Below are positions 1 through 31,021 of a stretch of 31,021 nt of DNA, piece by piece. The DNA lies in NCBI GenBank assembly GCA_050331735.1, contig JBHJGN010000086.1, positions 1 through 31,021 on the forward strand, given 5' to 3'. Made by a program: the position numbers and the translations under genes. Every line of letters begins with the position of its first letter. Within the stretch, counting starts at the first letter, position 1. The notes below the pieces were generated by a model. The model did not search any database. It saw only the letters and a program-made list of their open reading frames with translations, and had not been told where the DNA came from. Source of the stretch: Cyanophyceae cyanobacterium. Lineage in GTDB: Bacteria > Cyanobacteriota > Cyanobacteriia > Cyanobacteriales > JBHJGN01.

Positions 1-123
1 CTGAGACAGTTTTCTCCCAAGACCGCTAAAAAAGTTGATTTGCTCATCAAAATAGCGATGTATCTCATAAATCCTCAGCATTTGCGTAACTGGTTTACCC
101 ACTGCTGTTATTGTCCCTCATAA
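1..123 (+). CDS. IS630-family transposase, C-terminal 40 aa (partial)
   Basis: Manual translation; ends in LRNWFTHCCYCPS with TAA at 121-123. Confidence 0.75.
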   Translation: MRQFSPKTAKKVDLLIKIAMYLINPQHLRNWFTHCCYCPS

Positions 124-140
124 ACCTGCAAAGCGCTGTA
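1..140 (+). mobile_element. Right end of an IS630-family insertion sequence, truncated by the window edge
   Basis: Frame 1 (1..123) reads LRQFSPKTAKKVDLLIKIAMYLINPQHLRNWFTHCCYCPS*, with the WFxHCxY C-terminus typical of cyanobacterial IS630 transposases. It is followed by a TIR-like ACCTGCAAAGCGCTG and then TA at 139-140. Confidence 0.75.
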
Positions 141-194
141 AATTAAAAATAGGGGAAAGGGCGGCAAAACTTACATAAACGCTGACTTGATTAG

Positions 195-566
195 CTAGTT
201 TGCGCCTCACTAGCAGACTACGAGAGGCTTTTAGAGCGAATGGGCGATCGCACCAGCATGCGGATACGATTTCGAGATAATCAAATTCTACGGATGGCTC
301 CCTTGCCCGAACACGGTAACCAGGCAGATATGCTCTCCGAGCTTGTTAAAGCCTTATTGCGGTACCAAGGACAAGATTGGCAGAGTTGCGATCCGATTAC
401 GTTAAAAAAAGCGACAATACCAGGAGTAGAGCCGAATGCTTGCTTTTATATTCAAAACTATCAAGCAATTCTGGAAAGACAGAGGCTAGCTCTCAGTCGA
501 GATCCACAAATTTTTCCTCAATCGGTTAGCTATTTTGTTTTTTCCTCACCCACCGAGATCTACTGA
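195..566 (+). pseudogene. Truncated Uma2/DUF820-family endonuclease
   Basis: DYERLLERMGDR...MAPLPEH...GVEPNACFYIQN matches the Uma2 N-terminal half. The expected PPPDLAIEVD motif and C-terminal half are missing, and there is an in-frame TAG at 192-194 upstream. Confidence 0.75.
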
Positions 567-629
567 TAGTAAACCCAAAATTTTTGGGAACTTTTGTAAT
601 AAATCTATCGTATAGTAGAGGCGCGAGCA

Positions 630-983
630 ATGGCAGCACCGCCAACCCGTAAACCTTTAGCAAAACCAATGATTATTACGACTTTAGAAGGAGTTCCCGG
701 CAAAGAAATTGTTACCCACTACGGTTTGGTACAGGGTAGCACCATCCGGGCTAAAAACGTGGGAAAAGACATTTTGGCTGGTCTTAAAAATATTGTTGGG
801 GGAGAACTCAAAGGCTACACGCAACTGCTGCAAGAAGCCCGGGAAGAAGCGATCGCTCGCATGGTTGAGCAAGCGTCTGCCCTCGGAGCCAATGCCGTCG
901 TCAACGTCCGCTTTGCCACCTCTTCGGTAGCGCAAGGAGCAGCAGAACTGTTTGCCTACGGAACAGCGGTGAAGGTTAGATAG
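630..983 (+). CDS. YbjQ/UPF0145-family protein (start may be the ATG at 669)
   Basis: MIITT...GLVQGSTIRAKNVGKDILAGLKNIVGGELKGYT...GANAVVNVRF...AYGTAV is the canonical UPF0145 pattern. Confidence 0.92.
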   Translation: MAAPPTRKPLAKPMIITTLEGVPGKEIVTHYGLVQGSTIRAKNVGKDILAGLKNIVGGELKGYTQLLQEAREEAIARMVEQASALGANAVVNVRFATSSVAQGAAELFAYGTAVKVR

Positions 984-985
984 CC

Positions 986-1429
986 ATGATTGAACTGTTA
1001 ACGCTGCTAATTTTGCTCATTGTCGGCTATCTGGTTGGCACTTGGGCAGAAAAACGGCATTACAAAAGTATCAGACAGCGAGAACGTCAGACGCTGCATT
1101 TACCAGCAGTCACGTTTGGCGCTAAGCAGCCGCTGCCTCAAGCTCAAGAAGCGGCTCTCTTTGTGGGCAGCGTTGTCGTTTCAGTAGACTATTTTAAACG
1201 GTTTGCGTCTACCCTCCGCAACCTGGTTGGCGGACGAGTCGTTGTCTATGAAAGCTTACTCGACCGCGGACGCAGAGAAGCCCTCCTACGCATGAAAGAA
1301 GATGCCCTGGCTTGGGGAGCGACACAGGTTGTTAATGTGCGGTTAGAAACGGCCAGGATTGGCAATCAGGACGGAGGCAATGGACCAGTAGCAATAGAAG
1401 TGATTGCTTACGGTACTGGAGTGCGGTAA
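986..1429 (+). CDS. YbjQ/UPF0145-family protein with N-terminal membrane anchor
   Basis: N-terminal hydrophobic helix, then GSVVVSVDYFKRF...RNLVGG...YESLLDRGRREALLRMKE...AYGTG. Starts 2 nt after the previous stop. Confidence 0.88.
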   Translation: MIELLTLLILLIVGYLVGTWAEKRHYKSIRQRERQTLHLPAVTFGAKQPLPQAQEAALFVGSVVVSVDYFKRFASTLRNLVGGRVVVYESLLDRGRREALLRMKEDALAWGATQVVNVRLETARIGNQDGGNGPVAIEVIAYGTGVR

Positions 1430-1432
1430 GCG

Positions 1433-2242
1433 ATGAGCTACACTCCTAAAGAAGTTCCTGAGCACGTTAACGTTACCCCAGTTCACCCTCTGGTCAACTT
1501 TCTCTACTTAGTAGGAACTGTCATCACGTTCAGCGCCTTGGTGTATTGGCTCCTCGGGCTTGTGGCAGCGCAACTGATTATCCGCATCAGCCCGGAGATG
1601 GAGGCTAGAATTGGTCAACAGCTCATCGCTACGGTCGAAACCTCCAAACCCCAACAGCAAGAGTACCTAGAGGAACTCCTGGCGTCCCTCCACGAGCCAC
1701 AGACGATTTCGGTTCCCTTAACGCTGCATGTAGTAGATTACGAGCAACCTAACGCTGCGGTTCTTCCCGGTGGGCATATTCTCCTTACAGAAGGTCTTTT
1801 AAAGCAAGCCGAATCGGAAAACGAACTGGCATTTGTGTTAGCCCACGAACTCGGTCATATTGTTGCCCGCGATTCTCTGAGGGGCTTGGGGCGATCGCTT
1901 GTTCTACTCACCGTCACCAGCGCCCTCGGCTTTGGGACCGGCGGTTCTCCCCCGTCAGGTCTCGTCACCTTAACCGGACAGTTAACCGACCTCCACTACA
2001 GCCGCCAGCAGGAAACAGCAGCCGATCTCTATGCGTTGACTGCCCTGATTCGAGTATATGGTCATGGAGGCTACGGACTCGATTTTTTCGCCCGCACCCA
2101 GAAGGAAGACAAGGGCAAGCTAGGGCTATTTTCCACTCATCCCCTTACCCAGCAACGTCTTGATTATCTTCGCAAAGTTGCGCGAGAGCGAGAATGGAAG
2201 ATGACGGGCAAGGCGACGGATTTACCGGCAAGTTTTGAGTAG
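1433..2242 (+). CDS. M48-family zinc metallopeptidase, membrane anchored
   Basis: PNAAVLPGG, ELAFVLAHELGH (HExxH), YSRQQETAAD and STHP motifs. Confidence 0.92.
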   Translation: MSYTPKEVPEHVNVTPVHPLVNFLYLVGTVITFSALVYWLLGLVAAQLIIRISPEMEARIGQQLIATVETSKPQQQEYLEELLASLHEPQTISVPLTLHVVDYEQPNAAVLPGGHILLTEGLLKQAESENELAFVLAHELGHIVARDSLRGLGRSLVLLTVTSALGFGTGGSPPSGLVTLTGQLTDLHYSRQQETAADLYALTALIRVYGHGGYGLDFFARTQKEDKGKLGLFSTHPLTQQRLDYLRKVAREREWKMTGKATDLPASFE

Positions 2243-2310
2243 AAGTTCTCTTGGTCGGCAGAGAGTTATAGGGCGCTACAATTTGAGACAAGCAGCCTTA
2301 AACCGAAAGC

Positions 2311-2406
2311 ATGACAACAGTATCGATTTTACCGATTTCTGATTCTAGCAGGGGAAAAACTTACCGGGCGATCACGGCAAAAGTATACTTCGCTAACAGT
2401 CAATGA
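2311..2406 (+). other. 31-aa ORF overlapping the DUF1989 start (ATGA); gene remnant or leader
   Basis: MTTVSILPISDSSRGKTYRAITAKVYFANSQ*; TGA at 2404-2406 overlaps the ATG at 2403-2405. Confidence 0.4.
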
Positions 2407-3017
2407 CAACGCAAAGACACACGTTGATTCGATCTATCACGATTGAGCCAGGACAAGGGGCGCACGGTACACTGGAAGCGGGTCAGATTCTCCGCATCAT
2501 TGATGTACAAGGACAACAGGTTTTTGACTTCTCTTCCTTTAATCGAGAAGATCCAACTGAGTATTGTGATTTAATTTATTCCCTGTTTGCTAAAGAGGCA
2601 TGGAAACTCTCTGCTGGAGACAAACTATATACACAGCGCATGCGCCCTTTGTGGACGATCGCGGCTGATACCTGTGGAGTTCATGAGTGGACAGGTGGTT
2701 TTTGTTCCCATGACTTCAATCGGTTTTTCGGGCATGACCAGCCCGGATGCAAGGAAACTTTAGAAGCAGAACTCAACGCAATGGGGCGATCGCCCCGGCT
2801 ATTAATTCCCTCGTCCTGCCTCAATCCGTTTATGAATATGCCTCATAGAAGCGATGGTTCCTGGCGGGTTGAGCCGCCCGTATCTCGTGCAGGGGATTAC
2901 CTTGAACTGCGGGCTGAGATGCCAGTCCTGTGGATTGGTTCAGTTTGCACGATGCCTCCACCAACAAACGGATACCCATTCAGTCCGATTCGGTGTGAAG
3001 TTTATGAAACGAAGTAG
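2403..3017 (+). CDS. DUF1989 / urea-carboxylase-associated family protein
   Basis: GQILRIIDVQGQQVFD, DTCGVH...C...GC, NPFMN and SRAGDYLELRAEM motifs. Confidence 0.88.
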   Translation: MTTQRHTLIRSITIEPGQGAHGTLEAGQILRIIDVQGQQVFDFSSFNREDPTEYCDLIYSLFAKEAWKLSAGDKLYTQRMRPLWTIAADTCGVHEWTGGFCSHDFNRFFGHDQPGCKETLEAELNAMGRSPRLLIPSSCLNPFMNMPHRSDGSWRVEPPVSRAGDYLELRAEMPVLWIGSVCTMPPPTNGYPFSPIRCEVYETK

Positions 3018-3106
3018 CGATCGCTGCCAAGGTATAGCAATACAACGCTTACACATAGATTCAGTGACGATCAACCCTTGTTTCCTAGAAGCAGTGCTGA
3101 AGTAGC

Positions 3107-4381
3107 TTGATGGTACGGCATAACTCAAATATCGGGATCGATCTACCAAAAAGCATTTCGATTTTAAACACGATGAAGCCTCACCAGTCAACTCGCCATT
3201 CGTCGCGATCGCCTACTGATTATTCTCCCTGGATGGGAATAGCGATCGCCTTTTACGCTTTCATTGCCATCGGTGTTGCGGAAAGCGTCTTAGGCATTCT
3301 GTTGCCCTCAATCTCAGAAACGTTCGCCCTGACCCCGGCAACCGTCACATTTCTCTTCGTCAGTCAGATTACAGGTTATGTAGTAGCAGCGTTCAGCAGT
3401 AGCTTAATTAGCTCTCAATTAGGTCTAGCACCGATGCTGCTGATGGCGGCTGTGACACTGACAATAGCTTTAGTCAGCTACTCGCTCGCCGCGGCATGGT
3501 CGGTTATGGTTGCCGTTGGCGTACTGCTGGGTTTGGGAATTGGGCTAATCGATGCAGGTATTAACACCTACATGGTCAGCGCTCGACGCGAAGCCAAATG
3601 GATTGGGCTGCTGCATGCGTTCTATGGCATCGGTGCCTTGTCAGGACCAGCGATCACCACTACCCTACTGATAGCAGGATTAACATGGCGACAGATTTAT
3701 CTTGTCATTGCCAGCATCGTTGCCCTATTAATTGGGGGAGTCAGTTGGATTATTAAAGCTCGTTATCCACCCATGATGACAAGACTAGCAGCATCTGGCT
3801 CTAATCCTGGGGTAAATTTACGTCTGGCGCTACGAACGCCTGTTGTCTTGCTCGCTGGGCTGTTGCTGCTGGTAGATGTGGGAGTTGAAGCCTCGATGGG
3901 CAACTGGGCCTATACTGTACAGCACGTGAGTCGGCAGGTTCCGGCAGCGGCGGCTGGCTACAGCGTTAGTGCATTGTGGCTAGGATTTACGCTTGCTCGC
4001 GTCCTGCTCGGATTTTTGGTGAATCGGTTCGGTGCTGTCCGTTTTGTCAACCTTTCGTTAGCCCTGCTCATTGCTGGACTCTTGAGCTGGTGGCTACTGC
4101 CTGGGCAGTGGTTAAGCTTGCCCCTGATTGGTTTTGCGATCGCTGCTATTTTTCCCGCCACAATCTGGTTAATGCCTCAGCGAGTCCCCGCCTCAGTCGT
4201 GCCTGCGGCAGTCGGTTTTGTCACGAGCGTTGCCAGTATCGGTGCGGCGTTAATTCCAACCGTGATCGGATGGATTGCAGATCGCTTAGGCTTAGAAAGC
4301 ATTCCTGGATCGATTTTGCTACTAGCGGTGGGGCTAGCAGTTGTGCATTACTGGTTAACGAGAGCGTTTCAGTCTGAATAA
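3107..4381 (+). CDS. MFS transporter (true start probably near the ATG at 3172)
   Basis: About 12 hydrophobic segments; GLGIGLIDAGIN, LLHAFYGIGA and GWIADRLG motifs. Confidence 0.9.
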   Translation: MMVRHNSNIGIDLPKSISILNTMKPHQSTRHSSRSPTDYSPWMGIAIAFYAFIAIGVAESVLGILLPSISETFALTPATVTFLFVSQITGYVVAAFSSSLISSQLGLAPMLLMAAVTLTIALVSYSLAAAWSVMVAVGVLLGLGIGLIDAGINTYMVSARREAKWIGLLHAFYGIGALSGPAITTTLLIAGLTWRQIYLVIASIVALLIGGVSWIIKARYPPMMTRLAASGSNPGVNLRLALRTPVVLLAGLLLLVDVGVEASMGNWAYTVQHVSRQVPAAAAGYSVSALWLGFTLARVLLGFLVNRFGAVRFVNLSLALLIAGLLSWWLLPGQWLSLPLIGFAIAAIFPATIWLMPQRVPASVVPAAVGFVTSVASIGAALIPTVIGWIADRLGLESIPGSILLLAVGLAVVHYWLTRAFQSE

Positions 4382-4393
4382 AGGAAACCATTA

Positions 4394-4513
4394 ATGAATT
4401 TGGAGTGGCTACAGTGGGCGCAACAACTACAGGCGATCGCAGCACTACACAGAATTGTCTTCAGGAGAAGTGTTAATGAACGACCGATGACCCAGGCTTG
4501 TACCATATCCTAA
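4394..4513 (+). pseudogene. 5' remnant of a NUDIX hydrolase (Nudix_N / YjhB-like N-terminus)
   Basis: MNLEWLQWAQQLQAIA resembles the WLxWAxxLQAIAQ start of that family, with AAGGA upstream. Similarity stops at the HIP1 site (4433-4440) and the frame ends at 4513. Confidence 0.65.
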
Positions 4514-4564
4514 ATTGCTTTATACAAATTAGTTTGTACAAGTTGCTCTATAATAATATTGTTG

Positions 4565-4583
4565 GTACGGCAAACTGCCGTAC
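4565..4583. promoter_or_regulatory. TA operator palindrome GTACGGCA-AAC-TGCCGTAC
   Basis: Perfect 8-bp inverted repeat about 55 nt upstream of the antitoxin ATG. It lies between a possible -35 (TTGTTG, 4559-4564) and an overlapping -10 (TACAAT, 4581-4586). Confidence 0.8.
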
Positions 4584-4636
4584 AATTGCAAGTCCTATCC
4601 TCAGTGAATTTGTTCAAACTGCTTTGTAATCGTGAT

Positions 4637-4924
4637 ATGGCTACCACAAATCGCTCAAGTTCAGTGGCAAGATTGGAGGCTCGTGTTAGCCCAGAAGTCA
4701 AAGCGCTTTGGCAAAAAGCAGCTAGTCTAGAGGGATGTACCTTAACGGATTTTGTCATTGCCAGTGTCCAGGCAGCGGCTTGTGAAGTGATTGAAAAGCA
4801 TCAAACCCTCAAGCTGAGCGTTGAAGACAGTGAAGCTTTTGTCGATGCGCTACTAACCCCCCCACCGCCTAATGATGCGCTTAAGGCGGCAGCTTTAAGA
4901 CATCAGGCAACAATTAAAAATTAG
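4637..4924 (+). CDS. DUF1778 RHH antitoxin (TacA/AtaR/KacA type)
   Basis: ARLEARVSPEVKALWQKAASLEGCTLTDFV...LSVEDSEAFVDALLTPPPPN. The ATG at 4637 is preferred over the longer ORF start. Confidence 0.9.
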   Translation: MATTNRSSSVARLEARVSPEVKALWQKAASLEGCTLTDFVIASVQAAACEVIEKHQTLKLSVEDSEAFVDALLTPPPPNDALKAAALRHQATIKN

Positions 4925-5439
4925 TGGTTCTTATAATTGAGCCACTCGACAGCCGTAAGCACGAGCGCTCAAGCTTTTGCTGCGGCAAAGAAAGTTTAGA
5001 TCACTACATCCGCAAGCAAGCATCTCAGGATCTAAAAAGGCGAGTTGCTACTGTATTTGTTTTAGTTGACACTCCTGACACAAATGTTCTAGCCTACTAT
5101 ACTCTCTCTTCATACACTGTTGATATTTCAGTTCTAAATTATGCTTTCGCAAAACGCTTGCCTCGCTATCCTTTACTTCCTGCTACGTTACTAGGTCGTC
5201 TTGGGATTGATAGCAGTCAAAAAGGCAAGCAATTAGGCGAATTAATGCTGGTAGACGCTCTTAAGAGGTCGTTAGCTGTAACAACACAAGTGGCATCCCT
5301 GGCTGTCATTGCAGAAGCGATAGATGAAGAAGCCGTAAATTTTTATCAAAAATACGGATTTCAGCGGTTTCAGCAAACGCCGATGAAGCTTTACTTGCCA
5401 ATGAAGTCTGTTGACACACTGTGTCGGGAACTCGAATAA
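4924..5439 (+). CDS. GNAT acetyltransferase toxin (TacT/AtaT/KacT type)
   Basis: HERSSFCCGKESLDHY, AYYTL, PATLLGRLGID, QKGKQLG and FYQKYGF motifs; overlaps the antitoxin stop by 1 nt. Confidence 0.9.
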   Translation: MVLIIEPLDSRKHERSSFCCGKESLDHYIRKQASQDLKRRVATVFVLVDTPDTNVLAYYTLSSYTVDISVLNYAFAKRLPRYPLLPATLLGRLGIDSSQKGKQLGELMLVDALKRSLAVTTQVASLAVIAEAIDEEAVNFYQKYGFQRFQQTPMKLYLPMKSVDTLCRELE

Positions 5440-5518
5440 TGGCAAGAAGCAGCGGTGGCATTTAATTTGGCAACGAGTAGGTTAGGCTAGGTAAAGGTAG
5501 ATACAGTGCATCCCTCTG

Positions 5519-6406
5519 TTGAGTATGCTCTCTTGGCTCGTTATTCCCATTTTTGCTTCAGCTAATGCGGTACTATTGCCTGGTAAAGAACCAAGTGCTA
5601 GCTCGCTCGCTCAATCAGAAGTAGGCGCAGCCAGAGATGAACTCAATTGTGCAGAGTCTATTCTTTCTCGCGTACAGCGCCATCGTATTGCCCCTGGAGA
5701 ATCTGTAGAAGGAATTGCTAGCCAGTACGGATTGCTACCAGGAACCTTAATAGCATTTAATCCTACTTTGCAGAACGGGGCGGCTCCGATTGGCACAGAA
5801 ATCCTCGTTCCCCCTGTTAACGGCGTTCGCATAGAAGTCCCTGCTGGAACTACCTGGCAGGATTTAGCAAGCGCCTACGGAGTCCGCGCCGATGTGCTGT
5901 TTGAAGCTAACGGATGCCAACAAACGCCAACAGTGGTTTTTCTCCCTGGCGTAAGCTGGAGTGCCGCCTCTGAAACCGTCGACAACTACACCGGATTAGC
6001 AGGCTACCCGCTTCCGGAAATTGCTTCTGTCGGATTGTCCTACGGTTGGCAGTCCGATCCGACCAATCAAGACAGCCTTTTTCACAGCGGCATCGATCTG
6101 CTGGCAGATTCTGGAACATCGGTATTAGCGGCTGATGCAGGCACGGTTGCTTATGTCGGTCAAGACGAAAACTACGGCAACTTCATCGCGATCGATCATG
6201 GCGAAGGCAGGCAAACTCGATATGCTCATCTCGGCAGCATTCGAGTAAGCGCCAGTCAATCCGTTGCCTCCGGTGATGTTATTGGCACCGTTGGCACAAC
6301 CGGACAGCCAGATATTGAGGTGCCCCATCTCCATTTTGAGGTTCGCTTCAACTCGCCTGCTGGCTGGGTAGCGCAAAATCCCCAAATTCACTTAAAGACA
6401 CGGTAA
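5519..6406 (+). CDS. LysM-domain M23-family metallopeptidase
   Basis: Two LysM-like repeats, HSGID (HxxxD), TRYAHL and PHLHFE motifs. Confidence 0.92.
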   Translation: MSMLSWLVIPIFASANAVLLPGKEPSASSLAQSEVGAARDELNCAESILSRVQRHRIAPGESVEGIASQYGLLPGTLIAFNPTLQNGAAPIGTEILVPPVNGVRIEVPAGTTWQDLASAYGVRADVLFEANGCQQTPTVVFLPGVSWSAASETVDNYTGLAGYPLPEIASVGLSYGWQSDPTNQDSLFHSGIDLLADSGTSVLAADAGTVAYVGQDENYGNFIAIDHGEGRQTRYAHLGSIRVSASQSVASGDVIGTVGTTGQPDIEVPHLHFEVRFNSPAGWVAQNPQIHLKTR

Positions 6407-6609
6407 GTCCGGTACGGGACGGGGAAAAGGTCGCGAACGCGACGGGGAAAGGGAAAACTGTCCCTAGCGGGACGGGGAAAGAACACAGGACTAAGGAAAA
6501 ACTTGGTAATTACTCCCTTTCCCCCTTTCCCTTTTCCCGTTGCGAAGCAACTTTCTCCTCTGCCCTTTTCCCGTGCCTCTAGCACTTCCCCCGCGCCATC
6601 GGCGCTTCA
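6407..6609. repeat. Composite dispersed repeat with inverted G/A-rich and C/T-rich tracts between convergent genes
   Basis: GGGGAAA(A)GGG tracts at 6416-6480 face CCCTTT(T)CCC tracts at 6515-6592, with embedded mini-hairpins. Homologous segments occur at 24336-24367 and 24756-24984. Confidence 0.75.
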
Positions 6610-8214
6610 CCGATAGGTTTTCTCCGGATCTACATTGCGGTTCGCTACTTCATCAGCATAGGCTAGCATCTGCCCGGAACTGAGACGCTGCATATAGCTG
6701 CTGAGGTCTGAAGCGACTCGATTAGAGAGCACGTAGCAGCCGATGAGATTCGGGAACGCCATAGACAGCAGCATCATGTCGCTAAAGTCGAGCACGGCTC
6801 CCAAATTAACAACGGCACCAATAAAGACACAAACAACGAAGATTGCTCGGTAAACCATAATGGTGCTTTCTCCAACAAGATAAGCCCAGGCTTTCTCTCC
6901 GTAGTAGCTCCAGGAAATCATCGTTGAAAACGCAAACAGCGCTACAGCGATCGCTAAAATAATCGGAAACCAGCCGATCACGCTGCTGAAGGCTAAGGCA
7001 GTAAGCTCAACGCCATTGGCTTCTGCGGCGCTGGTATCTTGATAAACTCCAGTAATCACAATTGTCAGCGCGGTGAGGTTGCAAATCACGATCGTGTCGA
7101 TGAACGGCTCTAGAAGCGCCACAATGCCCTCTCTCAGAGGCTCATCGGTCCGGGCTGCTGAGTGGGCGATCGCGGCTGACCCAATCCCGGCTTCATTAGA
7201 AAAAGCGCTGCGCCGGATTCCCTGAATAATCACGCCGACAATGCCTCCTTCAACGGCTTGAGGCGAGAAGGCTTGGGAGAAAATTGTTCCCAATGCTGTG
7301 GGAATCTCACCGACATTAGTCACAATAATCCACAAACAGGCCAGCACGTAGATGACAGCCATCGCCGGGACTAGGCTGCTGGTAATCGAGGCGATGCGGC
7401 TAATCCCGCCAAGAATAACAATGCCAACTAGCGTTGCGACAACAAGCCCAAATACCCAATTAGCAATGGGAACCACGCCAGCAACGGCAGCATAAGCTTG
7501 GTTGGACTGGAACATATTGCCGCCTCCAAATGAGGCTCCGATACATAAAATCGCAAACAGAAACGCTAGCCCTTTACCAATCGGACGCATCCCCCGTCGG
7601 GATAAGCCCCGAGATAGATAGTACATGGGACCGCCCGATACCGTTCCATCGGGTCTAACCAAGCGGTACTCCTGAGCGAGGGTACACTCGATAAATTTAC
7701 TCGACATGCCGAAAAAGCCGCCTAGGGTCATCCATACCAACGCCCCAGGACCGCCAATCTGAACCGCGATCGCTACCCCGGCAATGTTGCCCAGTCCAAC
7801 CGTTCCAGATAGCGCTGTTGCCAGGGCCTGGAAGTGGGAAACGTCTCCTTCATCTTCTGGATCGTCGTATTTACCGCGGACTATATCAATTGCATGCTTA
7901 AAGCCACGCACGTTAATAAAGCCCATCCGCAGCGTGAAGAAGATTGCTCCTCCGATGAGCCAGAGAACGATAAAGGGAAAACCCGCTATCTCAAAAAATA
8001 GCACTGCCCCTAATCCTTCAACGAGCTGAGAAAAAACGGCATCGATGCTACCGATGAAGCCACCCGCAGTTTCTTCTTGTGCTAACGCCACGTTTGGCAT
8101 TGCCAGGAACGCCATCACTCCCACTCCAGCTAGGAGATTGAGCAAAACGCTTTGATAGGCTTTGGCCTTATTTCTAAGAAATCTGAAATATTTTTGTAAA
8201 TTGCTGCTCAACAT
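6607..8214 (-). CDS. agcS: Alanine/glycine:cation (Na+) symporter, AGCS family
   Basis: FQALATALSGTVGLGNIAGVAIAV, GGPGALVWM, GGPMYY, FSNEAGIGSA and FIDTIVIC motifs. Start moved from the TTG at 8283 to the ATG at 8214 (or later) because of the promoter position. Confidence 0.9.
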   Translation of the reverse strand: MLSSNLQKYFRFLRNKAKAYQSVLLNLLAGVGVMAFLAMPNVALAQEETAGGFIGSIDAVFSQLVEGLGAVLFFEIAGFPFIVLWLIGGAIFFTLRMGFINVRGFKHAIDIVRGKYDDPEDEGDVSHFQALATALSGTVGLGNIAGVAIAVQIGGPGALVWMTLGGFFGMSSKFIECTLAQEYRLVRPDGTVSGGPMYYLSRGLSRRGMRPIGKGLAFLFAILCIGASFGGGNMFQSNQAYAAVAGVVPIANWVFGLVVATLVGIVILGGISRIASITSSLVPAMAVIYVLACLWIIVTNVGEIPTALGTIFSQAFSPQAVEGGIVGVIIQGIRRSAFSNEAGIGSAAIAHSAARTDEPLREGIVALLEPFIDTIVICNLTALTIVITGVYQDTSAAEANGVELTALAFSSVIGWFPIILAIAVALFAFSTMISWSYYGEKAWAYLVGESTIMVYRAIFVVCVFIGAVVNLGAVLDFSDMMLLSMAFPNLIGCYVLSNRVASDLSSYMQRLSSGQMLAYADEVANRNVDPEKTYR

Positions 8215-8282
8215 ACAGGCTATATCTAGAACCATATCTAAATGCTGGTATGGTACAGCATTTGGTAAATCAAATTGCCACA

Positions 8283-8324
8283 AGCATAACGAGACTGTTG
8301 AATACAGTTTGTAGCTTAATTAAC
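8283..8324 (-). promoter_or_regulatory. NtcA-activated (class II) promoter for agcS
   Basis: Minus strand reads GTT-AATTAAGC-TAC (8324-8311), a 22-nt spacer, then TATGCT (8288-8283). This is one mismatch from GTA-N8-TAC-N22-TAN3T. Confidence 0.7.
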
Positions 8325-8501
8325 ACTCATGCCTATTGTTGTATGCAATGAGCGTTTCTAAGCATTGAGCCATAATGCTACCAAATAGGGCAATAGCAAC
8401 TGAATCAACCCTAAATCTTGTTGATTATACCTAGAGTTTGATGCTTTATTGTTTATCAGCACCTAAGCTACTAGAAGTTGCCTATATCAAGAGCCGTACA
8501 C

Positions 8502-8687
8502 ATGAATCAGAGTTGGGTAAAACTTCTTCTTTTTGGTCTGGTTATTTTATTAGTCCTTGCTCCTTTTGCCGGTCTTGCTCCGTTGATGCTGATTCTACTC
8601 GTCGCTGCAATCGGCAGTGCTTTTTGGACTATCGTCCGAACTTTCTTCGGTCAAGTAGATACACAAGATGCGCAGCGCGATTCATAA
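8502..8687 (+). CDS. Small membrane protein, 61 aa
   Basis: MNQSWVKLLLFGLVILLVLAPFAGLAPLMLILLVAAIGSAFW..., a long hydrophobic hairpin, followed by a stem-loop at 8719-8739. Confidence 0.65.
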   Translation: MNQSWVKLLLFGLVILLVLAPFAGLAPLMLILLVAAIGSAFWTIVRTFFGQVDTQDAQRDS

Positions 8688-8718
8688 CCAATGAGTTCTA
8701 ACTGCATAGCCGAGGATA

Positions 8719-8748
8719 GCTGCCGTTATCTCTGGCAGCATCATTTTA
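8719..8748 (+). terminator. Putative terminator hairpin
   Basis: GCTGCC...GGCAGC stem followed by ATCATTTTA. Confidence 0.4.
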
Positions 8749-9100
8749 CTTGTCAGAACCAGTCGACGATCGCCTCATAAACCAAGCCAACACCGATCCC
8801 CATCGGCATACCCTGTTTCTCGAAGTAGCGTACCTCCTCAAATACCCTCTGTGGTTTTATCATCCAGCGGTAGTCTTTCAGGTTTTAAGAGGGAGAAAGG
8901 GGAAAGGGGAAGGGGGAAAGGCTGTAGCACTCTTTAGTTGCATAACATCCACGCTGGGAAATGGAATAACAAGTTCCAATCAGCAAGCAACTATCACCCA
9001 TCAACCAAAACCTTCAGCCTCTACCGTTTGCCAGAGAAATAAGCTAGTACTCTTAACTACGATGAAGCGTGGTCAATTTATTTGCTTTTGAGGAAAAACC

Positions 9101-9976
9101 GTGAGTAGACGATTAGAAGGAAAAGTAGCGATTGTTACCGGCGCTGGCGCTGGCATTGGCGAGGCGATCGCTCATAAGTTTGCCAAAGAAGGAGCAACCG
9201 TTGTGGTCAATGGACTGCCTGGAGATCCGGCTCCAGCAGTTGCCGCAGCAATTAAAGAATATGGTGGTGAGGCGATCGCTCATGTCGGAGACGTTTCCCA
9301 AGCCTCAGCCGCTCAAGAGTGCGTTCATGCGGCGATTAACGAGTACGGCAAGCTCGACATCCTGGTGAACAATGCTGGAGTTTTCTTAGCCACTGGGGAA
9401 ACGCAAGATTACCCCATTGAGGTATTCGAGAAAACCATTAAGATGAATCTCTACTCTGCCTTCCTGATGACGAAGTATGCGTTGCCCCATTTGCAAAAAA
9501 CGCGCGGCAACATTGTCTCTGCGGGGTCAGAAGCCGGATTCAATGGTTTAGCCCAAAACACTCCCTACGGAGGAACAAAGGGCTGGATGCATTCATTTAT
9601 GAAAGGCGTTGCCGTCGAACAAGCGAAGTACGGCGTTCGCGCCAACTGCGTTTGTCCGGGAGCCATTGATACCGCCTGGACGCACAAGGAAACCGGACCG
9701 ATGGACGACCAGATGGAAACCATGCTCATCAATGCGACTCCAATAGCGAGACGGGGAACGCCGGAGGAGATGGCAAACGTGTATGCGTTTATTGCCTCCG
9801 ATGAAGCGAGCTACGTCACGGGAGCCCTGTGGCTTGCTGATGGCGGAGTCACCGTCGCCAAGGGCGGTGTGGGGCAACAAACCCCCGAAGAACTGCGTCA
9901 GCCGCCCCAAGGAGAGCTACGGTTAGACCACGCAAAAGAAGGATTGGAAAATAAGCAAACTCAGACAGTCAAGTAA
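9101..9976 (+). CDS. SDR-family NAD(P)-dependent oxidoreductase
   Basis: TGAGAGIG, NNAG, YGGTK (YxxxK) and NCVCPG motifs; GAGGA ribosome binding site. Confidence 0.93.
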   Translation: MSRRLEGKVAIVTGAGAGIGEAIAHKFAKEGATVVVNGLPGDPAPAVAAAIKEYGGEAIAHVGDVSQASAAQECVHAAINEYGKLDILVNNAGVFLATGETQDYPIEVFEKTIKMNLYSAFLMTKYALPHLQKTRGNIVSAGSEAGFNGLAQNTPYGGTKGWMHSFMKGVAVEQAKYGVRANCVCPGAIDTAWTHKETGPMDDQMETMLINATPIARRGTPEEMANVYAFIASDEASYVTGALWLADGGVTVAKGGVGQQTPEELRQPPQGELRLDHAKEGLENKQTQTVK

Positions 9977-9995
9977 TTCCGCACTACAAACGATT

Positions 9996-10032
9996 AAGCG
10001 ATCACCTACTGAGGTAAAGGGCGATCGCTTTT
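9996..10032 (+). terminator. HIP1-containing intrinsic terminator
   Basis: AAGCGATCACCT...GGGCGATCGCTT stem with a T-run, just after the SDR stop. Confidence 0.55.
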
Positions 10033-10477
10033 GCTCACATCGTGGGTTTCTTACGCGCCTGATTCGGTTTGACTGTACTGCTCAATGAGCTGAGCGCACT
10101 ATCTACTTTCTTCTTAGCTTATTGCCTTGAATCTTCAAATGTAGAGAGCTTGATTCTCCATTGCATCAGATGTAGTGCTGTTCAAAATTATGAGCAACCT
10201 TCGCAGAATTTCTTGATAGGAATTTCTGACAGCAATAATAAACATGAATAGAAATTTCCAGCAGTAGACTCCAAGTACACAGAGAAACAAAGCATAACCA
10301 TAATAAATTCAGTGCCTAGAAATGGCACTTAGCTAAATACTACTCAAGCTTCCTGTGCAAAGTGAGCAAGACTGCATTGAAGAGCATCCCTGTATGTCAT
10401 TTTGATAAATAACGCTAGCATGATGATAGAAGCACTGTGAGCAGCTTGAGCCGCTTTCTTATCTAGCGCTGGTAGCC

Positions 10478-13204
10478 ATGAAATTTGGACAAAGAGCGAT
10501 CGCCCTCATCGCCTTAACCGTACTGATCGGTCTCTCCCTGGTTAATACTCTCATTCACCTCTTAACAGAATCCTGGTGGTTCGAGACGGTGGGGTTTGCC
10601 GACGTGTTTTGGACTCGCTTAACCTGGCAGGCGATCACCTGGGTAGGAACCTTTGCGATCTATGCCGTCTTTCTCTGGGGTAACTATCAGTTAGCTCTTA
10701 ATCTAACCCGCGAGCGCGCCTTTACCTATCTCAAAGGCACTGAGTTTGAACCCTACAGTAAATTTATTGCCAACGCTGTCGCTCTCATCATCATTTTTGT
10801 TTCGTCTCTCGGTGCGGCTCAAGCAAGCGCGGCGGACTGGGAACTAATTTTAAAGTTCCTCAATGGTACTAACTTTGACGTAACCGAACCGATCTACGGG
10901 CTAGATGTCGGGTTTTACCTCTTCAAGCTGCCGCTATTTGAAAGAGCCTATGGCTGGCTGCTGTCGCTATTTGCCATCGCCCTCGTGCTGTCGGCGGGGG
11001 TTTACGTACTCAAGCAGCGCATCAGTCTTGACTATCGCTTCATCAACTCCATCTCCGGTAGAGTCAAGACGCATCTGAGCGTGTTACTGGCGGCGATCGC
11101 TCTCCTGATTGCCTTTGACTTTTGGCTAGAGCGCTACGAACTGCTCTATTCCACCGAGGGCGTGGTATTTGGCGCGGGCTATACCGATACTCACGCCCGT
11201 CTGCTAGCTTACTGGGTGATGTTTTTCTTGGCTCTTCTGCTCGGTACGCTCTTTATTCTGGCAGTGTGGCTCAACAATTTCTCGCTTCCTGTGTATGGAG
11301 TCGCCCTCTACTTAGTCGCGTTGATTCTGGTTAACGGTGTTTATCCAGGGTTCCAACAGCAGTTTGTCGTAGAACCCAATGAACTGGCCAAAGAAAGACC
11401 TTATATCGAAAACAATCTCGAATTCACCCGCAGTGCCTATAGTTTAGACAACATCCCCACCGAAGACTATCCCGCCGCCGCCCAGCTTGATAGCCAAGAC
11501 TTACAGGAAAATCAGTCAACGGTACGCAATATTCGCCTGTGGGACTATCGCCCCCTGCTGAGTACCTACCGTCAGCTTCAGGAAATTCGCCTCTACTACC
11601 ACTTCAACGACGTAGACGTAGACCGCTACACCCTTGATGGTAACTATCGCCAGGTCATGCTTGCACCTCGGGAGCTATCCTACGAGCAAGTTCCCCAACA
11701 GGCTCAAACTTGGGTGAATCAGCGCCTCAAGTACACTCACGGCTACGGGTTAGTCATGAGTCCAGTGAACCGCGTTACTCCCCAAGGCTTACCGGAACTA
11801 TTTATCAAAAATATTCCGCCAGCGTCAGCGGTAGATCTAGAAATTGACGAGCCAGCAATTTACTACGGAGAAGATACTAATACTTACATCTTCACTGGCA
11901 CTAGCACCCCAGAGTTCGACTATCCGCGCGGCGATGAAAATGCCTTTACCAATTACGCAGGAGAGGGAGGAGTGCCGATGCCTTCGCTGTGGCATCGCCT
12001 CGCCTATGCCTACGATTTCAGCAGTCTCAAAATCCTCATTTCCAACTACTTTACCGATACCTCCCGCGTTCACTATTATCGCAACATCCGCGAACGGGTG
12101 AGCCATGTAGCTCCGTTTCTGCGCTTCGACCGCGACCCTTATATCGCGGTGGTTGATGGTAAGCTTTACTGGATTGTCGATGCGTATACGACAAGCGATC
12201 GCTATCCCTATTCTAAACCTGTGGCTCAGAGCGACAATGCTGGTGAAGCAGTTCAGGCGGTTGGTGAGATCAACTATATTCGTAACTCTGTCAAAGTGGT
12301 CGTCGATGCTTTTAACGGCACCATGCAGTTCGTGGCGATGGATGAAGACGAACCTGTTATGGCAACTTATCCCAAAATCTTACCCAGTCTCTTAACCTCA
12401 CAAGCAGATATTCCTCCTGAAATTCAAGCTCACTTTCGCTATCCTCTAGACTTCTTCAAAATTCAGTCCCAGATGTTCCTGGCGTATCACATGAACGATC
12501 CGCAGGTGTTTTACAACCAAGAGGATCTGTGGCGCTTTCCCACCGAACTATATGAAGGGAATCAGCAGCGGATGGAGCCGTACTATGTGATTGTGCAGTT
12601 GCCGGAGGAGTCCCAGGAAGAATTTATTTTGATCTTGCCTTTTACTCCTGTTAATAAAGACAACATGATCGCCTGGATGGCAGCGCGGTCCGATGGTGCA
12701 AACTACGGCAAGCTGCTGCTGTACGAGTTTCCCAAACAGGAGTTAGTCTACGGTCCCTCGCAGATTGAGGCTCGCATCGATCAAACCCCCGATATTTCGC
12801 AGCAGCTCACGCTATGGAGTCAGGAAGGCTCTCGAGTGATCCGCGGTAACTTACTGGTGATTCCGGTGGAGGACTCTCTACTCTACGTTGAACCCGTGTA
12901 TCTGCGGGCAGAACAGGGAGAGCTCCCGGAGCTGAAGCGGGTGATCGTCGCCTACGACAAAGATGTAGTGATGACTCCCACTTTAGAAGAATCGCTGGCC
13001 ACTATTTTTGAAGGGCTAACCGTTGAAGAATCGCCACCGTCTCCGACAGCAACCGCACCCAGTACGCCAGATGCTTCAATAGCTGAGTCGGCGTTGGCAG
13101 CTTATGAAAGAGGACAAGAAGCACTCCGCCAGGGAAACTGGTCGGAATACGGTCGCTATCAACAAGAGCTCAGAAATCTGTTGCAGCAGTTGCAGACTGA
13201 ATGA
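10478..13204 (+). CDS. UPF0182-family membrane protein
   Basis: N-terminal multi-TM region; NIRLWD, QEIRLYYHF, DVDRY, YTHGYG, DAYTTS, NYIRNSVK and GNLLVIP motifs; 908 aa. Confidence 0.93.
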   Translation: MKFGQRAIALIALTVLIGLSLVNTLIHLLTESWWFETVGFADVFWTRLTWQAITWVGTFAIYAVFLWGNYQLALNLTRERAFTYLKGTEFEPYSKFIANAVALIIIFVSSLGAAQASAADWELILKFLNGTNFDVTEPIYGLDVGFYLFKLPLFERAYGWLLSLFAIALVLSAGVYVLKQRISLDYRFINSISGRVKTHLSVLLAAIALLIAFDFWLERYELLYSTEGVVFGAGYTDTHARLLAYWVMFFLALLLGTLFILAVWLNNFSLPVYGVALYLVALILVNGVYPGFQQQFVVEPNELAKERPYIENNLEFTRSAYSLDNIPTEDYPAAAQLDSQDLQENQSTVRNIRLWDYRPLLSTYRQLQEIRLYYHFNDVDVDRYTLDGNYRQVMLAPRELSYEQVPQQAQTWVNQRLKYTHGYGLVMSPVNRVTPQGLPELFIKNIPPASAVDLEIDEPAIYYGEDTNTYIFTGTSTPEFDYPRGDENAFTNYAGEGGVPMPSLWHRLAYAYDFSSLKILISNYFTDTSRVHYYRNIRERVSHVAPFLRFDRDPYIAVVDGKLYWIVDAYTTSDRYPYSKPVAQSDNAGEAVQAVGEINYIRNSVKVVVDAFNGTMQFVAMDEDEPVMATYPKILPSLLTSQADIPPEIQAHFRYPLDFFKIQSQMFLAYHMNDPQVFYNQEDLWRFPTELYEGNQQRMEPYYVIVQLPEESQEEFILILPFTPVNKDNMIAWMAARSDGANYGKLLLYEFPKQELVYGPSQIEARIDQTPDISQQLTLWSQEGSRVIRGNLLVIPVEDSLLYVEPVYLRAEQGELPELKRVIVAYDKDVVMTPTLEESLATIFEGLTVEESPPSPTATAPSTPDASIAESALAAYERGQEALRQGNWSEYGRYQQELRNLLQQLQTE

Positions 13205-13288
13205 ACCGATGGGAATCAAACCTAGGAAAGAGGAATAAACCGAGGAAGTCAAGTTAAAAGGAATGCGTTTCCTCATAAGGCAAAAACC

Positions 13289-13507
13289 ATGACAAATCCA
13301 CAAGCTCATCCTGATAGTCCACGCCATCACACCAGCAAAATCAAAGGCATGCTGAGCGATCTGATCGAACACTTGCGAGAGGACGTTACTAAAATTGAGG
13401 AGCCAAAAGCCGAGGCTTTATTTGAGACGGCGGCGGAGGTTCTAATTGGACTAAAAACCGCTTTTGAAGACTACGAAAAGAACAACGAAGAAGCTTGGCA
13501 AAAGTAA
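13289..13507 (+). CDS. Small helical hypothetical protein, 72 aa
   Basis: PRHHTSKIKGMLSDLIEHLREDV...ALFETAAEVLIGL has a natural amphipathic pattern; AAGG upstream. Confidence 0.75.
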   Translation: MTNPQAHPDSPRHHTSKIKGMLSDLIEHLREDVTKIEEPKAEALFETAAEVLIGLKTAFEDYEKNNEEAWQK

Positions 13508-13573
13508 AAGTAACGAAGATTTATTGCGCTTCTAGATGCAGGGAGAGTAAAAACATCTTACTCTCCCAAACCT

Positions 13574-13885
13574 TTATTTCTTTTTGTTAATGTCGCGAGC
13601 CATATTGCGGAACATATCCATGTCCTTGCTAGCGCGACGGCGCTCAGAATTAGCGCTACTTGTCTTCTGCTCAGCAGAGTTGAAATCAATCGGAGCTTTC
13701 GCGTTGTCGATCTGTTTCTTGACATCAGCCCCTTTGCGGTAAAGCTCCATATCGCCAAAAGTTCTTGCATCATCTGGCTCTAGGTAATAAGCCTCTTTCT
13801 TGTTTTGAGGTTTAGGCTTCTTTTCCGGCTCTCGCTCTTGATTAGATTTATTAGAACCGAATAAACCTCTGATAATTCTTACCAT
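13574..13885 (-). CDS. Cyanobacterial hypothetical protein, 103 aa
   Basis: IRGLFG, AYYLEPDDARTFGD and MDMFRNMARDI motifs recall a conserved cyanobacterial small-protein family. Confidence 0.75.
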   Translation of the reverse strand: MVRIIRGLFGSNKSNQEREPEKKPKPQNKKEAYYLEPDDARTFGDMELYRKGADVKKQIDNAKAPIDFNSAEQKTSSANSERRRASKDMDMFRNMARDINKKK

Positions 13886-14035
13886 TGTTTGTTTTGTCGT
13901 TAGCTCGATCTACTTACGTTGATCTTATCAGAATTAATAGTGAACATAAGAATATTTAAAGTGATTATTTTTACGACTTGAGCTTTCTTGAACGCTCCTA
14001 AAGAGTCATGCTGCTCTCTTGAGCTACGATACCAG

Positions 14036-14755
14036 CTAAAACGGTGATGATACCTCTCGGAGAGCCTCTAAATCTAGCTCTATCAGACGCTCGTATGCCC
14101 GCTCAATTTTACCTCGGCCTCGTAAAAAGCCCGTGTTTGCACCGGGGCAAATGTACTGAAGAGACTGGGGAGTAAAGCGATCGCGCAACCATCCTACGCT
14201 CCGCAACTGGCGAAACCAGTGAAAGGTTTTGGCCGTTCTTAGGGGAGTGGGGTTGCCCTGCTGGTTGGGCAACAGGTGTCGCCCAGTAAACAACACCCCA
14301 CCGTGAGCGCGATGGTAGAAACACGAAGAACCCGGAGAATGACCGGGAGTCCAAATACCCTGGATGTTCTCGGTTAAGTTTATTTCTTGGGCAAATGGGG
14401 TTGTCTCGATATCCGGAAGCAGATAGGCTTCTTGTTCTTGAAGGACTACCTCGCACTGCATCGCTTCCTGAATGTGCTTGACCTTGGCCATCCCGCCACG
14501 ATGGCTAAGCAACAGCCAGCGCACTCCCCCTTGAGCCAGCAAAAAATGATAATTTTCTTCACTCCATAGAGGACAATCCAGCAAGATGCCGCTTCCTTTC
14601 TCTACAATGTAGTAGGCAGTTCCTCCCAACGTATCTCGGTTAGGCGGAAAGGCATAAATAGTCTCAAAAATCTGCTGTGGTGGTTTATTTGTACTGCTAA
14701 ACGTCCAGCCAAAATGAGGAGACTGACTATCTGATTTTGAGAAGTTTTGCTTCAT
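14036..14755 (-). CDS. MBL-fold metallo-hydrolase
   Basis: AFPPNRDTLGGTAY, ILLDCP, LLSHRG, WTPGHSPGS and LFTGRHLL motifs. Confidence 0.85.
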   Translation of the reverse strand: MKQNFSKSDSQSPHFGWTFSSTNKPPQQIFETIYAFPPNRDTLGGTAYYIVEKGSGILLDCPLWSEENYHFLLAQGGVRWLLLSHRGGMAKVKHIQEAMQCEVVLQEQEAYLLPDIETTPFAQEINLTENIQGIWTPGHSPGSSCFYHRAHGGVLFTGRHLLPNQQGNPTPLRTAKTFHWFRQLRSVGWLRDRFTPQSLQYICPGANTGFLRGRGKIERAYERLIELDLEALREVSSPF

Positions 14756-14942
14756 TTACTATTGCTAGATTAAGCCATCGGAATTTACTGGTTCGCCTAG
14801 ATTTGAGCTTGCCCGGGCGCGCTGCCGCATTACCTTGGGCGGAACGTTTAAACCCAAGGCAGCTTTGCTATTGATATCATCAAAGCTAGACTGTAAGGGT
14901 ACTCTTCTTGTAAAAACGCTTCTATATTTTTAGCCAATCAAT

Positions 14943-16229
14943 ATGGAACTCTGGTTACTTTTAATATTACTAGGTTCAATTACATATCTCGCTATTATTC
15001 GTAGCGTTGCTGTTCGCACTAAAAAAGCCTCGAAAACTCGGTCTAGTGCTCCAGTTCTCCCAACGAAGCAGGAAGAGGCAACAGCACGTCCCATTAGTAG
15101 AAATGAGGAAACGGCTTTGCGAAACTGTTTTCCCTGGGGAACCTATTATTTACAGCACATTGACTACCGTCCTCAAGCAATTCTCTGTCGGGGAAAGCTG
15201 AGAGCTGTGCCAGAAGAAGCGTATAAAATCATTAAGCAAAACGTAGAAAAAGCCTTTGGCGATCGCTTTTTGCTCATTTTTCAAGAAAGTTTTAAAGGTC
15301 AGCCCTTCTTTGCTTTGGTGCCTAATGCTCAACAGCGTTCCCAAGATGAAGCTTTGAGTAAACCGGGTTTGGCGCTAGGACTCTTGCTGATTACCGCCTT
15401 TACGACGACCGTTGTGGGGACAAAGTTGAGCGGTATCGACTTTGACCAATTGCAGACCAACCCACAATTGCTGCTGCGCGGGCTACCCTACAGCCTCGGG
15501 CTGATCTTTATCCTAGGCGTACACGAACTCAGTCACTACCTGACAACGGTGCGCTACAAAATTCGCGCGACTTTGCCGTACTTCATTCCAGAACCTTTTC
15601 TGTTTCTAGGGACTTTTGGCGCGTTTATCCAAATGCGATCGCCCGTTCCCAACCGTAAAGCCCTGTTTGATGTCTCAATTGCCGGTCCCATTGGCGGTTT
15701 TATTGTGACTCTGCCCGTCCTTTGGTGGGGGCTGTCTCTATCCGAAACCTTACCGCTGGTTCAAGAGAGCAGCATCCTCGACTTTGAAGCCTTTGACCCG
15801 CGCTTTTCGCTATTGCTCGCGCTCGTGGCTAAATTTGCCCTAGGATCGGCCTTGGAGCCGGGAATGGCGATCGCTTTTCATCCCTTAGCCGTCGCTGGCT
15901 ATATTGGTCTGATTTTTACGGCGCTCAACCTGATGCCCGTCGGTCAACTCGATGGCGGTCACATTGTCCATGCCATGTTTGGTCAGCGTCCTGCTGCCAT
16001 TATTGGTCAGGTTAGTCGTCTGCTGGTGTTTGTGCTGGCGATCGCTCGCCCAGATTTTCTGCTCTGGGCGATTATTCTCTTCTTTATGCCCATTATCGAT
16101 CAGCCGGCTCTCAATGATGTCACAGAACTCGATAACCGGCGCGACTTATTCGGCTTGCTGGCGCTAGCGCTGTTGGTTGTCATTCTGCTGCCGTTACCGG
16201 GAACCATTGCTCAGTGGTTAAATATTTAG
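14943..16229 (+). CDS. Site-2 protease (M50 intramembrane metalloprotease)
   Basis: HELSH, GTFGAFI, FDVSIAGP and NLMPVGQLDGGH motifs. Confidence 0.93.
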   Translation: MELWLLLILLGSITYLAIIRSVAVRTKKASKTRSSAPVLPTKQEEATARPISRNEETALRNCFPWGTYYLQHIDYRPQAILCRGKLRAVPEEAYKIIKQNVEKAFGDRFLLIFQESFKGQPFFALVPNAQQRSQDEALSKPGLALGLLLITAFTTTVVGTKLSGIDFDQLQTNPQLLLRGLPYSLGLIFILGVHELSHYLTTVRYKIRATLPYFIPEPFLFLGTFGAFIQMRSPVPNRKALFDVSIAGPIGGFIVTLPVLWWGLSLSETLPLVQESSILDFEAFDPRFSLLLALVAKFALGSALEPGMAIAFHPLAVAGYIGLIFTALNLMPVGQLDGGHIVHAMFGQRPAAIIGQVSRLLVFVLAIARPDFLLWAIILFFMPIIDQPALNDVTELDNRRDLFGLLALALLVVILLPLPGTIAQWLNI

Positions 16230-16353
16230 CGACAAACTGGTAACTCGGAGGGCGATCGCTCTTGGGGGTTAGTTTATCTCAATGGATGAGGTGTTGAAAG
16301 AGTTGGCTTGAAGCGATCAGTTATGTGTCTCCACAAAGGCTAATGTTACATTC

Positions 16354-16749
16354 CTACAGCATTTTTCCCTTAAGACTTCGCTGATCACGAGGGGCTAGCT
16401 GAGTTTCTGGGAACCAGGTTTGTCCCTGTCCTCTGTAGTACCAAAGCTGTTCGCCGCGATGCCACGTCGAATCACTAATCCTGTCTTCTCCGGTTCCCTG
16501 TTCTGTGGAAACGAGCACAGACTGACCGATGCGAAAATTAGGTTCAGGAAGCTTTTCTAAAGCAATATACGCCATTACTTCATACCTGGCGGTTCTCTGA
16601 GCCGTTTCAAAATCTGTACCAATAGCCCCTTGCCTTAACCACTGATCGAAATCGATACGAATGCGAAACACCCAGAAGTAAGGCGATGGAAGCGTTGAGT
16701 CTTTCCGAATCTCAATCAGAAACCCTTTGTAGTATTCTATATAACTCAT
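16354..16749 (-). CDS. Hypothetical protein, 131 aa
   Basis: ATG-started ORF filling the intergenic space; C-terminal PNFRIGQSV...WYY...WFPETQL resembles a small SH3/Tudor-like barrel. Confidence 0.65.
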   Translation of the reverse strand: MSYIEYYKGFLIEIRKDSTLPSPYFWVFRIRIDFDQWLRQGAIGTDFETAQRTARYEVMAYIALEKLPEPNFRIGQSVLVSTEQGTGEDRISDSTWHRGEQLWYYRGQGQTWFPETQLAPRDQRSLKGKML

Positions 16750-16809
16750 CTAATACCATTTCTTAATAGTGATGCTACAACAAAGTTAATTGTGCAAGTA
16801 GAGCCAACT

Positions 16810-17895
16810 CTATTGACGGCGCCATAGCCAACGCACACCTCCGATTGCAACCGTCAGTAACCCCAAGAGTGAATTTGGTTCGGGAACAGCTTTCACCTCA
16901 GCAATGACGCTGACATTAGGTGCTTTAGCTTCTCCATCAAAAACTAATTCAAAAGCGTCGGCGTCATCTAGCACAGTAGCCCGCAGAAACAAAGCACTCC
17001 AGCGGGCAATTGTTTCAATGGCTTCATCCTGAGCCAAAGTAGGATTGCTAAAATCAGGGAGCGCACCAGGAGGATTATCAACGTTAGTAATACTGAAGTG
17101 ATTCGCACCATTAACACTAATTAATGCTTTGGGCGGATCTTGGATTAAATTAAACGTAGCCAAAGCTTCCTCCGGTGTGGCTACCCCATCTAGACTGCCC
17201 TGTACTAAAGCTATCGGAATCCCCTCATTGTTTGTCGGAATAAATTCCATTAAGAGGGGATCGAATCGATTGGTTCCGTAAAAAGCACCCGCCATGAGTG
17301 CCTCTGGACGACTAAAATCTCCCAAGCAGAAGGGGAAAATGCAGGAGCCTTCAATAGCGGTTAAACCCACTGCTCCTCCTTGAGAATGACCGAGTAAAGC
17401 TAGCTTATCAAGATCTACAATATCTGCTAGCGGTGAAGTAGAATTTTCGCTTTCCGTCAGCACAAAGTCATAGACTGCATTGATTTGCGAGGCTTCTGGA
17501 AGTAAACCATTAAAATCAAATTGGGGAAGCGATACCGTGTTGTTTGGCACAGCAACGATAAAGCCGTAGCTAGCAACTTGAGTTGCAAAATTAGAGTAGA
17601 AAGATTTATCTACTAATGCACCTGGTAGCAGAATAGCGGTGGGAAATGATTCATCGCTGGTAGCAGAGACACGGGGAAAATAGATGTCTGCCGGATTTCC
17701 ATCGGTTGGAATCGTAGTCGTAAAGCGGTTAACTTCAAAAGAAACATCGCTCAACGCAGCAGCAATGGTTGTTTCTGCAACGCCAAAACCCATAATAACG
17801 GACGCGAAGAGAAAGAATGGGCAATTTATGCTCGAAAAGCCTGCTGTTATCGCTTTATTGTTTGCTAATCTCATTTTCAAGAATTTAGAACTCAC
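16810..17895 (-). CDS. Chlorophyllase/cutinase-like alpha/beta hydrolase with PEP-CTERM sorting signal
   Basis: GHSQGG nucleophile elbow, GSLDGVA and GANHFSITN motifs; C-terminal VPEPNSLLGLL-hydrophobic-WRRQ. Start uncertain. Confidence 0.85.
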   Translation of the reverse strand: MSSKFLKMRLANNKAITAGFSSINCPFFLFASVIMGFGVAETTIAAALSDVSFEVNRFTTTIPTDGNPADIYFPRVSATSDESFPTAILLPGALVDKSFYSNFATQVASYGFIVAVPNNTVSLPQFDFNGLLPEASQINAVYDFVLTESENSTSPLADIVDLDKLALLGHSQGGAVGLTAIEGSCIFPFCLGDFSRPEALMAGAFYGTNRFDPLLMEFIPTNNEGIPIALVQGSLDGVATPEEALATFNLIQDPPKALISVNGANHFSITNVDNPPGALPDFSNPTLAQDEAIETIARWSALFLRATVLDDADAFELVFDGEAKAPNVSVIAEVKAVPEPNSLLGLLTVAIGGVRWLWRRQ

Positions 17896-18030
17896 TTTAT
17901 TGGTTTTTCCTTCACATGAGTGTAAAGTGTTGCCAGATAAAAAAACAATCTGTTAAATAACTTTTAATTCTGCGCTCGCTTTCGATGGCCCAAAAATTTT
18001 ACTCAGGGCTTCTTGCTCGTCCCTAACGCC

Positions 18031-19107
18031 TCATTGACATAACTGCTTCAAAGATGCTTCCATCACCGCCGTTGTCTGCCCAGATACCGAGAACACGAGC
18101 GCTTCTCGGTAAACACGCCCTGCGGCATGACAGCTAGCATTAGCGGCACCGCTAGACGCAATCACGGCAGCTTGAGTACAGCGTCCAGCTAGGTTAATTG
18201 CTCCAACGCGTAACCTCAGCCGCTGTTCAAAGGATGCTGTTTTGCTCAAAGCCTGAAACATTTGCTGACGGCAGCTTGCTAACTCATGACCCAAAGAGTC
18301 ATAGCACTGCTTAATAGTCCCCAGTCCTTTGGACTGATAAGTGCTTTCGAGGATATCTAGCGCCGCTTGAGCGCACCCAAGCGCAAAAAAACCCTGATTG
18401 AGGACATTTTGGCGATCGCTTGTATAAATTGCTGCTGCTGGTTTAACAGCAACAACCGCAGCATCGGGCAAGAACCAGCCTGCTAAGGTCGCCGATACAG
18501 TATTAGTAGCAGCCATCGCCATTAGCTCCATTGGCGCAGAAAATCGGATCGTGCCTCCATCGTGACTCTCCTGGAAGGGAATCAGGCCATAGACGGCTTC
18601 TCCATTCGGCAACTCAGCGCCAATGATAAAAGCGGTAAAATATCCCCAGCCACTAATCCAGGGAACCTTTCCCTCTAGGAGATATCCTCCCTCCGTCCGC
18701 TTCGCTTCAACAGGCGAACCACCGCGACGACGCAGGTGAGAAAACCCTACTCCCACTAACGGCTTCGCGCTCATTTGAGGAAGATACTGCTGTTTTAACT
18801 CCTCGTTAATCCCGTTAACCAACAAAGCACCAGCACTTTGATGCTGAGTCTGAAGGAAGGCTAGTGCCCCAGAATAGCGGGCCATCATCATTTGAAAAGC
18901 GCGAAAGCTGGTTTCGCTTAGTTCAGAACCGCCCCACCTTTGAGGAACCTTCAGCGCGAGAAGAGAGCGATCGCCCAATCCTTGCAGAGCCTTTTTCAAG
19001 GTTTCTGGCTTACGATCGAGCTGTGCTGCCTGCGGCGCTATTGTCTGTAAATAAGCTTCAGCCGCTTCCAAGAGCTTGTATTCATCCGTTTTTACTTGAC
19101 GTTGCAT
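18031..19107 (-). CDS. Acyl-CoA dehydrogenase-fold flavoprotein
   Basis: LKVPQRWGG, GYLLEGKVPWISG and RVYREALVF motifs. The ATG at 19107 (MQRQ) is preferred over the start at 19194. Confidence 0.82.
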   Translation of the reverse strand: MQRQVKTDEYKLLEAAEAYLQTIAPQAAQLDRKPETLKKALQGLGDRSLLALKVPQRWGGSELSETSFRAFQMMMARYSGALAFLQTQHQSAGALLVNGINEELKQQYLPQMSAKPLVGVGFSHLRRRGGSPVEAKRTEGGYLLEGKVPWISGWGYFTAFIIGAELPNGEAVYGLIPFQESHDGGTIRFSAPMELMAMAATNTVSATLAGWFLPDAAVVAVKPAAAIYTSDRQNVLNQGFFALGCAQAALDILESTYQSKGLGTIKQCYDSLGHELASCRQQMFQALSKTASFEQRLRLRVGAINLAGRCTQAAVIASSGAANASCHAAGRVYREALVFSVSGQTTAVMEASLKQLCQ

Positions 19108-19186
19108 CGATTTAGTTATTGCATGACCAATCAACAATGAACAGTGGTTAATGACCTGATCTGAGCATTGGCCTGTTGTGCCAAGA

Positions 19187-19666
19187 TTAAGCATTGGCAG
19201 AGAGGAACGGCAGACGTTGTGCTAGCGGATCTTTAATCGTTAGCTGCTGTTTTCTGGCCCAATACTCGCTCAAGAAATGAATTTGTCTGAGTCCGACTAC
19301 TAAATTAAGACCGGGCACAAAGATCCACCAAACCACCAGCGGTTCCGGTAATCCTGCTTGGCGGTACAGTTCGTTTACTGTCCGGTACAGGCGAAACTGC
19401 ACAATGTAGATCCATACAACTCCCAGCAGAGAAAACCAGCCAAACCAGCCACCAACGTCCGGGTCAAGCCTCCAAAGCAGTTGAGGAACGGCTACTCCTA
19501 ACACAAACGGAAGTAAACATAACGTCCCCGACCAACCAGTACCTCGGTAGCGGCGGAGTTCTTCTTGGATGATCCACTTGTACCAGCCGTAGTACAGCAT
19601 GGCCGTGGCAACAGAAAAGAGAATGACTTTCCAAAGGGGGCGGGGTTTACCAACAGGATTCAGCAT
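19187..19666 (-). CDS. DUF4234-like membrane protein
   Basis: RPLWKVILFSVATAMLYYGWYKWIIQEEL pattern and about 4 hydrophobic segments. Confidence 0.7.
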   Translation of the reverse strand: MLNPVGKPRPLWKVILFSVATAMLYYGWYKWIIQEELRRYRGTGWSGTLCLLPFVLGVAVPQLLWRLDPDVGGWFGWFSLLGVVWIYIVQFRLYRTVNELYRQAGLPEPLVVWWIFVPGLNLVVGLRQIHFLSEYWARKQQLTIKDPLAQRLPFLSANA

Positions 19667-19688
19667 TGCTCACATCGTCAAAGGAATA

Positions 19689-20147
19689 TCAAACGGCCAC
19701 AATAGAGACAGCGGCATCAAGCAAAACGTTCTGGGATTTAAAGGTGGCAATGAGCTGCTCAATCGCAGATGTACTGCCACTCAGCAGCAAAATTCGTTCT
19801 GGGGAGCCAGAGTCAATTCGATCTACCTGCACACCGTCGCGCTCAAATTCAATCGCTTCAGCGAGTCGAACAATCGCGATCGCCCGCACCTGTGATGAGG
19901 AATAGGGATGCACCGCAACTTGCTCGACCGACGCTAGCCTTTCCAAAGTCCGTAGCAGTAACTCTTGCTTGCGCTGAGTGGCCCGAAAGCAAAGCACAAA
20001 GCGCCCCGATTCTACTTCAACGAGAGTCCCGCCGCCGCCAAAAATCGTTTCTAACGAGACCCCCCGATGGGAAAACACCGCTGTTGCTGCCGTCAACACT
20101 CCCGCCCGGTCTTGAGATTTAATTGTAAACACCCAGCGCTGTTCCAT
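19689..20147 (-). CDS. ACT-domain protein resembling the acetolactate synthase regulatory subunit (IlvH/IlvN-like)
   Basis: FTIKSQDRAGVLTAATAVFSHRGVSLETI parallels the IlvH start (VLVENxxGVLxRxxGLFSRRGxNI). Second-domain RAIAIVRL parallels RELxLVKV; 152 aa; GAGAGGA ribosome binding site. Confidence 0.75.
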   Translation of the reverse strand: MEQRWVFTIKSQDRAGVLTAATAVFSHRGVSLETIFGGGGTLVEVESGRFVLCFRATQRKQELLLRTLERLASVEQVAVHPYSSSQVRAIAIVRLAEAIEFERDGVQVDRIDSGSPERILLLSGSTSAIEQLIATFKSQNVLLDAAVSIVAV

Positions 20148-20173
20148 GCCAGTCCTCTCCTAACCAGAAAATC

Positions 20174-21229
20174 TTACCGCTCTGTCCATTGCTGAAGCTT
20201 CAACTTAAGGCGATCACTCTGGCGCTTGAGAAGCCTTACTTCGTCCTCCCACAATTCTAAAGGAACCACCTGAGTCCAGCCAAACGGCGTGACCACAATT
20301 GGAACTCCAAAAGGTTCACGAAGGTCGTAAAATTCTCCGTCTAGCTTCACCTGTCCCGACACCACGATCTCTTGTCCTTCCATCAGATGACGGACTAAGT
20401 TGACAGTTACATTGGCAGTAGCGCTAATCGTTTTAGCCCCAGACATTTGAGTAACAAACGGTTTCAACACTACTCGTAAATCCGGAGGTAAACTATCAAC
20501 GTATCGATAGGCCTCCTGAATATTTTCGGCTTTCAAATAGTCAAACACCGTCTGTTTGACCTGACGGATCTCTTCCGGAAACTGGTCAATGCTGCGTCTT
20601 CGGACTTGCTCGATGGTCCTCGTTAACTCTTCGCTATCGAAGCCATAGATTCTGACGCTACTCCACAAAGGCACCATCCCTTCGCCGTGTTCGCCAACCA
20701 CAAACCCCTGAACAAGCTGCCGCCGTACGCCTAAATCTCTGGCAATCTCGCGTCGGAAGCGCAGGGAATCAGAGTAAGCCCCAATGCCAATCACGCGCTG
20801 TCTGCCTAAATAGCGGCTAAACACGTCTACGGCTAACTCGACCGGATTGGTGACAATCAAAATAATCTCTTGACCGTGACCGTAGTGTGCGATCGCGGCG
20901 GCGTAGCGGTGAAATAGCGGTAAGTTAGACGCTACTAGCTCGTCCCGCGATGTGGCTTTGCCGTCAGCAGAAAGCGTGGCTCCCGCACAGAACACAACGA
21001 TATCGCCAACGACTTCCTCTGGATGCAGTGCCACATCAAAGTGAGGAGCGACTTCTGCATAAGCATCTTCCAAGTCGCTCCTCAGTCCGTATAGGCTCCT
21101 CGCACTTTTCCCTTGCGCTCGGCCAACTAGCTGTAGACGTTCGGTCGGAGCCAGAACCCGAAAATCTAGGAGTTGAGAGACAATTTCTCGTCCGCAGTCT
21201 CCGCTAGCACCAACAACAGAAACATCCAT
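20174..21229 (-). CDS. Lactate/malate dehydrogenase superfamily protein with atypical specificity loop
   Basis: VVGASGDCG, CAGA...SRDEL..N, VTNPVE, DSLRFR and VVGEHGE motifs. Confidence 0.88.
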   Translation of the reverse strand: MDVSVVGASGDCGREIVSQLLDFRVLAPTERLQLVGRAQGKSARSLYGLRSDLEDAYAEVAPHFDVALHPEEVVGDIVVFCAGATLSADGKATSRDELVASNLPLFHRYAAAIAHYGHGQEIILIVTNPVELAVDVFSRYLGRQRVIGIGAYSDSLRFRREIARDLGVRRQLVQGFVVGEHGEGMVPLWSSVRIYGFDSEELTRTIEQVRRRSIDQFPEEIRQVKQTVFDYLKAENIQEAYRYVDSLPPDLRVVLKPFVTQMSGAKTISATANVTVNLVRHLMEGQEIVVSGQVKLDGEFYDLREPFGVPIVVTPFGWTQVVPLELWEDEVRLLKRQSDRLKLKLQQWTER

Positions 21230-21276
21230 TGCCCTCAGTCGGTGAATGTACTACCACTGCTACCTCAAAAAAGCTA

Positions 21277-21324
21277 TCCTCAACGTTTCGCCGCAGTTTC
21301 CTCCGGCGGCTGCGTTGAGCTAGC
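21277..21324 (-). terminator. Terminator- or attenuator-like hairpin upstream of the dehydrogenase
   Basis: Minus strand AGCTA-G-CTCAACG-CA-GCCGC...GCGGC-GAAA-CGTTGAG-GA-TAGCT ending in a run of six T. Confidence 0.6.
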
Positions 21325-21356
21325 TCAATCTTAACAGTCTCATTTTCTACCAGCAG

Positions 21357-21434
21357 TCAGTCACAATACAAAACGCTCGGCTGAGCACTGCACCAGAGCC
21401 AGGAGGAGCGAATGACAAGCACAATAGTCAGCAT
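21357..21434 (-). other. Candidate Ile/Leu/Val-rich leader peptide MLTIVLVIRSSWLWCSAQPSVLYCD
   Basis: Six of codons 2-8 encode L/I/V. It lies between the chrA stop and the hairpin; there is no strong ribosome binding site. Confidence 0.4.
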
Positions 21435-21451
21435 CCGGCGTTTGACTGCTG

Positions 21452-22660
21452 CTATAGCAGGCCCACCAGTAGTCCCAACACCGCTCCCATCGGTACTAAC
21501 TGCCAGGTTGGGGTTTTGTAACGCAGCAGAGCAATCAAAGCCACTAGAAAAATAGCCACCGCGCCGACAGACTGGAGCAGGCTTTCCTGAATCAAAGCCG
21601 TTTGCGCTAAAGGAATAGCAGCGGCGGCGATCGCTCCGAGGACAGCCGGGGTGACTCCCCGTAAAAACCCCTTGACCCACGGGTTCTGCCGAATCCTTAG
21701 CAGCAGAGGAGCCGCCAGCATAATAAAGGCAAAGGATGGGGTAAAAATGGCGATCGCCGACACCAGTGCACCTAACACCCCAGCAACCTTGTAGCCCACA
21801 AAGGCAGACGTGAGCACCACCGGACCTGGACTCAGTTGCCCAATCGCCACACCATTAATAAACTCACTGCGAGTCAGCCAGTTTAACTGTTCGACAATCT
21901 CAAACTCTAGCAGCGGAATAATCACCAGTCCACCGCCAAAGATAAAGCTGCCCACCTTGAGAAAAAACAGCGTTAGCGGCACCAAAAATTCTCGAATCCG
22001 CTCTACTCCCCAAAAGCTAGAGAGAGACAGAGTGCCAGTGGGAAGTTCTCCGAGCAACAGGGGAAGAGGGAGCAGCCATCCTGAAGTCGGAGAACGCTGA
22101 GGACCAAAGTAGACTAAGCCAATCAGGCCCGCAATGATGAACTGCGCCAGCACATTGACGCCAAACAGCAGCGTCACGGCCAAAACCGCCACGGTGATCG
22201 CTACCCCCACCCAATCTTTGATCGCCTTTTTGCCCAGCTTCCAGCAAAAGCCGAGAATAATCGCAATTACTACGGGAGAGATTCCCAAAAATAGAGCCTC
22301 TACCTGCGGCAGATCTTGAAAACGGAAATAGCCCCAGGAAAGCGCCAGCACAATCAAAAAAGCCGGACTGATAAAGCAAATTCCAGCTACCAAGGCTCCC
22401 CAAGGCCCGCCGTAAACGTAACCGGCATAGATTCCCATCTGAGTAGAAGCTGGACCCGGCAGCATTTCGCAAACGGCTAGCCCTTCGGTAAACTGCTCTT
22501 GGGTGAACCAGTTGCGTCGCACTACCGCCTCATTGTTGATCATGGCAATGTGGGCCTGGGGTCCGCCAAAGCCGATTACCCCCAGCTTCAGAAACAGTTG
22601 CGCTAGTTCCTGGAGTCGATGCGCTAATGGAGGATGGTCAGCGCCCGAGTGTTTCTGCAT
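21452..22660 (-). CDS. chrA: Chromate ion transporter (CHR family, long chain)
   Basis: FLKLGVIGFGGP, MLPGP, FLKVGSFIFGGG and QLSPGP motifs across two homologous halves. The ATG at 22660 is preferred. Confidence 0.9.
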   Translation of the reverse strand: MQKHSGADHPPLAHRLQELAQLFLKLGVIGFGGPQAHIAMINNEAVVRRNWFTQEQFTEGLAVCEMLPGPASTQMGIYAGYVYGGPWGALVAGICFISPAFLIVLALSWGYFRFQDLPQVEALFLGISPVVIAIILGFCWKLGKKAIKDWVGVAITVAVLAVTLLFGVNVLAQFIIAGLIGLVYFGPQRSPTSGWLLPLPLLLGELPTGTLSLSSFWGVERIREFLVPLTLFFLKVGSFIFGGGLVIIPLLEFEIVEQLNWLTRSEFINGVAIGQLSPGPVVLTSAFVGYKVAGVLGALVSAIAIFTPSFAFIMLAAPLLLRIRQNPWVKGFLRGVTPAVLGAIAAAAIPLAQTALIQESLLQSVGAVAIFLVALIALLRYKTPTWQLVPMGAVLGLLVGLL

Positions 22661-22800
22661 GGACTGCTCGCTCAAGCTTCTAGCAATATCAACTGTATTA
22701 TACTGGGGAAGAATTAAGTCCAGATTAACTAGCTCGACACATCTCAACCTGCGGTTTTTTGTCGAGCGCACGCGGTTTTAACTAGGCAGGATAGATTGGT

Positions 22801-24333
22801 ATGCGACGACGAAACGTGTTACTCGGAGCGGCTGCCCTCACGGGATTCGCCTTAACCCCTCTGCAATCGTGTCGGCGCTCAACCTCTCACCCGCAGTTCG
22901 CGGACTATCCCTTTAGCCTCGGCGTTGCTTCTGGCGAGCCCCGTCCCCATAGCGTGGTGCTGTGGACGCGCTTGGCTCCCAATCCCCTCGAACCCGTTAG
23001 CGTACCGTCAGTGGATATTCCGGTGCGGTGGCAGATGGCGGCTGACGAGCGCATGAGCCAAGTAGTGGCCAAGGGAGAAGCGATCGCCTCTCCTCAATTC
23101 GCTCATTCAGTTCACGTCCTCGCTGAAGGGCTAGAGCCGCAGCGCTGGTACTGGTATCAGTTTAAGGTGGGGAACGAACTCAGCCCGATTGGTCGCACTC
23201 GTACCGCCCCGGCTGCTAATGCCGCCGTGGAGCGCTTAGCGTTTGCCTTTGCTAACTGCCAAAATTGGCAGGCGGGTTACTACCCCGCCCACAGGCACCT
23301 CGCCCAGGAAGACCTCGATTTTGTGGTCTTTCTCGGAGACTATATCTATGAAGGAGGACCGCAAGGGGATGCACCCCGCCAGCACAACGGTTCGGAATGT
23401 GTTTCGTTAGCAGACTACCGCCGTCGCTACGCGTTGTATAAATCCGATCCCGATCTTCAGGCAGCCCATGCAGCGTTTCCCTGGATTGTGACCTGGGACG
23501 ACCACGAGGTAGACAGTAACTACGCTAATTTCCATCCAGAAGACCAACAGAGTCGGCAGGAGTTTCTCCGCCGCCGCGCCAACGCCTACCAAGCATACTA
23601 CGAACATATGCCGCTACGTCCCGTATCGGATTCGTTTGCAGAGTTGCGCCTCTATCGGCGCTTTTCCTTTGGCAATCTTGCCCAGCTTAACGTTCTCGAT
23701 ACTCGTCAGTACCGGACAGATCAACCCTGCGGTGATGGCCCCAAACCCCGCTGCCCAGAAGCGTTCGCTCCGACCGCAACGATGATGGGGGCTGAGCAGG
23801 AGCGCTGGCTGATGCAGGGAATAGCCGAATCTCCAGCGCAGTGGAACGCGATCGCTCAACAAACCATGATGGCTCAATTTGCCTTTGAAATTCTTTCCGG
23901 AGAGTCAGCCTTTAACCTCGATCAGTGGGATGGCTACGTAGCTGAGCGCGATCGCCTCTTGAAGTTTTTCGCTCAGCAGCCGGCTCGTCCGATTGTGATT
24001 ACTGGCGATATTCACTCTAGCTGGGTTAATCAGCTTAAAGCCGATTTTAATAATCCTCGTTCAGCAATCGTCGCCACGGAATTTGTCAGTCCGTCTGTTT
24101 CCTCTTTGTTTCCCGCTGAGTACGTTCCGATTGTCCGAGCATTCTTGGAAAACAATTCCCACATCAAATTCTTTGATGGCGGCTTCCACGGCTATGTTCG
24201 CGCTCACCTAGATCGACAGCGCTGGCAGAGCGATTACCGGGTCGTTACTAGCATCCTTGACCCCGATGCCGCTATGCAAACCTTGGTTTCCTTTGTTGTC
24301 GAAGATGGACAACCAGAGGTTCAGCAGCTCTAG
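22801..24333 (+). CDS. phoD: Alkaline phosphatase D family protein, Tat-exported
   Basis: MRRRNVL Tat signal; FSLGVASGEP, LGDYIYE, WDDHEV, LDTRQYR, DQWDGY and TGDIH motifs. Confidence 0.93.
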   Translation: MRRRNVLLGAAALTGFALTPLQSCRRSTSHPQFADYPFSLGVASGEPRPHSVVLWTRLAPNPLEPVSVPSVDIPVRWQMAADERMSQVVAKGEAIASPQFAHSVHVLAEGLEPQRWYWYQFKVGNELSPIGRTRTAPAANAAVERLAFAFANCQNWQAGYYPAHRHLAQEDLDFVVFLGDYIYEGGPQGDAPRQHNGSECVSLADYRRRYALYKSDPDLQAAHAAFPWIVTWDDHEVDSNYANFHPEDQQSRQEFLRRRANAYQAYYEHMPLRPVSDSFAELRLYRRFSFGNLAQLNVLDTRQYRTDQPCGDGPKPRCPEAFAPTATMMGAEQERWLMQGIAESPAQWNAIAQQTMMAQFAFEILSGESAFNLDQWDGYVAERDRLLKFFAQQPARPIVITGDIHSSWVNQLKADFNNPRSAIVATEFVSPSVSSLFPAEYVPIVRAFLENNSHIKFFDGGFHGYVRAHLDRQRWQSDYRVVTSILDPDAAMQTLVSFVVEDGQPEVQQL

Positions 24334-24335
24334 GG

Positions 24336-24367
24336 GAAGCGCCGGGGGCGCGGGAAAGGGGCAAAGG
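24336..24367 (+). repeat. Short dispersed repeat: GCGCC hairpin plus GGGAAAGGG tract
   Basis: GAAGCGCCGGGGGCGCGGGAAAGGGGCAAAGG; related copies at 24756-24789 (+) and about 6556-6608 (-). Confidence 0.65.
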
Positions 24368-24511
24368 AAAAGATTGTTGAGTTTTTTCTGAGGGCTCTTT
24401 GTCAGACTATCAACTGTAAGTCAATTGCACAGAAAGAGGACAGGGTAGCAAACTGCAAACTAGTGAGCGTCAAGTCTTTTACTCCTGACGTTTGAACCAA
24501 AATTTCGCTGC

Positions 24512-24547
24512 GAAGCACAATTTTGAGCAAGCTCAAAATTGTGCTTC
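24512..24547. terminator. Perfect 17-bp inverted repeat downstream of petG
   Basis: GAAGCACAATTTTGAGC-AA-GCTCAAAATTGTGCTTC, 7 nt past the petG stop. Confidence 0.7.
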
Positions 24548-24554
24548 ATAAAGG

Positions 24555-24671
24555 CTAGTCTACGCCTAGCTGATTGCCACGCTTGTACTGTAAATAAGCA
24601 GCAACAAACAGTCCAGCTAGCGTAACCGGAATCAAGCCTAAAACAATTCCCAACAAGATTGGTTCAATCAC
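24555..24671 (-). CDS. petG: Cytochrome b6f complex subunit V (missed by the ORF track)
   Basis: GTG start; (M)[37 protein letters not shown], 38 aa; AAGGGA ribosome binding site; divergent from cytM. Confidence 0.96.
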
Positions 24672-24755
24672 AGTATTTTTCCCTTGACGATTTGCCTAAA
24701 CTCTATCCTACTCGATTCAGGGATAGGGAAAGCAGCTTTCGCTGCTGGGAAGATA

Positions 24756-24984
24756 AAGCGCCGCAGGCGCGGGGAAAAGGGCAAAGGGGAAGGGGGAAAG
24801 GACTTGACAGTTATCAGTTAACAGTGATCAACTCAGCTAGTTAGTTTGGTCACTGATCGCTGTTCACTGTTTCCCCTTTTCCCGTCCCGGAGGGACAAAT
24901 TTCCCTTTTCCCTTTCCCCTGGTCGCGTTCGCGTAGCGTCTCCGTAGGAGAAGCGACTTACCATTTCCCCGTCCCGCACCGAAC
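24756..24984. repeat. Nested composite repeat: inverted purine/pyrimidine tracts, inverted heptamer arrays and an SDR-like insert
   Basis: GGGGAAAAGGG tracts, then CAGTTAT/CAGTTAA/CAGTGAT, then the inverse CACTGAT/CGCTGTT/CACTGTT, then CCCCTTTTCCC tracts, then GTTCGCGTAGCGTCTCCGTAGGAGAAG at 24927-24953. Confidence 0.75.
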
Positions 24985-25127
24985 TATACTTATCTATTTT
25001 GATTGTGAGCGCCAATCTACACAAATATAAATAAATCTGGTAGAAATGTTACATCTTTTCAACCAAGGTAGCATTCATCAGCAGGATTGTTGCAAAATGT
25101 AAATAAAGCCGAGTGTAAAGCTGATTA

Positions 25128-25544
25128 GTGGAAAAGCAAATTGCCCAACCAAACGACATGGCGCAACGCAAACAGCTCACGGACCAGAATATTCTGGGAG
25201 CGCTATCTCAAGTGACCGTGGCTGTGATCGCTATTGTGCTGATTGCACTCGTGATTGTACTAGGAATTCATGTCTATCGCAGGTCCAATCCCTATATTCA
25301 AGAAGTGCTCTCTCTGAGCGGGGATGTTCAGAGAGGGCATCAAATTTTTCAGATTAACTGTGCTGGCTGTCATGGCCTGCAAGCTGATGGCAATGTGGGA
25401 CCAAGTTTACAGGACATTCATAAGCGTAAATCTAAAGTTGGTTTGATTGAACAGGTTGTAAGCGGGAGAACGCCGCCGATGCCTAAATTTCAACCGAATA
25501 GCCAAGAAATGGCAGATTTGTTGAGCTATTTAGAGAAACTCTAG
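25128..25544 (+). CDS. cytM: Cytochrome cM
   Basis: N-terminal TM helix, CAGCH heme motif, VGPSL and TPPMPKFQP; adjacent to petG. Start may be the ATG at 25158. Confidence 0.88.
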   Translation: MEKQIAQPNDMAQRKQLTDQNILGALSQVTVAVIAIVLIALVIVLGIHVYRRSNPYIQEVLSLSGDVQRGHQIFQINCAGCHGLQADGNVGPSLQDIHKRKSKVGLIEQVVSGRTPPMPKFQPNSQEMADLLSYLEKL

Positions 25545-25725
25545 CACTGACGGGGCGAACAGTAGCGGTCATGCCTGAACCTGTTTTTTCTGTCTGTTAG
25601 CCCGCTCGTCCCTAAAATTGTGTTGATGGCGAGGAAAAAATGCCGTTATCCTGTTGAGGAAAATCCTCTCCGAATGGTTAGGTCAGGGATTGCTAAAATA
25701 CATTAGATAGAGTAACGGTAGATTA

Positions 25726-26292
25726 GTGAATCAGGCGCAGAAAACAGTAAATAAAACTCAGGAAGCTTCGGTTCATCCGCTGGTTGACAGCTACTACGCC
25801 ATACTAGGACTGCATCCAGCCGTATCTCCGCTCGAAATTCGGAGAACCTATCGAGAACTAAGCAAGCAATATCATCCTGATACAACCGAGCTGCCGCCTG
25901 ACGTGGCGATCGTTAAGTTTCAGCAGCTCAATGAAGCCTACGCCACTCTGAGTAATCCTGAACGTCGTGCGCTCTACGATCTGAAGATTGGTTACTCGCG
26001 AATCAATGTCATTCAGGCTCCTACCAGCCCCTCTTCCTCTGCCTCTTCATCATCAAGCCGCTATGCTTATATAGACCCGACAGATCGTCCGCTTTCGTCC
26101 GGAGAAATTTTTGTGCTGTTTGTTCTCGGATTAACGTTTTTGAGCTGTTTGCTCTTGGCAGTGTTTGTGGGTCTAACAAGAGGAGAAGAGGCTTTGAAGC
26201 TTCCGTCTCTAGCGAGTGAGACTATTGTCGTCAATGAGCAAATCGTTTTTCCCCATCAACTGCAAGCTGTCCCTTTCATCGACCGACTCTAA
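25726..26292 (+). CDS. J-domain (type III DnaJ-like) protein with C-terminal TM helix
   Basis: YYAILGL, YHPD and NEAYATLSNPERRALYD motifs; DRPLSSGE followed by a TM segment. Confidence 0.9.
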   Translation: MNQAQKTVNKTQEASVHPLVDSYYAILGLHPAVSPLEIRRTYRELSKQYHPDTTELPPDVAIVKFQQLNEAYATLSNPERRALYDLKIGYSRINVIQAPTSPSSSASSSSSRYAYIDPTDRPLSSGEIFVLFVLGLTFLSCLLLAVFVGLTRGEEALKLPSLASETIVVNEQIVFPHQLQAVPFIDRL

Positions 26293-26298
26293 CCTTTT

Positions 26299-26568
26299 AT
26301 GCTTCCGTCTGCCGATACTCCCCTCTACAATCATCCTCTGCCAAAAATTGAGCAATGGCTCATCGACCAGGGATGCGAGCAAGACCCCGATCAGCCCCAC
26401 TGTTGGTCGGTCAAGCGAGCCATCTGGAAAGCCGAGCTTTGTTTAGAAATTGACGAACTGGTAGTCCGCTATATCAACGCTAGCGAGAGCGGAGAAGACA
26501 TTACGCGCTCCTTTAAGTACTCGCTTAACCGTGAAGATGTTGAAGCGGCGGTTTTTTCGGGACCATAA
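26299..26568 (+). CDS. DUF3143-family protein
   Basis: PSADTPLYNHPLPKIEQWL...RSFKYSLNREDVEAAVFSGP. Confidence 0.85.
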   Translation: MLPSADTPLYNHPLPKIEQWLIDQGCEQDPDQPHCWSVKRAIWKAELCLEIDELVVRYINASESGEDITRSFKYSLNREDVEAAVFSGP

Positions 26569-26658
26569 AATGCTCTCAGTTTTTAGCAAGCTTGCCGTTT
26601 GGAGCGGGGAAAGGGAAAGGGTAAAGGAAGAGTGTCTTTACCCAGATTTTCGTTAATT

Positions 26659-27402
26659 CTAAACCTTTCCAAATCTTCGTTCTCTCTGCTGATAGGCAAA
26701 CAGAGCTTTGTGGAACTGTACGCGGTCGAAGTCGGGCCAAAGAGTGGGAGTAACGTAAATCTCGGCGTAGGCCATTTGCCATAGCAAAAAGTTGCTGATG
26801 CGCATTTCTCCGCTGGTGCGGATCAGCAGGTCTGGGTGATGGAGTCCGGCAGTGTAAAGATTGTTCTCGAACAGTTGCTCGTTGATGTCCTCCACCTTCA
26901 AATGTCCTTGCTCTACTTGAGAGGCGATCGCCCGACACGCCTGCAAGATTTCCTGTCGCCCGCCATAGTTGGTCGCTACCGTAAACTGAGTGCCGTCGTT
27001 GTTCTTGGTATCGATAACGGAGCGGTCGATCTCGTCCTGAAGCGATTGCGGCAAGGACTCTAGATTGCCCACAAACCGAATTTGGACGTTTTCGGCCTGC
27101 ATTTCCTTGAGTTCTCGCCGTAAGACTCGCTCAAACAGAGTCATCAGAAACTCAACCTCTTCTAGCGGTCTCCCCCAGTTTTCTGTGGAAAAGGCGTAGG
27201 CTGTCAGCGCCGGAATCCCCCAGTCTTTGCAGCACCGCAGCAAATCTTTGAGAGCATCCACTCCTCTTTGATGGCCAACAAGGCGCGGTCGTCCCTGACG
27301 CTTGGCCCAACGACCGTTACCATCCATAATGACTGCGACGTGTTTGGGTAGGCGGTGTTGATCGAGGTCGCTGGGTAGCTCTTGCAGTATAGGTCCAGTC
27401 AT
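26659..27402 (-). CDS. uppS: Polyprenyl (undecaprenyl) diphosphate synthase
   Basis: [25 protein letters not shown] and [19 protein letters not shown] motifs. The ATG at 27402 is preferred. Confidence 0.95.
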
Positions 27403-27678
27403 CTGTGGAAACAATTAAATCAATAATGAACGAATTCAGAGACTCCTCACCAAAATCGACGGCATCCCCACTGAAATCGAGCGCTCTACTAGTCACTCCA
27501 ACTGTTTCTGAGAATCTAGGCAGGTCGCTTGAAGAAGTCAGAGGAAGCCCCGTCATGGAAGGCGGGGGTCTTTCTGACCGAAGTTCGGCGCTGTCCATTG
27601 CCTTTTGCGATGTAGAACAGGCAAAGAGTATAGAATAAACTCTTTGCTAGCCTGAGCATACGCCCCCTTGAGAATTTG

Positions 27679-28596
27679 TTACTTTTTTTCCTGGGATGTT
27701 GATGATGGCAGACGGAAGAAACGCTGTAGTAGCAGTCGTCCCTGAACTCCAATTTTACGGCTTAAGCGTCCTAAACCAGGAGCAACAGCTTCGCGATCTA
27801 CTGAAGGAGAAAATCTCGCTTCCAACAGCTCTTTCAGTTTACTGCTAGTCAGAGGTCGATTGAGACTGCCTCCCTCAGCGAGAGAAATCGAGCCAGTTTC
27901 TTCTGATACAACCAAACAGAGACAGTTTTCGACGCGTTCTGTCACGCCCATAGCAGCGCGATGACGCGTTCCTAGCTGGCGAGAAGCCGTGCGCTCTGAA
28001 AGCGGCAGAATCACTCCGGCCGAAATAATCCGAGACCCTCGGATGAACACAGCGCCATCGTGCAGAAGAGTTGACGTTTGGAAGATGGTTTGCAGGAGTT
28101 CTTTAGAAATTTCTGCATTCAGGAAAACGCCAGGAACGGAAAAATCCCGTTCATCGATGGGACCGTCGGTTTCTAGCACTATTAAGGCTCCCGTCCGGTT
28201 TTGCGATAGTTCTTTGATGGCGTCTACAATCTCATCAATCACGCTATCAGGTTTGGGAGTCGAGCGCCGCGATGGTTTAAATAGCTGAGCGATTTCTCCC
28301 CGCCCCAACTGCTCTAAAAAGCGACGGAACTCCGACTGAAAGATCACCGCCATTGCCACCGCTGAGCCGAGAACTAGCTTTTCTAATACAAAGCTCAGCA
28401 GCGTCAGCTCAAATCGGCTGCTCACCACTGCCGCCAGCATGAGCACGATGAGCCCCCGAACCATCCATAAAGTACGTCGCTCCCCAATAATGAGGAGGAC
28501 TAAGTACGTCAAAGCCAGAACTAAGCCAATATCAATACTGTAAGTGAGTAAAGGCTGAATCCAGCTAAAGTCAGGACCGGAACCCGACGAAGGCAT
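27679..28596 (-). CDS. cdaA: Diadenylate cyclase
   Basis: Three N-terminal TM helices; LHDGA, LGTRHRAA and VVSEETG motifs; lysA-cdaA-uppS synteny. Confidence 0.95.
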   Translation of the reverse strand: MPSSGSGPDFSWIQPLLTYSIDIGLVLALTYLVLLIIGERRTLWMVRGLIVLMLAAVVSSRFELTLLSFVLEKLVLGSAVAMAVIFQSEFRRFLEQLGRGEIAQLFKPSRRSTPKPDSVIDEIVDAIKELSQNRTGALIVLETDGPIDERDFSVPGVFLNAEISKELLQTIFQTSTLLHDGAVFIRGSRIISAGVILPLSERTASRQLGTRHRAAMGVTERVENCLCLVVSEETGSISLAEGGSLNRPLTSSKLKELLEARFSPSVDREAVAPGLGRLSRKIGVQGRLLLQRFFRLPSSTSQEKK

Positions 28597-28696
28597 TGCA
28601 GGTTAATCCATTTAACGACACGATGAGCAAACTCTCCGCCTTTGGGAACGGAGCGAGAAATTAAACATTAAAAAAACAAGGTTGCATCTTTTTTAA

Positions 28697-30094
28697 TTAA
28701 TCCCAATCGATCAGTCTTTGAGGCAACTGGTCTTGTCTGAGTAAATCTTCGTAACTTTCCCGCTTCAAAATTATATTTGCTTCTCCATTATTGACCAAAA
28801 CGGCGGCTGGTCTGGGTAAACGATTGTAGTTAGAAGCCATACTATAGTTGTAAGCTCCTGTTCCCATTACTACTAGAATATCGCCCGGTTGAGTTTTCGG
28901 TAACGAAGCATCCTGGATTAAAATGTCTCCAGATTCGCAGTGTTTGCCAGCAACCGTCGCGGTTTCTACCAACGGGGCCGACATCCGGTTAGCGACTACG
29001 GCGCGATGAACCGACTGATAGGTAATCGGACGCGGGTTATCTGACATGCCGCCGTCCACCGCAATATAGGTGCGGAGATTGGGAACGACTTTGCGGCTGC
29101 CAACGGTATAGGCCGTCACGCTGGCGGTGCCAATTAGCGATCGCCCCGGTTCGGCAATGAGCTTCGGAAGGGGGAGCTGCTGGCCGGTACAGGCTTCTAC
29201 GACTGCACCACAGACTGCTTTCACCCACTCTGTGATTGTTGGCGGGTCGTCAGCTTCCGTGTAGCGAATGCCCAATCCTCCGCCAACATTGAGTTCTGCT
29301 GTTGGTAAATCTAGCTCTGCTGCTCGCTGCATCCAGGCCACTAAAACCGCTGCTAAATCTTGATGAGGCTGGCGCTCAAAGATTTGGGAGCCAATGTGTG
29401 CGTGCAAACCAAGGTAGTGCAGCGGCGATCGTTGACGAATATAAGTCAAAACCGCCTCGATTTGAGCGAGGTCGAACCCAAATTTACAATCTCGATGTCC
29501 AGTCCGAATGTACTTGTGGGTATGACACTCAATCCCCGGTGTTAGACGCAGCAACACGTGTGCTGGATTGTTTGGCGTTGCCATTCGAGCGAGGGTTTCT
29601 AACTCCAGCCAGTTATCGACGACGATGGTCGAACGGTGCTTGAGCGCTAGCGCTAGCTCTTCAGCAGATTTATTATTGCCATGAAAATAAATTGACTGAG
29701 CGCTGGGATGACTCAATTCAAAAGCGCGGCGAGCGGTATAAAATTCTCCTCCCGACATCACATCTAAGCCCAATCCTTCGCTAGCAACAATGCGACAAAC
29801 GGCCATACAGCTCCAGGCTTTTGAAGCATAGAGGACCAAAGAGGGTCCAGGATAAAATTGAGCAAAGGCCTCTCGATACCGACGGCAAGCGGTTCGCAGC
29901 GTTAGCTCGTCTAATATATAGAGAGGAGAACCGAAGTGCTGCACCAAAGTTGTCACATCACAGCCCCCAATCTCTAAGCAATCGCGGCTATTAGCTGTAG
30001 CCGTTAGGGGCAGTAGGATTTGATTGGGTGACTGGTGATGAGAGGAAGGTAAGTATTGGCATCCAGAGGGGGCTGTCGGCTTAGTGGATAGCAT
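28697..30094 (-). CDS. lysA: Diaminopimelate decarboxylase
   Basis: YASKA (PLP lysine), HIGSQ, EPGRS, HCESGD and GAYNYSMASNYN motifs. Confidence 0.96.
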   Translation of the reverse strand: MLSTKPTAPSGCQYLPSSHHQSPNQILLPLTATANSRDCLEIGGCDVTTLVQHFGSPLYILDELTLRTACRRYREAFAQFYPGPSLVLYASKAWSCMAVCRIVASEGLGLDVMSGGEFYTARRAFELSHPSAQSIYFHGNNKSAEELALALKHRSTIVVDNWLELETLARMATPNNPAHVLLRLTPGIECHTHKYIRTGHRDCKFGFDLAQIEAVLTYIRQRSPLHYLGLHAHIGSQIFERQPHQDLAAVLVAWMQRAAELDLPTAELNVGGGLGIRYTEADDPPTITEWVKAVCGAVVEACTGQQLPLPKLIAEPGRSLIGTASVTAYTVGSRKVVPNLRTYIAVDGGMSDNPRPITYQSVHRAVVANRMSAPLVETATVAGKHCESGDILIQDASLPKTQPGDILVVMGTGAYNYSMASNYNRLPRPAAVLVNNGEANIILKRESYEDLLRQDQLPQRLIDWD

Positions 30095-30209
30095 GGTGTG
30101 GTTTTTAGGCGTCGAGTCTTAGTGGGTAAGCAGCGAGAATCCATCAGGGCTGGGGGTCAAAAGCTTAGACCCTTAACTTCTTCATACTAAGTGTACAATT
30201 ACCGCGACC

Positions 30210-30770
30210 GTGACTTTAATCAAGTTGAAACAACTGCAAACAGAACAGCTCGAGCAAGTGGTTCAGCTAGACCAGCTCTGTTTAGGAGGACTGTGGTCGT
30301 TAGCCGGATATCAGCGCGAGATAGATAGTCCTAATAGCGTTCTGCTGGGAATTTTAGCGAGTGCAGACGCTGCTGAAACTCTTATTGGGATGGGGTGCTT
30401 TTGGGCAATTTTAGAAGAAGCTCATATTACTCTCCTAGCTATTCATCCGCACTATCAAAGAAAAGGGTTGGGAAACCTGCTATTATGTTCTCTGCTAAAA
30501 GTTGCTGTTGAGCGTCAGCTCGAACGAGCCACCCTCGAGGTCCGCCCCTCAAATCAAGCCGCCCTGTCTCTCTATCAAAAATGGAAATTTAAAATTGCGG
30601 GACGGCGTAAAAACTATTATCAACACGGCGAAGATGCTCTGATCCTGTGGCGCGGCAACTTAGGTCAGCCTGAATTTGAACAGGATTTGGCGCGGATTTG
30701 GCAGCAAATTCAAGCGGATTTTCACAAGCAGGGAATAAGCTTGACATACGAGCAAACCTTCCTGGGATAG
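30210..30770 (+). CDS. rimI: Ribosomal protein S18 alanine N-acetyltransferase
   Basis: EEAHITLLAIHPHYQRKGLG, ATLEVRPSN and RKNYY...EDAL motifs. Confidence 0.9.
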   Translation: MTLIKLKQLQTEQLEQVVQLDQLCLGGLWSLAGYQREIDSPNSVLLGILASADAAETLIGMGCFWAILEEAHITLLAIHPHYQRKGLGNLLLCSLLKVAVERQLERATLEVRPSNQAALSLYQKWKFKIAGRRKNYYQHGEDALILWRGNLGQPEFEQDLARIWQQIQADFHKQGISLTYEQTFLG

Positions 30771-30943
30771 CGGCTAAAATGGTCTAAATTGCGTCTTGAA
30801 TATAGAAAAATCAGGGCAAAAGGAAGTACGGCTGGCTAGAATTTTCGCCCCCTTTAAAGCAGAACTACGGTCTCTCGGTTGACAGCGGTAATTTTAGCCT
30901 GTGCTAGAATCAAGCTTAACAGGGGCATGCAGGTGTAATAGGT

Positions 30944-31021
30944 ATGTTTGAACGCTTTACAGAAAAAGCCATTAAGGTAATCATGCTTGCCCAGGAGGAA
31001 GCCCGCCGCCTCGGTCATAAT
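30944..31021 (+). CDS. clpC: ATP-dependent Clp protease ATP-binding subunit, N-terminus (partial)
   Basis: [26 protein letters not shown] runs off the window end. Confidence 0.95.

Follow-up and report, generated by a model that had tools for sequence, protein, structure and literature searches.

A shared function or chance neighborhood

Do four closely spaced genes in the genome of a Cyanophyceae cyanobacterium serve one function? We use "the window" for the whole stretch of DNA analyzed, 31,021 nt of contig JBHJGN010000086.1. A first-pass annotation had read the four as a module acting on branched-chain 2-oxo/hydroxy acids, made up of an atypical LDH/MDH, an orphan IlvH-like ACT protein, a membrane protein, and an ACAD-fold enzyme, and headed by an Ile/Leu/Val-rich short ORF with a hairpin. 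The layout is as it was described: All four genes are co-oriented on the minus strand with gaps of 26, 22, and 79 nt (79 counted from a start at 19107), and the short ORF is present. The features are as follows.

21230..21451, minus strand: 5' intergenic region between chrA and the dehydrogenase gene; GAGGG Shine-Dalgarno-like motif ahead of the ATG; a 25-codon ORF and weak hairpins inside
21434-21357, minus strand: short ORF of 25 codons, nine of them Ile, Leu, or Val, and six of those nine among the first eight codons
20174..21229, minus strand: divergent LDH/MDH-superfamily (Ldh_1) dehydrogenase, the catalytic gene, 351 aa (Pfam, AlphaFold model, alignment)
20148..20173, minus strand: intergenic spacer between the dehydrogenase and ACT genes, 26 nt (sequence read directly); Shine-Dalgarno-like AGGAGAGG, terminator absent
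19689..20147, minus strand: two-domain ACT protein, IlvH-like, putative regulatory subunit, 152 aa (Pfam, family profile, Foldseek)
19187-19666, minus strand: membrane protein (DUF4234-like), 159 aa
18031-19194, minus strand: ACAD-fold gene, ORF as called

Relatives of the ACAD-fold gene align only from approximately residue 30–40, which makes the ATG at 19107 the probable true start. The promoter of the dehydrogenase gene presumably lies within 21230..21451, and a scan of that region returned no consensus sigma-70 site.

The dehydrogenase and ACT genes form a conserved pair

The dehydrogenase and ACT genes are a conserved two-gene operon. The ACT gene lies directly downstream from the dehydrogenase on the same strand in 55 out of 57 genome loci, and the two loci without an ACT neighbor are contig ends. 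Among 80 metagenome loci, 51 had the ACT gene, 17 lacked it, and 12 were uninformative (51/68 informative loci linked). Genome and metagenome loci combined give 106 linked out of 123 informative loci, from at least three phyla; among the loci bearing the dehydrogenase are some from Cyanobacteriota, Armatimonadota, and Vampirovibrionales. In 43 of 54 related loci, the two reading frames overlap at the dehydrogenase stop and ACT start (by 8 nt in 31 and by 4 nt in seven). The source locus differs from most, with a 26-nt gap that has a Shine-Dalgarno-like motif and lacks a terminator instead of an overlap. Moreover, two proteins, P0133 (477 aa; hhalign probability 97.7%, E = 2.5e-12) and P0139 (444 aa; hhalign probability 94.8%, E = 5.4e-8), consist of the dehydrogenase followed by a domain matching the partner-family profile; both are unannotated database predictions, known as proteins, with the first ACT domain only.

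The flanks of the 57 genome loci contained no further conserved gene family beside the pair and no recurring ilv, leu, or bkd gene. A divergent subclade of eight loci has genes for a threonine-aldolase-like Beta_elim_lyase and an aldo/keto reductase just upstream. Linkage is not universal: Besides the 17 metagenome loci, a picocyanobacterium-sized genome (G342) carries a dehydrogenase copy (40% identical) without ACT linkage, suggesting that the dehydrogenase can work alone. A full-text literature search found no description of the dehydrogenase/ACT pair, which appears to be undescribed, as the first-pass annotation had supposed.

Neighboring genes and the upstream short ORF are not part of the unit

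Homologs of the membrane (DUF4234-like) and ACAD-fold genes adjoin the pair in 0/57 loci. An ACAD-like gene is present in 22 of 40 relatives from the same order, and at 14 ACAD-like loci from relatives, the membrane, ACT, and LDH-like genes were beside it in none. The membrane and ACAD-fold genes are chance neighbors of the pair, and their grouping is local only. The proposed four-gene module, for which non-synteny elsewhere had been named as the refuting outcome, was thus split in two: The dehydrogenase and ACT genes are syntenic elsewhere and stand as a unit, whereas the other two are not and drop out.

The upstream short ORF and hairpin, put forward as a further hint of branched-chain control, did not hold up. 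No recurrent Ile/Leu/Val-rich upstream ORF was found among the 57 related loci, no blastn match of the upstream region to these loci fell below E = 1.2, and Rfam yielded zero families at E ≤ 1. The 222-nt region has a fold z-score of −1.49, with 21 out of 200 shuffles folding equally well or better. A terminator scan placed a single weak terminator-like hairpin (21389-21372) within the short ORF itself, and the region has nine terminator-like sites, compared with 4.5 ± 1.9 in shuffles. A leader-peptide transcription attenuator was rejected on the grounds of the unconserved ORF, the fold score, the placement of the weak site inside the ORF, and the empty Rfam result; the short ORF and hairpin are at chance level and outside the unit.

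The dehydrogenase is a divergent member of the LDH/MDH superfamily

The dehydrogenase exceeds the Pfam gathering cut-offs for Ldh_1_N (43 bits) and Ldh_1_C (44.6 bits) and reaches none of the NCBIfam LDH/MDH cut-offs (best, MDH NF004863, 128 vs. 283 bits; MDH TIGR01763, 78 vs. 352; LDH TIGR01771, 98 vs. 304). Its Rossmann NAD(P)-binding domain precedes the alpha/beta C-terminal domain of Ldh_1, and its AlphaFold model (pLDDT 91.2) retrieved at least 500 PDB LDH/MDH chains at E ≤ 0.001 in a fold search. All 33 family members compared have R95, N128, D154, R157, and H181; of these residues, R95, D154, R157, and H181 align to R109, D168, R171, and H195, that is, to the His195–Asp168 dyad, the substrate-carboxylate Arg171, and the loop Arg109. 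R95, R157, and H181 are also invariant in 39 cluster representatives that are 32%–49% identical to the source-locus protein.

Alignment position 102 is Leu in the source-locus dehydrogenase and Val, Ile, Met, or Thr in other members. A canonical malate dehydrogenase was rejected because Arg102 is absent and the NCBIfam MDH cut-offs are missed. A canonical L-lactate dehydrogenase was rejected for its missing Gln102, named as the critical LDH residue in excerpts of PMC10583557, and for the missed NCBIfam LDH cut-off. A family-specific helical insertion of 28 residues, in which a near-invariant Arg (R252) sits, precedes the G-x-T substrate motif. The family splits from canonical cyanobacterial LDH/MDH with an SH-aLRT of 99 in a quick tree (81/153 rows kept after near-duplicate removal at 88% identity). 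The dehydrogenase belongs to a deep, uncharacterized clade of the superfamily and has its catalytic residues intact.

An Asp at the end of strand β2 sets NAD specificity in LDH/MDH. The invariant Gly36-Arg37 of the family aligns with such an Asp (Asp53), invariant in nine canonical cyanobacterial LDH/MDH; an NAD-specific LDH/MDH was rejected, there being no acidic residue at the end of β2. The nearest solved relatives include chains (9sd3, 9sa7, 9sc9) whose depositions describe them as NADP(+)- or NAD(P)(+)-dependent. On the basis of one alignment column and general rules of cofactor specificity, the dehydrogenase probably uses NADP(H) over NAD(H).

The ACT partner resembles acetolactate synthase small subunits

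The ACT protein scores under the 27-bit Pfam cut-off for both ACT (21.6 bits) and ACT_AHAS_ss (17.8 bits) and under those of NCBIfam (TIGR00119, 18.1 vs. 56.9 bits; NF008864, 23.4 vs. 119). The partner-family profile, however, matches AHAS small subunits full length (6u9h, E = 6e-9; 2fgc, E = 1.5e-8; also 2f1f), aligning over both an N-terminal ACT domain and a C-terminal ALS_ss_C-like domain, as in IlvH/IlvN. The top Foldseek matches of its model (pLDDT 89.6) were all AHAS small subunits, with query-normalized TM-scores of 0.69–0.79 (0.78–0.79 for Escherichia coli IlvH, 2f1f), and an Atlas structure search agrees with this fold.

A true AHAS small subunit was rejected: The curated cut-offs are missed, and the upstream gene is a dehydrogenase in 55/57 loci, not an AHAS large subunit. 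A whole-genome search found the canonical ilvH elsewhere (C23), at 221 bits, compared with 17.6 bits for the ACT protein. The earlier description of an orphan IlvH-like protein is therefore sound, and given the separate canonical gene, this paralog would be free for another role. The β1–α1 loop of the ACT protein keeps the invariant Gly (G16) and reads G-V-S-L compared with G-F/Y-N-I in aligned AHAS small subunits, so its effector may differ from theirs. Because the scores fall under the Pfam and NCBIfam cut-offs, ligand binding is assumed from the fold.

A putative two-component dehydrogenase

We consider it likely, with a probability of roughly 0.7, that the pair encodes an L-2-hydroxyacid/2-oxoacid dehydrogenase of two components, probably linked to NADP(H), whose ACT regulatory subunit is detachable. 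The observations behind this reading are the order and coupling of the genes, the fused forms, the folds, and the retained catalytic residues. The dehydrogenase would interconvert an L-2-hydroxy acid and the matching 2-oxo acid, probably via NADP(H), a cofactor use that we infer. The ACT protein, with its ACT domain and C-terminal ferredoxin-like domain, would be a distant AHAS small-subunit paralog; most likely it physically binds the dehydrogenase, detachably, and by allosteric control would make the dehydrogenase respond to a small-molecule effector, which could plausibly be an amino acid. The same ACT logic applies to IlvH for AHAS and to the fused ACT domains of SerA and homoserine dehydrogenase. 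We propose more tentatively, at a little under even odds, that the pair represents a new heteromeric LDH/MDH class, in which a paralog of the AHAS regulatory subunit, recruited by an NADP(H)-linked L-2-hydroxyacid dehydrogenase, serves as a detachable amino-acid sensor gating 2-oxoacid reduction/oxidation, and which has spread by horizontal transfer (Cyanobacteriota, Vampirovibrionales, Armatimonadota, and other phyla), with occasional fusion.

A specific version of the two-component reading, which we regard as unlikely, is that the pair encodes an MDH isozyme, regulated and probably NADP-dependent, that can take the place of the canonical MDH, its ACT protein tuning oxaloacetate/malate flux to amino-acid status. 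Archaeal MDHs are the closest solved structures by both sequence and fold, and the arginine of the insertion (R252) could substitute for Arg102. The source genome (99.98% complete) lacks a canonical MDH, containing only an LDH-type paralog (C9:48557-49612, with an N-terminal extension and 33% identity to the dehydrogenase over one 124-residue stretch) and the dehydrogenase at 20174-21229. The MDH model TIGR01763 was above cut-off in two out of 22 pair-bearing and 37 out of 59 pair-less genomes (81 genomes of one cyanobacterial order; Fisher p = 1.2e-5, uncorrected for relatedness). On the other hand, Val, Leu, Ile, Met, or Thr occupies the position of the MDH-defining Arg102, every NCBIfam MDH model is far under cut-off, and a canonical MDH was above cut-off in 11 out of 12 pair-bearing genomes from outside the 81-genome sample, including Armatimonadota and Vampirovibrionales. 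Because those 11 hold both, the anticorrelation may be a single-clade effect. Support for a regulated-MDH role is mixed.

We find it rather improbable that the pair is, in line with the first-pass annotation, a reductase that Val/Leu/Ile would gate via the IlvH-like subunit and that acts on branched-chain keto acids or related ones (2-oxoisovalerate, 2-oxoisocaproate, 2-oxobutyrate). Valine-sensing AHAS small subunits are the closest known relatives of the ACT partner, although the partner misses their cut-offs and has a G-V-S-L loop rather than G-F/Y-N-I. The residue at specificity position 102 is hydrophobic, which LDH engineering work reportedly links to larger hydrophobic substrates; however, no hydroxyisocaproate dehydrogenase (HicDH) is named among the best 60 of 133 PDB sequence matches. 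As for gene context, the Beta_elim_lyase and aldo/keto reductase genes upstream in the eight-locus subclade speak for this role, but the Ile/Leu/Val-rich leader lacks conservation, the ACAD gene shows no linkage, and the flanks have no recurring ilv, leu, or bkd gene. A link to branched-chain amino acids is possible but unsupported, its two props being the IlvH resemblance and the hydrophobic residue 102.

It is very unlikely that the two genes are adjacent without functional significance or that the ACT protein is simply co-transcribed and serves another enzyme, such as AHAS: The ACT gene is missing in 17/68 informative metagenome loci, but the 106/123 linked loci in at least three phyla, the start/stop overlap in 43/54, the two fused forms, and the canonical ilvH already present in the genome argue otherwise. 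A four-gene module with a leader-peptide attenuator is scarcely credible, for its co-orientation and short gaps are features of the source locus only, and it is countered by the 0/57 and 0/14 neighbor counts and the chance-level leader and hairpin.

For the evolution of substrate specificity and allostery, the LDH/MDH superfamily is a textbook case. If the two-component dehydrogenase is real, its separate AHAS-type ACT subunit would be a new regulatory architecture in this superfamily, and the IlvH fold would have been reused beyond ThDP enzymes. More than 100 database proteins labeled "malate dehydrogenase," "L-lactate dehydrogenase 2," or "hypothetical" are probably mis-named. The dehydrogenase is the sole MDH-like candidate in some cyanobacteria, including the source, which bears on modeling of this branch of the TCA cycle.

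Comparison with known systems

The best sequence and fold matches of the dehydrogenase are archaeal LDH-like MDHs (Methanopyrus kandleri, 8rwl/9end; Methanocaldococcus jannaschii MJ0490, 1hye/1hyg), with a phmmer E-value of 1.6e-26 and Foldseek TM-scores of 0.74–0.77 by query length and 0.82–0.86 by target. They have in common the catalytic Arg/Asp/Arg/His, an N-terminal GxxGxxG, and, where β2 ends, an Arg preceded by a residue other than Asp. Some related entries have been deposited under the description NADP(+)- or NAD(P)(+)-dependent. In contrast, identity to the methanogen enzymes is only 24%–27%, a hydrophobic residue replaces Arg102, the mobile loop is longer by one to three residues, and the family has the 28-residue insertion and a dedicated ACT partner gene. 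Allosteric bacterial and cyanobacterial L-LDHs, such as that of Cyanobacterium aponinum (8ab2/8ab3), belong to the same superfamily and are regulated, and the LDH-type paralog of the source genome (C9:48557-49612) is of this kind; in the excerpts of PMC10583557, LDH/MDH allostery is homotropic or acts via fructose-1,6-bisphosphate within the homotetramer, and a separate regulatory subunit is not described there.

In the AHAS holoenzyme (IlvB/IlvI with IlvH/IlvN), the small subunit has the same two-domain fold as the ACT partner, which is likewise encoded immediately downstream from the presumed catalytic gene and translationally coupled to it. The shared logic, if it applies, would be control of a catalytic subunit, by activation or feedback, through a small ACT subunit. 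The catalytic partner here, however, is an LDH/MDH-fold dehydrogenase and not a ThDP enzyme, and the ACT partner reaches 18–23 bits against AHAS small-subunit cut-offs of 57–119, with a bona fide ilvH separate in the genome. SerA (D-3-phosphoglycerate dehydrogenase) and homoserine dehydrogenase are likewise NAD(P)-dependent dehydrogenases governed by an ACT module, and the partner-family profile matches the ACT domain of the mycobacterial homoserine dehydrogenase 6dzs (E = 2.8e-7). These enzymes have other folds (D-2-hydroxyacid dehydrogenase and homoserine dehydrogenase, respectively) and carry ACT in cis, whereas in the pair described here, the catalytic fold is that of LDH/MDH and the ACT module normally stands as a polypeptide of its own, which has an additional C-terminal domain; in two family members, ACT is fused to the dehydrogenase.

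Two of four neighboring genes form a conserved pair

The minus strand of the window carries four genes arranged head to tail. We list them here together with the two features upstream of them.

20174–21229, minus strand: gene 1, LDH/MDH-type dehydrogenase, 351 aa (ORF with Pfam Ldh_1_N and Ldh_1_C matches)
19689–20147, minus strand: gene 2, IlvH-like ACT protein, 152 aa (ORF with Pfam ACT and ACT_AHAS_ss matches below cut-off)
19187–19666, minus strand: gene 3, membrane protein, 159 aa (ORF; DUF4234-like in a protein atlas)
18031–19194, minus strand: gene 4, ACAD fold, 387 aa as listed (ORF with a Pfam Acyl-CoA_dh_N match)
21452–22771, minus strand: chrA, chromate transporter, upstream of the dehydrogenase gene (ChrA, 298 bits)
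21434–21357, minus strand: short ORF of 25 codons in the 222-nt spacer between chrA and the dehydrogenase gene

The first-pass annotation had joined the four co-oriented genes into one branched-chain 2-oxo/hydroxy-acid module, and we measured the same gaps between them (26, 22, and 79 nt). Gene 4 probably starts at the ATG at 19107, since its relatives align only from residue ∼30–40. Its Pfam match is to Acyl-CoA_dh_N alone (43.9 bits), its PDB ACAD matches are distant (E 9e-12), and its NCBIfam matches to SfnB, AcrC, and HsaA-like models are weak (18–30 bits). Gene 3 had no match in Pfam or NCBIfam and was grouped with DUF4234-like cyanobacterial clusters in the protein atlas (score 0.97).

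Relatives of the dehydrogenase numbered 1116 proteins (E ≤ 0.001), and the best 120 of these were 62%–100% identical to it, 347–396 aa long, and labeled MDH, LDH, or hypothetical. With each species represented by a single genome, a scan yielded 57 loci, mostly from thin filamentous cyanobacteria, with two from Armatimonadota and one from Vampirovibrionales. The ACT gene was found immediately 3′ of the dehydrogenase gene in 55 of them (tblastn), both exceptions falling at a contig edge, and tblastn detected homologs of the membrane, ACAD-like, and chrA genes at none of the 57. Clustering of all 1141 flanking ORFs picked out the dehydrogenase (at 57 loci) and the ACT protein (at 55) as the only conserved families; the clusters ranking next were shadow ORFs inside the pair genes, as judged by coordinates, or generic response regulators (15 loci). 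Homologs of the ACAD-like gene were present in 22 out of 40 relatives from the same order (40%–65% identity), with no membrane, ACT, or LDH-like gene adjoining it in the 14 relatives' loci examined. The gene 3 membrane protein was absent beside both the pair and the ACAD-like gene in all other loci examined. Synteny, flank clustering, and the ACAD-like loci thus indicate that the real module has two genes, not four: genes 1 and 2 of the proposed module are linked, and the membrane and ACAD-fold genes are not.

Neighbors of the pair in four non-cyanobacterial loci (L034, L065, L066, L067) included molybdopterin oxidoreductase, DUF2961, ABC transporter, ProRS-like tRNA synthetase, and PhoD genes, with no informative gene common to the four. 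A window ORF at 22801–24333 (plus strand) has a distant relative in L034 (25% identity) with Pfam PhoD domains; the proximity of this relative to the pair in L034 is probably a coincidence. Elsewhere in the window, 16810–17895 (minus strand) encodes an alpha/beta hydrolase with PETase-like (43 bits) and chlorophyllase-like (38 bits) Pfam matches and a C-terminal PEP-CTERM sorting motif.

An Ile/Leu/Val-rich short ORF and a hairpin with a T-run had also been noted upstream of the dehydrogenase gene. The short ORF is there, with Ile, Leu, or Val at nine of 25 codons, six of them within the first eight. The hint does not hold up beyond this: the upstream region was unmatched in the 57 related loci, which also lacked a recurrent Ile/Leu/Val-rich upstream ORF, and Rfam returned no families at E ≤ 1. 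The region's predicted fold was not stronger than that of shuffled sequences (z = −1.49; 21 of 200 shuffles equal or better). The sole terminator-like site upstream is weak and lies within the short ORF; the region held nine such sites versus 4.5 ± 1.9 expected. We treat the leader ORF and hairpin as chance. Four related loci (L030, L040, L043, L068) share a basic ORF of 18–20 codons, up to 250 nt 5′ of the dehydrogenase gene and starting M-K/R-A-F-Q-K-R-D-R-R-F-G-K-V, which has no counterpart in the window.

Coupling, fusion, and distribution of the pair

With the ACT gene taken to begin at its nearest in-frame ATG, the two reading frames overlap at the dehydrogenase stop in 43 of 54 loci (by 8 nt in 31 and by 4 nt in seven), and the remaining junctions have gaps of 0–30 nt (seven loci) or 31–40 nt (four loci). 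The 26-nt gap of the window carries AGGAGAGG before the ACT ATG and lacks a terminator. Without a profile, a search of 1.84 billion cluster representatives recovered 78 clusters at E ≤ 1e-30. Two of the 78 are represented by predicted database proteins, P0133 (477 aa) and P0139 (444 aa), in which the dehydrogenase leads through a linker into a domain similar to the ACT partner (hhalign against the partner-family profile; 97.7% probability with E 2.5e-12 for P0133, 94.8% with E 5.4e-8 for P0139). No fusions 616–2000 aa long were found, which is weak evidence. A predicted 1:1 complex of the two proteins (alignments A1 and A2) scored 0.01 against a mark of 0.32, a "no answer" that we counted neither way.

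Scanning metagenomes with an alignment of nine sequences added 80 loci at 45%–72% identity. Profile HMMs placed an ACT gene 3′ of the dehydrogenase gene in 51 and found none in 17 that had at least 600 nt downstream (12 were uninformative); in a quick tree, the ACT-less loci were confined to a few subclades.

One metagenomic subclade (L120, L121, L123, L127, L132; 57%–60% identity) has the dehydrogenase gene ∼90 nt 3′ of HyuA/HyuB hydantoinase/oxoprolinase genes on the same strand. None of these five loci has an ACT gene after it, and the 155-aa ORF found 3′ in L132 encodes something other than an ACT protein. Another (L143–L148, L153, L156, L157) has aldo/keto reductase and Beta_elim_lyase (threonine-aldolase-like) genes directly 5′ on the same strand; here the ACT gene follows in six out of eight loci, with none within reach in L156, and L144 ends too soon. 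Neither context fixes a substrate. A phylum-wide sample of 400 genomes added one distant solo copy (40% identity), at 5181–6266 of contig C4 in a 2.4-Mb cyanobacterial genome (locus L087, genome G342). It has 669-aa and 108-aa ORFs upstream, no ACT gene after it, and His at the residue aligned to K266. Five family members (P0164, P0170, P0184, P0196, P0230) carry 50–100 extra N-terminal residues before the Rossmann motif, which may represent targeting peptides or wrongly called starts.

An intact but atypical dehydrogenase

The dehydrogenase matches Ldh_1_N (43 bits) and Ldh_1_C (44.6 bits) in Pfam and falls far under all NCBIfam LDH and MDH cut-offs (top score 128 bits vs. 283). Its AlphaFold model (pLDDT 91.2, pTM 0.91) is closest to methanogen malate dehydrogenases (24%–27% identity), followed by LDHs and MDHs generally, and a PDB sequence search concurs (8rwl, E 1.6e-26, then 1hye). 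A quick maximum-likelihood tree separates the family from canonical LDH/MDH with an SH-aLRT of 99; for this tree, redundant sequences (88% identity or more) were dropped, which left 81 of the 153 rows.

A profile–profile alignment of the family with nine canonical cyanobacterial LDH/MDH sequences equates R95 with Arg109, N128 with Asn140, D154 with Asp168, R157 with Arg171, H181 with His195, and T267 with Thr246, with both the numbering and the residue roles being established. The first five are unchanged across 33 family members. The equivalent of position 102, which is Arg in MDH and Gln in LDH, is Leu in the window protein and Val, Ile, Met, or Thr in relatives; Q102 has been named as the critical LDH residue (PMC10583557). 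In the alignment, an invariant Gly36-Arg37 stands opposite the canonical Asp that ends beta2, and this substitution suggests NADP(H) as the cofactor; several of the nearest solved relatives are NADP(+)- or NAD(P)(+)-dependent enzymes according to their depositions. A 28-residue insertion (235–262) precedes an S-G-A-K-T motif, and R252 within it is almost invariant, even in 39 representatives with 32%–49% identity to the window protein.

A partner resembling acetolactate synthase small subunits

The ACT protein scores below the 27-bit Pfam gathering score for both ACT (21.6 bits) and ACT_AHAS_ss (17.8 bits), and reaches 18–23 bits on acetolactate synthase (AHAS) small-subunit models with cut-offs of 57–119. 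A bona fide ilvH is found elsewhere in the genome (contig C23; 221 bits vs. 17.6 bits for the ACT gene). The partner profile spans both domains of AHAS small subunits (6u9h, 6e-9; 2fgc, 1.5e-8; 2f1f, 4e-5), and its ACT part matches the corresponding domain of homoserine dehydrogenase 6dzs (2.8e-7). The model (pLDDT 89.6) has a beta-alpha-beta-beta-alpha-beta ACT domain and a second ferredoxin-like domain. Its top Foldseek matches are AHAS small subunits throughout, with a query-normalized TM-score of 0.78–0.79 to Escherichia coli IlvH. An atlas structure search agrees and adds similar unnamed clusters in Actinomycetota, Planctomycetota, and Spirochaetota.

Alternative readings of the pair

That the dehydrogenase is a regulated MDH isozyme is a viable but less favored reading. 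Apart from the dehydrogenase gene, the window's genome (99.98% complete) contains a single Ldh_1 gene, of LDH type and on contig C9, and tblastn found no TIGR01763-type MDH in this genome. The C9 gene (48557–49612, plus strand), beyond the window, encodes a protein with an N-terminal extension. In an 81-genome sample of the order around L068, canonical MDH was above cut-off in two of 22 family carriers versus 37 of 59 non-carriers (Fisher p = 1.2e-5, with relatives not independent). Against this reading, MDH-type Arg102 is missing, and canonical MDH was found in 11 out of 15 pair-bearing genomes tested (2/5, 5/5, and 4/5 in three sets; in the first set, the three genomes lacking it are part of the 81-genome sample).

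A branched-chain theme for the pair is possible, but of the four hints that first pointed to it, three (leader, hairpin, and ACAD gene) no longer count. Simple MDH replacement as a general rule is ruled out, because those 11 genomes keep the canonical enzyme.

A dehydrogenase with a putative detachable regulatory subunit

Searches of the full-text literature available without subscription turned up no LDH/MDH-type enzyme described as having an ACT subunit. Our data support a conserved pair, translationally coupled and sometimes fused, in which an IlvH-like ACT protein accompanies an L-2-hydroxyacid dehydrogenase of LDH/MDH fold that is atypical but intact. We infer the binding, effector, substrate, and cofactor of the pair. 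The most economical mechanism would join a catalytic dehydrogenase subunit to a detachable ACT regulatory subunit that answers to a small molecule.
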